64,000 bases of DNA from Candidatus Rokubacteria bacterium 13_1_40CM_69_27 (GCA_001917535.1 MNEF01000083.1:4219-68218); one strand, 5' to 3'; numbered from the stretch's first letter, positions 1 through 64,000 are shown. Translations and numbers: made by a program. The notes: generated by a model from the sequence alone, not told the origin.

Positions 1-596
1 AGCCCCGCCGCCTGACCCTGCGCTTCCTGGTGTCGCCGGTGGAGGTGATGGGCGACGAAGCCGGACAGGTGGTGGGACTGCGCCTCGTTCGCAACCAGCT
101 CTACGCCACCGAGACGGGGGCCCTCCAGGCGAAGCCCACCAACGAGTTCGAAGAGCTGCAGGTCGGTCTCGTCTTCCGCTCCGTCGGCTACCAGGGCGTG
201 CCGCTCTCGGGGGTGCCGTTCAACGAGAGCTGGGGCGTGATCCTCAACGAAAAGGGCCGGGTGCTCGACCCGGCTACACGGCAGCCACGTGTGGGCGAGT
301 ACACGGCGGGCTGGATCAAGCGCGGGCCCACGGGCGTCATCGGCACCAACAAGCCCGACGCGGCGGAAACCGTGGCCTGCATGATCGAAGATGCGGCCCA
401 GGGCCGGGTGCGTGAGCCCGCCGAGCCCGATGCCGGGGCCGCCCAGAGGCTCGTCCGCGAGCGCCAGCCCCACTACGTCTCCTACGCCGACTGGCAAAAG
501 CTGGACGCGCTGGAAGTTGCCCGGGGCCGGGCCGGGGGCCGCCCGCGGGTCAAGTTCACCCGGGTCAAAGAGATGATGGCCGCGCTGGAGCGGTGA
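1..596 (+). CDS. FprA/adrenodoxin-reductase-like NADPH:ferredoxin reductase, C-terminal part (5' end outside window)
   Basis: Frame open from window edge to TGA 594-596; motif TAGWIKRGPTGVIGTNKPDAAETV matches FprA-type FAD/NADPH reductases from memory. Confidence 0.7.
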   Translation, partial: PRRLTLRFLVSPVEVMGDEAGQVVGLRLVRNQLYATETGALQAKPTNEFEELQVGLVFRSVGYQGVPLSGVPFNESWGVILNEKGRVLDPATRQPRVGEYTAGWIKRGPTGVIGTNKPDAAETVACMIEDAAQGRVREPAEPDAGAAQRLVRERQPHYVSYADWQKLDALEVARGRAGGRPRVKFTRVKEMMAALER

Positions 597-604
597 ATAC
601 CGCC

Positions 605-634
605 TTGACCCTCTCCGTCTGACGAGTGTTTAAT
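605..634 (+). promoter_or_regulatory. candidate sigma-70 promoter for cytochrome c gene
   Basis: TTGACC (605-610), 18-nt spacer, TTTAAT (629-634) preceded by TG; AT-rich island in GC-rich DNA, about 50 nt upstream of ATG 684. Confidence 0.35.
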
Positions 635-683
635 GGGCCCGTGTGATTGTGAACGTCATCACGATCCGATCGGAGGAGGCACC

Positions 684-1085
684 ATGAGCAGGTTCCGGAA
701 ATCGCTGGCGGTCGCTCTGGCGGCCACGCTGTTCCTCGCCGCCGCGGGCGCAGCCGTCGTCTCGGCACAGAGCGATTGGAAGGCTCCCGCCGAAGCCAAG
801 AATCTCAAGAACCCCGTGAAGGGTGTCGGCAACGCGAAGAAGTCGGTCGAGACCAACTGCGTCTCTTGCCATGGTGCCTCGGGCAAGGGCGACGGTCCCG
901 CCGCCGCCGCGCTGCCCCCACCCAAGCCGGCCGACTGGACGTCGGCACGGGTCCAGAGCCAGACAGACGGCGAGATCTTTTGGAAGATCTCCAACGGGCG
1001 CGGCGCGATGCCCCCCTGGAAGCACCTGCCGGACAAGGAGCGCTGGGAGATCGTCAGCTATATCCGCACACTGAAGGGCAAGTAG
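684..1085 (+). CDS. secreted mono-haem class I c-type cytochrome
   Basis: CVSCHG haem-binding motif, downstream GAMPPW Met ligand region, N-terminal signal peptide, GGAGGAGG RBS 5 nt before ATG 684 (the track ORF starts earlier at 633). Confidence 0.85.
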   Translation: MSRFRKSLAVALAATLFLAAAGAAVVSAQSDWKAPAEAKNLKNPVKGVGNAKKSVETNCVSCHGASGKGDGPAAAALPPPKPADWTSARVQSQTDGEIFWKISNGRGAMPPWKHLPDKERWEIVSYIRTLKGK

Positions 1086-1176
1086 TCAGCCCGACGCTTG
1101 CCTCAACGCGCCCCGTCGGCAGCGGCTCCCGGTGCCCGTCGCCGGCTGGGCGTTCGTGTCTCCGCCCTGGCGGGCC

Positions 1177-2115
1177 ATGACGCCCCCGCGACTGGCCAGC
1201 ATCGACCTGGGGACCAACACCGTGCGGCTGCTGGTGGTCGAGGTGGGCGCGACAGGGCAGTGGCGCGTCATCGATCAGGACCAGCGCATCACCCGTCTGG
1301 GCGAGGGCCTGGCCGCCCGCGGCCGCCTCGGCGAGACGCCGATGGCCAGAACGGGCGCGGTCGTCGCCGAGTACATCGACCGGGCGCTCCGCGCCGGCGC
1401 CAGCGAGACGCACATCATCGCCACCAGCGCCGTGCGCGAGGCGGCCAACGGGCGGGAGTTCGCGGCGGCGCTCCAGCGCACGACCGGACGGCCGGTGCAG
1501 GTCGTGAGCGGCCAGGACGAGGCCCGTCTCACGATCCGGGGCATTCTCAAGGGGCTGCGCTCGAGCGCCGGCCCGGTGCTCGCCTTCGACATCGGCGGGG
1601 GGAGCACGGAGTTCGTCCTGGCCCGCGATGGCCAGGTGGCGGCCGCGGTCAGCCTGAAGCTCGGCGTCGTCCCTCTGGCCGAGCGCTATCCGTTCCCGAA
1701 CCGCGTGGACCGGGAGCGCTACCGCGAGATGGAGGACGAGATTGGCCGTCGGCTCCTCGCCGAGCTGCCGCCGCCCCTCCGCGCACCCGGCGTGAGCCAC
1801 GTCGTCGGCACCGCCGGGACCGTCACGACGCTGGGCGCCCTCGATCTGGGCCTTACCGAGTACGACGCGGAGCGCGTGCACGGCCATCGGCTGAGCCGGG
1901 GAGCCGTCGAGCGCCTGCGCGATCAACTCGGGAGCCTCAGCCTCGCCGAGCGCGCGGCGCTTCCGTGCCTCGAGCCCGGGCGCGCCGACCTGATCATTCC
2001 GGGCGTGGCCATCGTGCTGGCTACGCTGGAAGCCACCGGCGTCTCCGCAGTCGTCGTCAGCGACTGGGGATTGCGGGAGGGTATCATGGCGGAAGCGATC
2101 GAAGCATGGCGATGA
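1177..2115 (+). CDS. Ppx/GppA-family phosphatase (exopolyphosphatase / pppGpp phosphohydrolase)
   Basis: N-terminal ASIDLGTNTVRLLVVE and DIGGGSTEF ASKHA-fold motifs; start could also be GTG 1132. Confidence 0.8.
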   Translation: MTPPRLASIDLGTNTVRLLVVEVGATGQWRVIDQDQRITRLGEGLAARGRLGETPMARTGAVVAEYIDRALRAGASETHIIATSAVREAANGREFAAALQRTTGRPVQVVSGQDEARLTIRGILKGLRSSAGPVLAFDIGGGSTEFVLARDGQVAAAVSLKLGVVPLAERYPFPNRVDRERYREMEDEIGRRLLAELPPPLRAPGVSHVVGTAGTVTTLGALDLGLTEYDAERVHGHRLSRGAVERLRDQLGSLSLAERAALPCLEPGRADLIIPGVAIVLATLEATGVSAVVVSDWGLREGIMAEAIEAWR

Positions 2116-2137
2116 TCGTCGAGGCCCCCTCCGACGT

Positions 2138-3067
2138 ATGATCCTGCGCGCGCTGCTCCTCGCGCTGTCGACGCGACCCCGGATCGGCGAATGGATGAAT
2201 CGGCTGCCGGTCACGCGAGGCTTCGTGCGTCGCTTCGTGGCGGGCACGGCCGCCGACGACGCGCTGGCCGTCATCGCCGACCTCAACGCCCGGGGTCTGC
2301 AGGGGGCGGTCACTTACCTCGGCGAAAATGTCCGCACGCCGGCCGAGGCCGAGCATGCCACCGAGGTGTACGTGCAGCTCCTCGACGAGATCAAGCGAAG
2401 GAATCTCCTCGCGCTGCCGTCGCTCAAGCTCACTCACCTCGGGCTCGACCTCGGCGAGCCGGTGGGCCGGGCGAACCTGACCCGGGTGCTCGAGCGGGGG
2501 CGGGCGACGGGCACGCGGGTATGGATCGACATGGAGTCGTCGGCCTACACCGAGCGCACGCTCGCTCTCTACGCCCGCCTCCGCCCGACCTATGCGAACT
2601 GCGCGTGCGTGGTGCAGGCCTACCTGCGGCGCACGCCCGCCGACGTCGAGCGACTGGTCGAGCTGGGCGCCACCGTCAGACTCTGCAAGGGCGCCTATCG
2701 CGAGCCGCGCGAGATCGCGTACCCCGACAAACGCGACGTCGATCAGGCCTATGCGCGACTGATCGACCGGCTGCTGGCCCCCGATGCCCTGGGCCGGGGC
2801 GTCTATCCGGGCTTCGCGACGCACGACGAACGTCTGATCGCGCGCGTCCGCGATCGGGCCGCCGAGCGGCGCATCGCCGCGGATCGCTTCGAAATCCAGA
2901 TGCTCTACGGGATCCGCCCCGACCTCGGCGCCGCCCTGCGCGCTCAGGGGCTGGCCGTGCGGGTACTGGTGCCGTTCGGCGAGGACTGGTACGGCTACTT
3001 CATGCGCCGACTGGCGGAGCGTCCGGCCAATCTGCTGTTCCTGCTGCGCAATCTCGGGCGGGGCTGA
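2138..3067 (+). CDS. proline dehydrogenase (monofunctional PutA-like)
   Basis: LKLTHLGLD, VWIDMESS, VQAYLRR, RLCKGAY, ATHDE, QMLYGIR and C-terminal RRLAERPANLLFLLRNL blocks typical of the proline dehydrogenase family. Confidence 0.85.
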   Translation: MILRALLLALSTRPRIGEWMNRLPVTRGFVRRFVAGTAADDALAVIADLNARGLQGAVTYLGENVRTPAEAEHATEVYVQLLDEIKRRNLLALPSLKLTHLGLDLGEPVGRANLTRVLERGRATGTRVWIDMESSAYTERTLALYARLRPTYANCACVVQAYLRRTPADVERLVELGATVRLCKGAYREPREIAYPDKRDVDQAYARLIDRLLAPDALGRGVYPGFATHDERLIARVRDRAAERRIAADRFEIQMLYGIRPDLGAALRAQGLAVRVLVPFGEDWYGYFMRRLAERPANLLFLLRNLGRG

Positions 3068-3078
3068 GCGGCCGCCAT

Positions 3079-3107
3079 TTGACACCTGTCGAGCCGCCGT
3101 CTATGCT
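3079..3107 (+). promoter_or_regulatory. near-consensus sigma-70 promoter giving a near-leaderless HNH gene transcript
   Basis: TTGACA (3079-3084), 17-nt spacer, TATGCT (3102-3107); ATG at 3120 with no Shine-Dalgarno in between. Confidence 0.45.
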
Positions 3108-3119
3108 TGACGCACGATT

Positions 3120-3650
3120 ATGGATGAAATCGCGGTCCTGGTGCTGAACTACACCTACGAGCCGCTGCATTTCACCAACGCCCGCCGGGCCATCACGCTG
3201 CTCCTGGCCGGCAAGGCCGAAGCCGTGGAGGCGTCCCCTCGCGTCGTCCGCTCGCCGTCCGTGGCCTTCGCGCTGCCCGCGGTGATCCGCCTCGCCATCT
3301 ACATCCGCAAGCCGTTCCTCGACCGCGTGGCGTTCAACAAGAAGAACATCCTCCGACGGGACGGCTACACGTGTCAGTACTGCAACCGGCGGGGCGAGCG
3401 GCTGACCGTGGACCACGTCCTCCCGCGCTCGCGCGGCGGCGAGACGACGTGGACCAACGTGGTGGCCGCCTGCCTGCGCTGCAACCTCAAGAAAGGCAGC
3501 CGCCTGCTCGAAGAGGCCGGCATGCGCCTGCTGCGCGAGCCGGTGCACCCGAAGTTCGTGTTCTCGACGCACCTGCTCAAGCATCCCCACGCCCACTCGC
3601 TGCTCGACTCCTGGCGCAAGTACCTGGTCGCCGTCCCGGCGCCGTCCTGA
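3120..3650 (+). CDS. HNH endonuclease family protein
   Basis: CQYCNRRGERLTVDHVLPRSRGGETTWTNVVAACLRCNLKKG = CxxC...H-N-H...CxxC zinc/HNH motif. Confidence 0.85.
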   Translation: MDEIAVLVLNYTYEPLHFTNARRAITLLLAGKAEAVEASPRVVRSPSVAFALPAVIRLAIYIRKPFLDRVAFNKKNILRRDGYTCQYCNRRGERLTVDHVLPRSRGGETTWTNVVAACLRCNLKKGSRLLEEAGMRLLREPVHPKFVFSTHLLKHPHAHSLLDSWRKYLVAVPAPS

Positions 3651-3653
3651 ACA

Positions 3654-3690
3654 GGGCACGGGCACCCGGGCTCGCGCCACGCCCGTGCCC
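3654..3690 (+). terminator. stem-loop after HNH gene (no U-tract)
   Basis: Perfect 10-bp inverted repeat GGGCACGGGC (3654-3663) / GCCCGTGCCC (3681-3690), 17-nt loop; starts 4 nt after the stop codon. Confidence 0.3.
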
Positions 3691-3735
3691 CGCCGCGATC
3701 ACCGGAGACGGTAATTTGCTCCCGCGATCCGAGCC

Positions 3736-5718
3736 GTGTTCCGGCTGACGTCAGAGTACCCGCCTCGCGGCGACCAGCCGCGGGCCATCGCGCGCCTCAC
3801 CGAGATGATCCGCAGCCGCCGCCGCCACGTCGTCCTGCGGGGCGTGACGGGCTCCGGGAAGACCTACACCATGGCCAACGTCATCGCCGACGTGGGGCGG
3901 CCGACGCTGGTGATCTCGCCGAACAAGACGCTGGCCGCCCAGCTCTTCAGCGAGTTCAAGGCGTTCTTTCCCCAGAACGCGGTCGAGTACTTCGTGTCGT
4001 ACTACGACTACTACCAGCCCGAGGCCTACATTCCCCAGAGCGACACCTATATCGAGAAGGACGCCCTCATCAACGACGAGATCGACCGGATGCGCCACTC
4101 GGCGACGCGATCCCTCATGGAGCGCCGGGACGTGATCGTCGTGGCGTCGGTGTCGTGTATCTACGGCATCGGCGCACCGGAGACCTACCAGGAGATGCAC
4201 TTGGCGCTGGGCGAGGGCGAGCAGATTGACCGCGACGAGATCATCCGGCGGCTCATCAGCGTCCAGTACGAGCGCAACGACTACGATTTCCACCGGGGCA
4301 CCTTCCGCGTGCGGGGCGACATCGTCGAGGTGTTTCCCGCCAATGAGGAGACCTTCGCCCTCCGCATCGAGCTGTTCGGCGACGTCGTGGATGCCATCCA
4401 TCGCATCGATCCCCTCCGGGGGGCGGTGCGGGAGCGGCTGCCGGCCGTTCACATCTATCCGGCCAGCCACTACGTGACCCCGGCGGCCCAGCTCGAGCGG
4501 GCGCTGGGGACCATCCACGAGGAGCTGCAGGAGCGCCTGGCCTTCCTGCGGACGCGCAACCGGCTGCTGGAGGCGCAGCGCCTGGAGCAGCGCACGCTCT
4601 TCGACATCGAGATGCTGCGGGAGCTGGGGTACTGTCACGGTATCGAGAACTACTCGCGCCACCTGACCGGACGACGCCCCGGCGAGGCGCCGCCCGTGCT
4701 GATCGAGTATCTGCCCTCCGATGCCCTCATCATCGTCGACGAAAGCCACGTGGCCGTTCCCCAGCTGCGGGGGATGTACTACGGCGACCGCTCCCGCAAG
4801 GAGGCGCTGGTCGAGTACGGGTTCCGCCTGCCGTCGGCGTTCGATAACCGGCCCCTGACCTTCGAGGAGTTCACGCGCCTGACCGGCCAGACGGTGTACG
4901 TCTCGGCCACGCCGGGGGCCTACGAGCTGGAGATGGCGGGGGAGTCCGTGGCCGAGCAGGTCATCCGCCCCACCGGGCTCATGGACCCCCAGATCACGGT
5001 GCGCCCGGCCCGCGATCAGGTCGACGACCTGCTGCACGAGATCCGGGCCCACGCCGAGCGGAACGAGCGCGTGCTGGTCACCACGCTGACCAAGCGCATG
5101 GCCGAGGACCTCACCGAGTACTACCTGCAGGCGGCCCTGCGCGTCCGGTACCTGCACTCCGACATCGACACGCTCGATCGCGTGGCGGTGATCCGCGACC
5201 TCCGGCTCGGCAAGTTCGACGCCCTCATCGGCATCAACCTGCTCCGCGAGGGGCTGGACATTCCCGAGGTCTCGCTGGTGGCCATCCTCGACGCTGACAA
5301 GGAGGGTTACCTCCGGTCGGGGACCTCGCTGATCCAGACGGCCGGGCGGGCGGCCCGGAACGTCAACGGCGAGGTGATCATGTACGCCGACCAGGTGACC
5401 GACTCCATGGCGGCCACGATCCGGGAGACGGAGCGGCGGCGGCAGCTCCAGGCCGCCTATAATGCCGAGCACGGCATCACGCCGGAGTCCATCCGCTCCT
5501 CGATCCGGGAGCTGTTGCAGACGGTCTACGAGCGCGACTACTACACGGTCGAGGTGGAAGCGCCAGCCGAGGAGCGGTTCGAGTCGCCGGCCGAGCTCGA
5601 GCGGCGCATCGTCGAGCTGGAGACGCGGATGAAGGAGGCGGCGCGCCGGCTCGACTTCGAGCAGGCCGCCGAGCTGCGTGACCGCGTACGGGCCCTGAGG
5701 AAGCTCCAGACAGTGTGA
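3736..5718 (+). CDS. uvrB: excinuclease ABC subunit B
   Basis: Full-length match to the UvrB pattern: [15 protein letters not shown] Walker [11 protein letters not shown], helicase motifs, C-terminal UVR domain ([10 protein letters not shown]). Confidence 0.97.
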
Positions 5719-5756
5719 GCGGGCCTCGCGGCCCCTCGCTACAATAAACAACGTCG

Positions 5757-7652
5757 ATGAGGCTGGAAGAGAAGCTGGCCACGCTGCCCGACCGTCCCGG
5801 GGTCTACCTCTACCGGGACGCCAAAGGGCAGGCACTCTACGTCGGCAAGGCGGCGTCGCTCCGGGGCCGGGTGCGGTCGTACTTCCAGGAGGCGCGCCCG
5901 CGCGACGCCAAGACTGACGCGCTGGTGCGGCAGATCGACGACCTCGAGTACATCGTCACCGACAACGAGCTCGAGGCGCTGATGCTCGAGGCCAACCTGG
6001 TCCGCAAGCACCGGCCCCGCTACAACATCATCCTGCGCGACGACAAGCACTATCCGTTCCTCAAGCTGACGACCAACGAGGATTTCCCGCGGTTGCTAGT
6101 GGCCCGCCGGGTCCAGGACGACGGGGCCGTCTACTACGGGCCGTTCTATCCGGCGACGGCGATGCGGGAAACGCTCCGGCTGGCGCGGCAGCTCTTCCCG
6201 CTCCGCACGTGCGCCATCAAGATCGACGGCCGCCTCGAGCGCCCCTGCATCCAGTACTACATCCACCGGTGCCACGCGCCCTGCACCGGGTGGGAGACGC
6301 GGGAGGGCTATGCCCGGACCGTCCGCGACGTCCAGGCCTTTCTGGAGGGCAAGGACGAGGACCTGGTCGCGAAGCTGACCCGGGAGATGGAGACCGCCGC
6401 GGCCGAGGAGAAGTTCGAGCGGGCGGCGGCGCTCCGCGACCAGATCCAGTCGCTCAACAAGGTCCGCGAGCGCCAGAAGATCATCTCGACGGACCTGGTG
6501 GACCAGGACGTCATCGGGGTCGTGCGGCAGGGCGGCGACGCGTGCGTGGAGCTGTTCTTCGTGCGCAAGGGCCGCCTGATGGGGCAGGAGGCCTTCTTCT
6601 TCGACCGGGTGGCCGGCTGGAAGGACGGCGAGATCCTCTCGGCGTTCCTCCGGCAGTTCTACGGCAAGCACGTGACCCCCGCGCCCGAAATCTTGATATC
6701 CGAGGAGGTCCCGGAGGCCGAGTTGGTAGCGGAGTGGCTGAGCGGGCTCAGCAAGCGGCGGGTGCAGCTCCTGGTCCCCCAGCGCGGCGCCAAGCGGGAG
6801 TTCGTGGCGATGGCCGAGGCCAACGCGGCGATCGCGCTGCAGAACCACTTGCTGTCCCGCGAGAACCGGCAGCAGCTGATCCTCGAGGAGCTGCAGCGGG
6901 CGCTGATCCTGCCCGGCCTGCCCAACCGGATCGAGGGCTACGATGTCTCCTCCATCCAGGGCTCGGAGCAGGTGGGGGCGATGGTGGTGTGGGAAAACGG
7001 CGCGATGAAGAAGGACGACTACAAACGCTTCCGGATCAAGACCGTCGCCGGCGCGGACGACTTCGCCTCGCTCGAGGAGATGCTGCGGCGGCGGTTCTCG
7101 AAGTCGCTGGAGCAGGGCACGCCGCTGCCGGACCTCGTGCTCATCGACGGTGGCCGCGGCCAGCTCAACGTCGGCCTGAGCGTGCTGCAGGAGCTGGGGC
7201 TGGACTACATCCCGGTCGTGGCCCTGGCCAAGCAGCGGGAGGAGGTCTACCGGGGCGACAGCCTAGAGCCACTGGTTCTCGACCCGACCTCGCCCGCGCT
7301 GCACACGCTGCAGAAGATCCGCGACGAGGCCCACCGGTTCGCCATCAGCTACCACAAGAAGCTCCGGACGCAGCGGACGATCCAGTCGGTCCTCGACGCC
7401 ATTCCGGGAGTCGGGCCGACCATCCGGACGAGCCTTCTGAAGACTTTGGGATCGGCCCGGCGCGTGAGAGAATCCACTGTCGCTGAGCTGGCTGCGGTGC
7501 CGAAGGTGACCCCCAAGCTGGCCCAGCGGATTTTCGACTACTTTCACCCCTCGGGGGCCGGCGTGGCCGACTCCTCGGGGGAACCGGAACTGAACCCTCA
7601 GCGTTCCGTTAACGAGCGCCGGCTTGGCTCGGGGGGAGGTGACAACCGATGA
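5757..7652 (+). CDS. uvrC: excinuclease ABC subunit C
   Basis: GIY-YIG N-terminus (PGVYLYRD...LYVGKA), UVR domain (FERAAALRDQI), RNase H-like endonuclease and HhH C-terminus. Confidence 0.96.
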   Translation: MRLEEKLATLPDRPGVYLYRDAKGQALYVGKAASLRGRVRSYFQEARPRDAKTDALVRQIDDLEYIVTDNELEALMLEANLVRKHRPRYNIILRDDKHYPFLKLTTNEDFPRLLVARRVQDDGAVYYGPFYPATAMRETLRLARQLFPLRTCAIKIDGRLERPCIQYYIHRCHAPCTGWETREGYARTVRDVQAFLEGKDEDLVAKLTREMETAAAEEKFERAAALRDQIQSLNKVRERQKIISTDLVDQDVIGVVRQGGDACVELFFVRKGRLMGQEAFFFDRVAGWKDGEILSAFLRQFYGKHVTPAPEILISEEVPEAELVAEWLSGLSKRRVQLLVPQRGAKREFVAMAEANAAIALQNHLLSRENRQQLILEELQRALILPGLPNRIEGYDVSSIQGSEQVGAMVVWENGAMKKDDYKRFRIKTVAGADDFASLEEMLRRRFSKSLEQGTPLPDLVLIDGGRGQLNVGLSVLQELGLDYIPVVALAKQREEVYRGDSLEPLVLDPTSPALHTLQKIRDEAHRFAISYHKKLRTQRTIQSVLDAIPGVGPTIRTSLLKTLGSARRVRESTVAELAAVPKVTPKLAQRIFDYFHPSGAGVADSSGEPELNPQRSVNERRLGSGGGDNR

Positions 7653-7912
7653 AGAAGCTCATGGCGTTGGTGGCAGTGGTGGTGGCGTTCGCGTTCGTGA
7701 GCGTCGCCTCCGCCTCGGAGTGCCCGCTGCTGATCAAGCAGCTCAAGGACGGCGTGGCCAAGGTGTCGGACCCGAATAAGAAGGCCGACGTCGAGAAGAT
7801 GATCGCCGAGGTCCAGAAGCTGCATGACTCCGGCAAGCACGCAGAGTCGGTGAAGAAGGCTGACGAAGCAGCCAAGGCGGCCGGCATCAAGCTCGAGCAC
7901 AAGAAGATGTAG
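7649..7912 (+). CDS. small secreted Lys/Ala-rich protein of unknown function (paralogue of 60294-60544)
   Basis: ATGA overlap with uvrC stop, GGGAGG RBS, signal peptide MKKLMALVAVVVAFAFVSVASA, mature part ECPLLIKQL...KLHDSGKHAES; followed by a strong terminator. Confidence 0.75.
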   Translation: MKKLMALVAVVVAFAFVSVASASECPLLIKQLKDGVAKVSDPNKKADVEKMIAEVQKLHDSGKHAESVKKADEAAKAAGIKLEHKKM

Positions 7913-7924
7913 TCATCGCCTCCC

Positions 7925-7963
7925 GACCCGCGGCGCCTCGTCGCGCGCCGCGGGTCATTTCCT
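7925..7963 (+). terminator. intrinsic terminator
   Basis: 12-bp perfect stem GACCCGCGGCGC (7925-7936) / GCGCCGCGGGTC (7945-7956) followed by ATTTCCTT. Confidence 0.7.
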
Positions 7964-8003
7964 TGCCTCTGCTCGCTAAGTCTGGTAGAAATCGAGCGTA
8001 ATC

Positions 8004-10490
8004 ATGTCCAGCGACCGCTATTCCGTCCGTGACATCGAGGCCAAGTGGCAGCGGATCTGGGAGGAACGGAAGCAGTTTCGCGCCACCGAGGATCCGAGCC
8101 GCCCGAAGTTCTACTGCCTGGAGATGTTCCCGTACCCGTCGGGTCGCATTCACATGGGTCACGTCCGCGTGTACGCCATCGGCGATCTCCTGGCCCGCTA
8201 CAAGCGGATGCGCGGCTTCAACGTGCTCCACCCGATGGGCTGGGACGCCTTCGGCCTGCCCGCCGAGAACGCGGCGATCGAGCACGGCGTGCATCCGGCC
8301 ATCTGGACCTACGAGAACATCGACTCCATGCGCTCGCAGCTCCAGAAGCTGGGAACCTCCTACGACTGGGACCGCGAGGTGACCACCTGCGATCCCGCCT
8401 ACTACAAGTGGGAGCAGCTCATCTTCATCAAGATGTTCGAGCGCGGGCTCGCCTACCGCCGCCGCTCGGCCGTGAACTGGTGCCCCTCGTGCAAGACGGT
8501 GCTGGCCAACGAGCAGGTGGAGGCGGGCCGGTGCTGGCGGTGCGATTCAGAGGTGACGCTGCGCGAGATCGAGGGCTGGTTCTTCAAGATCACGGCCTAC
8601 GCCGACGAGCTGCTCGCCTGGTGCGACCGGTTGCCGGGCTGGCCCGAGCGCGTGCTCACGATGCAGCGGAACTGGATCGGCCGGAGCGAGGGCGCGGAGT
8701 TCGACCTGCCCGCCGCCGGCCGGCCCGAGCTCAAGATCCGCGTCTTCACCACGCGTCCGGACACCGCCTTCGGCATGACCTACGCCGTGATCGCCCCGGA
8801 GCATCCGCTGGTGGACCGGCTCGCCGCCGGCGAGGCCGAGCGGGCGGCGGTGGCGGCCTTCCGGGCCGAGGTGGCGCGCCAGTCGGAGATCGAGCGGCTG
8901 GCGGTGGACCGGCCCAAGCGGGGCCTCCGGCTGTCGGCGTGCGTGGTGAATCCCTTCAGCGGCGTCGAGATCCCGCTGTTCATCGCGGACTACGTCCTCA
9001 TGGGCTACGGCACGGGCGCGATCATGGCGGTGCCCGGGGAGGACCAGCGGGACTGGGACTTCGCCAAGCAGCACGACCTGCCCATCATCGAGACCGTGGA
9101 GCGGCCTCCCGGCTGGGTCGGCGAGGCCTACACGGGCGAGGGGATCAAGATCAACTCGGGCTTCCTCGACGGCCTGACGGTCGCCGACGCCAAGCGCAGG
9201 GCGATCGACTGGCTGGTCCAGCGCGGCCTCGGCGAGGCGAAGGTGAACTACCGCCTGCGCGACTGGGGGATCAGCCGCCAGCGCTACTGGGGCGCCCCCA
9301 TTCCGATCCTCTACTGCGACGCTTGCGGCATGGTGCCGGAGAGAGAGGAGAACCTGCCGGTGGTGCTCCCGCGCGACGTCCAGCTCAGCGGCAAGGGAGG
9401 CTCGCCGCTCGCCGACGTCGCCACCTTCGTCAACGCCCGCTGCCCGCGCTGCGGGGGCCGGGCGCGCCGCGAAACCGACACGATGGACACCTTCGTCGAG
9501 TCATCGTGGTATTTTCTGCGCTACTGCTCGCCACGGTACGAAAGCGGGATGTTCGAGCCCCAGGCCGCCGACTACTGGATGCCCGTCGACCAGTACATCG
9601 GCGGCATCGAGCACGCCGTCCTCCATCTCCTCTATGCGCGCTTCTACACCAAGGTGCTGCGCGACCTCGGGCTCACCAAGGTGGACGAGCCATTCACCGC
9701 GCTGCTGAGCCAGGGAATGGTCATCAAGGACGGCGCCAAGATGTCGAAGTCGAAGGGCAACATCGTGGATCCCGACGAGCAGGTCCGCAAGTATGGCGCG
9801 GACACCGCCCGCCTCTTCTCGCTCTTCGCGGCGCCGCCGGAGAAGGATCTCGATTGGAACGACCACGGCGTCGAGGGCGCGTTCCGCTTCCTCAGCCGCG
9901 TGTGGCGCTTCGTGGCCGGGCATCTCGAAGAGTTGCGCCAGGTCGGGAGCCTGCGGGGGGCGCCGGGGTCCGAGGAGAGCCGCACGTTCCGCCGCACGAT
10001 CCACGAGACCGTCAAGCGGGTGACCGACGATATCGAGCACGATTTCCATTTCAATACGGCGGTGAGCGCGATCATGGAGTTGGTCAATGCGCTCCCGGCC
10101 TTCGCGTCGGCGCCGCCCGACCGCGTCCCGCCGGGCGAGCGCACGGCGCTGCTCCGGGAGGCGGTGGAGGCCATGCTGCTCCTGCTCGCCCCCTTCTGCC
10201 CCCATATCACCGAGGAGCTGTGGGCCCGGCTCGGCCATACCGAGAGCGTGTTCGCCCGGCGGTGGCCCGAGGCCGATCCGGCGGCGCTTGAACGAGACGA
10301 GGTCACCCTCGTGGTCCAGATCGACGGCAAGGTACGCAGCCGCCTGACCGTCGAGGCCGGTGCGCCCGAGGCGGACGTGCAGCGCCGGGCCCTGGCGGAC
10401 GACAAGGTCAAGACCTGGCTCGCCGCACGGCGGGTCGAGCGGGTCGTCATCGTCCCCAACCGGCTCGTCAACATCGTCACCCACTCATGA
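8004..10490 (+). CDS. leuS: leucine--tRNA ligase
   Basis: HMGHVR (HIGH) and KMSKSKGN (KMSKS) motifs, 828 aa, leuS-lptE-holA synteny. Confidence 0.97.
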   Translation: MSSDRYSVRDIEAKWQRIWEERKQFRATEDPSRPKFYCLEMFPYPSGRIHMGHVRVYAIGDLLARYKRMRGFNVLHPMGWDAFGLPAENAAIEHGVHPAIWTYENIDSMRSQLQKLGTSYDWDREVTTCDPAYYKWEQLIFIKMFERGLAYRRRSAVNWCPSCKTVLANEQVEAGRCWRCDSEVTLREIEGWFFKITAYADELLAWCDRLPGWPERVLTMQRNWIGRSEGAEFDLPAAGRPELKIRVFTTRPDTAFGMTYAVIAPEHPLVDRLAAGEAERAAVAAFRAEVARQSEIERLAVDRPKRGLRLSACVVNPFSGVEIPLFIADYVLMGYGTGAIMAVPGEDQRDWDFAKQHDLPIIETVERPPGWVGEAYTGEGIKINSGFLDGLTVADAKRRAIDWLVQRGLGEAKVNYRLRDWGISRQRYWGAPIPILYCDACGMVPEREENLPVVLPRDVQLSGKGGSPLADVATFVNARCPRCGGRARRETDTMDTFVESSWYFLRYCSPRYESGMFEPQAADYWMPVDQYIGGIEHAVLHLLYARFYTKVLRDLGLTKVDEPFTALLSQGMVIKDGAKMSKSKGNIVDPDEQVRKYGADTARLFSLFAAPPEKDLDWNDHGVEGAFRFLSRVWRFVAGHLEELRQVGSLRGAPGSEESRTFRRTIHETVKRVTDDIEHDFHFNTAVSAIMELVNALPAFASAPPDRVPPGERTALLREAVEAMLLLLAPFCPHITEELWARLGHTESVFARRWPEADPAALERDEVTLVVQIDGKVRSRLTVEAGAPEADVQRRALADDKVKTWLAARRVERVVIVPNRLVNIVTHS

Positions 10491-11011
10491 CGGCGGGACG
10501 TCGCCACCACGTCCCGGCGGCGGGGCTCCTCCTCGCGGTCGCCCTCCTGGTGGCCGGCTGCGGCTATACGCTCCGCGGCACGCTGCCGGCCCACATCAAA
10601 ACCGTGGCGGTGCCGGTCTTCAAGAACCGCACCTCGGAGCCGGCCGTCGAGAACTCCATCACCCGTGCCATCGTCGAGGCCTTCTCGACGAACGGACGGC
10701 TGCGCGTGGTGAGGCCGGAGGATGCGGACGCGATCCTCGAGGGGGAGATCACCAGGTACCAGGTGGACTCGGTGGCGTTCGATGCCAGCGCAAACGTCCG
10801 CCAGTACCGCCTCACCGTCACGATGAACTTGCGCTTCCGCGACGTGCGCGAGAACAAGGTTCTGTACGAGCGCACCGGGTACCAGGAACGCGCCGATTTC
10901 CGCGTGCCCGCCGCCGTCTCCGAGACGCTCGTGCGCGAGGCGGCGGCGCTCCGCACGGCCGCGGTGGACATCGGGCGCGCCGTGGTGAGCTCCACCGTCG
11001 AGCGCTTCTGA
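10487..11011 (+). CDS. lptE: LPS-assembly lipoprotein LptE
   Basis: Lipobox LLVAGCGY, size and position directly after leuS (ATGA overlap) as in proteobacteria. Confidence 0.75.
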   Translation: MTAGRRHHVPAAGLLLAVALLVAGCGYTLRGTLPAHIKTVAVPVFKNRTSEPAVENSITRAIVEAFSTNGRLRVVRPEDADAILEGEITRYQVDSVAFDASANVRQYRLTVTMNLRFRDVRENKVLYERTGYQERADFRVPAAVSETLVREAAALRTAAVDIGRAVVSSTVERF

Positions 11012-11031
11012 CCGGTCCGCGCGGCGACCTC

Positions 11032-12045
11032 GTGGACTACGCCGCCTTTCTCCGAAACGCCGAGCGCGGCCAGCTTCCCCCAATCGCGCTCCTTCACGGC
11101 GCCGACCCGCAGCTCCTCGACGATGCGCTGGCCGTGGTCGCCCGGGCCCTCTTTCCGGACCCGTCACTGGCCGTCTTCGACCGCGACGCGTTCGACGCCC
11201 GCGAGGCGGAGGTCGAGGCCGTCGTCAACGCGGCGCTCACGCTGCCGGTGCAGGCCGCCTTGCGGCTGGTGGTGGTGCGCCGCGCCCAGGCGCTGGCGCC
11301 GAAGGGCACCGAGACGCTGACGCGCTACCTCGCCCGTCCCAACCCCGCGGCCGCGGTCCTCCTGCTCGCCGACGAGCCCCTGGGAGTCTCGCGCGACCGC
11401 CGGAACCCGCACTGGCTGCTGGGGGTGCTGCCGGCGACCGCCGTCGTCGAGCTCCTGCCCCGGCGGGGCCGCGCGCTCGAGGAATGGCTGCGTCAGCGCG
11501 CGCTGGCCGAGGGCCTCAGCGTGAGCGAAGAGGCGGCGCGTCTCCTCGTCCAGTGGGTGGGGGAGGACAGCGCGGCGCTGCTCGGCGAGGCGCGCAAGGC
11601 GGCGCTGGCCGGAGGCAGCGACAACCGGGCGGTCGGCGTCACCGAGGTCACCGCCGTCGTCGGCGAGCACCGGGTCAGTGCCATCTTCGAACTTACCCGG
11701 GCGATCGAGCGCCACGAGGTCGGCCTCGCCCTGAAGACGCTCGAGCGGCTGCTCGCCACCGAGGACGCGGTCTTCGTCCTGGCCGCCCTGACGCGCGACG
11801 TGCGGACGGCCTGGATGGTCCGCGCCTGGCGCGAGCGCGGCCAGACGGTCGACCAGATCGCCCGCATGCTCCGCCGCCCTCCCGGGGCCGTCGAGGCGCT
11901 CGTCGCCGCGGCCACGACGCAGACGGCGGACGTCCTGGCGGGAAAGCTGGTCCGCTGCTGGCGGGCCGAGCAGCGCCTGAAGTCGGGCGGTGAGGCTCGG
12001 GCCGAGATGGCGGCACTGGTGGCGGAGCTCTGTGGTGCGGGGTAG
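11032..12045 (+). CDS. holA: DNA polymerase III subunit delta
   Basis: Position after lptE; N-terminus LLHGADPQLLDDAL and overall delta-subunit pattern; start taken as GTG 11032 (the track ORF extends upstream in the same frame through lptE). Confidence 0.75.
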   Translation: MDYAAFLRNAERGQLPPIALLHGADPQLLDDALAVVARALFPDPSLAVFDRDAFDAREAEVEAVVNAALTLPVQAALRLVVVRRAQALAPKGTETLTRYLARPNPAAAVLLLADEPLGVSRDRRNPHWLLGVLPATAVVELLPRRGRALEEWLRQRALAEGLSVSEEAARLLVQWVGEDSAALLGEARKAALAGGSDNRAVGVTEVTAVVGEHRVSAIFELTRAIERHEVGLALKTLERLLATEDAVFVLAALTRDVRTAWMVRAWRERGQTVDQIARMLRRPPGAVEALVAAATTQTADVLAGKLVRCWRAEQRLKSGGEARAEMAALVAELCGAG

Positions 12046-13387
12046 CGCGAGCCGGGCTGGGTCTGCGCAGGCTCGGCGGCCCCCGGTGCTCCTGCTCGCC
12101 GCTCTTCTGGCCCTGGCCCCGCGGGTCGCCGCCGCCGAGCGGTGCGACGGGTGCGTCACGGCCGGCGCGGCGTCCGTCGCGCTCCACATCCCGCGCGGCG
12201 CGCCCCTCGCCGGCTACGGGAGCTTTGCCCGGCGGCTCCCCGTCCCCGACCTCTTCGGACGCCATCCCCACGCTTTCTGGTTCAGGCCGAGCGAAGGGGA
12301 GCTGGACCCGCTGGGGGCCCGCGCCCTGGTCGTGGAAGGCGCCGGCGCCCGCCTGGCCTGGGTGTCGGCCGATCTGATCGCGGTCGATCGCGCGTTCACG
12401 GCTCGGGTCGCCCAGCGTCTCCGCGAGTCCGGCGTGCCGCCGGCGACGCTGATCCTCTCCGCCTCCCACACGCATTCGGGGCCGGGCGCGTTCTTCGATT
12501 CAGCGTTACTAGGCGCCGTGAGCGTCGACCGTCGCGACGAGGTCGTACGTGAAGCGCTCGTCGAGAGCCTCGTGGAGGCGATCCGCCGCGCCGACGCCCA
12601 CAAGGTGGCCGCCCGCGTGGGCGCGGCCAGCGGCGCGGCGGCCGGGCTCACGCGGGGCCGCCTGGGCCGTCCGATCGATTCGGAGATCGTGGTCGTGAAG
12701 ATCCTCACGGCGACGGGCGCGCCCATCGCCGCGCTCTGGAATTTTGCGATCCACGGCACGATGCTCGGCCCCCGAAACCTCCGCCTCTCCGGCGACGTCA
12801 TGGGCGTGGCCACCCGCGAGCTCGAGCGCCATCTCGGCGTCCCGACCCTGTTCGTGAACGGCGCGGTGGGCGACGTGAGCCCGGAGCGTCACGGCTCCAC
12901 CGAGGCCCAGGCGGCGGGACAGGAGCTGGCCGTCGCCGTTCGCGCCGTCTGGACCCGGGCCCAAGCTGGGCGGCGCGGTCCGCTGGCCATCCGCACCGCC
13001 CGCGTCGCCCTGCCGGCGCCGCATCTGTCGCTGCAGAACTGCGGCGGCGCCTGGATTCCCCGCTGGCTCAGGGTTCCCCTGGGGGGGGCGTTACCGCGCG
13101 AGGCCGAGCTCATCGGTGGGGCGCTGGGCGACGCCGCCTGGGTGGCGATTCCCGGAGAGCTCCAGTCGAGCCTCGGCCAGGCCATCAAGGGCAGTGTGCC
13201 GCCGAGGTGGGGTCACGCCTTCGTGGCGGGGGTGTCCAACGACTACCTCGGCTACTTCCTCACCGCCGCGGACTACGCGCGCGTGACCTACGTCGCCTGC
13301 GCGAGCCTCTACGGCCCGGAGGCGGGCGAGACGCTCACGCGGGCCGCCAGCGAGCTGCTGGGCGCGCTGGTCGGGGAGGACCGGTGA
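12032..13387 (+). CDS. neutral/alkaline ceramidase-family hydrolase, secreted
   Basis: Signal peptide, LAGYGSF, SASHTHSGPGAF and NGAVGDVSP blocks resembling neutral ceramidase N-terminal domain; GTG start overlaps holA stop. Confidence 0.6.
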   Translation: MVRGSASRAGSAQARRPPVLLLAALLALAPRVAAAERCDGCVTAGAASVALHIPRGAPLAGYGSFARRLPVPDLFGRHPHAFWFRPSEGELDPLGARALVVEGAGARLAWVSADLIAVDRAFTARVAQRLRESGVPPATLILSASHTHSGPGAFFDSALLGAVSVDRRDEVVREALVESLVEAIRRADAHKVAARVGAASGAAAGLTRGRLGRPIDSEIVVVKILTATGAPIAALWNFAIHGTMLGPRNLRLSGDVMGVATRELERHLGVPTLFVNGAVGDVSPERHGSTEAQAAGQELAVAVRAVWTRAQAGRRGPLAIRTARVALPAPHLSLQNCGGAWIPRWLRVPLGGALPREAELIGGALGDAAWVAIPGELQSSLGQAIKGSVPPRWGHAFVAGVSNDYLGYFLTAADYARVTYVACASLYGPEAGETLTRAASELLGALVGEDR

Positions 13388-13389
13388 GC

Positions 13390-13650
13390 TTACGCGCGGG
13401 CAGCGAGGCGGCGGGCGAGTGCGGACTTCTTGCGGGCGGCGGTGTTGGGGTGAACGACACCCTTGGTGACCGCCTTGTCGAGGGCGCGGATCGCCTCGAG
13501 TGCCGCCGTCCGCGCGTCGCCGTCGGCCGCGGTGAGCGCCGTCCGGGCGGACTTCACGGCGGTGCGGACCTTGGAACGCACCATGCGGTTGCGCGCGCGA
13601 CGCTTCTCGTTCTGACGCATCCGCTTGAGGGCCGATTTCATGTTCGCCAA
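13390..13650 (-). CDS. rpsT: 30S ribosomal protein S20
   Basis: MANMKSALKRMRQNEKRRARNR... typical S20; AAGGAGG RBS. Confidence 0.95.
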   Translation of the reverse strand: MANMKSALKRMRQNEKRRARNRMVRSKVRTAVKSARTALTAADGDARTAALEAIRALDKAVTKGVVHPNTAARKKSALARRLAARA

Positions 13651-13742
13651 CGGAACGCCTCCTTGCGCGATGGGGTTCGGGTCGAATTCTGCCGCAACCT
13701 CCGGCGAATTGCCAGCGGAATCCCGCCAGGGCCCAGGCCGGC

Positions 13743-15302
13743 ATGACCGTCGAGCGTCAGGTCGTCACGGCCCTCGGCAGCATCGGTACCGCTACGCTGG
13801 CCAGCCGTGTCCTGGGCTTCGTCCGCGACATGATCGTCGCGCTGATCTTCGGCGCCGGGCCGGTCACGGACGCCTTCTTCGTCGCCTTCCGCATCCCCAA
13901 CATGCTGCGCCGGTTGCTGGCCGAGGGGGCGCTGTCGACCGCGATCGTGCCGGTGTTCAGCGAGTACTGCGCGACCCGGACCCCAGCCGAGTTCTTGAGA
14001 ATGTTGCGGGCGGTGATCGCCGGCGCGCTGCTCGCGCTCGGCGCCACGACGCTCCTTGGCCTCGCGGCGGCGCCGTGGATCCTCCGCGTCATCGCCCCCG
14101 GGTTCGCCAGCGACCCCGGCCAGATGGCGCTGGCGGTGCTCCTGACGCGCGTGATGTTCCCGTACCTCTTGCTGGTCGGCCTGGCGGCGCTCGCCATGGG
14201 CGCCCTCAACACGCACGGGCGCTTCTTCGCCGCCGCTCTCGGCCCCGCCGTGCTGAATCTGGGCATGATCGGCGCAGTGCTGGCCCTGGCCACGCGCGTG
14301 GAGCCTCCCATCCTGGCCCTGGCCCTGGGCCTGCTCGCGGGCGGGGTCGGCCAGTTCCTGGTGCAGGTCCCGAGCCTGCGCCGCTGCGGCTTGCTCGTCG
14401 GCCCGTCGGCGGAGCTGGACCATCCGGCGCTGGGGCGCGTCGTCCGCCTGCTCCTGCCCGCGGTGTTCGGTCTGGCGGCGGTGCAGGTCAGCGTGTTCGT
14501 GAATACGCTCCTGGCTTCTCTGTTGCCGCCCGGCAGCATCTCGTTCCTCAGCTACGCGGACCGGGTGATGGAGTTCCCGCTCGGCGTGTTCGGCATCGCG
14601 CTGGCCTCCGCGTCGCTGCCGGCCATGGCGCGCCAGGCGGCCGCCGGGGACACGCGCGGAGTCGCCGCGACGCTCAACTTCGCCCTGAGGCTCGGGCTCT
14701 ACATCGCCGTCCCGGCCACCGTCGGGCTCGTCATCCTCCGCACGCCGATCATCCGCGTGCTCTTCGAGCGCGGCCAGTTCGGACCCTCCGACACGCTGGC
14801 CACCGCGCAGGCGCTGGCCTGGTACGCGGTCGGACTGGTCGGGTTCTCCGGCGCCCGCATCGCCGCCCAGGCCTTCTACGCCGTCGGCGAGGCATCCACC
14901 GCCGTCAGACTGGGACTGCTCTCGGTCGCCGCCAACGTGCTGGCCGCGCTCGTGCTGATGGGACCGCTCGCTCACGGCGGGCTCGCGCTGGCCGCGTCGA
15001 TCGGGGCGTACGTCAACGTGGCCCTGCTGCTGTGGGTCGCGCGCCGACGCTTCGGCGGCCTCGGGGGCCGCGCGCTCCTGGAGAGCCTCGCGCGCACGCT
15101 TCTGGCCTCCACGCCGCTGGCGGCATGGTGCGCGCTCTGCCTCTGGCTGTGGCCGGCGGGCGGGAGCGGCTGGCGCGACGCCGCCTGGCTGGCGCTGGGG
15201 GTCGGCGGGGGCGCGGTGATCTTCCTGGGCGCCAGTCGCGTCCTGGCCAGGCCCGAGTACCGCACGCTCCGGGGAACCTTGCCGTTCCGGGGACCGCGTT
15301 GA
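13743..15302 (+). CDS. murJ: lipid II flippase MurJ
   Basis: N-terminal TLASRVLGFVRDMIVALIFGAG and a polytopic MOP-family membrane pattern over 519 aa. Confidence 0.9.
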   Translation: MTVERQVVTALGSIGTATLASRVLGFVRDMIVALIFGAGPVTDAFFVAFRIPNMLRRLLAEGALSTAIVPVFSEYCATRTPAEFLRMLRAVIAGALLALGATTLLGLAAAPWILRVIAPGFASDPGQMALAVLLTRVMFPYLLLVGLAALAMGALNTHGRFFAAALGPAVLNLGMIGAVLALATRVEPPILALALGLLAGGVGQFLVQVPSLRRCGLLVGPSAELDHPALGRVVRLLLPAVFGLAAVQVSVFVNTLLASLLPPGSISFLSYADRVMEFPLGVFGIALASASLPAMARQAAAGDTRGVAATLNFALRLGLYIAVPATVGLVILRTPIIRVLFERGQFGPSDTLATAQALAWYAVGLVGFSGARIAAQAFYAVGEASTAVRLGLLSVAANVLAALVLMGPLAHGGLALAASIGAYVNVALLLWVARRRFGGLGGRALLESLARTLLASTPLAAWCALCLWLWPAGGSGWRDAAWLALGVGGGAVIFLGASRVLARPEYRTLRGTLPFRGPR

Positions 15303-15313
15303 TATAATCCGCT

Positions 15314-16279
15314 GTGCCCATTCCGTTCAGCCCGCGCCGCAGGTTGCGCGAGCACCGGAGGCCGGCAGCCAGCCGCCGGCCCGAGACCGGAACCGATCCC
15401 ATCGTCGAATTCCTCGAGGTCCTCCAGGCCGAGCGCAGCGCCTCTCCGCACACGCTGGCGGCCTACCGTCGCGACCTGCAGGACTTCCTCGACTTCCTCC
15501 GGGGGCAGGGGCGCAGGCTGGCCGAGGCGCGCGCCGACGACGTCGTGACCTATGTGGAGCGGCTCCGCGCCGACGGCCTCAAGCCGGCGAGCATTGCCCG
15601 GCGACTGTCGGCGCTCCGCGGGTTCGTCCGCCACCTCCTGCGCGAAGGCGCGCTGCGCCGGGACCCGACCGAGCACATCGAGCTCCCCCGCGGATCGCGA
15701 CCGTTGCCCCACACGCTCTCGCCCCGGGCGGCGGCCTCGCTGGTCGAGAGCCCGGATGTGACGCGCGTCCGCGGCCTCCGTGACCGGGCGCTCCTGGAGC
15801 TGCTCTACGCCACCGGCATGCGGGCGTCAGAGTGCCTCGGCCTGCGCCTCGAGGACGTGAACCTGACCGCCGGCTATGCGGTCTGTACGGGCAAGGGACG
15901 CAAGCAGCGCCTGGTGCCGCTCGGCGCCGAAGCGGTGACGTGGCTCCAGCGGTACCTCGCCGCGGCGCGCCCCCTCGCCACGCGCCGGCGCGACTGCGGG
16001 CGCCTGTTCGTCAACCCGCGGGGCGGCCAGCTCTCGCGCCAGTCGTTGTGGACGATCGTCCGCCGGGCGGCGGCCGCCGCCGGGTTGCGACACCGCGTCT
16101 CGCCCCATGTCCTGCGCCACTCGTTCGCGAGTCACCTGCTCGAGAACGGCGCCGACCTCCGATCGGTGCAGGTGATGCTCGGCCACGCCGATATCGCGAC
16201 GACGCAGATCTACACCCACCTGCCGTCCGCCACCGTCCGGAGGATGTACGACGATTTCCATCCCCGGGCGCGGATGTGA
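15314..16279 (+). CDS. xerD: site-specific tyrosine recombinase XerD
   Basis: AYRRDLQDF N-terminal domain, catalytic R...HVLRHSFASHLL...LGHADIATTQIYTH; precise start uncertain. Confidence 0.8.
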   Translation: MPIPFSPRRRLREHRRPAASRRPETGTDPIVEFLEVLQAERSASPHTLAAYRRDLQDFLDFLRGQGRRLAEARADDVVTYVERLRADGLKPASIARRLSALRGFVRHLLREGALRRDPTEHIELPRGSRPLPHTLSPRAAASLVESPDVTRVRGLRDRALLELLYATGMRASECLGLRLEDVNLTAGYAVCTGKGRKQRLVPLGAEAVTWLQRYLAAARPLATRRRDCGRLFVNPRGGQLSRQSLWTIVRRAAAAAGLRHRVSPHVLRHSFASHLLENGADLRSVQVMLGHADIATTQIYTHLPSATVRRMYDDFHPRARM

Positions 16280-16281
16280 GC

Positions 16282-17981
16282 ATGGCGAAGAAGGCGCAGG
16301 CCTACCCCCAAGTTGATCCAGGCGCGGAGGGGCTCGTCAACATGGCCATCGCGCGAGTGCCAGCGGGAGCCCGCGTGGCCGAGGCGCTCAGGGTCGCTCG
16401 CGCCCGCAACGCCGGCGTGGTGACTCCGGGCGGCACCATGTGGGTGCTGCGGGAGGACCTCGCGCGGGGCGCACGCCTCGGCCTCGAGGATCTGCCCGCC
16501 GCGGCCCTGGCTCGGCCGCTGCCCGCCGTCGAGGCCGGCGAGACCGAGGTCAGGGTGCGCCGCCTGCTCGCCGCTGGCGCCGCCCTGGTCATCGTGCGTG
16601 ATCGCCGGGGCCCACTGGGCGCGGTGGCGCCGGCGTCCGGCTCAGATGTCGGTGCGGCCCTCGGTCCCCGCTTTGCTCAGCGCCTGCCGGAGGCGACGCG
16701 AGAGGCGCTGGTAGCAATCGGCCGCCTCGCGGTCGCGCACGGGGTGCGCACCTTCCTGGCCGGGGGCACCGTTCGCGACGCGATGCAGGAGCCCGGGACC
16801 TCCCCGGCCGGCCGGGGCAGCGGCGGCGATCTCGACATCGTCGTCGAAGGCGACGGGCTGGCTCTGGCGCGGGCGCTCGCCGGCGTGCTCGGCGCGCCGC
16901 CCGCCGGTGCGCTCGTCGAGCACGTCCGCTTCCTCACGGCGTCCCTGACCGTGCCGGCGGTTGGGCGCATCGACATCGCCACGGCCCGATCGGAACGCTA
17001 CGAAACGCGCGGGGCCCTACCGCGCGTGATGCCCTCCACCATCGGCCAGGATCTCGCCCGGCGCGACTTCGCGATCAACGCGATGGCGGTCGGGCTCGGG
17101 TCCGGCAACTTTGAGCTGCTCGATCCTCTCGGCGGCAGGAACGACCTGGCCCGGCGGCGACTGCGTGTCCTGCACCCGCTCTCATTCGTAGAAGACCCCA
17201 CGCGCATCTTCCGGGCGGCCCGCTATGCCACGCGCCTGGGATTCGCGCCTGACGGCTGGACCGCGCGGGCTCAGGCGCTGGCGCTGAGCCTGGCGCCGTA
17301 CCCGGCGCTCTCCGGCCAGCGCATCGCGGCCGAGCTGGAGCTGATCCTCGGCGATGCCCGCCCCGACGTGGTGCTGCGCCGTCTCGGAAGGGTGGGGGCC
17401 TTTCGCCTGCTCGACGCGCGGTATCGCTTCCGGCCGGCGACGGCCGCCCGTCTGAGCGCGCTGGGAGCGGCACTGGACTGGGCCGGCAGCCGGGGGCTGC
17501 GCATGGCCCCGCTCGAGCTGGGAGCGCTGGCCGTGCTGGGGGATCAGCCGCGCGAGGTCGCCCTGAGCGCGCTGGCGCGGCTCGGCCTGAGCGGCGAGCC
17601 GCTGGCGCGCGCGGGGCGCGTGCTCCACGGTGCCCCCGCACTGGCCCGGCGCCTGGCCGCCGCCACCCGTCCCAGCGAGCGCGCGCGGCCGCTGTGGGAT
17701 CGGGCCGACCTCGAGCTCGCCTGGCTCTGGCTGATCGGCGAACCCCCCGTGCGCGCGGCGATCGAGTGGTTCGTGGCGCAGGCGCGAGGCGCGCGCTCCG
17801 CACTGGGTGGGGACGACATCGTCGCGCTCGGGGTGGCACGCGGCGTTGACGTCGCACGCGTGCTGGCGGCGCTGCGGGACGCTCGGCTGGACGGAACGAT
17901 CAACGACCGGGACGGCGAAGCGGTGTATGTGCGAGACTGGATCGACGGGCACATCACCGCGGATCAGAAAGGAGGGATGGG

Positions 17982-18006
<25 letters not shown>
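16282..18006 (+). CDS. tRNA nucleotidyltransferase / poly(A) polymerase family protein with about 110-aa N-terminal CBS-like extension
   Basis: FLAGGTVRD...GDLDIVVEG...RSERY...[13 protein letters not shown] nucleotidyltransferase head; ATG 16282 two nt after the xerD stop (the track ORF starts at 15832 inside xerD). Confidence 0.8.
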
Positions 18007-19586
<1,580 letters not shown>

Positions 19587-19589
19587 GCC

Positions 19590-19685
19590 GTCCTGTGTCA
19601 ACCCACCAGTCGAGGGCGCTTCCTCGCGCGCCGGCTTCGCCGGCGCACCCTGGGCTTGGGGAGGCCTCGGAGGCCCCCTCCGACC
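19590..19685. repeat. mosaic palindromic intergenic repeat, copy R1 (reverse orientation)
   Basis: CCTGTGTCAACCC... block about 85 percent identical to 55870-55930; module B hairpin GCGCCGGC-TTC-GCCGGCGC at 19628-19646; collapsed module A TCGGAGGCCCCCTCCGA ending 3 nt before kdsA ATG. Confidence 0.85.
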
Positions 19686-19686
19686 G

Positions 19687-20532
19687 ATGAGCCCATCCAC
19701 CCGCGAGGTGAGGGTCGGCTCGATCCCGATCGGCGGCGGCCATCCGCTGGTCCTCATCGGCGGCCCCTGCGCCATCGAGAACGAAAAGCACGCGCTGATG
19801 ACCGCCGAGCGCCTGGCCGCCATCGCCGCCGACCGCCGGGTCCCCTTCATCTACAAGTCCTCCTACGACAAGGCCAATCGCTCGTCGGCGGACGGCTACC
19901 GCGGGCCCGGCCTGCCGGAAGGCCTGCGCATCCTGCGCCGCGTCCGGGACGGGTTGGGCGTACCCGTGCTCTCCGACGTGCACCAGGTGGAGGAGGTGGC
20001 CCCCGCCGCCGAGGTCCTCGACGTCCTCCAGATCCCGGCGTTCCTGTGCCGCCAGACGGACCTGGTTCTGGCCGCGGCCCGCACGGGGAAGCCGGTCAAC
20101 GTCAAAAAGGGCCAGTTCCTGGCTCCGGAAGACATGAAGAACATCGTGGATAAGGTGCTGTCGACGGGCAATCGGAGCATCCTTCTGACCGAGCGCGGCA
20201 CGAGCTTCGGCTACCACAACCTCGTCGTCGACATGCGCGGGCTCATCCAGATGCGCGAGCTCGGTTTTCCCGTCGTGTTCGACGCCACTCACTCCGTGCA
20301 ACTGCCCGGCGCCGGGGGCCCGCGCTCGGGCGGCGAGCGCAAGTACGTGCCCGCGCTGGCGCGCGCGGCCATCGCCGTGGGCGTGGATGCGCTGTTCATG
20401 GAGATGCACGAGGACCCCGACCGCACGCTGCCGGACGGGCGCCCGCTGTCGGACGGGCCGAACATGCTGCGCATCGACGACCTGCCTCGGCTGCTCGAGG
20501 AAGTGTGCGCGATCCGGGCCGCGGTCCGATGA
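19687..20532 (+). CDS. kdsA: 3-deoxy-8-phosphooctulonate (KDO-8-P) synthase
   Basis: [40 protein letters not shown] motifs. Confidence 0.95.
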
Positions 20533-21497
20533 GCAAGGCGCGACGCCTGGCCGAGCGTGTCTTGCGATTGGAGGCCGAGGCGATCCTCGCCCTCATTCCC
20601 CGCCTGGACGAGCGTTTCGACCGGGCGGTCGACCTGCTCTTTCGCTGCACGGGCCGCGTGATCGTCACCGGCATGGGCAAGTCCGGGCTCATCGGGCGGA
20701 AGATCGCCGCCACCCTGGCGTCGACGGGCACGCCCGCGTATTTCCTCCATCCGGCGGAGGGCGTGCATGGCGACCTCGGCATGGTCGCCCGCGGGGACGT
20801 GATGCTGGCGCTGTCGAACTCCGGCGAGACCGACGAGGTGCTGGCGATCCTCCCGCCCCTCAAGCGGCTCGGCGTGCCCATCGTGCTCCTCACCGGCAAC
20901 CCGCAGTCCACGCTCGCCCGCCTGTGCGAGGTCGTCCTGGACGTCGCCGTGGCCGAGGAGGCGTGCCCCATGAATCTCGCGCCCACCTCGAGCACGACGG
21001 CGGCCCTCGCCGTGGGCGACGCGGTCGCCATGGCGCTGCTGGAGCTGCGCGGGCTGAGAGCGGAGGACTTCGCCGCGCTCCATCCACGCGGCAGCCTGGG
21101 CTGGCGCACGCTCTTCCGCATCGCGGATCTCATGCACAGCGGCGACGACGTGCCCGTCGTTCGGGCGGAGGCGCTCATGAAGGACGTCATCGTCGAGATG
21201 ACGCGCAAACGCCTCGGCATGACGACGGTGGTGGATGCCGACAGCCGCCTGCTCGGCGTGATCACCGACGGCGATTTGCGCCGGATGCATCTCCGTGCGG
21301 AGCCGGTCGCCAACCTCCGCGCCGGCGAGGTCGCCTCGCGCACACCCAAGACGATCGCCGCCGACGATCTGGCCGCCAAAGCGCTGGAGGTGATGGAGAC
21401 CTTCGCGATCACCAGCCTCGTCATCGTCGACGGCGAGCAGCGGCCGGTGGGCGTCATCCACCTCCACGACATCCTTCGCGCCAAGATCGACATGTAG
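20529..21497 (+). CDS. kdsD: arabinose-5-phosphate isomerase (KpsF/GutQ/KdsD family)
   Basis: SIS domain ([27 protein letters not shown]) plus CBS pair; ATGA overlap with kdsA. Confidence 0.9.
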
Positions 21498-21548
21498 TTG
21501 CGGCGCAGGACCTTTTCTCCTTCCACGCTCTCCAGCCATGTGATAGGC

Positions 21549-21564
21549 TGGTATCGAATTTGCA
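21549..21564 (+). promoter_or_regulatory. sigma-54-type -24/-12 promoter-like motif upstream of lptC
   Basis: TGGTATCGAATTTGCA: GG (21550-21551) and GC (21562-21563) at the canonical 12-nt register of TGGCAC-N5-TTGCA; sits in the kdsD-lptC gap. Confidence 0.3.
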
Positions 21565-21574
21565 GGGTGCCAAC

Positions 21575-22129
21575 ATGGATCGTGTGGCGCGCCGCATCCT
21601 CGTGATCGTCGCCCTGTTCGTCCTGATCGTGGCGGGCATCCTCGTCGCCAGGAGCCGGACGGTCCGCACCGAAGTGCTCGGACCCCGGCCGTCGAGCGCG
21701 GACATGAGCCTCAAGGAAGTCCAGCTTCAGGAGGAGTCCGCCGGTGGCGGCCGGTGGCAGCTCGTGGCAGATCAGGCCTCGGTGTTCGACCAGGAGGGGC
21801 GGACGGCCCTGCGCAAGGTCACCGTGCATGTCCAGGACCGGGATCGGACCTGGACGATCGTCGGCGAAGAAGGGGATTTCTTCAAGGACACGAAGAACCT
21901 CGAGCTCCGCCGGAACGTGGTGCTCACGTCCGACGACGGGCTCCGGCTGGAGACGAGCGTGCTCCGCTGGCAGGGCGCCGAGCGCCGGATGTGGACGGAC
22001 GCCCCGGTCAAACTCTTCCGCGAGGGGACGGTCATCGACGGCACCGCCCTCGACGTACGGATGGCCGACGAGGCCACCACGGTCAAGGGCCCGGTGCGGG
22101 CGACGTTCAGGCGCGGACAGGGGCAGTGA
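21575..22129 (+). CDS. lptC: LPS export system protein LptC
   Basis: Single N-terminal TM then OstA-like beta-jellyroll pattern; position before lptA-lptB. Confidence 0.75.
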   Translation: MDRVARRILVIVALFVLIVAGILVARSRTVRTEVLGPRPSSADMSLKEVQLQEESAGGGRWQLVADQASVFDQEGRTALRKVTVHVQDRDRTWTIVGEEGDFFKDTKNLELRRNVVLTSDDGLRLETSVLRWQGAERRMWTDAPVKLFREGTVIDGTALDVRMADEATTVKGPVRATFRRGQGQ

Positions 22130-22713
22130 GGAGGCGCGCGCTGATCGGGCTCGGGCTGCTCGCCGCCGCGCTGGGAGCCCCCGTGGCCGTGCCGGCGCAG
22201 ACGGGGGCGGCCCCGCCGGCGGCGAGGCCGCCCACTCGCGGCGAGGACCGGAATCAGCCCGTGACCGTCGACGCCGACAGGATGGAGCGCTTCGGCAAGG
22301 AGAGCCTCGTCATCTTCATCGGGAACGTCGTGGCGCGCCAGAATAACTCCGTACAGTACGCCGACCGCATGGAAGTCTATCTCGACGAGAAGGGCGACCG
22401 GATCTTGCGCACCGTGTCGACCGGGAACGTGCGCATCGTCACCAAGGACTGCCGGACGGGTACGGCCAAGCGCGCAGAGTACTTCGACCTCGAGCAGCGC
22501 ATGGTGTTGATCGGCAACGCCCGGGTCTGGCAAGAGGACAACGTGGTGAGCGGCGACACGATCACCATCTTCCTCTCCCAGGACCGCAGCATCGTCCAGG
22601 GGGGACGCCAGGAGCGGGTCAAGGCGGTCTTCTACCAGAAGGACCAGGCCAAGCCGGCGGACTCGACGGCGACTGCGGCGACCTCGAAACCCCAGTCGGG
22701 TTGCGAGAACTGA
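22126..22713 (+). CDS. lptA: LPS transport periplasmic protein LptA
   Basis: Signal peptide, OstA-like repeats (VTVDADRME...GNVVARQ...GNVRIV...GNARVWQ); GTGA overlap with lptC. Confidence 0.8.
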   Translation: MRRRALIGLGLLAAALGAPVAVPAQTGAAPPAARPPTRGEDRNQPVTVDADRMERFGKESLVIFIGNVVARQNNSVQYADRMEVYLDEKGDRILRTVSTGNVRIVTKDCRTGTAKRAEYFDLEQRMVLIGNARVWQEDNVVSGDTITIFLSQDRSIVQGGRQERVKAVFYQKDQAKPADSTATAATSKPQSGCEN

Positions 22714-22717
22714 GCCG

Positions 22718-23440
22718 ATGGAAGGCCTGGTCGCTCTCGAGCTGACGAAGTGGTTCAAGCACCGGAAGGTCGTCGACCACGTGTCGCTCGACATCCAGCG
22801 GGGCGAGGTGGTCGGCCTGCTCGGGCCCAACGGCGCCGGCAAGACGACGTCCTTCTACATGATGGTCGGGCTCCTGGCGACGGACCGCGGCCGCATCTTC
22901 CTGGAGGGCGAGGAGATCACCGCGCTGCCCATGTACCGCCGGTGCCGGATGGGGCTCGGCTATCTCCCTCAGGAGTCGTCGGTGTTCCGGAAGCTGACCG
23001 TCGAGGAAAACCTCCTGGCGATCCTGGAGACGCTGGATCTCACGGCCGCCGAGCGGCGCGAGCGCTGCCATGAGCTCCTGGCCGAGCTGGACCTCACCCC
23101 GCTGGCCCCCTATTCCGCCGACACGCTCTCCGGCGGCGAGCGGCGCCGGCTCGAGATCACGCGGGCGCTGGTGACCTCGCCGCAGTACCTGCTCCTGGAC
23201 GAGCCGTTCACCGGGATCGATCCCATCGCCATCGGTGACATCCAGGAGATCATCGCGCGGCTGCGCGATCGCGGCATCGGGATCCTCATCACCGACCACA
23301 ACGTCCGGGAAACGCTTTCGATCACCGACCGCGCCTACATTCTCTATGGTGGTAAGGTGCTGGTCTCGGGCACCGCCACCGAAATTGCCACCAACGCGAC
23401 CGCCCGGGAGATCTACCTGGGCGAGCGGTTCTCTCTCTAG
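22718..23440 (+). CDS. lptB: LPS export ABC transporter ATP-binding protein LptB
   Basis: Walker A GPNGAGKTT, signature LSGGERRR, Walker B LLLDEPF, 240 aa. Confidence 0.93.
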   Translation: MEGLVALELTKWFKHRKVVDHVSLDIQRGEVVGLLGPNGAGKTTSFYMMVGLLATDRGRIFLEGEEITALPMYRRCRMGLGYLPQESSVFRKLTVEENLLAILETLDLTAAERRERCHELLAELDLTPLAPYSADTLSGGERRRLEITRALVTSPQYLLLDEPFTGIDPIAIGDIQEIIARLRDRGIGILITDHNVRETLSITDRAYILYGGKVLVSGTATEIATNATAREIYLGERFSL

Positions 23441-23457
23441 CCCGGAAGAGCACCGCC

Positions 23458-24912
23458 ATGGCGATGGAAACCCGACTCTCCCTCCGGCAGAGCCAGCGGG
23501 TTGTCATGACCCCGCTGCTGCAGCAGGCGATCCAGCTTCTGCAACTCTCCACGCTCGAGCTGCAGGAGGTGGTGCAGAAGGAGTTGCTGGAGAACCCGCT
23601 CCTGGAGGAAGTGCCGACCGAGCCGGAGACGCCGGACAGCCCGCAGGCTCCCGACGTACCGACCCCACCCACCTCCCCGCTGGCGCCGGTGGAGCCGTCC
23701 CCGGTCGACAAGGAGCGGACCACCGACGACCTGCCGTTCGACCTGCCCGCGATCATGTTCGACGACGATCACGAGGAGCGCTCGCTCGTCGCCCAGGAGG
23801 AGCGGGACGAGCTGCCCTTCGAGAACATGGTGCGCTCCGAATCGTCGCTCACCGATCACCTGGAGGAGCAGCTCCGGTTCTCCACCGCGGACCCCGTGAT
23901 CCGCCGGATCGGCAACGAGATCATCGGTAACCTGGACGACGATGGTTACCTGCGCGCGGAGCCCAGCGAGATTGCCCAGCGCTGCGACGTCTCCGTGGAG
24001 GAGGCCGAGCGCGTGCTGGCGATGGTGCAGGGCTTCGACCCGCCCGGCATCGCCGCCCGCTCCGTCCAGGAGTGCCTGTTGATCCAGCTCAAGAGCGACC
24101 CCAATCCGGATCCGGTCTCGGTCGAGATCGTCGAGCAGCACTTCGAGGACCTCTCGCGCCGCCGGTACCCCGACATCGCGCGGGCGCTCAAGCTGCCCTT
24201 GGACCGCGTGATGGAGTCGGTGGAAGAGATCATGGGCCTGGAGCCGAAGCCAGGGCGCCGCTTCGGGGGCAACGACTCGCGCTACATCGTGCCCGACGTC
24301 GTCGTTCACAAGATGGGTGGCGATTACGTCGTCGTCCTCAACGAGGACGGCATCCCCCGCCTGCGGGTCAACTCGCTCTACCGGTCGCTGCTCCGGACCG
24401 CCGGTGACGAAGCGCGCCAGTACGTCGAGCAGAAGCTCCGCTCGGCGGTGTGGCTGATCAAGAGCGTGGACCAGCGGCAGCGGACGCTCCGGAAGGTGAC
24501 CCAGTCGATCGTCAAGTTCCAGCGGGAGTTCCTCGACAAAGGGCTGCCGTACCTGCGGCCTCTGTCCCTGCGCGATGTCGGCGAAGACATCGGCATGCAC
24601 GAGTCCACCATCAGCCGGGTCACCACGAACAAGTACGTGGAGACGCCGCAAGGGCTCTTCGAGCTGAAGTTCTTCTTCCACAGCGGTATCGCCTCCGACG
24701 GCGGCGACATGGTCTCCTCCGTGTCCGTCAAGAAGATGATCCAGGACCTGCTGGCCAACGAGGATCCCTCCAAGCCCCTCTCCGACCAGGAGGTGGCCCA
24801 GATCCTCAAGGGGCGGGGGCTCGTGATCGCGCGGCGGACAGTGGCCAAGTACCGGGAGGAGCTGGGGATCCTACCCTCCCATCAGCGCCGCCTCGCGCCC
24901 AAGCGGCGGTAG
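23458..24912 (+). CDS. rpoN: RNA polymerase sigma-54 factor
   Basis: N-terminal Q/L-rich region, core-binding domain, C-terminal RpoN box ARRTVAKYRE. Confidence 0.96.
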   Translation: MAMETRLSLRQSQRVVMTPLLQQAIQLLQLSTLELQEVVQKELLENPLLEEVPTEPETPDSPQAPDVPTPPTSPLAPVEPSPVDKERTTDDLPFDLPAIMFDDDHEERSLVAQEERDELPFENMVRSESSLTDHLEEQLRFSTADPVIRRIGNEIIGNLDDDGYLRAEPSEIAQRCDVSVEEAERVLAMVQGFDPPGIAARSVQECLLIQLKSDPNPDPVSVEIVEQHFEDLSRRRYPDIARALKLPLDRVMESVEEIMGLEPKPGRRFGGNDSRYIVPDVVVHKMGGDYVVVLNEDGIPRLRVNSLYRSLLRTAGDEARQYVEQKLRSAVWLIKSVDQRQRTLRKVTQSIVKFQREFLDKGLPYLRPLSLRDVGEDIGMHESTISRVTTNKYVETPQGLFELKFFFHSGIASDGGDMVSSVSVKKMIQDLLANEDPSKPLSDQEVAQILKGRGLVIARRTVAKYREELGILPSHQRRLAPKRR

Positions 24913-24926
24913 GAGCGGCGGCCACG

Positions 24927-25454
24927 ATGCAGGTGATCATCAGCGGCCGTGGCGTCCTGCTCACGCCGGGGTTCAAGGCGCTGGTCGAACGCAAGGTGAC
25001 CAAGCTCGCCCGCGTGCTCCCGAAGGTCCTCGATGCCCGGGTCGTGTGCGCGGCTGAGAAGTTCCGCCGGACGGCCCGGCTGACGCTGCGGGCCCAGCGG
25101 CGGACCTTCTCGAGCGAGGCGACGGCCGGCGACCTCGTCACGGCGGTGGACGACGCGGTCGAGGCCCTCGGCCGGCAGGTCCGCGAGGACAAGGATCGCC
25201 GTCGCCAGCACAAGGGACGGGCCGGGCGGCCGCGCACGCCAAGTCGCCCGCCGACCGGCGCCGATGCGGGAGCGGGGCCGGACCTGGTGCCGCGCCGCCT
25301 GGTCGCCAAGCCCATGTCGGTGGAGGAGGCGGTGATGCAGCTCGGCCTTCGCGACGGCCAGTTCCTCGTCTTCCGCAACGCCGAGACCAGCGACGTCAAC
25401 GTGCTCTACCGCCGCCGCAACGGCGGTCTGGGACTCATCGAGCCAGTGGCGTGA
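24927..25454 (+). CDS. hpf: ribosome hibernation-promoting factor, long form
   Basis: S30AE N-domain (MQVIISGRGVLLTPGFKALVERKV) plus C-terminal dimerisation domain (KPMSVEEAVMQL...VFRNAETSDVNVLYRR). Confidence 0.85.
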   Translation: MQVIISGRGVLLTPGFKALVERKVTKLARVLPKVLDARVVCAAEKFRRTARLTLRAQRRTFSSEATAGDLVTAVDDAVEALGRQVREDKDRRRQHKGRAGRPRTPSRPPTGADAGAGPDLVPRRLVAKPMSVEEAVMQLGLRDGQFLVFRNAETSDVNVLYRRRNGGLGLIEPVA

Positions 25455-26326
25455 CGGCGGCCGAGTCGATCGGGTTCGTGGTCATCACTGGCATGAGCGG
25501 GGCTGGCAAGAGCTTCGCCATCAAGTGCTTCGAGGACATGGGCTACTTCTGCGTCGACAACCTGCCGACCACGCTGATCCCCACCTTCTCGGACCTGGTC
25601 GCCCGGTCGATGCAGAAGATCCGTCGCGTCGCGCTGGGCGTGGACGTGCGGGAAGGGGAGTACCTCTCGCACCTCCTCGACGCGCTCCAGGCGCTCAAGG
25701 CGCGCCGCCATGCGGTGGAGGTCCTCTTCATCGAGGCCGGCGACGAGGCGCTCGTGCGCCGCTACCACGAGACGCGCCGACGCCACCCGCTGGCCGGCGA
25801 CGGTCACGTGCTCGACGCGATCCGGGCCGAGCGCAAGGCGCTAGCCCACATGCGCGAGATCGCCGATCGGATCGTCGATACCTCGGCGTTGACCGTCCAC
25901 CAGTTCCGGGATCTCCTCGTCGAGCTCTATGGGGCGCCGAAGGCGCGGGCGGGGCTGGCGACGATGCTGGTCTCCTTCGGCTTCAAGCACGGCATCCCGA
26001 TCGATGCCGACCTGGTCTTCGACGTCCGCTTCCTGGCCAATCCTCATTTCGTCGACAATCTCCGGGCCCTGGACGGCCGGGACCCGCGCGTGCGGGAGTT
26101 CATCATGCGCCATCCCGAGAGCCGGGAGCTGCTGGCGCGCCTGCAAGACCTGCTGCGGTTCCTCCTGCCCGCCTACGAGCGGGAGGGCAAGGCGTACATG
26201 ACGATCGCCGTCGGCTGCACCGGCGGGCGCCACCGCTCGGTCGCCGTCGTGGAGGAACTCAGGCCGTTCCTCGACGAGCTCGGCCTCGCGCCGAGCGTCG
26301 TGCACCGGGATCTGGATCGCGAGTAG
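25451..26326 (+). CDS. rapZ: RNase adapter protein RapZ (YhbJ family P-loop NTPase)
   Basis: VVITGMSGAGKS P-loop, FCVDNLP, C-terminal GCTGGRHRSV motif. Confidence 0.92.
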   Translation: MTAAESIGFVVITGMSGAGKSFAIKCFEDMGYFCVDNLPTTLIPTFSDLVARSMQKIRRVALGVDVREGEYLSHLLDALQALKARRHAVEVLFIEAGDEALVRRYHETRRRHPLAGDGHVLDAIRAERKALAHMREIADRIVDTSALTVHQFRDLLVELYGAPKARAGLATMLVSFGFKHGIPIDADLVFDVRFLANPHFVDNLRALDGRDPRVREFIMRHPESRELLARLQDLLRFLLPAYEREGKAYMTIAVGCTGGRHRSVAVVEELRPFLDELGLAPSVVHRDLDRE

Positions 26327-26331
26327 GGCCC

Positions 26332-28428
26332 GTGAGCGGTGGGCGGCTGGCGCTCGGTTTTGGCGTCCATAATCACCAGCCTGTCGGCCAGTTCGATCAC
26401 GTTCTCGAGGAGGCCACGGCCCGGGCGTACCGACCCTTCCTCGAGCGCCTGCACGCCCACCCCGAAGTCCGCCTGACCGCGCACTGGACGGGAAGCCTCC
26501 TGGAGTGGCTCCGCGAGCGCTCGCCGGCCACGTTCGATCTGCTGGCGACCGTGGTCGGCCGCGGCCAGGTCGAGCTGCTCACCGGGGGGTTCTACGAGCC
26601 GATCCTGGCCATCCTCCCCGACCACGACAAGGTCGGCCAGATCGAGCTCCTCACCGACTTCATCAAGTCGCACTTCGGCGTCCGCCCCCGCGGCATGTGG
26701 CTGGCCGAGCGCGTGTGGGAGCCCCAGCTGCCCCGGACCATCCGGGACGCGGGCGTCGAGTACGTGCTCGTCGACGACCGTCACTTCGCCCTCGCCGGCT
26801 TCGACCCCGACACGCTGGGCGGCTATTACCTCACCGAAGACCAGGGGGCCGTGGTCGGCGTCTTCCCCATCAACCAGCGCCTGCGCTACCTGATCCCGTT
26901 CGCCGAGGTGGAGGCCACGGTCGAGTACCTCGAGAGTCGGCGGGCGCGGGTGGAAATGCTGACGATGGTGGACGACGGCGAGAAGTTCGGGGTCTGGCCA
27001 GGCACCCACGCGCTCGTCTACGAGCGAAAGTGGCTCGACCGCTTCTTCGACCGTCTCCTCGCGCTCCCCTGGCTCGAGCTGACCACGTTCGCCGATGTCG
27101 TCGACCGGTTCCGGGCCACCGGTCGGGTCTACCTGCCGACCGCCTCCTACCGCGAGATGGGCGAATGGGCGCTGCCACCGGCGGCCGGGCGCCAGCTGGA
27201 GATCGCCAAGCGCGACGTGGGCACGCTCGCCGACGGGGCCCGGCTGCAAACGCTGCTGCGCGGTGGCTTCTGGCGCGCCTTCCTGGTGAAATACCCCGAG
27301 GTCGCGGACGTCTACTGGAAGATGCTCCGGCTGTCGCAGGCGATCCACCGCGAGGCGGCCCGGCGCCCGGACGACGCCCGGATCGCCCAGGCTCGGACTG
27401 CGCTCTGGCGCGGCCAGGCCAACGACGCGTACTGGCACGGGGTTTTCGGCGGCTGCTATCTGCCGCATCTCCGGCGCGCCGTCAAGCAGTCACTGCTCGA
27501 GGCCGAGCGCCTGCTGGCCTGCGCGGTGGGCGCGCCCGAGGTGGCGTGGACGCGCGCCGATGGCAACGGCGACGGGCGCGAAGAGATCCACGTCCGCACG
27601 CGCGAGCTCGTGGTGACGCTCAATCCCGAGGTGGGCGGCACCCTCACGGAGCTGAGCCATCTCGGGCGCGCGCTCGATCTGGCCGACGTGCTGGCACGCC
27701 GGCCCGAGACGTACCACGACCAGCTCCGGCAGCAGGGTGACGCCCCCGCCCCCGCGGCCGCCGAGGTGCGGACGATCCATGAGCGGCCCGCCGCCAAGGA
27801 GGCCGGACTCGGCGATCTGCTGGCCTACGATGACCTCCGTCGCGGATCTCTGCTGGACGGCCTCTTCCCCGCCGCCGGCGACCTCGACCCCATCGCGCCC
27901 TGGCGGGCCGCCCGGGTGGCGCTCGGTCGGGCGCGATTCGGCCCGCGCGTCGAAGAGACGCCGGGCGGCGTCGCCGTGGTGCTCACGCTCGAGCCCGGGG
28001 ACGACACGCCACTCCGGGTCGAAAAGCGCGTCCTGATCGGCGCGGCCACGGTCGAAGCCCGCTACCGGCTCCGGCCGACGGCGCCGCTCCTGGGCCGCTG
28101 GGCGATTCAGTGGAATCTCGCGCTCACCGCCGGCGACGGGCCCGATCGGTACCTGGCGCTGCCCGGCCGGCCCCCGCTCCGAAGCACCGGGCGACGAGCC
28201 GATGTCTCGAGCGTCACGCTGGTCGACGAATGGATCGGCATCGAGGCGCGTCTGGCCTGGAGCCCGGCGGCCGAGCTCTTGTGGGGACCCGTGGAGACGG
28301 TATCGGTGTCGGAAGGAGGCTTCGAACGAATCTACCAGGGCACCGCCTTTCTCATCGTGTGGCCGCTCCCGGCCGTATCCTTTGAGGAATGGGAGCTGAT
28401 GACCAGCTTGAGCGCGAGCGCGCGGTGA
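26332..28428 (+). CDS. GH57-family alpha-amylase / 4-alpha-glucanotransferase domain protein
   Basis: FGVHNHQPVGQF, YEPILAILP, MWLAERVWEP, DDGEKFG blocks of glycoside hydrolase family 57; GTG 26332 chosen because the upstream part of the track ORF lies inside rapZ. Confidence 0.8.
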   Translation: MSGGRLALGFGVHNHQPVGQFDHVLEEATARAYRPFLERLHAHPEVRLTAHWTGSLLEWLRERSPATFDLLATVVGRGQVELLTGGFYEPILAILPDHDKVGQIELLTDFIKSHFGVRPRGMWLAERVWEPQLPRTIRDAGVEYVLVDDRHFALAGFDPDTLGGYYLTEDQGAVVGVFPINQRLRYLIPFAEVEATVEYLESRRARVEMLTMVDDGEKFGVWPGTHALVYERKWLDRFFDRLLALPWLELTTFADVVDRFRATGRVYLPTASYREMGEWALPPAAGRQLEIAKRDVGTLADGARLQTLLRGGFWRAFLVKYPEVADVYWKMLRLSQAIHREAARRPDDARIAQARTALWRGQANDAYWHGVFGGCYLPHLRRAVKQSLLEAERLLACAVGAPEVAWTRADGNGDGREEIHVRTRELVVTLNPEVGGTLTELSHLGRALDLADVLARRPETYHDQLRQQGDAPAPAAAEVRTIHERPAAKEAGLGDLLAYDDLRRGSLLDGLFPAAGDLDPIAPWRAARVALGRARFGPRVEETPGGVAVVLTLEPGDDTPLRVEKRVLIGAATVEARYRLRPTAPLLGRWAIQWNLALTAGDGPDRYLALPGRPPLRSTGRRADVSSVTLVDEWIGIEARLAWSPAAELLWGPVETVSVSEGGFERIYQGTAFLIVWPLPAVSFEEWELMTSLSASAR

Positions 28429-29477
28429 CGCTCGACGATCCGGCGGCCATTGCGCGGGGCGACGCCCACCGGACGCGGGAGGTGCTGGCGGCCTTCCCGG
28501 CCCAGTGTCGCGAGGCGGTCGGGTTGCGGCCGGAGCCGGGCGGCCCGTTCGTCCGGCCTCGCGCGGTGATCGTCGCTGGCATGGGGGGCTCCGCCGCGGG
28601 CGCCGATCTGCTCGCCGCCTGCGCCGCCGAGCGCCTCGACGTGCCGGTCCTGGTCCACCGGGGCTACGGCCTTCCGGCGCTCGTCGGCCAGCGCGATCTC
28701 GTGATCGTCGTGTCGTACTCCGGGGACACGGCGGAGACGCTGTCGGCGGCGGAAGCAGCGCTCGAGCGCGGCTCGTCGCTCGTCGCCGTCACGGCGGGCG
28801 GCCGGCTGGGGGCGCTGGCGGCGCAGCGGAACCTGCCGCGGGTGGCCCTGCCCACCGGGCTGATGCCCCGGATGGCCCTGGGGTATCTCTTCTTCCCGCT
28901 GCTCGCGATCCTGAAATCGGCCGACCTGACGGTCGTGAAGGACAGCGAAGTGGACGAGGCCCTCGTCGCCCTGGACGCGCAGGCGGGGGCGCTCGGACCC
29001 GGGCGTCCGGCCGCCGAGAACGAGGCCAAGCGCCTGGCGCTCGCGCTAGGCAGCCGGCTGCCGGTGATCTACGGCGGGCCGCTCACCGGCGCCGTCGCCT
29101 ACCGGTGGAAGACCGACCTCGCGGAAAACGCCAAGACGTTTGCGGCGGCCGGCACGCTGCCCGAGATGAACCACAACGAGATCGAGGCGTGGGGCAGCCC
29201 CTTCGCGCGCCAGATGCAGCTCGTCCTCCTGCGCGACCACGAGGAGACGCCCGAGATCGCCCGCCGCTTCGCGCTCCTGCGCGAGCTCATCGGTGCCGCC
29301 GCCGGGGGGATCAGTGAAGTGTGGGCGCGGGGAACGGGGTGCGCGGCGCGGCTGCTGTCGCTGATCACGCTCGGCCAGTGGACGAGCTTTTACCTGGCGA
29401 TTCTCCGCGGCGTCGATCCATGGCCCGTGCCGACGCTCGACGCGCTCAAGACTCGCTTGCGCGGCGGCGCGCCGTGA
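28389..29477 (+). CDS. bifunctional phosphoglucose/phosphomannose isomerase (SIS family)
   Basis: Two SIS-like halves (VIVAGMGGSAAGADL; VSYSGDTAETL), NHNEIEAW motif; 40-nt overlap with upstream gene. Confidence 0.75.
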   Translation: MGADDQLERERAVTLDDPAAIARGDAHRTREVLAAFPAQCREAVGLRPEPGGPFVRPRAVIVAGMGGSAAGADLLAACAAERLDVPVLVHRGYGLPALVGQRDLVIVVSYSGDTAETLSAAEAALERGSSLVAVTAGGRLGALAAQRNLPRVALPTGLMPRMALGYLFFPLLAILKSADLTVVKDSEVDEALVALDAQAGALGPGRPAAENEAKRLALALGSRLPVIYGGPLTGAVAYRWKTDLAENAKTFAAAGTLPEMNHNEIEAWGSPFARQMQLVLLRDHEETPEIARRFALLRELIGAAAGGISEVWARGTGCAARLLSLITLGQWTSFYLAILRGVDPWPVPTLDALKTRLRGGAP

Positions 29478-29562
29478 GGAACGCGCGCGCCCGAAATGAC
29501 TCGAAAGTCCGGCGGCTGCGTGCTACACTGACCCGAATTTTTCTGCAGGAGGGCTGACGAAC

Positions 29563-30714
29563 ATGGCGCGGGACGAGTACCTGTTCACGTCGGAATCGGT
29601 CACGGAGGGTCATCCCGACAAGATCGCCGACCAGATCTCCGACGCGGTTCTCGATGCGATCATCGGACAGGATCCGATCGGACGGGTGGCCTGCGAATCA
29701 CTCCTCACCACCGGCCTGGTGGTGGTGGCGGGCGAGATCACCACCGCGTGCTACGTCGACATCCCGCGCATCGCCCGCGAGACGATCCAGCAGGTCGGCT
29801 ACACCCGCGCCAAGTACGGTTTCGATTCCGAAACGTGTGGCGTGATCACGGCCATCGACGAGCAGTCCGCCGACATCGCGGTGGGCGTGGACAACCTGGG
29901 CGCGGGCGATCAGGGGCTGATGTTCGGCTTCGCCTGCACGGAGACGCCCGAGCTGATGCCGCTGCCCATCACGCTCGCCCACAAGCTGGTGATGAGGCTG
30001 GCCCAGCTGAGGAAGTCCGGCGCCATCGACTGGCTGCGGCCGGACGGCAAGTCCCAGGTCAGCGTCCGCTACGTGGACGGCAAGCCGCGCGCGGTGGAGA
30101 CGGTCGTCGTCTCGACCCAGCACGGCCCCGACGTATCGAGCGAGCGGATCCGCGAGGACGTCATCGAGCAGTGCATCGTGCCGACGATCCCCGCCGAGTT
30201 GCTGGACCGCAAGAAATGCGTCTTCCACGTCAACCCGACCGGACGGTTCGTGACCGGCGGCCCGATGGGGGACACCGGGCTCACCGGACGCAAGATCATC
30301 GTCGACACCTACGGCGGTTCCTGCCCGCACGGGGGCGGCGCCTTCTCGGGCAAGGATCCCACCAAGGTCGATCGCTCGGCCTGTTACATGGCGCGCCACG
30401 TGGCCAAGAACATCGTGGCCGCCGGCCTGGCCGAGCGGGCGCTGGTGCAGGTCGCCTACGCCATCGGTGTCGCCGATCCGGTCTCGATCATGGTGGACAC
30501 CTATGGCACCGGCACGCTGCCGAACGCGAGGCTCCAGGAGATGATCCGGCGCCACTTCGACTTCACGCCCGCCGGCATCATCAAGTATCTGAACCTGCGC
30601 CGCCCCATTTACAAGAAGACGGCGGCGTACGGGCACTTCGGCCGATCCGAGCCGGAGTTCACCTGGGAGCGGACCGATCGGGTGAAGGACCTGCGCGACG
30701 ACGCCGGGAATTAA
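29563..30714 (+). CDS. metK: S-adenosylmethionine synthase
   Basis: [48 protein letters not shown]. Confidence 0.98.
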
Positions 30715-32160
<1,446 letters not shown>

Positions 32161-32177
32161 CGGCCGGCTGCAGCGCG

Positions 32178-34892
32178 ATGGGACGATCCCAGACGGTTGT
32201 CCTGCTCGTCCTCGTCCTGGTCGTGCTCGGCCTCGTCGGGCAGATCGTCCCTCTGTACGCGGACTGGCTCTGGTTCCAGGAGGTCGGCTACGTCCAGGTC
32301 TTCCTGACGACCCTCTGGTACCGGGGCACGCTCTTCACCGCCGTCGCCCTCGGCGTCCTCGTGTTCCTCTACGTGAACCTGACCTTCGCCGCCCGCACGG
32401 CGCGTCCCGACGTGCTCTGGGAGCTGGAGGACCAACTGGGCCTGCCCGGCCGGGTGGTGATCGAGCCGCTCCTCCGGCGGTTTCTGCCCATCGTGCTCGC
32501 GTTCATCTCGTTCACCTCGGGCCTGCGGGCCAGCGCCCACTGGGAAACCGTCCTCGGCTACCTCAACGCGGTGCCGTTCAACACGACCGACCCGCTCTTC
32601 GGCCGGGACCTGGCGTTCTTCGTCTTCACGCTGCCGTTCTGGCGCCTGCTGAGCGGCTGGGCGACCACGCTCGTCGTGGGCACGCTCCTGCTCACGCTCC
32701 TGGTCTACGTGCTCCAGCGAAGCCTGGTGCTGACGGCGCGCGGTCCGCGCTTGGCGGCCGGAGCGCGGGCACACCTGCTGGTGCTGGGGGCGCTGCTGCT
32801 GGCACTCGCCAGCGTCGCGTTCTGGCTGGACCGGTTCGAGCTGGTCTACTCTCCGCGCGGCGTCATCTACGGGGCCTCCTACGCCGACATCCACGCCTCG
32901 CTGCCCGTGCTCCAAGCGCTGGCGGTCCTGGCGGGCCTCTGCGCCCTGGCCTGCCTGCTGCAGCTCACGCGGGCGGGCCTCCGGATCATCCTGGCCGGCG
33001 TGCTCGTTCTGGTCGCCGTGTGGGTGGTCGGGCTGGGCATTTATCCCGCGCTCCTGCAGCGCTTTCGGGTCGCCCCTAACGAGCTGGCCGCCGAGCGCCC
33101 GTTCATCACCCACAACATCCGGATGACCCGCCAGGCCTACGGTCTCGACCGCATCGAGGAGCGCGAGTTCCCGGTCGACGAGACGCTGGATGCCCGGGCG
33201 CTCGAGCGCAACGTGCCGACGATCAAGAACATCCGGCTCTGGGACCACCGGCCGCTCCTCCGCACCTTCGCGCAGCTCCAGGAGATCCGCACCTACTACA
33301 AGTTCGTCGACGTCGACAACGACCGCTACACGCTGAACGGCGAGTACCGGCAGCTCATGCTGTCGCCACGCGAGCTGTCCTCCCCCCATCTGCAGGGCGC
33401 GCGGAGCTGGATCAACGAGCACCTGACGTTCACGCACGGCTACGGCGTCATCGTGGGGCCGGTGAATCGGATCACCCCCGAGGGGCTCCCCGAGCTCCTG
33501 GTCAAGGACATCCCGCCCAAGAGCGACGGGTTCCCGAAGATCACGCGACCCGAGATTTACTTCGGCGAGATCTCCAGCGACTACGTGCTGGTGCGCACCC
33601 GCTCCCAGGAGCTCGATTACCCGGCCGGCGACCAGAACGTGTATACGACCTACCGGGGAACCGGTGGAATCACGCTCTCGTCGTTCCTGCGCAAGGTCCT
33701 CTTCACGGCGCGTTTCGGCGAGATCAAGATCCTGCTGGCCAACGACCTGACGCCGGAAAGCCGGATCCTGATGCACCGGGCCGTCGCCGAGCGAGTGCAG
33801 CTCATCGCGCCGTTCTTCCGCTTCGACCGCGATCCGTACATCGTCGTCACCGACGACGGACGCCTGGTGTGGATGCTCGACGGCTACACCACCACCGACC
33901 GCTACCCGTACTCGGAGCCGGTCCGCGACGTCGGTAACTACATCCGCAACTCGGTCAAGGTCACGGTGGACGCCTACCATGGCGCCGTCGGGTTCTACCT
34001 GGCCGATCCGACCGATCCCATCGTTCGCGCCTACGCCCGGGCCTTCCCTGGCCTCCTGCGGCCGCTGGAGGAGCTGCCCGCCGATCTGCGCCGACATCTC
34101 CGCTACCCGGAGGATTTCTTTGCCATCCAGGCCCGGAAGTACGCCGTTTATCACATGCTGGACCCTCAGGTCTTCTACAACAAGGAGGACCTGTGGGCGA
34201 TCCCGCGGCGGACCATCGAGGGCCGCGACCGCGAGATGGAGCCTTACTACACGATCATGCGACTGCCCGTCGAACGGCGGGAAGAGTTTATTTTACTCAC
34301 GCTGTTCAACCCTTCCCGCCGGGACAACATGATCGCGTGGCTGGCCGGGCGCTCCGATCCCCCGAATTACGGGCGCCTCGTCGTCTACAACTTCCCCAAG
34401 CAGAAGCTCGTCTACGGGCCCCGCCAGATCGACGCGCGCATCGACCAGGACCCCGTCATCTCCCAGCAGCTGTCGCTCTGGAACCAGCGCGGTTCGACCG
34501 TCATCCGCGGCTCGCTGCTGGCCATTCCGATCGACCAGTCGCTGATCTATGTCCAGCCGCTCTATCTCGCGGCCTCCGAGCAGGGGGCGCTGCCCGAGCT
34601 CCGGCGCGTGATCGTCGCCTACGGCAATCAGATCGCGATGGAGCCGACGCTCGAGCAGTCGCTGGGCCGCGTCTTCGGCGGGCGGACCGCCAGCCCCACG
34701 GCCGCCGTCCCGGCGCTCGGCGCCGGTGGGCAGCGTGAGCCGGCGCCTCCGCTCCGCACTCTAGCCAACCGCGCCTGGGAGATCTGGCAGCGCGCGCAGG
34801 ACGCGCTGCGACGGGGCGACTGGGCCCAGTACGGCGCGGAGCAGAAGCGTCTGGAAGAGACGCTGCGCGCCCTCACCGAAGCCAACCGCTAG
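32178..34892 (+). CDS. UPF0182-family large polytopic membrane protein
   Basis: N-terminal LYADWLWFQEVGY and multiple TM segments followed by a large soluble region, as I recall for UPF0182; ATG 32178 (upstream part of the track ORF overlaps ahcY). Confidence 0.7.
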   Translation: MGRSQTVVLLVLVLVVLGLVGQIVPLYADWLWFQEVGYVQVFLTTLWYRGTLFTAVALGVLVFLYVNLTFAARTARPDVLWELEDQLGLPGRVVIEPLLRRFLPIVLAFISFTSGLRASAHWETVLGYLNAVPFNTTDPLFGRDLAFFVFTLPFWRLLSGWATTLVVGTLLLTLLVYVLQRSLVLTARGPRLAAGARAHLLVLGALLLALASVAFWLDRFELVYSPRGVIYGASYADIHASLPVLQALAVLAGLCALACLLQLTRAGLRIILAGVLVLVAVWVVGLGIYPALLQRFRVAPNELAAERPFITHNIRMTRQAYGLDRIEEREFPVDETLDARALERNVPTIKNIRLWDHRPLLRTFAQLQEIRTYYKFVDVDNDRYTLNGEYRQLMLSPRELSSPHLQGARSWINEHLTFTHGYGVIVGPVNRITPEGLPELLVKDIPPKSDGFPKITRPEIYFGEISSDYVLVRTRSQELDYPAGDQNVYTTYRGTGGITLSSFLRKVLFTARFGEIKILLANDLTPESRILMHRAVAERVQLIAPFFRFDRDPYIVVTDDGRLVWMLDGYTTTDRYPYSEPVRDVGNYIRNSVKVTVDAYHGAVGFYLADPTDPIVRAYARAFPGLLRPLEELPADLRRHLRYPEDFFAIQARKYAVYHMLDPQVFYNKEDLWAIPRRTIEGRDREMEPYYTIMRLPVERREEFILLTLFNPSRRDNMIAWLAGRSDPPNYGRLVVYNFPKQKLVYGPRQIDARIDQDPVISQQLSLWNQRGSTVIRGSLLAIPIDQSLIYVQPLYLAASEQGALPELRRVIVAYGNQIAMEPTLEQSLGRVFGGRTASPTAAVPALGAGGQREPAPPLRTLANRAWEIWQRAQDALRRGDWAQYGAEQKRLEETLRALTEANR

Positions 34893-35077
34893 ATTAGTCG
34901 GAGGGGGCCTCGACGGCCCCCTCCGAGGCCTCCCCCAGGAAGGGATTGCGCCGGCGGAGCCGGCGCTCGAAAGCGCGCGCCGCGCGCACTCTCGCCGGCT
35001 TCGCGCGCGGGCTTCGCCCGCGCAATCGATCCTGGGGGGAGGGTTCGGAAGGGGGGCGAAGCCCCCCTCCGAGTCTT
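34893..35077. repeat. mosaic palindromic intergenic repeat, copy R3 (inverted dimer between convergent genes)
   Basis: A hairpin 34898-34926 (TCGGAGGGGGCC-TCGAC-GGCCCCCTCCGA), B hairpin 34948-34966, variant B hairpin 35005-35023 (GCGCGGGC-TTC-GCCCGCGC), A' hairpin 35045-35072. Confidence 0.9.
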
Positions 35078-37444
35078 CTAGGTGCGGGCGCGGAGGAAGA
35101 GCGAGGCGCCAAGCCCGAGGAAGATGACGTTGGCCGTCCAGGCCGCCAGCAGGGGCGGCAGCAGATCGGCGCGCGCGAAGGCCCGGGCGGAGTAGTCGAC
35201 CACCATGTAGGCCGCCATGATGGCGATGGCCAGGGCGATGGCGTAGACGCGTCCGCCGCGTGGCGACTGGAGCGCGAACGGGATGGCGACCAGCACCATG
35301 ATCAGATTCTTCAGCGGGTCAGACAGCTTGGAGTACATGTCCACCAGGTACTTCTTGACCTGGAACCCGGCCGCCTCCAACCGGGCGACGTACTCGCGCA
35401 GCTCCCGGTAGCTCATCGCCGACGGGGGCTTCTGGATCTCGGTGAAGTCCGTGACGGACTCCTCCAGCCCCAGCGCGGTCCGGGCGAACGGGATCGTGGT
35501 GACCCGGCCCTGCTCGTCGATCTCGCGAATCGCGCCGTCCATGAACTCCCAGCCGGCAGGAGTCCAGTGGGCCTGGCGCGCGTCGAGCCGATGGACGAGA
35601 CGGAAGTCGGCGTCGATCTCGAGCACCGTCACCCCGTAGAGGTCCTGGGTCGCCGGGTTCAGCAGCTCCACCCGGTAGAACCGTGTGTCCGAGCTGCGGA
35701 GCCAGAGGCGCGTGCGCGTTTGCAGATGACGGGGGAGCTGGCCCCTGATTTTGACGCGATCCACCTCCTCGCCGCGCTCGTTGAGGATGGGGAGCAGGAA
35801 CTCCTGGAAGAGCCCGGCGCCCACGGCGACGACGAGCCCGCACAGTAGCACGGGCGCGCTGGCCCGGTACAGGCTGACGCCGGCGGCCTTTAGCGCCGTC
35901 AGCTCGTGCCACCGGGTGAGGGTCAGGAAGAGAAAGATCGTCGCCACCAGCATGACGATGGGCAGCCCCTGATGGAGCGCGACCGGCAGTGCGAAGGCGA
36001 AGTGTTGGACGATGTAGATGAAGGGCGGCTTCACCCGCAGGTAGCGGTCGAGGGTCTGCAGCAGATCGACCACGACGAAGAGGGCGCCGGCCACCGCCAG
36101 GCCGATGCCGACGAAGGCCAGAAACCGCCGGAGCAGGTAGCGGTCGATGATGTAGGTCGTCTCGCGCCCGATCCCGCTGAAGCGTTCCGCGCGCTGCGCC
36201 CGCCGCCGGGGCAGGTGCTGCGAGGCGAAATCGAAGGCGCGCCACAGGGCCCTCAGGCGCGGCGCCCGCCACTCCCGGGCGGTGGCGGTCAGGAGCGAGG
36301 CGCCCAGGGCCGAGAAAAGGACGTTCGGCGTCCAGATCGCCGCCGGGATGGGCAGCCGTTCGCGCAGCGCCATGCCCTCCAGCGTGGTCAGGATCAGGTA
36401 ATAGGTGACCAGGATGCCGAGCGTGCCGACCAGCGCCACGCTCCGCCCTCCCCGATGGGACCGCACCGCCAGCGGAAAGCCCAGCACCGCGAAGACCAGC
36501 GCCGCCACCGGAAACGCGAAGCGCTTCTGGAGCTCGACCTCGTACGGCCGCCGGTTGTAGGCGTCATCCCCCAGTTCCTCGATCTTCTGGCGGAGCTGGC
36601 GGAACCCCAGGTCCTTCTCCGGCTTGTCGAGCCGCGCCGACGCCTTGAGCGGCGACTCCAGGGCCAGCGTCATGTCGTAGACTGAAAACGCCGTGTACCG
36701 GTAGCGCCGGGAGTCGGCGGCGCCGCCAGTCGGCGACCCCTCCGTCACGATCTCCCTAGGCAGATCGACCGGGGCCACGTCCGCCTCGTTGATGCCGCCG
36801 TTGAGCAGGCGCAGCGTGATCCGCCGGCTGGCCTCGTCGGTGAGCAGGCGCCCGTCGCTCGCGGTGATGATGCGGGTGAGCTTCGGGTCCCGCTCGTCCG
36901 AGACGATCACGCCGCGCAGAGCGACCTGGGAGGCGCTGATATCCTCCACGAAGATCGTCAGGTCCGCGAAGCTCGTATTGAAAACCCGTTCCTGGAGTCC
37001 GCTGACCGCCCGCGCCTGCAGAATCTTGAACAGCTGCCGCTGGAACTCGCGATTGGCCAGCGGGTTCAGGACCAGAGTCAGGGCGGCGGTGGTCAGGGTG
37101 ACGATGAGGGCGGCCAGCAACACCGGACGGAACAACCGCAGCAGGCTCAGGCCGGCGGCCTTGAAGGCCACGATCTCCAGGTCTCCCGCCATGCGGCCCC
37201 CGGCCAGGAGCACGGCGACCAGCAGCGCCATCGGCAGCGTGTGGGCCAGGAAGGAGGGGAGCATGAAGACGAGGAGCTGGATCACCAGATGAAACGGCAC
37301 GCCCTTGGTGATCACCAGCTCGGTCAGGTGATAGATGCGATCGATGACGAGGAAGAACGTGAAGAGGGCGACGCCGAGCACGAAGGGCGACAGCAGCTCG
37401 CGCAAGAAGTACCGGTCCAGGACCGCCAGCCGCGGCAGCCTCAC
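35078..37444 (-). CDS. apparent LptF-LptG fusion (two YjgP/YjgQ permease halves in one ORF)
   Basis: First half LDRYFLRELLSPF...AAGLSLLRL, second half IIDRYLLRRFLAF...AAGVSLYRA; no stop codon and no ATG/GTG/TTG in the about 35-codon linker; N-terminal start (GTG 37444) uncertain. Confidence 0.75.
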   Translation of the reverse strand: MRLPRLAVLDRYFLRELLSPFVLGVALFTFFLVIDRIYHLTELVITKGVPFHLVIQLLVFMLPSFLAHTLPMALLVAVLLAGGRMAGDLEIVAFKAAGLSLLRLFRPVLLAALIVTLTTAALTLVLNPLANREFQRQLFKILQARAVSGLQERVFNTSFADLTIFVEDISASQVALRGVIVSDERDPKLTRIITASDGRLLTDEASRRITLRLLNGGINEADVAPVDLPREIVTEGSPTGGAADSRRYRYTAFSVYDMTLALESPLKASARLDKPEKDLGFRQLRQKIEELGDDAYNRRPYEVELQKRFAFPVAALVFAVLGFPLAVRSHRGGRSVALVGTLGILVTYYLILTTLEGMALRERLPIPAAIWTPNVLFSALGASLLTATAREWRAPRLRALWRAFDFASQHLPRRRAQRAERFSGIGRETTYIIDRYLLRRFLAFVGIGLAVAGALFVVVDLLQTLDRYLRVKPPFIYIVQHFAFALPVALHQGLPIVMLVATIFLFLTLTRWHELTALKAAGVSLYRASAPVLLCGLVVAVGAGLFQEFLLPILNERGEEVDRVKIRGQLPRHLQTRTRLWLRSSDTRFYRVELLNPATQDLYGVTVLEIDADFRLVHRLDARQAHWTPAGWEFMDGAIREIDEQGRVTTIPFARTALGLEESVTDFTEIQKPPSAMSYRELREYVARLEAAGFQVKKYLVDMYSKLSDPLKNLIMVLVAIPFALQSPRGGRVYAIALAIAIMAAYMVVDYSARAFARADLLPPLLAAWTANVIFLGLGASLFLRART

Positions 37445-37466
37445 CGCTCTGTTGTACCATAGGCCC

Positions 37467-38516
37467 GTGAGCCGGACATCGCTGGTGTCGCTGACGATTC
37501 TCGCGCACGTCGTGCTGGTCGCCGCGCCGGTGCGGGCCACCGACCCCTCCGATCGGCTCGACCGCTTTCGGACGCTGGCGGCCACGCGGCTCACCCTCGC
37601 CGAGGTCACCGATCCCGCTCGCGCGGGCGAGGCCTACCGCGAGGTCTACGCGCTCCTCGACGACGAAGTCGTCGAGAACCTCGCCAGCGGCGACGTCTTC
37701 GCCTCGCCGGCGTTCCTCCAGGATCGTCTGGACGCGTTCGCGGAGGCGTGGGGTGGCGCGTCGCTCCGCATCACGCGCATCGGCCGTCTCACCGTCGGCG
37801 CCTTTCAGGTGAGCGAGGGCGCGGGAAGCAGCTCGGTGCGCCTGTACGGCGCTCCGCGTGGCGAGGCGCAGCTCATCGCCGCCCTGCAGCGCGAGGGGCG
37901 TCCCAGCCTCTACGAGCTGCCCCCGGCGGCCGCCGGCTCGCAGTTCCTCGTCGTGTGGGAGGGCCTGCTCACCGGGCGGGGGACGCGCGCGCTCCGGCTC
38001 GACCTCGTCCGCCAGCGCGGGGACGAGGTGGCCGTCGTCTGGAGCACGGCCGAGCTCTTTCCCGACGGCCTCATGGCCCGCGAGTACCGCCTGCGCGGCG
38101 GCGAGGTCCGGATCCGCTACGAGCTGCAGTATCCCGGCTGGATCCCCGGCTGCGATCAACAAACGGAACAGGAGGATGTCTATCGCCTGGCCCCCGACCC
38201 CGGCACTTTCGTCCGCGTGGCCCGCCGGCAGTACAACGCCTGGCACCTGGCGCTGCACCGTTCGGTGGCCGGGCTCCTGGAGGCGCTCGCCGCCGGCAAT
38301 CGCGCCACGCTGGCGACCCTGGTACCCGACGCTCAGCTCCGTCAGAAGCTGCCCGCCCGGCTCGAGCGGGAGCTGGCGTGCGACGCGCCCGACGGGGCGA
38401 ACCCGGGGGCGGTGTCGGTGGCCGCGTCGGCGGGCGATCTCGGGCCGTGGGCGTTGACGTTCCATCGGAGCGGCGGCCAGTGGCGACTCACCGCCGCCAA
38501 CCCGGTGCTACAATAG
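37467..38516 (+). CDS. secreted hypothetical protein
   Basis: GTG 37467 gives signal peptide VSRTSLVSLTILAHVVLVAAPVRA; good GC3/coding appearance; no recognisable domain. Confidence 0.55.
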   Translation: MSRTSLVSLTILAHVVLVAAPVRATDPSDRLDRFRTLAATRLTLAEVTDPARAGEAYREVYALLDDEVVENLASGDVFASPAFLQDRLDAFAEAWGGASLRITRIGRLTVGAFQVSEGAGSSSVRLYGAPRGEAQLIAALQREGRPSLYELPPAAAGSQFLVVWEGLLTGRGTRALRLDLVRQRGDEVAVVWSTAELFPDGLMAREYRLRGGEVRIRYELQYPGWIPGCDQQTEQEDVYRLAPDPGTFVRVARRQYNAWHLALHRSVAGLLEALAAGNRATLATLVPDAQLRQKLPARLERELACDAPDGANPGAVSVAASAGDLGPWALTFHRSGGQWRLTAANPVLQ

Positions 38517-38526
38517 TGGCTCGTTC

Positions 38527-41171
<2,645 letters not shown>

Positions 41172-41175
<4 letters not shown>

Positions 41176-41909
41176 AGGGGGCCCGCCCTCCGACCGCGGC
41201 GGCGCCGGCGATCGTCAGGCTCGGCGCCGTGGAATCGACGCAGGCCGTGGCCTTCGAGCTAGCCGAGCGCGGCGCGGCCGATCGCACCGTCGTCCTCGCC
41301 GATCACCAGACCGCCGGGAGAGGGCGACGGGGCCGGGCGTGGAACGACGAGCCGGGTACGGGCCTTCTCGTCTCGATCGTGCTCCGCCCGCGCCTGGCGC
41401 TGCCGCGCCTGCCGCTGCTGTCGTACGCTACCGCGATCGCCGTGGCCGAGGCGCTGGACGGGGTCGCCGGGCTCCGGCCCACGCTCAAGTGGCCGAACGA
41501 CGTCCTCGTCGGCGACCGCAAGATCGCCGGTATCCTGCTGGAGTCGCGCATCAGCGCGGTGGCCGCGACCGTCGTTGTCGGCATCGGCGTCAACCTGACC
41601 CAGCGGCGCTTCCCGGCCGAGCTCGAGGGGCGAGCGACATCGGTCGCGCTGGAGACCGGCCGGACGGTCGAACGTGAGCAGGTCCTGGCCGCGCTCCTCA
41701 GCGCGTTCGACCTCTGGCGGGCCCGCCTGGAGGCGGACGGTTTCGCGCCCGTCCGCGAGCGCTGGCTTGCGCTGAGCGGGACCATCGGACGGCGGGTCAG
41801 CGTCGACGGCGGAGCGGGCCTAGCGGTCGATGTCGACCTCGAGGGCGCGCTCCTGCTCCAGGACGGCGCGGGCCTCCGGCGCGTGCTCTCCGGCCCCATC
41901 GAAGGATAG
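41172..41909 (+). CDS. birA: biotin--[acetyl-CoA-carboxylase] ligase (no obvious N-terminal HTH)
   Basis: QTAGRGRRGRAW motif, KWPNDVL, GIGVN; GTGA overlap with valS stop. Confidence 0.85.
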
Positions 41910-41911
41910 CC

Positions 41912-42685
41912 GTGCTCCTGGTCGCCGACGTCGGCAACACGAATACCACGATCGGCGTCTTCGACGGCGGCCGCCTGCGCGTGTCGTGGCGACTCACCAG
42001 CCGCCGCGAGCAGACCGCGGACGAGTACGGCGTCTTCATCGAGACGCTGCTGCGCACACGGGGCATCCAGCCCCAGGACGTCACCGGCATCGCCATCTCG
42101 AACGTCGTGCCTCCGGTCCAGCAGACACTCGAGGGGATGTGCGAGAAGTATTTTGCGCGCACCGCGTTCTTCGTTGAGCCCGGCGTCAACACGGGCCTGG
42201 TGCTGGCGGTGGAGAATCCCCGCGAGGTCGGTCCGGACCGGATCCTCGGCGCCGTGGCGGGCGAGGCGCTCTACGGAGCGCCACTGATCGTCATCGATTT
42301 CGGAACGGCGACCACCTTCAACTGCGTCAACGCCCGCCGCGAGTTCATCGGCGGCGCCATCGCGCCGGGGCTCGGGATTTCGGTGGAGGCGCTGATCAGC
42401 CGGGCGGCCCGGCTCTTTCGCGTCGAGCTGGTGCAGCCGCCCCAGGCGATCGGCCGCGACACCATCACCAACATCCAGTCGGGGATCGTCTACGGCTGGG
42501 CGGGTCTCGTGGACGGGATTGTCGATCGGATGAAGCACGAGATGGGCGGCGCCCCCGCGGTGGTGGCCACCGGGGGTCTGGTCTCGCTGATTGCCGGCGT
42601 GACGCGCTCGATCCAGCACGTCAACCCCGACCTGAAGCTCGAGGGGCTCCGGCTCCTGTACGAGCGGGCCGGAGGCGCGCGTTGA
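41912..42685 (+). CDS. coaX: type III pantothenate kinase
   Basis: LLVADVGNTNTTIG, DFGTATT, ATGG motifs. Confidence 0.9.
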   Translation: MLLVADVGNTNTTIGVFDGGRLRVSWRLTSRREQTADEYGVFIETLLRTRGIQPQDVTGIAISNVVPPVQQTLEGMCEKYFARTAFFVEPGVNTGLVLAVENPREVGPDRILGAVAGEALYGAPLIVIDFGTATTFNCVNARREFIGGAIAPGLGISVEALISRAARLFRVELVQPPQAIGRDTITNIQSGIVYGWAGLVDGIVDRMKHEMGGAPAVVATGGLVSLIAGVTRSIQHVNPDLKLEGLRLLYERAGGAR

Positions 42686-42711
42686 CAGGCTGGGCCGGCG
42701 CGTTTTATACT
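42682..42711 (+). promoter_or_regulatory. near-consensus sigma-70 promoter for guaB3-guaA
   Basis: TTGACA (42682-42687), 18-nt spacer, TATACT (42706-42711), AT-rich island; predicted leader of about 80 nt. Confidence 0.5.
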
Positions 42712-42799
42712 GCACTAAATCTAGTGGTAGGGATGAGCGGCGATCCCTATATACAGGGCGCCGCGATGGCTCCTTAACCCGCGGAGAAGGGGGGCTCTG

Positions 42800-43960
42800 A
42801 TGGGGATGTGGGTCGGCCGAGGCCGTAAGGCGAGGGTGGCGTACGGGTTCGACGATATCGCGCTCGTCCCCGGGACCGTCACCGTCAATCCGAACGAGGT
42901 CGACATCTCCTGGGAGCTCTGTGGACGCCGGTTCGACCTGCCCATCATCGCAGCGGCCATGGATGGCGTCGTGGGGCCGCGCCTGGCCGTCGAGATGGGG
43001 CGCCTGGGCGGCCTGGCCGTGCTCAACCTGGAGGGCATCTTCGCCCGCTACGAGAATCCCGACGAGGTGCTCGAACGGATCGTCTCGGCCAGCCAGGAGG
43101 AAGCCACCAAGATCATCCAGTCGATCTATGGCGAGCCGATCAAGGAAGAACTGATCCACCGGCGGATCCAGGAGGTCAAAAAGGGGGGGGGACCCGCGGT
43201 CGTCTCCTCCATTCCTCAGCGCGCCGAGCGCTTCGCGCAGATCGCGCAAGAGGCGGGGGCCGACGTCTTCGTGGTGCAGTCCACCGTCACCACGGCGCGT
43301 CACCTCGCCACCGAGTACACGCCGCTCGATTTCCGTCGTCTCAAGAAGCAGCTCGCCATTCCCCTCATCATCGGCAACGTCGTCACCTACGAGGCATGCC
43401 TCGAGCTCATGGAGTGCGGCACCGACGCGCTGTTGATCGGCGTCGGGCCGGGCGCGGCCTGCACCAGCCGTGAAGTGCTGGGGCTGGGGGTGCCCCAGGT
43501 GACGGCGACGGTCGACGCGGCGGCCGCCCGCGACTTTTACTACAAGCAGACGGGGCGCTATGTTCCCATCGTCACCGATGGCGGCATGACGACGGGCGGT
43601 GATGTCTGCAAGGCCCTGGCCTCGGGTGCCGACGCCGTCATGATCGGCTCGGCCTTCGCCCGCGCCATCGAGGCCCCCGGGCGTGGCTACCACTGGGGCA
43701 TGGCCACGCCGCACCAGAACCTGCCGCGCGGCACGCGCATCCGCGTCGGCATCGCCGGGCCGCTGGAGCAGATTCTCTTCGGGCCGGCGTTCACCGAGGA
43801 GGGCACGCTGAACCTCATCGGCGCCATCCGCACGTGCATGGGCTCGGTGGGAGCGCGCAACATCCGCGAACTCCAGTTGACGGAGCTGATCATCGCCCCG
43901 GCGATCAAGACCGAAGGCAAGGTCTTCCAGCAGGCTCAGAAGCTCGGGCGTCCCCGGTAG
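42800..43960 (+). CDS. GuaB3-type IMP dehydrogenase-related protein (no CBS insert)
   Basis: [37 protein letters not shown] blocks; 386 aa without a CBS pair. Confidence 0.8.
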
Positions 43961-43980
43961 CTCGGCCGCGGATCGGGGCT

Positions 43981-45531
43981 GTGGACGCGGCTGACAAAAT
44001 CGCAGTTCTCGATTTCGGAGGGCAATACACTCAGCTCATCGCCCGCCGGATCCGGGAGATGTCCGTCTACTCCGAGATCGTCCCATGCACCCATCCTCTC
44101 GACGCGCTCCTCGCCGACGCCTACCAGGGGATCATCCTGTCCGGTGGGCCCTCGAGCGTGTACGAGGAGGGCGCACCCCTGCCGCCGAAGGCGCTCTTCG
44201 AGACGGGGGTGCCGATCCTCGGGATCTGTTACGGAATGCAGGCGATGGGCTATCTCCTGGGCGGCCACGTCGCACCTGCTCAGCGGCGCGAGTATGGGGC
44301 TGCCGAAGTGACGCTCCACGGCTCGAGCCGGCTCTTCAAGGGGATCGAGCCCGAGCACGATGGGCGGCTCAGCGTCTGGATGAGCCACGGCGACACCGTA
44401 CTGCGGCCTCCCAAGGGGTTCGAGATGCTCGGCTCCACGCCGAACTGTCCCGTCGCCGCCATGGCTGACGAGCATCGCCGTCTCTACGCAGTGCAGTTCC
44501 ACCCCGAGGTGGCCCACACCCCCCAGGGGCGGAAGCTCCTTGAGAACTTCCTCGAGGTGTGCCAGGTCAAGCGCTCGTGGTCCATGACTTCCTTCATCGA
44601 CACGACGGTCGAGTCGATCCGCAACCAGGTGGGGCGCGACCGCGTGCTGTGCGCCCTGTCCGGAGGCGTGGACTCCGCCGTCGCCGCGGTCCTGGTCCAT
44701 CGCGCCGTCGGCGATCAGCTCACGTGCATGTTCGTGGACAACGGCCTGCTCCGGAAAGGGGAGCCCGAGTCCGTCGTCCACACCTTCCGTGACGCCTTCA
44801 AGATGAATCTCGTTCATGTCGAGGCCTCCCGGCGCTTCCTCGACGCGCTGCGCGGCGTCACGGATCCCGAGCTGAAGCGCAAGCGCATCGGCGCGGAGTT
44901 CATCGGGGTCTTCGAGGACGAGGCCCGGCGGCTCGGAGAGATCCCCTGGTTGGCCCAGGGTACGCTGTATCCCGATGTGATCGAATCGGTGTCCTTCAAG
45001 GGGCCGTCGGCCACGATCAAGACGCACCATAATGTGGGCGGGCTGCCGACGAAGATGACCTTCAAGTTGCTCGAACCTCTTCGAGAGCTGTTCAAAGACG
45101 AAGTTCGACGAGTCGGTGAACTTCTTGGTCTTCCATCCGAGATCGTCTGGCGCCAGCCGTTCCCCGGCCCGGGCCTGGCCATCCGGGTGCTCGGCGAAGT
45201 GACGCCCGAGCGCCTCGACCTGCTGCGCGAGGCGGACGCCATCGTCCAAGACGAGGTGCGCGGGGCCGGGCTCGAGCGCGAGCTGTGGCAGGCCTTCGCG
45301 GTCCTGCTGCCGGTGCGCACGGTGGGTGTCATGGGAGACTTCCGCACGTACGCGCAGGTGATCGCGCTGCGGGCGGTGATGAGCCAGGACGCGATGACGG
45401 CGGACTGGGCGCGGCTGCCCTATGATCTGCTGGGCCGGATCTCCAACCGGATCATCAACGAGGTGAAGGGCATCAACCGGGTCGTCTTCGACGTCTCCTC
45501 CAAGCCGCCGAGCACGATCGAGTGGGAGTGA
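43981..45531 (+). CDS. guaA: glutamine-hydrolysing GMP synthase
   Basis: [35 protein letters not shown]-loop, C-terminal KPPSTIEWE. Confidence 0.97.
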
Positions 45532-45542
45532 CCCGATCTGAC

Positions 45543-48500
45543 ATGCAGCACAGCGAGTTCGTCCACCTCCACGTCCACTCCGAGTACAGTCTTCTCGATG
45601 GCGCCGCCCAGCTCGAAAAGCTCGTCCTCAAGGCGAAGGAGCTGCGCTTCCCGGCCCTCGCGCTCACCGACCACGGCAGCCTGTTCGGCGCCATCGACTT
45701 CTACCTGGCCGCCCAGAAGGCCGGCATCAAGCCCATCATCGGGTGCGAGCTCTATGTGGCGCCCGGCAGCCGCAAGGAGCGCGGGTCACAGGACGGAGGC
45801 TACGAGGGCGCCAACCACCTGACCGTCCTCGTCCGGAACTTCACGGGTTACAAGAACCTCATCAAGCTCGTCTCCCGGGCCTACCTGGAGGGGTTCTACT
45901 ATAAGCCGCGCGTCGACCGGGAGCTGTTGGCCGCCCACGCCGACGGCCTACTCGTCCTCTCCGGCTGCCTCAACTCCGAGGTGTCGCGGCTCATCTCGGC
46001 GGGCGAGCTGGAGCGCGCCAGGGAGGCGGCGGGCTGGCACCGGGAGGTCTTCGGCAAGGACCACTACTTCATGGAGGTCCAGGCTCACGGCCTGGAGGAG
46101 CAGGCGAAGGTCACTGGAGAGACCCTCCGCATCGCCGGGGCCCTGGCCGCGCCCATCGTGGGCACCAACGACTCCCACTATCTCGAGGCCGGCCACGCCA
46201 AGGCCCACGAGGCACTGCTCTGTATCCAGACCGGGACGACCCTGCTCGACGCCAAGCGCTGGCGGTTCGCCACCAACGAGTTCTACCTGAAATCGGCCGA
46301 GGAGATGGCCGGCGTCTTCACCGAGCTGCCCGAGGCCTGCCGGAACACCCTGGCCGTGGCCGAGCGCTGTAATCTGACGCTCGAGTTCGGCAGCTTCCAC
46401 CTGCCGCGCTACGTCGTCCGCGACGGCCACACGCTCGAGAGCTACCTCGAGCACCTGGCCCGGGAGGGACTCCGCCGGCGCTACGGGTCGACGCCCGGCG
46501 ACGGCGTCGAGGCCCGGCTGGGCCATGAGCTCAGCATCATCGAGAAGATGGGCTTCGCCGGGTACTTCCTGGTCGTCTGGGACTTCATCCGCTACGCGCG
46601 CGAGCAGGGGATCGCCGTCGGCCCCGGGCGCGGTTCGTCGGCCGGCTCGCTCGTCGCCTATTGCCTCGGCATCACGAACATCGACCCCCTCCGGTACGGC
46701 CTGCTGTTCGAGCGGTTCTTGAATCCGGAACGGATCTCGATGCCGGACATGGACATCGACTTCGCCGACGACCGCCGGGACGAAGTCATCCGCTACGTGG
46801 CCGACCGCTACGGGCGGGACCGGGTCGCCCACATCATCACGTTCGGCACGCTGGGGGCGAAGGCGGCCATCCGGGACGTGGGCCGCGTCCTGGGGATGAC
46901 GTACGCGGACGTCGATCGGATCGCCAAGTTGGTGCCGGCCTTCCCCTTGAACATCACGCTGGAGGAGGCGTACCAGAAATCGCCGCCCCTGGCCGAGATG
47001 GTGCGAACCCAGGGGAACGTGCGCGAGCTGTGGGAGGTCGCCCGCACGCTCGAGGGGTGCACGCGGCACGCCTCGGTCCACGCCTCGGCGGTGGTCATCG
47101 CCGACGAGCCGCTGGACGAGTACATTCCCCTCTACAAGGACCCCAAGCGGCCCGAGCTGATCACGGGCTACGCCATGGGGCCGATCGAGAAGCTCGGCCT
47201 CCTCAAGATGGATTTCCTGGGGCTGCGGACGCTCACCGTGCTCGCCAACACGGTAAGGCTCATCCACCAGTCGCGCGAGATCGAGATCGACCTCGACGCG
47301 CTGCCGCTCGACGACGCCAAGACCTACCTGATGCTCTCGGAGGCCAAGACTTTCGGTGTCTTCCAGCTGGAGTCGGCAGGCATGCGCGACGCTCTCCGCG
47401 GCCTCCGGCCTTCGAGTCTCGAAGATGTCATCGCGATGGTGTCGCTCTACCGGCCGGGACCGATGGAGCTGATCCCGGACTTCATCAACCGCAAGCATGG
47501 CCGGGCCAAGATCGCCTACGAGCACCCGGCCATGGAGAAGTTCACCCGCGAGACGTACGGCATCATGGTCTACCAGGAGCAGATCATGCAGATCGCCTCC
47601 GAGATGGCGGGCTTCACCATGGGCGAGGCGGACATGCTCCGCCGGGCCATGGGCAAGAAGGACCGCGATCTCATGGCGCAGCAGCGCGACAAGTTCATCG
47701 CCGGCTGCCGCGAGCGCGGCACTCCGGCCGCCAAGGCCGAGCACGTGTGGGAGTTGATGGAGAAGTTCGCGGGGTACGGATTCAACAAGTCGCACGCGGC
47801 GGCCTACGCGCTGGTCGCCTACCAGACGGCCTACTTCAAGGCGACCTATCCCGTGGAGTTCATGGCGGCGCTGCTGACGTCGGAAATGGGCGACACCGAC
47901 AAGATCGTCAAGTACATCGAAGAGTGCCGGGCAATGGGCATCCGGGTCGATCCGCCCGACGTCAACGTGTCGACCGTGAAGTTCAGCGTCTGCGGCGATG
48001 CCATCCGCTTCGGGCTGGCCGCGATCAAGAACGTGGGCGAAGCGGCGATGGAATCGATTCTGGCCACCCGCGACGAGGCCGGCCCCTTCAAGAGCCTCCA
48101 GGACTTCTGCGCGCGGGTCGATCTGAGGCTGGTGAATCGCCGCGTGCTGGACAGCCTCATCAAGGCCGGCGCCTTCGACTCTCTGGGCCTGCCGCGCGCC
48201 CACCTGATGGCCAGCGCCGACATCGCGCTCGAGGCCGGGCAGCGACAGCAGCGCGAACGCGCCGAGGGCCAGGCCTCGTTCTTCGACCTGCTGCCCTCGG
48301 CGCCGGCCCGGCCGCCCGACGAGGCCGTCGGCCCCGTCCCCGAATGGGACGCCGACCAGCGATTGGCGTTCGAGAAGGAGGTGCTGGGCTTCTACGTCTC
48401 CGGGCATCCGCTGGCCCGCTACCAGCCGCTGGTGGAGTCGCTCGGCATCACGCGCTCGGGGGAGCTGGTCGCCAAGAGCCCCGGCAGCCGCGTGCTCCTC

Positions 48501-49016
48501 TTCGGCCAGGTGGTCGCCCTCAAGGAGACGTCGACCAAGAGCGGCAATCGCATGGCCTTTCTCACCCTGGAGGACATGGACGGCACGGTGGAGGTGACCA
48601 TCTTCCCCGAACCGTTCAAGGCCGCGGCGGAATCGCTCCACGCCAGCGAGCCGCTGCTCATCCGGGGACGGGTCGACGACAGTGACAAGGGACGCGTGGT
48701 GCTCGCCGAGGACGTCCGCCCGCTCGAGCGGGCGCTGGCCAACGGACCCGCGATGGCCGCCACCGGAGAGCCGACCACGCTCCGGGTCCGCATCGGCGTC
48801 CGGGAGGATCCCCAAGCCCTGCTCGCCGCCGTCAGGCAGCTCTGCGCCGAGCACCCGGGACGCGTTCCCGTCTTCGTCCACCTCCTCTTACCGTCCCAAG
48901 AGGTCGTCGTGAGGTCGCGCGGCCTCGCGGTCGATCCCAGCCCCGACCTGCTCGCCAAGCTGGGCGCGCTGCTCGGGCCCACCGCCGCCATCGTCGAGCA
49001 TGCCGGAAGCGCTTGA
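45543..49016 (+). CDS. dnaE: DNA polymerase III subunit alpha
   Basis: PHP domain [15 protein letters not shown], palm/fingers [21 protein letters not shown] fold C-terminus. Confidence 0.97.
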
Positions 49017-49959
49017 GTTCGAGCAGCCGCTGCTGGAGCTGGAAGCCCGCATCGCGGAGCTCCAGGCCCAGGACGATCCCGCCCAGCGCGAGGAGATCGC
49101 CAAGCTCGAAGAGCGGCTCCAGCGCCTCCGCCAGAAGACCTTCGCCAGCCTCACGGCCTGGCAGACGACGCAGATGGCGCGCCACCAGCGTCGTCCCCAT
49201 ACCCGCGACTTCTACCGGCTGCTCTTGGAGGACTTCATCGAGCTCCATGGCGACCGGCTCTATGGCGACGACCCGGCCATCGTCGGGGGGCTCGCGCGCT
49301 TCGATGGCCACGGGATCGTGGTGATCGGTCACCAGAAGGGGCGGGAGACGCGAGAGAAGATCGCGCGCAATTTCGGGATGCCGCACCCGGAAGGCTACCG
49401 CAAGGCGCTCCGACTCATGCAATTGGCCGAAAAGTTCGGCAAGCCGGTCATCAGCTTCATCGATACGCCCGGCGCCTATCCCGGCGTCGGCGCCGAGGAG
49501 CGCGGCCAGGCCGAGGCAATTGCCCGGAATCTCCGTGAGATGGCCGCGCTCCGCATCCCCGTCGTCGCCGTCGTCACCGGCGAGGGGGGCAGTGGCGGCG
49601 CCCTGGCCATCAGCATCGCCAACCGCGTGCTCATGCTCGAGCACGCGGTCTACTCCGTCATCTCGCCCGAGGGCTGCGCGGCCATCCTCTGGGGCGACGC
49701 GGCCAAGGCGTCGGAGGCCGCAGAGATCATGAAGATCACCGCGCGCGACCTCTTCCGGCTCGGCGTCATCGATGCCATCGTGTCCGAGCCGCCGGGGGGC
49801 GCCCATCGGGACTGGGAGGGAGCGGCAGCGAATCTGCGCGCTGTGCTGACGGAGCACCTCCGAGAGCTGCGCACCAAGAGCCCCGAGACCCTGGTCACCG
49901 AGCGATACGACAAGTTCCGCCGTATCGGCGCCTTCGAAGAAGAATCCCTGCCGCGCTAG
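49000..49959 (+). CDS. accA: acetyl-CoA carboxylase carboxyltransferase subunit alpha
   Basis: [30 protein letters not shown]. Confidence 0.96.
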
Positions 49960-50036
49960 CTCATCGGAGGGGCCTCGACGGCCCCCTCCGAAACCTCCCC
50001 CAGGCCCCGATGGCGCCGGCAAAGCCGGCGCTCGAA
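49960..50036. repeat. mosaic palindromic intergenic repeat, copy R4 (forward)
   Basis: A hairpin 49964-49991 (4 nt after accA stop), CCTCCCCCAGG spacer, B hairpin GCGCCGGC-AAA-GCCGGCGC 50013-50031, TCGAA; collinear with 34898-34971. Confidence 0.9.
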
Positions 50037-50107
50037 TCGGATCGGCGCCGGCTGGGGCGCGACGCGCGAACGGGTCGGTGGACCCCGGCCCGCTGCCCGC
50101 TCACGTC

Positions 50108-51058
50108 CTACCGCTTCAGGACCGCCTGGGCGACGTCTTCGTCGGTGACGAGGACGTTCATGAACCGGCCCCGCAGCGCGCCGCGCACGGCTTCGATCTT
50201 CGACTTGCCGCCGGCGACGGCGATGACGTAGCGGTCGTCACGGCGCGACAGATCTTGCAAACGCTCGCCCCCCACCGACAGGACCCGCCGCATCAGCGCC
50301 CGCAGCTCGGGCTCGTCGACGATCCGGCCCTCGGCGTCGAAGGGCTGATAGTTGATCTCGCCCACGATCCCGAACTCCCGCAGCCGCTTGACGCTCACGC
50401 CGTAGGACTCGGCCAGGGAGCAGAAGCCGGGCGTCTGCTCGCCGATCTGGCCGACGCCGACCAGCGCGATGTCCACCGCCTGGGCCGCCTCGTAGATCTG
50501 CCGGACCTCGGGGTCGCGCAAGAGCCGCCGCCGCTCGCGCTCGATCTGCCGGAGGGAGACGAGGTGCTGCACCGGCAGGGCGTAGGCCGTCACGTGGGGA
50601 CGGTACTTGGCCGCCATCATCCCCGCCAGCGTGTTGGGCGACAGATCCACGAGCTTGAGCGTGCTCTCTCCGGAGAGGGGATAGAGCGCCAGGTCGCGGA
50701 CCCGGCGCTCCCGCAGGGCCCGGATGGTGTGGTAGAGCGTGAACCCACAGGATAGGCCCACCCGCATGCCGTTGGCGGCGACCTTCTCGAAGTAGGCCGC
50801 GGCGGCCACGCCCAGCTCCTCCTTGACGTCGCCGCGGCCGCCGGCGGCGATGACCACCACGTCGCGCAGGCCGAAGCGCTCGGCGAGGGCCGTCTCCAGC
50901 TCCTGGGTGCGGGGCAGGTCCAGCTCCACGCGGACCAGGCCCTCGTCGAAGGCGCGCTTGAGCAGCCGGGAGACGGTCGCCGCCGACACGCCCAGGGCGC
51001 TGGCGATGTCCTTCTGGCTGCGCCCCTGGCGGTAGTAGAGCTCCAGGCACTGGACCAT
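50108..51058 (-). CDS. SorC/CggR-family sugar-binding transcriptional regulator
   Basis: N-terminal HTH LYYRQGRSQKDIASALGVSAATVSRLLKRA plus sugar-phosphate-binding domain; only the 3' third of the 894-aa track ORF; ATG 51058 preferred over GTG 51097. Confidence 0.8.
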   Translation of the reverse strand: MVQCLELYYRQGRSQKDIASALGVSAATVSRLLKRAFDEGLVRVELDLPRTQELETALAERFGLRDVVVIAAGGRGDVKEELGVAAAAYFEKVAANGMRVGLSCGFTLYHTIRALRERRVRDLALYPLSGESTLKLVDLSPNTLAGMMAAKYRPHVTAYALPVQHLVSLRQIERERRRLLRDPEVRQIYEAAQAVDIALVGVGQIGEQTPGFCSLAESYGVSVKRLREFGIVGEINYQPFDAEGRIVDEPELRALMRRVLSVGGERLQDLSRRDDRYVIAVAGGKSKIEAVRGALRGRFMNVLVTDEDVAQAVLKR

Positions 51059-51080
51059 CTGCCTCAGCTCGCCGGGGCGG

Positions 51081-51098
51081 TGAGAAATTAATTTCACA
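51081..51098. promoter_or_regulatory. AT-rich palindrome in the sorC/fbp divergent control region (candidate operator)
   Basis: TGAGAAATTAATTTCACA; core GAAATTAATTTC (51084-51095) is a perfect 12-bp palindrome. Confidence 0.4.
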
Positions 51099-51114
51099 GT
51101 CGTAAAGATCTTGC

Positions 51115-51144
51115 TTGACGACGCCAGTGTACCCCCGTTATCCT
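51115..51144 (+). promoter_or_regulatory. candidate sigma-70 promoter for the FBP aldolase/phosphatase gene
   Basis: TTGACG (51115-51120), 18-nt spacer, TATCCT (51139-51144); about 60 nt upstream of ATG 51203. Confidence 0.4.
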
Positions 51145-51202
51145 CCGAATCGTCACGGGTTTCTTCAGCCCCCACACGTGCCACAGGAGAAGGAGGACGC
51201 GC

Positions 51203-52717
51203 ATGGCAGCCAAGCGATACGGCCCGGCCGACGGCAAGCTGCAGCCCAAGATGACCGACTACCACCAGTCCAAGGACGACCTGGCTGGCCTTCCCCAGAC
51301 CGTGGCCGAAAAGATCCCCGTCACCAACTCGCCGAACATCTTCTCGTACAAGGCCTACGTCTTCGCCAAGAACCCGGCGCTCGTCCAGCGCTATATCAAG
51401 GCGACCAAGGCCGACGTGGGGGGTGTCGGTGGTCACGTCGTCGCCGCCGAGGAAGTGAAGTCGGTCGTGGCCAAGGTCGTCCTCGAGAACAACGCGTACC
51501 GGGGCGAACCGATCTTCACGTCGCTGATCGTCACGCACACGGGCGACGACGTCGCCGTCACCGGGATCATGGCCGAAACGGTGGACATGAGCGTGGTCGA
51601 CGAGCTGATGTGGGACGCCCTCCAGGAGGGCGCACATAAGGCGGCCGAGCTGGGGCTGTACGGGCCGGGCCAGGACCTGATCGCCGATGCGTTCACGGGA
51701 AATCTGCGCGGCGCCGGCCCGGCGACGGTGGCGCTGCCGCTGCCGGTGCGCATGGACAACGCATCGCAGACGGTGCTCGTCTCCTTCGCCGACAAGACGG
51801 AGCCGATGGCATTCAACTACTACGCTACTGGCGCCTACCTGCTGCCCCGTTTCAACACCGGCCTCGTCATCGCCTCTTCGAAGATGAAGCGCGGCTACAT
51901 CCTGGAGATCGTCGACCTCGACACCAAGGCCCAAGCCATCGAGGCGGGCGCGCATCCGCGTGATCAGCGCGCGCTGGACGGCAAGATGGAGGAGCTGGCC
52001 AAGGGGCTCCAGGAGAAGGTGATCCGGCTCCGCGCGCCCGAGGACCTCTACGACATCGAGGGCCTGTGCCGGTCGTCGCGCTTCGTGGTGGCGCGGATCT
52101 GGAGCCGCAACGACAAGGGCGAGGCGGACCAGCTGGGCTACGTCTGCTCGGCCGAGCGGCTGCACAACATCAAGACCAAGAAGGGCTTCACCTACGGCGG
52201 CAAGGACGACCCGGTGCTGCTGGCCTTCGCCCAGGGTGACTGGCCGGCGCCCGGCGAGATCACCTCGCCGTGGGCCGCCTGCCCGATGGTGGCCGGGGAC
52301 TGCCGGGGCAGCCACTACCTGCACATCCTGCCGATGCCGATCAACTCGCAGACGTCCTTCTGGTCGGGGCCCATCATCTCGGCGGTCACGCTGTCCTGCA
52401 ACATCCACACCGGCCGCATCGGTGCCATCTCCGACCAGTTCTCCCTGGGGACGCCCTGGGACGAGGTGCGGCGGCGCGCCTCCGAGCTGGCAATCCAGTT
52501 CCGCCTGGCCCACGGGATCAAGCAGCCAGCCACGCTGCCCGAGGACGAGCTGGAGTACCAGGAGGGCTGGAAGGAGCGGCGGGCCCGCCTGGAGCGGCAG
52601 TTCGAAGTGAAACCCCCCCTCACGTTCGGCACCAACGGCCATGGAGCCGCGGGCGGTGAGGGGACAGGCTCGCGCGTCGCCGTCGGCGGCCGGGGCCGCC
52701 CCCAGGAGATCGATTAG
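51203..52717 (+). CDS. fbp: fructose-1,6-bisphosphate aldolase/phosphatase (archaeal-type class V FBPase), extended form
   Basis: KADVGGVGGH, THTGDD, LYGPGQDLIADAFTGNLRGAGP, FADKTEPMAFN, FNTGLVI, YGGKDDPVLL, GSHYLHILPMP align with the characterised archaeal enzyme from memory; strong RBS GGAGAAGGAGG. Confidence 0.85.
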   Translation: MAAKRYGPADGKLQPKMTDYHQSKDDLAGLPQTVAEKIPVTNSPNIFSYKAYVFAKNPALVQRYIKATKADVGGVGGHVVAAEEVKSVVAKVVLENNAYRGEPIFTSLIVTHTGDDVAVTGIMAETVDMSVVDELMWDALQEGAHKAAELGLYGPGQDLIADAFTGNLRGAGPATVALPLPVRMDNASQTVLVSFADKTEPMAFNYYATGAYLLPRFNTGLVIASSKMKRGYILEIVDLDTKAQAIEAGAHPRDQRALDGKMEELAKGLQEKVIRLRAPEDLYDIEGLCRSSRFVVARIWSRNDKGEADQLGYVCSAERLHNIKTKKGFTYGGKDDPVLLAFAQGDWPAPGEITSPWAACPMVAGDCRGSHYLHILPMPINSQTSFWSGPIISAVTLSCNIHTGRIGAISDQFSLGTPWDEVRRRASELAIQFRLAHGIKQPATLPEDELEYQEGWKERRARLERQFEVKPPLTFGTNGHGAAGGEGTGSRVAVGGRGRPQEID

Positions 52718-52782
52718 CCGCTGACTGTTCGCCACCCGCCGCGGGCCGGGTGCGCTCGCGCGCTCGGCCCGCCCGCGGTCCG

Positions 52783-52811
52783 TTGACTTCACCCAGAGCG
52801 GGTGCTACGGT
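52783..52811 (+). promoter_or_regulatory. candidate extended -10 promoter for miaB
   Basis: TTGACT (52783-52788), 17-nt spacer ending TGc, TACGGT (52806-52811). Confidence 0.35.
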
Positions 52812-52840
52812 CAATTCGACGTCCAGATCCTCGGACTGCC

Positions 52841-54184
52841 ATGGCCAAGCTCCACCTGATCACGTATGGCTGTCAGATGAACGAGTACGACTCGGAGCGC
52901 GTCGCCGGGCTGCTCAAGGCGCACGCCTACGAGTTGACCGACAGCGAGACGGAGGCCGACCTCATCCTCGTCAACACCTGCGCGATCCGCGAGAAGGCCG
53001 AGGAGAAAGTCTTCTCCAAACTGGGACAGCTGCGCGCCCTCAAAGCCCGGCGGCCCGAGCTGATCGTCGGCGTCATGGGATGCATGGCCCAGCTCCACCA
53101 GGGCGAGATCCAGCGGCGCGCGGCGGGCGTCGACCTGGTCTTCGGCTCGCCCGCCATCGCCAAGGTCGGCGAGCTGGTGGAGCGGGTGAAACGGGAAGGC
53201 CGCCCCGTGCTGGAAACCGGCGAGGCCCCGCTGGTGAAGATCACGGCGACGCCCGCGGGCACCTCGCACCTGAAGTCCTACGTGACGGTCATGGAAGGAT
53301 GCGAGAAGCGCTGCACCTTCTGCGTCGTGCCCGTGACCCGCGGACGCCAGCGGAGCCACTCGCCCGAGTCCATCCTGGCCGAGGTCCGCGGACTGGCCGC
53401 CGAAGGCTGCCGGGAAGTGACACTCCTCGGCCAGACGGTGGAGATGTACGGCCGCGACCTCGCGCCGCTCACCGATCTCGCGGCGCTGATGGAGCGCGTC
53501 GAGGCGATCGAGGGCATCGAGCGCATCCGCTTCACCACCTCGAATCCCTTCAACTTCACGAGCCGGCTGATCCACGCGATCCGCGACATTCCGAAGGTGT
53601 GCGAATACGTCCACCTGCCCCTGCAGTCGGGCTCCAACCGCGTGCTCGAGCGCATGAACCGCGGGTATACCCGCCAGCGCTACCTCGAGCTGATCGCGGA
53701 GCTCCGGGAGGCGGTGCCCGAGGTGGCCCTCTCGACCGATCTCATCGTCGGCTTCCCCGGCGAGACAGAGGACGATTTCGAGGCGACCCTCGATATGGTC
53801 GAGCGCGTCGGCTACGACAACGTCTTCGTCTTCCGCTACTCCCCGCGGCCGGGCACGCCCGCCGCGACAATGCCTGAGCAGATTCCGCTCGAGGTGAAGG
53901 CCCAGCGCAACAGCCGTCTGCTGGAGGTCGCCGCGCGCGCGGCCGCCGAGCGCAGCCGCCGGCTCCAGGACCGGGTTGTCGACGTGCTCGTGGACGGCCC
54001 GTCCCGCAAGAACACCCGCGAGCTCCAGGGCCGCACGCGCTGCAATCGGGTCGTGAACTTCGAGGCGGATGGCCGCGCGGCCGTCGGCGACATCGTGGCG
54101 ATCCAGATCACCGATGTGCTGCCCCACAGCCTGCGGGGGGCGCTCGCTTCGCTACCGGAGGAGACCGTATGTTTGTCGAGATGA
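52841..54184 (+). CDS. miaB: tRNA-2-methylthio-N6-dimethylallyladenosine synthase
   Basis: LITYGCQMNEYDSE UPF0004 domain, radical-SAM CEKRCTFCVVP, C-terminal TRAM domain. Confidence 0.93.
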   Translation: MAKLHLITYGCQMNEYDSERVAGLLKAHAYELTDSETEADLILVNTCAIREKAEEKVFSKLGQLRALKARRPELIVGVMGCMAQLHQGEIQRRAAGVDLVFGSPAIAKVGELVERVKREGRPVLETGEAPLVKITATPAGTSHLKSYVTVMEGCEKRCTFCVVPVTRGRQRSHSPESILAEVRGLAAEGCREVTLLGQTVEMYGRDLAPLTDLAALMERVEAIEGIERIRFTTSNPFNFTSRLIHAIRDIPKVCEYVHLPLQSGSNRVLERMNRGYTRQRYLELIAELREAVPEVALSTDLIVGFPGETEDDFEATLDMVERVGYDNVFVFRYSPRPGTPAATMPEQIPLEVKAQRNSRLLEVAARAAAERSRRLQDRVVDVLVDGPSRKNTRELQGRTRCNRVVNFEADGRAAVGDIVAIQITDVLPHSLRGALASLPEETVCLSR

Positions 54185-54675
54185 AGGTGCGCGGGCTGGC
54201 GCTCGACCCACTGTCCAACATGCCGATCATCATTTTGCGCGACGAGGAGGACAAGCGCTCGCTCCCCATCTGGGTAGGCATCTTCGAAGCCAACGCCATC
54301 GCGCTCGAGCTCGAGAAGATCTCGACCCCGCGGCCCATGACCCACGATCTGATCAAGAACATCCTGGAGACGATCGACGCGCGCGTGCTCAAGGTCGTCG
54401 TCACTGATCTCAAGGAGAACACCTTCTTCGCGGTGCTTCACATCCAGGTTGGCGAGACCGAGTACACGGTCGACTCGCGACCCTCGGACGCCATCGCCCT
54501 GGCCCTCCGGGTGGCCGCGCCCATCTACGTGGAGGAAGAGGTCGTCCGCAAGGCCAAGAGCCTCGAGGTCACGACGAAGGAAGCCGAGCCCGTGAAGGCC
54601 GATGATCCGGAACAGATCCGCGAGTGGCTCGGCAAGATCAAGCCGGAGGATTTCGAGAAGTTCAACAAAACCTAG
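54169..54675 (+). CDS. bifunctional nuclease (BFN/DUF151) family protein
   Basis: PIIILRDEEDKRSLPIWVGIFEANAIA...RPMTHDL...DSRPSDAIALALR pattern. Confidence 0.8.
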   Translation: MFVEMKVRGLALDPLSNMPIIILRDEEDKRSLPIWVGIFEANAIALELEKISTPRPMTHDLIKNILETIDARVLKVVVTDLKENTFFAVLHIQVGETEYTVDSRPSDAIALALRVAAPIYVEEEVVRKAKSLEVTTKEAEPVKADDPEQIREWLGKIKPEDFEKFNKT

Positions 54676-54687
54676 CGAGTCGTCGCG

Positions 54688-55848
54688 GTGCGCGTCGCGC
54701 TCTTTACCAACAACTACCTGCCGTTCTGCGGGGGCGTCACGACATCGGTCGAGACGCTCCGCCGCGGCCTCGAGGTCCGGGGCCACGACGTCTGGGTCTT
54801 CGCCCCCCGCTTCCCTGGTGCCGTTGCCGGCCAGCCGCGCGTCGTCCGCTACCCGTCGATTCCCGCCGCGACCTACCCCGAGTTCTCGCTGGCGGTCCCG
54901 TTCTGGCCGGGGATGGCCGAGCGGATCCGGCGGCTCGACGTCGACGTGTTCCACGCCCACCACCCGTTCCTGCTGGGGCCCGCTGCCCGCCGGCTCGCCC
55001 GCCGGCAACACCGCCCGCTCATCTTCACCTACCACACGCGGTACGAGAAGTATGCCCATTACGTGCCGCTCCGCCGCAGCCTGGTGGAGGCGGCCGCGGT
55101 CCGGCTCAGCACGCGGTTCGCCGCGCGCGCCGACGCCGTCCTGGCGCCGTCGGCGGTCATCCGCGACGAGCTGCGCGCCCGCGGCGTGCCGACGCCGATC
55201 ACGGTCGTGCCGACCGGGATCGATCTGGAGCGCTTCAGCCCGGGCGACCAGATCGCCGCCCGGCGCGCGCTGGGCCTCGACCCGCGCGGCCTTGTGCTTC
55301 TCTACGTGGGGCGCCTCGATCGTGAAAAGCGCGTCGATCGCGTCTTACGAGCGTTCGAGCGGGTCGCGGGCACCATGACCCGCACGCGGCTCGTCCTGGT
55401 GGGGCAGGGGACGCAGGCCGACCACCTCCGCCGACTCACGAATGCGCTGGCGCTCCAGGACCGCATCCACTTCCTGGGGGTCCGCCCCCACGACGCCCTG
55501 GCCGCCTGCTATCGGGCCGCCGACCTCTTCCTGTTCGCCTCCGAGACCGAGACCCAGGGGCTCGTCCTGGCCGAGGCCGCGGCCTGCGGCGTGCCCGCCG
55601 TCGCGGTCGACGCGCCGGGATGCGACGAGGTCGTGCGTGACGGTGAGACGGGCCTGCTCACCAAGGCGGATCCTGCCGCGCTGGCCGAGGCCGCCATCGG
55701 GCTGCTGCTGGATGCCGAGCGGCGCAGCGCGATGGGGCGCCGGGCCCGGGAGATCGCCCTGCGCGAGTTCGACGCCCGCCTGCAGATCGATCGCACGCTC
55801 GAGGTCTACGGGGAGGCCGGTGACCGCCTGGGACGGAGCCTCCGCTGA
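54688..55848 (+). CDS. GT4-family (GT-B fold) glycosyltransferase
   Basis: VALFTNNYLPFCGGV N-terminus, C-terminal ETQGLVLAEAAACGVPAVAVDAPG...GETG (E-x7-E region). Confidence 0.85.
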   Translation: MRVALFTNNYLPFCGGVTTSVETLRRGLEVRGHDVWVFAPRFPGAVAGQPRVVRYPSIPAATYPEFSLAVPFWPGMAERIRRLDVDVFHAHHPFLLGPAARRLARRQHRPLIFTYHTRYEKYAHYVPLRRSLVEAAAVRLSTRFAARADAVLAPSAVIRDELRARGVPTPITVVPTGIDLERFSPGDQIAARRALGLDPRGLVLLYVGRLDREKRVDRVLRAFERVAGTMTRTRLVLVGQGTQADHLRRLTNALALQDRIHFLGVRPHDALAACYRAADLFLFASETETQGLVLAEAAACGVPAVAVDAPGCDEVVRDGETGLLTKADPAALAEAAIGLLLDAERRSAMGRRAREIALREFDARLQIDRTLEVYGEAGDRLGRSLR

Positions 55849-55867
55849 TGGCGGAGCGGCGGTGAGC

Positions 55868-56008
55868 GTTCCTGTGTCAACCCAAACGTCGCGCGCGCTT
55901 CCTCGAGCGCCGGCTTCGCCGGCGCAACCCCTTGGGGAGGTTCCCAGGGGGTCGCGGGGCCCCTTCCGACCAGGGATCTCGGAGGGAGCCTTCGAGGCTC
56001 CCTCCGAC
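55868..56008. repeat. mosaic palindromic intergenic repeat, copy R5 (reverse orientation)
   Basis: CCTGTGTCAACCC block as in R1; B hairpin GCGCCGGC-TTC-GCCGGCGC 55907-55925; A hairpin 55979-56007 TCGGAGGGAGCC-TTCGA-GGCTCCCTCCGA with a compensated stem change. Confidence 0.9.
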
Positions 56009-56010
56009 CT

Positions 56011-56379
56011 ATGAGCGCCCGCGGGGGCGGGCTGCGGCGCGTCGAGAAGGAAATCGTTGCCGAGAAGGCGGCGGCTCTCGGCCGCGCTGGCGAGCGCCTA
56101 GAGCAGGCCCTGGCCGAGGTGGCGGAGCTCGACGCCCGGCTCGCTGCCGCCAGCGATCCCCACGCGCGCGCGCGCTTGGGCCCCGCCTATGAGCAGGCGC
56201 GCGCCCGCGCCGCCAGCGAAAGGCTCGGGCTCCTGATTCAGCGCGAGGCGATCGGCCTGCGCCATCACCGGATCGTGGACCAGCAGTTTCCCGAACCGCC
56301 ACCGCTCACGGGGGGGCCCCGCGGCCCCGGGACGACAGCCTCAGGGAGCGCATCCACCGCGCCGACCACGCTCTCATGA
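56011..56379 (+). CDS. hypothetical Ala/Arg-rich coiled-coil protein
   Basis: ATGA overlap with the downstream paaK-like gene supports translation; no recognisable domain; start coincides with the edge of repeat R5. Confidence 0.45.
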   Translation: MSARGGGLRRVEKEIVAEKAAALGRAGERLEQALAEVAELDARLAAASDPHARARLGPAYEQARARAASERLGLLIQREAIGLRHHRIVDQQFPEPPPLTGGPRGPGTTASGSASTAPTTLS

Positions 56380-57683
56380 TCTGGAACACGGCGGCCGAGA
56401 CGCAGCCGCGAGCCGAGCGCGAGGCGCTCCAGCTGACCCGCCTGGGAGACACCGCGGCCTGGGCCGCCGAGCGGGTGCCGTTCTACCGGGAGCGCCTGTC
56501 GGGCGCCTCGCTGCGCAGCCTCGGCGACCTGGCGCGCCTGCCGTTCACGCGCAAGGGCGAGCTCCGCGCCCAGTACCCCTTCGGGCTCTTCGCCGTCCCC
56601 CAGTCGGAGCTCGCGCGGCTCCATGCCTCCTCGGGCACGAAGGGCAAGCCGACGGTGGTCGGCTATACCGCGGCGGACCTCGACGTCTGGCGCGAGGTCA
56701 TGGCGCGCGTGATGGTGGCCGCCGGAGCGCAGGCGGGCGATCTGCTGCACGTCGCGTTCGGCTACGGCCTCTTCACGGGCGGCCTCGGATTCCACCAGGG
56801 CGCCGAACGCATCGGCATGACCGTGGTGCCCGCCTCCTCGGGCAACACGGCGCGTCAGTGTCTGCTGCTCCGTGACTTCCGGCCCTCCGGCATCGCCGCG
56901 ACGCCCTCCTTCGCCCTGCATATCGCCGAGACGCTGGCCGAGCAGGGGAGCAAGCCGGGGCAGACCGGGCTCCGCTACGGGATGTTCGGCGCCGAGCCCT
57001 GGAGCGAGGGCCTGCGCCGCGCGATTGAGGCCGGGCTCGGCTGCCGCGCCTACGACATCTACGGCCTCTCGGAGATCATCGGCCCCGGGGTGTCGGGAGA
57101 GTGCGAGGCGCGCCAAGGGCTCCACATCTGCGACGATCACTTCCTGCCCGAGGTCGTCGATCCCGCGTCCGGGGCCTCGCTTCCGCCGGGATGTCAGGGA
57201 GAGCTGGTCCTCACGACGCTGACCAAACGCGCCATGCCCCTGATCCGCTACCGCACCGGCGACATCACCGCCCTGACGCTCGAGCCCTGCCGCTGCGGGC
57301 GGACCTCCGCGCGAATGGCGCGGCTCATCGGCCGGGCCGACGATATGCTTATCATCAAGGGAGTCAACGTCTATCCCTCGGAGGTCGAGCAGGCACTGCT
57401 GGATCTGGAGGACCTGGTGCCGCAGTACCAGCTGGTGGTCGACCGGACCGGGACCCTGGCCCGGGTCGAGGTGCAGATCGAGCCGGCGCCGGCGTTCCTG
57501 GAACGGTACGGCGGCGTGGAGGCCGGAGGCCCGGCGGTGGCGGCGCTGCGGGAGCGGGTGGCCGGCCGCCTGCACGCCGCCCTCGGGCTGAGCGTGGACG
57601 TGACGCTGCTGCCGGCCCGGACGCTCCCGCGCTCGGAGGGCAAGGCGGTCCGGGTCGTCGAACGAACGGAGGGCAAGCGATGA
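56376..57683 (+). CDS. paaK: phenylacetate-CoA ligase family (PaaK/coenzyme F390 synthetase-like) adenylate-forming enzyme
   Basis: Q..L..L....A.ERVPFYRERL N-terminus, SSGTKGKPT AMP-binding motif, YGLSE, YRTGD, KGVNVYPSEVE. Confidence 0.85.
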   Translation: MIWNTAAETQPRAEREALQLTRLGDTAAWAAERVPFYRERLSGASLRSLGDLARLPFTRKGELRAQYPFGLFAVPQSELARLHASSGTKGKPTVVGYTAADLDVWREVMARVMVAAGAQAGDLLHVAFGYGLFTGGLGFHQGAERIGMTVVPASSGNTARQCLLLRDFRPSGIAATPSFALHIAETLAEQGSKPGQTGLRYGMFGAEPWSEGLRRAIEAGLGCRAYDIYGLSEIIGPGVSGECEARQGLHICDDHFLPEVVDPASGASLPPGCQGELVLTTLTKRAMPLIRYRTGDITALTLEPCRCGRTSARMARLIGRADDMLIIKGVNVYPSEVEQALLDLEDLVPQYQLVVDRTGTLARVEVQIEPAPAFLERYGGVEAGGPAVAALRERVAGRLHAALGLSVDVTLLPARTLPRSEGKAVRVVERTEGKR

Positions 57684-58501
57684 GCGACCTCGAGAAGGCC
57701 ATGATGGCGAAGATCGGGAACGGCGTCCGGCTGGAGGCGCTCGATGAGATGACGCCGGAGTATCGCGAGCACCTCGTCCACCTCATGACGATGCAGGCGG
57801 ACTCGGAGCTGGCGGGCGGCTACGGCTACGTGCCGTGGATCACCAAGGCCCCGATCGTCGAGGAAAAGCACGTCGTGGCCCAGATCGTGAAGGACGAGCT
57901 CCGCCACGCCACGGTGATGTACGGGCTGCTGGCCGACCTCGGGGTCGACGTCGAGCGCCACGTGAGCGCCCACGACGAGATCTTCACGATGCGCATCGAC
58001 CGCGATGCCGACCTCGGGACGAAGCGAATCACGAGCGACAAACGCGTCAATATCTTCTACTACCCGATCGAGACCTGGGCGGATTTCATCTTCTTCAACT
58101 TCTGCATGGACCGCGGTGCCGGCCACCAGCTGGAGGACGTGCGCCACTGCTCCTACGGCCCCTGGGTCCGGGCCATCGAGGGCATCTTCAAGGAGGAGAA
58201 GTTCCACATCCGCCACGGCGAGTACTGGGTGAAGAAGCTCGCGGACGACCCGGCCACGCACGACGAGGCCCAGACCACCTTCAACAAGTGGTACATCCGC
58301 ACGATGAACATCTTCGGCCGGCCGGGCTCGCCGAAGAACCGGCGCTACCGGGAGCTCCGGCTCAAGGCGCGCGACAACGACGAGGTCCGCCAGGCCTTCG
58401 CGACCGAGGTGAAGGCGCTCTGCGCGACGTTCGGCCTCGAGCTACCGGAGTGGAAGCCCCGGTGGGCGGAGCTGCCTGAAGAAGCCCACATCCCCGGGTA
58501 A
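57680..58501 (+). CDS. PaaA-like ferritin-fold di-iron oxygenase subunit (phenylacetic acid catabolic protein family)
   Basis: Aligns by eye with E. coli PaaA blocks: DSELAG, KDELRHA (ExxH), TWADFIFFNF, CSYGPWVRAI, KEEKFHIRHG (ExxH); ATGA overlap with the paaK-like gene. Confidence 0.8.
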   Translation: MSDLEKAMMAKIGNGVRLEALDEMTPEYREHLVHLMTMQADSELAGGYGYVPWITKAPIVEEKHVVAQIVKDELRHATVMYGLLADLGVDVERHVSAHDEIFTMRIDRDADLGTKRITSDKRVNIFYYPIETWADFIFFNFCMDRGAGHQLEDVRHCSYGPWVRAIEGIFKEEKFHIRHGEYWVKKLADDPATHDEAQTTFNKWYIRTMNIFGRPGSPKNRRYRELRLKARDNDEVRQAFATEVKALCATFGLELPEWKPRWAELPEEAHIPG

Positions 58502-58505
58502 CCCG

Positions 58506-58997
58506 ATGACACCTCGGTACGGCGCGCCCGCCCCCGACTTCTCGCTGCCCTCCAGCCAGGGGGGCGAGGTCACCCTCGCGAGCTTCCGCGGCCAGGCCGA
58601 TATCGTGCTGGCCTTCTACTGCTACGACTGGGGTGGGATCTGAACGCCAGAGCTCACCGGCCTGGGCCAGGCCGCCGACGGCCTGCGTGAGCGGGGCGCC
58701 GTCCTGCTCGCCATCAGCGGCGACAGCCCCTTCTGCCACCGCGCGTTCGCCCAGGCCCGCACGCTTCCGTTTCCGCTCCTGAGCGACGTGCACCGAACCG
58801 CGATCCGCGCCTACGGAGTGCTCGACGAAGACCGCAACGTGGCCTATCGCTCGACGTTCATCGTGGACCGCGACGGGATCCTACGCTGGGGGCAGGCCGG
58901 CGATCGCGAGATGGTACGGGAGGGGACCGAGATCCTCCGGGTCCTCGACCTGATCGGCGCGTTGCGCCGGGCGCGGGCCACCACCCAGTCAAGTTGA
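58506..58997 (+). CDS. AhpC/TSA (Bcp-like) peroxiredoxin with in-frame TGA (58641-58643) at the peroxidatic position; candidate selenoprotein
   Basis: Single open frame from ATG 58506 to TGA 58995-58997 apart from one TGA; FYCYDWGGI-[TGA]-TPELTGL aligns with F-Y-P-x-x-x-T-x-x-C-T of peroxiredoxins; conserved Arg in YRSTFIVD. Confidence 0.7.
58652..58692 (+). other. candidate bacterial SECIS-like stem-loop downstream of the UGA
   Basis: GCUCAC (58652-58657)/GUGAGC (58687-58692) plus GGCC/GGCC inner stem; alternative compact hairpin GGCCU-GGGCC-AGGCC at 58659-58673 with a G-rich apical loop 21-25 nt after the UGA. Confidence 0.35.
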
Positions 58998-59039
58998 CAT
59001 AATGCTCCTTATCGGAAGTCCGGCCGGCCCGACGCCCGG

Positions 59040-59663
59040 CTACGGCCGGACCCCGAGGCTGGCCAGCCGGCTGCGAACATCATCGGCGCGCAGGCTGCCC
59101 GGCACGTCTCGGAGCACCCGCCGGTAGGTCTCGATAGCGGCCGCCTGGTTGCCGCTCAACTCCTGGATGCGGGCCACGTCCACGAGCAGCTCGTCGTAAT
59201 AGAACTCGCCGGGACGCAGCTCGGCCAGGCCCGCCTGGAATGCCTCCAAGGCCTTCGGGAACGTGCGCTCGGCCTCCCACGCATAGCCGATCCCTGCGCG
59301 GGCGAGCGTCCGCAGCGTGCGCGGGACTCCCCGGGCCATCGCGACCTCATACGCCCCCCGGGCACCGGCGTAATTGCGCTCGGCGTAGCGGAGGTTGCCC
59401 AACTCGTAGGCGGCCTGGGGAGCGAGGGCGGCGGACGGATGCCGGGCGAGCGCGGCTTCGAGGTCACGCACCGCAGCAGCGCGGGTGTCGGGCGAGGCTT
59501 GCGACCCGCGGCTCAATCCCAGGCGCGCCAGCGCGTCGGCGTAGGTCTCGGTCGCCTGGCGGTGCTGCGCCGCCGACCACAGCCAGGCGCCGCCCCCGAA
59601 CCCCGCCAGCACCACGACGGCGACGCCGACACCCGCCACCAGACGCCACGACGGGCGGGTCAT
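59040..59663 (-). CDS. membrane-anchored TPR-repeat protein (YfgM-like architecture)
   Basis: N-terminal TM (LVAGVGVAVVVLAGFGGGAWLW) followed by TPR-like repeats; ATG 59663 overlaps the upstream stop (ATGA). Confidence 0.65.
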   Translation of the reverse strand: MTRPSWRLVAGVGVAVVVLAGFGGGAWLWSAAQHRQATETYADALARLGLSRGSQASPDTRAAAVRDLEAALARHPSAALAPQAAYELGNLRYAERNYAGARGAYEVAMARGVPRTLRTLARAGIGYAWEAERTFPKALEAFQAGLAELRPGEFYYDELLVDVARIQELSGNQAAAIETYRRVLRDVPGSLRADDVRSRLASLGVRP

Positions 59664-59857
59664 CGCACGCGCAGCCCTTTCCGGTACTGGCGCCCGCACG
59701 AGGTGCACCGCCACCACCCCTGGGTGACGGCGCGGCGAACGATGTGGCCGCAGTGCGGGCAGCGCTGATATCTCTGGAGCCCGTAGAGGAGACCGAGCCC
59801 GACGACGATCACCGCGATGGCCATGACGATCTGCGACGGAGAGAAGACCGCCTCCAC
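59660..59857 (-). CDS. small membrane protein with C-terminal zinc-ribbon (CPHCG...CTSCG)
   Basis: TM segment IVMAIAVIVVGLGLLYGL then CxxC-x13-CxxC; translationally coupled to the TPR gene; GTG start with AAGGAG upstream. Confidence 0.55.
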   Translation of the reverse strand: MEAVFSPSQIVMAIAVIVVGLGLLYGLQRYQRCPHCGHIVRRAVTQGWWRCTSCGRQYRKGLRVR

Positions 59858-59893
59858 GGCTCCTTCATGCTAGCAGCGGCTCCTGCGGCTCGC

Positions 59894-59932
59894 GAGAAAT
59901 CTTTTCTCACCGGGTTCGGTGAAGAATTTCTC
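59894..59932. promoter_or_regulatory. 39-bp AT-rich imperfect palindrome in a divergent intergenic region
   Basis: GAGAAATCTTTTCTCACCG-GGTT-CGGTGAAGAATTTCTC; also contains local inverted repeat GAGAAA-TCT-TTTCTC. Confidence 0.35.
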
Positions 59933-60044
59933 CTCGACCGTCGGCCGGTGTGGTAAAACCAACGACCGTAACGGGCGTCCTCGCGCAGGAGTTCATCGGC
60001 ACGGCGCTTGCTGCCTTCTTCGCGGCTCGAAAGGAGGCCTGGCG

Positions 60045-60245
60045 ATGCGGAGCGATCTCCATCCACGCCTCACCGTCGAGGTGCGGCTCCTGCCCGACCC
60101 TTGCCTCTGGTGTTGGGAGATCCGGGACGCCGAGCGCGGCGACCTCGTCGAGAGTAGCTGGGCCGGCGAATGGACAGCCTACGACTCCGCCGATGAGGCG
60201 TATAGCGCCGGCCGCCGGCGCCTGAGCCGGCTGGCCCGTCGCTGA
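60045..60245 (+). CDS. small hypothetical protein (66 aa, CLWCW motif)
   Basis: AAAGGAGG RBS 7 nt upstream of ATG 60045; followed by a strong hairpin; no recognisable domain. Confidence 0.5.
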   Translation: MRSDLHPRLTVEVRLLPDPCLWCWEIRDAERGDLVESSWAGEWTAYDSADEAYSAGRRRLSRLARR

Positions 60246-60248
60246 GCC

Positions 60249-60286
60249 GGCGTGCCGGGCACCCCGCGCCGGGGGCCCGGCACGCC
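60249..60286. terminator. bidirectional terminator-like hairpin between convergent genes
   Basis: Perfect 12-bp inverted repeat GGCGTGCCGGGC (60249-60260)/GCCCGGCACGCC (60275-60286); loop can extend the stem (CCCC...GGGG). Confidence 0.55.
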
Positions 60287-60293
60287 AACGGAC

Positions 60294-60544
60294 CTACATC
60301 TTCACGCCCAGCTGCGCGAGAGCGTCCTTCGCGGCCTTTTCGGCTTCTGCGTGCTTGCCCTCGGCGTGGAGTTTTTGGGCCTCGGCGGCCTTCAGCTTGG
60401 CGTCGTAGCTCACGTTGTCGAAACGCTTCCCGGCTTCGTTGTTGATCTCCGCGATCAGCTTCGGGCACTGGACGCCAGCGCCGGCCCTGCGCCGGGCAAC
60501 GCGGCGACGGCGACAACGGCGGCGGTCCTCCCTTTGGCTGGCAT
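60294..60544 (-). pseudogene. frameshifted paralogue of the 7649-7912 small secreted protein
   Basis: ATG 60544 encodes signal peptide MPAKGRTAAVVAVAALPGAGPALAS and stops at 60457-60455; mature part CPKLIAEINN...KLHAEGKHAEAEK...GVKM continues in another frame; one missing base near 60468-60470 would restore ALAS-x-CPKLI. Confidence 0.6.
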
Positions 60545-60610
60545 GAGAGCGTCGGCGGTAGTGTAAGCGAAGTCGCCAGAGGCACGGTCGCGTCGGGTCA
60601 GCGGGTCGCC

Positions 60611-60925
60611 TCACTGCGGAATCTCGACGAAGATCGCGCCGTTCTCCACGATGACCGGGAAGCACGCGACCTTGAGACCGGGATTGTTGGCGTTGGCCCC
60701 GGTGGTCACGTCCCAGCGCCAGCCGTGCCACGGGCATGCGACGATACGGCCCTCCAGATCGCCCTCGCCGAGCGGGCCACCGCGGTGCGCGCACGTGTTG
60801 TCGATGGCGTAGAACCGGCCGTCGAGGTTGAACAACGCCACGGTGTGGCCGCCCGCCTGGACGACCCGGCCCTCGCCGACCGGCACCTCGGTGACCGCGG
60901 CCACGTTCACCCGTACCTGTCCCAC
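60611..60925 (-). CDS. Rieske [2Fe-2S] ferredoxin-type protein
   Basis: CAHRGGPL...CPWHGW Rieske ligands, 104 aa. Confidence 0.88.
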   Translation of the reverse strand: MGQVRVNVAAVTEVPVGEGRVVQAGGHTVALFNLDGRFYAIDNTCAHRGGPLGEGDLEGRIVACPWHGWRWDVTTGANANNPGLKVACFPVIVENGAIFVEIPQ

Positions 60926-60981
60926 GGCGTTCCCTCCTCCCTGCCCGGAATGCCCCTATAATAAACGCGGAGGCCCCCTCG

Positions 60982-62352
60982 ATGATCTTCCACCAGCTGC
61001 AGAACGAGGAGTCGGGTTGTCTGTCGTACCTGATCGGCTGCGGCCAGGCGGGCGAGGCGGTCGTGGTGGACCCCGGGCGTGACCGGGTGGACGACTACCT
61101 CCGGCTGGCGCGCAAGAAAGGGCTCAAGATCACCCGGATCATCGAGACCCACACCCACGCCGATCACATCTCGGGTAACCGTGACCTGGCGGCGCTCACC
61201 ACGGCGCCCATCCTCCTCCATCACTCGAGCAAAGCCATCTTCGACCACCTCACCGTGAGGGACGGCGACGAGGTTCGGATCGGCACCGTCTCGCTCAAGG
61301 TCATGCACACGCCCGGGCACACGCCCGACAGCCTGTGTCTGCTGGTGACCGACCGCGGCCGGGGCAGCGATCCCTGGTTCATCCTCACCGGCGACACGCT
61401 CTTCATCGGCGATGTCGGGCGGCCCGACCTGGGCGGCGAGCAGGCGGCGGCCGACCTCTACGCGAGCCTGCACACGGCGCTCTTGCCCCTGCCCGACAGC
61501 GTCGAGGTGTACCCGGCGCACGGCGCCGGCTCGCTCTGCGGGCGCGCGATGTCCTCCAAGTCGGCCTCGACCATCGGCTTCGAGCGGCGCTTTAACCCGG
61601 CGCTGGCGGCCTGGAGCCAGGACGAGTTCGTGCAGCTCGTGATGACCGGCCTGCCGGCGAAGCCGCCCTCCTTCGAGACCATCGTCGGCAAGAATCAGGG
61701 GACCATCCCGCTCGCCAGCGCGAAGCCCCGCCCCTACACGGCACGCGAGGCGTGGGAGGCGGTGCAGCACGGCGCCTGCGTCGTCGACCTGCGCGATCCC
61801 TCCACGTACGGCGAGGGCCACGTGCCCGCGGCGATCAACGTGTGGATCGAGAGCCCGCAGTTCGCCGACCGCGTGAGCTGGTTCGCGCCGACGGGGGCGC
61901 CGCTGATCCTCGTGGCCCAGGGCCCGTCCGACCTGGACCGCGCGCTCGGCGGACTGACGCGGGTGGGTGTCGACCAGGTCGTGGGGTTCATCCAGCGCGG
62001 CATGATCGAGTGGCGCAGTGAGGAGCTCCCGGTGGAAACCGTCCCCCAGATCACGGTGTACGACCTCGCCGAGTGGCTGGAGGAACGGCGAGAGGTCGTG
62101 GTCGTCGACGTGCGGGAGCCGTTCGAATGGCGCGAGGGCCACATCGACGGCGCTCTGCATTTGCCGATGCTGGAGGCCGCCGGCCGGCTGGATGAGATCC
62201 CGCGCGAACGTCCCAAAGCCGTCCTCTGTGCGGGAGGCCTGCGCTCGAGCACCGTGATCAGCGCGCTGAAGCGTCGGGGGATCGGGAGCTGGTACAACGT
62301 CACCGGCGGGATGACGGCCTGGCTGAAGGCGGGCCATCCGGTCGGGCGCTAG
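60982..62352 (+). CDS. MBL-fold persulfide-dioxygenase-like domain fused to two rhodanese domains
   Basis: HTHADHISG metallo-beta-lactamase motif, HTPGHTPDS, GDTLFIGDVGRPD; C-terminal rhodanese with active-site loop CAGGLRSS; perfect TATAAT at 60957-60962. Confidence 0.85.
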   Translation: MIFHQLQNEESGCLSYLIGCGQAGEAVVVDPGRDRVDDYLRLARKKGLKITRIIETHTHADHISGNRDLAALTTAPILLHHSSKAIFDHLTVRDGDEVRIGTVSLKVMHTPGHTPDSLCLLVTDRGRGSDPWFILTGDTLFIGDVGRPDLGGEQAAADLYASLHTALLPLPDSVEVYPAHGAGSLCGRAMSSKSASTIGFERRFNPALAAWSQDEFVQLVMTGLPAKPPSFETIVGKNQGTIPLASAKPRPYTAREAWEAVQHGACVVDLRDPSTYGEGHVPAAINVWIESPQFADRVSWFAPTGAPLILVAQGPSDLDRALGGLTRVGVDQVVGFIQRGMIEWRSEELPVETVPQITVYDLAEWLEERREVVVVDVREPFEWREGHIDGALHLPMLEAAGRLDEIPRERPKAVLCAGGLRSSTVISALKRRGIGSWYNVTGGMTAWLKAGHPVGR

Positions 62353-62376
62353 CCGGAGCCCGCCGGCCGCGACCGC

Positions 62377-64000
62377 TTACTCGGAGGTGACCCTCAGGAC
62401 CTCCTCGACGGTGGTGACGCCCTCGATCACCTTCAGGAGCGCGGCCTCGCGGAGGGTCTTCATGCCTTGGTCGCGCGCCACTTTGCAGATCTCGGTCGTC
62501 GGCGCGTTGTGCATGATGAGGTCGCGGAGCTCCCGGGTCACCGGCATCACCTCGTAGACGGCGATCCGCCCCTTCGTCCCCGTGAAGCTGCAGGCCTGAC
62601 AGCCCCGCCCCTTGTAGAACGTGCACGTGCGGAGGCCTTGCGGCGTGTGGCCGTAGGGCACCAGGCTCTCCTCCTGGCTCTCGTAGGGCTCCTTGCACTC
62701 GCTGCAGACCTTGCGGACGAGGCGCTGGCCCGCCACCAGGCGGAGCGATGAAGAGAGCAGGAAGGGCGGGACGCCCATGTCGAGGAGGCGCGCGATCGTC
62801 GAGGCGCAATCGTTCGTGTGGATGGTGCTCAGGACCAGGTGGCCCGTCAGTGATGCCCGGATCGCGATCTGGGAGGTTTCGATGTCGCGCATCTCACCGA
62901 CCAGGATGATGTCGGGATCGTGGCGCAGGAAGGAGCGGAGCCCCGCCGCGAAGCTGAGCCCGATCTCCTCGTTCACCTGGATCTGAGTGACCCGGGCCAG
63001 GTTGTACTCCACCGGATCCTCCAGCGTGAGGATGTGGATGTCCGGTGTGTTGACGGTCTGCAGTGCCGAGTAGAGGGTCGTGGTCTTGCCCGATCCGGTG
63101 GGACCCGTGATCAGGATCATCCCGTACGGGCTCCGGATGGCCTTCTGGAAGTGCTCGAGGCTCCAGGGATCGAATCCCAGCTGGGTCAGATCGAGCTTGA
63201 GCGCGCCCTTGTCGAGGAGTCGGAGCACGATGCTTTCGCCGAAGATCGTGGGCAGGACGGACACGCGGAAATCGATCTCCCGGGCCTCGTCGCGGAACTT
63301 GATCCGGCCGTCCTGGGGCAGCCGCCGCTCGGCGATGTCCAGGCTCGCCATGATCTTGATGCGGGAGACGAGGGCCGGCTCGAGCCCGCGAGGCGGCGTC
63401 ATCACGTCGTGCAGGATCCCGTCGATCCGGAGCCTCACGTGGAAGCCCCCCTCGTCGGGCTCCAGGTGGATGTCGGAGGCCCCCTTCAGGATCGCGTCGA
63501 GGAGAATCAGGTTCACGAGCCGGACGACGGGGACCTGGTCGGCCGACGTCCGCAGCTCCACGGCGCTCGGGGCGCCGGTGCGCTCGCGGTTTTCCGTGGC
63601 CGCGATCCGCGCGGCCAGCGCCTCCGCTTCGCCCATGACGTTGGCCAGCGTCGAGCTCTCCGGCTCGTAGGACTCCTCGATGGCCTTGCGAATGCCCGAC
63701 GGCGGTGCGATCACGGGAACGACCTTGAGCCCGGTTCGGAACGCCACGTCGTCCAGCGCGGAGAGGTTCGACGGGTCCGACATGGCCAGGACCAGCGAGG
63801 TAGGCGTGCGCCGGGCGACCGGGATCACCTCGTACTTGCGGGCCACGCTGGCCGGCACGAGCTTGAGAAGCTCTGGTGCGATCCTTCCTTCGGGGAGGGT
63901 GACGACGGATACCCGGTACTGGCGTGACAGCAGGTGGACGAGGTCGTCTTCCGCGATGAAGCCGAGCCGAACCAGGACCGTACCGAGCTTCTCGTTGGTT
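62377..64000 (-). CDS. pilB: type IV pilus assembly / type II secretion ATPase (PilB/GspE family), 5' end outside window
   Basis: GSPII_E N-domain, Walker A GPTGSGKTT, Asp/His boxes, tetracysteine CSEC...CQAC; frame stays open upstream of 63858 to the window edge (…TNEKLGTVLVRLGFIAEDDLV…). Confidence 0.9.
   Translation of the reverse strand, partial: TNEKLGTVLVRLGFIAEDDLVHLLSRQYRVSVVTLPEGRIAPELLKLVPASVARKYEVIPVARRTPTSLVLAMSDPSNLSALDDVAFRTGLKVVPVIAPPSGIRKAIEESYEPESSTLANVMGEAEALAARIAATENRERTGAPSAVELRTSADQVPVVRLVNLILLDAILKGASDIHLEPDEGGFHVRLRIDGILHDVMTPPRGLEPALVSRIKIMASLDIAERRLPQDGRIKFRDEAREIDFRVSVLPTIFGESIVLRLLDKGALKLDLTQLGFDPWSLEHFQKAIRSPYGMILITGPTGSGKTTTLYSALQTVNTPDIHILTLEDPVEYNLARVTQIQVNEEIGLSFAAGLRSFLRHDPDIILVGEMRDIETSQIAIRASLTGHLVLSTIHTNDCASTIARLLDMGVPPFLLSSSLRLVAGQRLVRKVCSECKEPYESQEESLVPYGHTPQGLRTCTFYKGRGCQACSFTGTKGRIAVYEVMPVTRELRDLIMHNAPTTEICKVARDQGMKTLREAALLKVIEGVTTVEEVLRVTSE

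Follow-up and report, generated by a model that had tools for sequence, protein, structure and literature searches.

Background

The peroxiredoxin (Prx) active site is regarded as universally built from four residues, Pro, Thr, Cys and Arg. AhpE of Mycobacterium tuberculosis (MtAhpE; Rv2238c; PDB 1XXU, 4X0X), the best sequence relative of solved structure for the gene described below, is a 1-Cys peroxiredoxin that carries Pro38, Thr42 and the peroxidatic Cys45 and is without a resolving cysteine. It is reduced by mycoredoxin/mycothiol, a system that, to our knowledge, is not expected in Methylomirabilota. A DFT study of MtAhpE identified Thr42 as the proton acceptor and placed Pro38 among the residues near the reactive centre, and work on a Leishmania peroxiredoxin is cited in which Ser could stand in for the Thr, whereas residues without a hydroxyl group could not (PMC7231847).

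Several peroxiredoxins that contain selenocysteine (Sec) have been described or predicted. PrxU of Eubacterium/Peptoclostridium acidaminophilum (model NF040737, 233 positions) is a Prx1/AhpC-type member of the AhpC/TSA family that has Sec in place of the peroxidatic Cys, together with an in-frame bSECIS element. The catalogued 'Prx' selenoprotein family (PF00578) is defined by a 'highly conserved PxxxTxxU motif', and comparative genomics has predicted further bacterial selenoproteins with the thioredoxin/Prx fold, namely the Prx-like proteins with UxxC or UxxU, the cd02970 proteins with UxxS, and Prx-SUH with CxxU (PMC13188914). In the phylum Methylomirabilota, Sec-type [NiFeSe] hydrogenases have been reported by a survey that detected selABCD in ~90% of Sec-type genomes overall (PMC13582414), and one MAG is predicted to possess 63 selenoprotein genes, more than in any other bacterial selenoproteome proposed to date (PMC13188914).

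The locus analysed here resembles PrxU in protein family and in the placement of a UGA codon at the peroxidatic position, and differs from the catalogued Sec-peroxiredoxin family in the residues around it. We estimate a probability of roughly 0.88 that positions 58506-58997 encode a genuine Sec-decoded enzyme of the Prx fold, with the CxxxGxxU signature in place of PxxxTxxU.

Results and discussion

Identification of a peroxiredoxin gene interrupted by an in-frame UGA

The window, that is, the whole 64-kb stretch of DNA under analysis, has a G+C content of 69.6%. On its plus strand a frame of 163 codons extends from the ATG at 58506 to the TGA at 58995-58997 and is open throughout except for one internal TGA at codon 46 (58641-58643); both this frame and the joined translation given in the initial annotation proved exact. 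Of this gene a mechanical ORF list shows just two pieces, a head of 45 aa (58506-58643) and a tail of 69 aa (58788-58997). Public gene calls for the same DNA (in NCBI GCA_001918005.1 and in an ENA contig) likewise give these two fragments, or no more than the tail.

When a cysteine is put in place of the internal stop, the Pfam AhpC-TSA domain (PF00578) is recovered at 2.8e-35 as one stretch spanning residues 6-128 across the TGA, with a score of 121 bits against a cutoff of 26 and with profile positions 2-123 of 124 covered. This single match bears out the contiguous AhpC/TSA peroxiredoxin that had been read across the TGA. MtAhpE aligns at 1.5e-20 with about 35% identity and falls in the same length class (~153-163 aa). 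In this alignment U46 corresponds to the peroxidatic Cys45 (FTGIC), so that the TGA indeed lies at the catalytic Cys of the family; Glu49 and Arg115 correspond to Glu48 and Arg116. The two proteins thus agree residue for residue at the Arg, the Glu and the peroxidatic position, whereas Pro38 and Thr42 of MtAhpE are matched by Cys39 and Gly43. An AF2 model of a homologue (P0002; pLDDT 76.7) displays the complete Prx fold, with TM scores of 0.72-0.80 to Prx1, Prx2 and AhpE (0.72-0.78 for MtAhpE).

On these comparisons the predicted product is probably a member of an AhpE-like branch of the AhpC/TSA family with the Prx fold, an assignment to be read with the qualification that AhpE is the top PDB sequence match, that Foldseek places Prx1 and Prx2 equal to it, and that identity is just ~35%. 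The label of Bcp-like enzyme proposed earlier did not hold, as the protein is nearer to AhpE and the Prx1-type enzymes than to Bcp. Nor is PrxU, which had been cited as a precedent, an equivalog: the gene product scores 67.3 bits against the NF040737 cutoff of 270. The thiol peroxidase Prx-SUH model (NF045827) was also considered and rejected (21.4 bits where the cutoff is 298, and Gly in place of Cys at -3), as were other curated NCBIfam selenoprotein models (SelL-related, WAxxUGC), whose scores lie far under their cutoffs. The motifs of the Prx-like UxxC/UxxU, cd02970 UxxS and Prx-SUH CxxU proteins likewise differ from the G-x-I-U-T-P-E found here with a Cys at -7.

Truncated relatives in the databases

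A protein search retrieved 969 relatives. At the top stand a few proteins that look full-length, and below them come hundreds of proteins of 90-108 aa that cover just the C-terminal 55-65%. The downstream start sites picked by gene callers vary between genomes. In the full-length-looking relatives a W stands at the TGA position, and often another at the normal stop; in the DNA of one of them (P0008, a short JGI contig) each such W proves to be a TGA codon, translated with a table in which TGA encodes Trp. A separate protein record (P0003) has Leu at the Sec position.

When 1.84 billion representatives were searched exhaustively with HMMER, all matches above ~52% identity are truncated fragments, i.e. 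the Sec forms. Full-length Cys-type relatives reach at best 46% identity (37-46%), and beyond the orthologous loci described below identity falls sharply to ~40% in proteins of Streptomyces, Kitasatospora and Gemmatimonadota with the motif FYPFAFTGVC. The nearest full-length relatives are the AhpE-like proteins of Streptomyces/Kitasatospora and a set of metagenome proteins of the general form FYP[LF]D[FW][ST]xxC; the motifs of the best full-length matches in the HMMER search are FYPLDFSGTC, FYPLDWSPVC, FYLLDWTSVC and FYVYAFSGGC. These relatives share with the Sec-peroxiredoxin the F-Y-x-x-D-[FW], DSxxxH, LLSD and R-[SG]-T-F blocks, but have TGC/Cys at the peroxidatic position, always S or T three residues before it, P or in rare cases V or L at -7, and no hairpin downstream.

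Conservation of the UGA codon and coding constraint on either side

With one genome scanned for each GTDB species, we obtained 58 loci that match across the TGA site at 66-80% protein identity and are labelled nearly all as Methylomirabilota, Rokubacteria or Rokuibacteriota; together with the window these form an orthologue set of 59 sequences. Codon 46 is TGA in 59 of 59, and TAA, TAG, TGC and TGT occur there in none, which answers the question, posed in the initial annotation, of whether relatives carry TGA or TGC/TGT. The aligned codon in the 20 nearest Cys-type homologues is TGC. By comparison, the true C-terminal stops of the 59 orthologues are a mixture of TGA, TAA and TAG, with TGA in about half. 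The recurrence of the same TGA in every orthologue places the site far beyond chance.

Frameshifts and extra stops were found in none of the 59 orthologues. Mean pN/pS is 0.46 over the 40 codons upstream of the TGA and 0.34 over the 99 codons downstream, and both halves of the gene are under purifying selection. The signs by which a pseudogene was to be recognised, disabling mutations and loss of coding signature downstream of the TGA, are therefore lacking in this set. Immediately past the UGA, residues 47-50 (T47, P48, E49, L50) are constant in the protein while their third codon positions vary, with the reservation that the clade motif gives [TS] at 47.

A bSECIS-type hairpin with compensatory substitutions

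The region downstream of the UGA contains, on the same strand, a bSECIS-type hairpin of 7 bp (58658-58674), with arms at 58658-58664 and 58668-58674 enclosing a GGC loop at 58665-58667; covariation, RNAalifold and MFE all point to it. The stem starts 15 nt past the UGA and the UGA-to-loop spacing is 21 nt. In a numbering that sets the U of the UGA to 0, nucleotides 17-23 pair with 27-33 and enclose the 3-nt loop. The seven pairs, in order, are kept in 56, 59, 59, 59, 59, 59 and 52 of the 59 sequences. At pair 19-31 the combinations A-U (23 sequences), G-U (12) and G-C (24) are all found and A-C never is (covariation Fisher p = 6e-8, a statistic that ignores phylogeny), and pair 23-27 changes from G-C to C-G in three sequences. 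Overall, 97.4% of cells are paired against 10-45% in slid controls, 25 cells are compensatory, and none of 500 shuffles reached the observed covariation score. RNAalifold independently gives the 5-bp core of the hairpin.

The third codon positions tell the same regions apart. Those in the stem (17, 20, 23, 29 and 32) are nearly frozen, being identical in 57, 59, 53, 59 and 58 of 59 sequences, whereas those beyond the stem (5, 8, 14, 26, 35, 38, 44 and 47) are free to vary. Such a difference is the signature of a constraint on the RNA in addition to that on the coding sequence. Some of the covariation at pair 19-31 could arise at the protein level, because residues 52 and 56 stand at i and i+4 in a helix; as a counterpoint, the sole non-pairing combination, A-C, is the one that never occurs.

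The published bSECIS model calls for a loop of 3-9 nt, a stem of 4-16 bp, a UGA-to-loop distance of 16-37 nt and an MFE of -7.5 kcal/mol or lower, with a G among the two leading bases of the loop, which mostly begins GG or GU (PMC13188914). The hairpin conforms to this model on all four points in 59/59 sequences: the loop is of 3 (or 5) nt, the stem of 5-8 bp, and the MFE lies between -8.0 and -14.9 kcal/mol in every case, while the first loop base is G in 59/59 and the second is G or U in 53/59. At the same position, 20 equally GC-rich TGC-type homologues form just 1-4 of the 7 pairs, so the hairpin is absent from them. The initial annotation had suggested a SECIS prediction on 58641-58710, and here the outcome divides: folding this region of the window alone gives several mixed GC-rich hairpins and no significant stability (z = -1.66), whereas the comparative stem is supported by 59 of 59 orthologues. 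With its naturally occurring compensatory changes, the element is a well-supported instance of a SECIS in Methylomirabilota.

Active-site residues of the clade

Across the 59 sequences the region around the UGA conforms to F-[YF]-C-[YF]-D-[WF]-G-x-I-U-[TS]-P-E. Cys39, Gly43, Ile45, Pro48, Glu49 and Arg115 are invariant in all of them, and Cys77 is present in 52. The position of the canonical active-site Pro of PxxxTxxC is occupied in every sequence by Cys39 (codon TGC, 58620..58622, plus strand; at MtAhpE Pro38), a candidate resolving cysteine, and that of the canonical Thr/Ser by Gly43 (58632..58634, plus strand; at MtAhpE Thr42). The MtAhpE alignment thus confirms the replacement of this Pro and Thr by Cys and Gly that had been remarked on as an oddity of the single sequence. 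It equally confirms retention of the catalytic Arg of YRSTF, Arg115 (58848..58850, plus strand), at Arg116 of MtAhpE. As CxxxGxxU is found in 59/59 sequences against the PxxxTxxU of the catalogued Sec-peroxiredoxin family, the clade departs from that family at two of the four canonical active-site positions. Analogy with a thiol peroxiredoxin in which Ser alone is reported to replace it suggests that loss of the Thr could mean an activity other than that of a classical peroxidase.

Genomic context and probable Sec decoding in the lineage

In the window the gene is preceded by PaaK-like and PaaA/PaaC-like genes, the latter on the same strand at 57680..58501 (Pfam PaaA_PaaC, 5.9e-40; public call of 273 aa), with its TAA at 58499-58501 and the ATG of the Sec-peroxiredoxin 4 nt past it. 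This arrangement is kept in just 5-7 of the 58 loci, the PaaA/PaaC-like gene being next to the peroxiredoxin gene in 5 of them. An operon link to the PaaK/PaaA-like genes was rejected on this ground, and we claim no functional coupling with them.

Genes for selA, selB, selD and tRNA-Sec were found neither in the 64-kb window nor in ~0.9 Mb of related flanks, an absence that is expected by chance. In the window ARAGORN reported no tRNA and no Rfam model matched at gathering thresholds; across all fetched loci ARAGORN reported 17 tRNAs, none of them a tRNA-Sec, and tblastn of the window and all loci with E. coli SelA, SelB and SelD as queries returned nothing better than E = 0.1. The 20 largest or nearest genes of the window that were annotated are housekeeping genes (UvrB, UvrC, LeuRS, MurJ, CTP synthase, sigma-54, MetK, AccA, a MiaB-like gene and others).

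The 0.9 Mb of Methylomirabilota flanks were also scanned for coding regions that are bridged by a TGA and have a bSECIS-like hairpin, and three further candidates emerged; together with the published reports for the phylum, these lend indirect support to Sec decoding in the lineage. In locus L039 an OsmC-like frame (Pfam OsmC, 1e-17) on the same strand as the Sec-peroxiredoxin gene is bridged by a TGA at 9697, which aligns with the catalytic Cys in the 'GLGACTAMT' of a solved OsmC and is accompanied by a hairpin of -11.9 kcal/mol. A second OsmC-like candidate lies in locus L013 (TGA 1364; hairpin -12.0 kcal/mol), and a DsbA-like candidate with F-S-D-Y-Q-U-P-Y-C in locus L056 (TGA 2876; Thioredoxin_4, 3e-34; hairpin -13.5 kcal/mol). 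The OsmC-like gene of L039 ends ~30 nt upstream of the Sec-peroxiredoxin gene, and the two fit a predicted pair of selenoprotein genes for peroxide defence. Most of the extra matches in a relaxed scan of the loci (e.g. the recurrent '...LLAVGKP-TGA-AMAYQ...') are adjacent genes in the same frame and involve no recoding. The corresponding scan of the window returned only the codon-46 site and a minus-strand match at 11166 that lies across genes of the plus strand, most likely an artefact of the antisense frame.

Alternative interpretations of the UGA codon

If the TGA at codon 46 were a true stop, the locus would contain either a nonsense pseudogene or a 45-aa peptide followed by a re-initiated C-terminal fragment. 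Such a reading agrees with the split annotation in all public gene calls and with the fact that no Sec machinery is seen in the window and the related flanks, but it is extremely improbable, given that the same TGA recurs in all 59 species-level sequences, which at 66-80% protein identity have no frameshift or further stop. Purifying selection acts on both sides and includes codons 47-53 right past the TGA; codon 46 is never TAA or TAG, whereas the real stops include both; and the downstream start sites differ among genomes, with neither half amounting to a complete thioredoxin fold. A sequencing or assembly error, or an alternative code in which TGA encodes Trp or Gly, would make the residue a Cys, Trp or Gly, and has a virtually negligible probability. 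The W recorded at the codon-46 position in some database entries speaks for such a code, but these entries are short JGI contigs translated with TGA as W, a translation that also passes over the true stop and another TGA. The gene itself ends in a genuine TGA stop in about half of the orthologues, and an enzyme with Trp or Gly as its peroxidatic residue would be inactive. Assembly error is excluded because dozens of independent assemblies from different studies agree on the TGA. With TGA in 59/59, intact frames and constraint on both sides, the error, pseudogene and two-gene readings are all untenable.

Two other readings accept that the UGA is translated. In the one, the UGA and the SECIS would serve to insert Cys through a tRNA of the tRNA-ReC (SelC*) type, yielding a thiol peroxiredoxin. 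Such tRNAs do decode UGA as Cys given a downstream SECIS and are found in some Sec-utilising genomes (PMC13582414), and Sec and Cys insertion would look alike in sequence data alone. We nevertheless judge this very improbable: the survey found tRNA-ReC in Armatimonadota, Desulfobacterota and JAPLJL01, not in Methylomirabilota, and in just ~2.3% of ordinary (non-UXXU) Sec-type genomes (PMC13582414). A thiol at codon 46 without the activating Thr, Gly43 being invariant, is also expected to make a poor peroxidase, and it is difficult to see why a costly UGA would be kept in 59 of 59 sequences for the insertion of Cys when a single mutation would give TGC. In the other, the protein would be a genuine selenoprotein but not a peroxidase, i.e. 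a selenol/thiol oxidoreductase acting on the disulfide of a protein or small molecule, or a redox sensor, that has lost Pro and Thr and uses a C-x6-U pair on the Prx scaffold. Three observations favour this: in one thiol peroxiredoxin residues without a hydroxyl are reported to be no substitute for the Thr (PMC7231847), Prx-like thiol:disulfide oxidoreductase selenoproteins with UxxC form a recognised separate family (PMC13188914), and both Cys39 and Gly43 are invariant in the clade. Against these stand the invariant Arg115, Glu49 and U-T-P-E context, which are typical of peroxidatic sites, the absence of any CxxC or UxxC redox motif from the protein, and the position of the L039 gene directly after a Sec gene of the OsmC type (hydroperoxide reductase family), which fits peroxide defence; on balance we regard it as rather unlikely. 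The original proposal of a selenocysteine at codon 46, in contrast to the stop, error and Cys-insertion readings, is strongly supported by the TGA in 59/59, the two-sided constraint and the constrained hairpin.

A possible mechanism for the Sec-peroxiredoxin

For an enzyme with Sec at codon 46, the SelB/Sec-tRNA-Sec pathway would read UGA-46 as Sec, signalled by the 7-bp hairpin with its G-initiated triloop. The U46 selenolate, beside Arg115, would then attack the O-O bond of the peroxide and be converted to a selenenic acid. The replacement of Thr by Gly may be tolerated because the selenol would already be ionised at physiological pH; Gly43 might thus reflect a relaxed need for the Thr, or else provide room for the larger Se or for Cys39. 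Positional homology places Cys39 in the pocket position of the Pro, where it might resolve the selenenic acid; the resulting intramolecular selenenylsulfide could then be reduced by a Trx- or Grx-type reductant. In this respect the candidate resolving Cys39 would set the Sec-peroxiredoxin apart from MtAhpE.

Taken together these steps would describe a new mechanistic class, in which Sec made the Thr dispensable, the Pro became an in-pocket resolving Cys39, and an Se-S bond forms seven residues upstream; we put this forward tentatively, as a possibility with the odds somewhat against it. If true, it would mean that a resolving position at -7 is in use that no described peroxiredoxin subfamily employs, and the clade would be a natural experiment on which parts of the thiol-activation apparatus Sec renders unnecessary.

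Implications

The existence of the gene would not surprise a selenoprotein specialist, as Sec-peroxiredoxins and the use of Sec in Methylomirabilota are both known. In the literature covered we found no description of an AhpE-like Sec clade with CxxxGxxU in ~60 species and without a close Cys counterpart. Every public record examined shows the gene in split or truncated form, and hundreds of 90%-identity clusters consist of 90-108-aa 'peroxiredoxin' fragments. Annotation would for this reason systematically lack a widespread, predicted antioxidant enzyme of a phylum that is prominent in soil and groundwater. The loss of Pro and Thr exactly where Cys became Sec, across ~60 species, may in turn offer a testable handle on what selenium buys an enzyme.

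Gene neighborhood of the Sec-Prx

The AhpC/TSA peroxiredoxin gene with an in-frame TGA at its peroxidatic position (Sec-Prx) is accompanied in the window by a tight pair of plus-strand genes (56376-58501, with a 4-nt overlap), the first for an AMP-ligase resembling PaaK and the second for a ferritin-fold protein resembling PaaA/PaaC, and no other paa genes are present near this pair. The mechanically derived ORF for the latter (57101-58501) is too long, and public gene calls place its start at about 57680 (273 aa). About 2 kb 3' of the peroxiredoxin lie genes for a small Rieske protein (60611-60925, minus strand) and for a metallo-β-lactamase-fold protein fused to two rhodanese domains (60982-62352, plus strand), an architecture resembling that of persulfide dioxygenases; these genes recur near the peroxiredoxin only in the closest relatives. 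The sole other TGA-bridged stretch of high GC3 in the window, on the minus strand at 11166, overlaps plus-strand genes and has a GC1 of about 1.0; an antisense-frame artefact is therefore a much likelier reading than a second recoding site.

Phyletic labels and database entries

Eight of the 58 Sec-Prx loci (L009, L015, L030, L034, L037, L040, L045 and L050) come from MAGs assigned to other taxa, namely Binatia, Nitrosocosmicus, Verrucomicrobiia, Dormiibacterota, Limnocylindria, Deferrimicrobiaceae, Acidoferrum and Myxococcales, all of which belong to a single soil MAG series (SMAG). The Sec-Prx sequences in these MAGs have the usual features of the Methylomirabilota clade, and mis-binning therefore appears likelier than horizontal transfer.

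Several database entries show unusual residues at the Sec site. In P0001, P0002, P0004-P0010 and L085:601-1296, all on short contigs, JGI gene calls rendered the TGA as Trp, so that the predicted peroxiredoxins look "full-length", have W in place of Sec and continue past the true stop into spurious C-terminal extensions; such entries could misdirect searches for a non-Sec homologue. The protein entries P0003 and P0135 show Leu in place of Sec (GGI-L-TPEL), and the C-terminus of P0135 also appears frameshifted. The Leu of P0003, known from the protein entry alone, may stem from a genuine TTA/TTG variant, from an error or from some quirk of translation. In the 148-aa entry P0011 the stretch around the active site is missing (it reads FYCYE-LCGLGEV across the gap); this may be a genuine deletion, or an artefact of a gene call that jumped over the part with the TGA.

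Additional candidate selenoproteins

Flanks of Sec-Prx orthologues in Methylomirabilota contain further genes with in-frame TGA codons. Two such candidates are a DsbA-like gene (L056, minus strand, TGA at 2876; FSDYQ-U-PYC; Thioredoxin_4, 3e-34), with a bSECIS-like hairpin of -13.5 kcal/mol, and an OsmC-like gene (L013, plus strand, TGA at 1364; IVAAVAG-U-MYG; Pfam OsmC, 1.7e-8), whose hairpin (-12.0 kcal/mol, loop GGC, CCCUG/CAGGG-type stem) resembles that of the peroxiredoxin. In another OsmC-like gene (L039:9550-9966, plus strand; Pfam OsmC, 1e-17) the TGA at 9697 falls exactly on the catalytic Cys, with the motif SPYDLLLAALGA-U-TSMT aligning with GLGACTAMT of PDB 9wo1, and a hairpin of -11.9 kcal/mol lies 19 nt 3' of it. 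A Sec-Prx orthologue (TGA at 10127) is situated directly downstream on the same strand, and it is possible that the two form a two-selenoprotein pair for peroxide defence.
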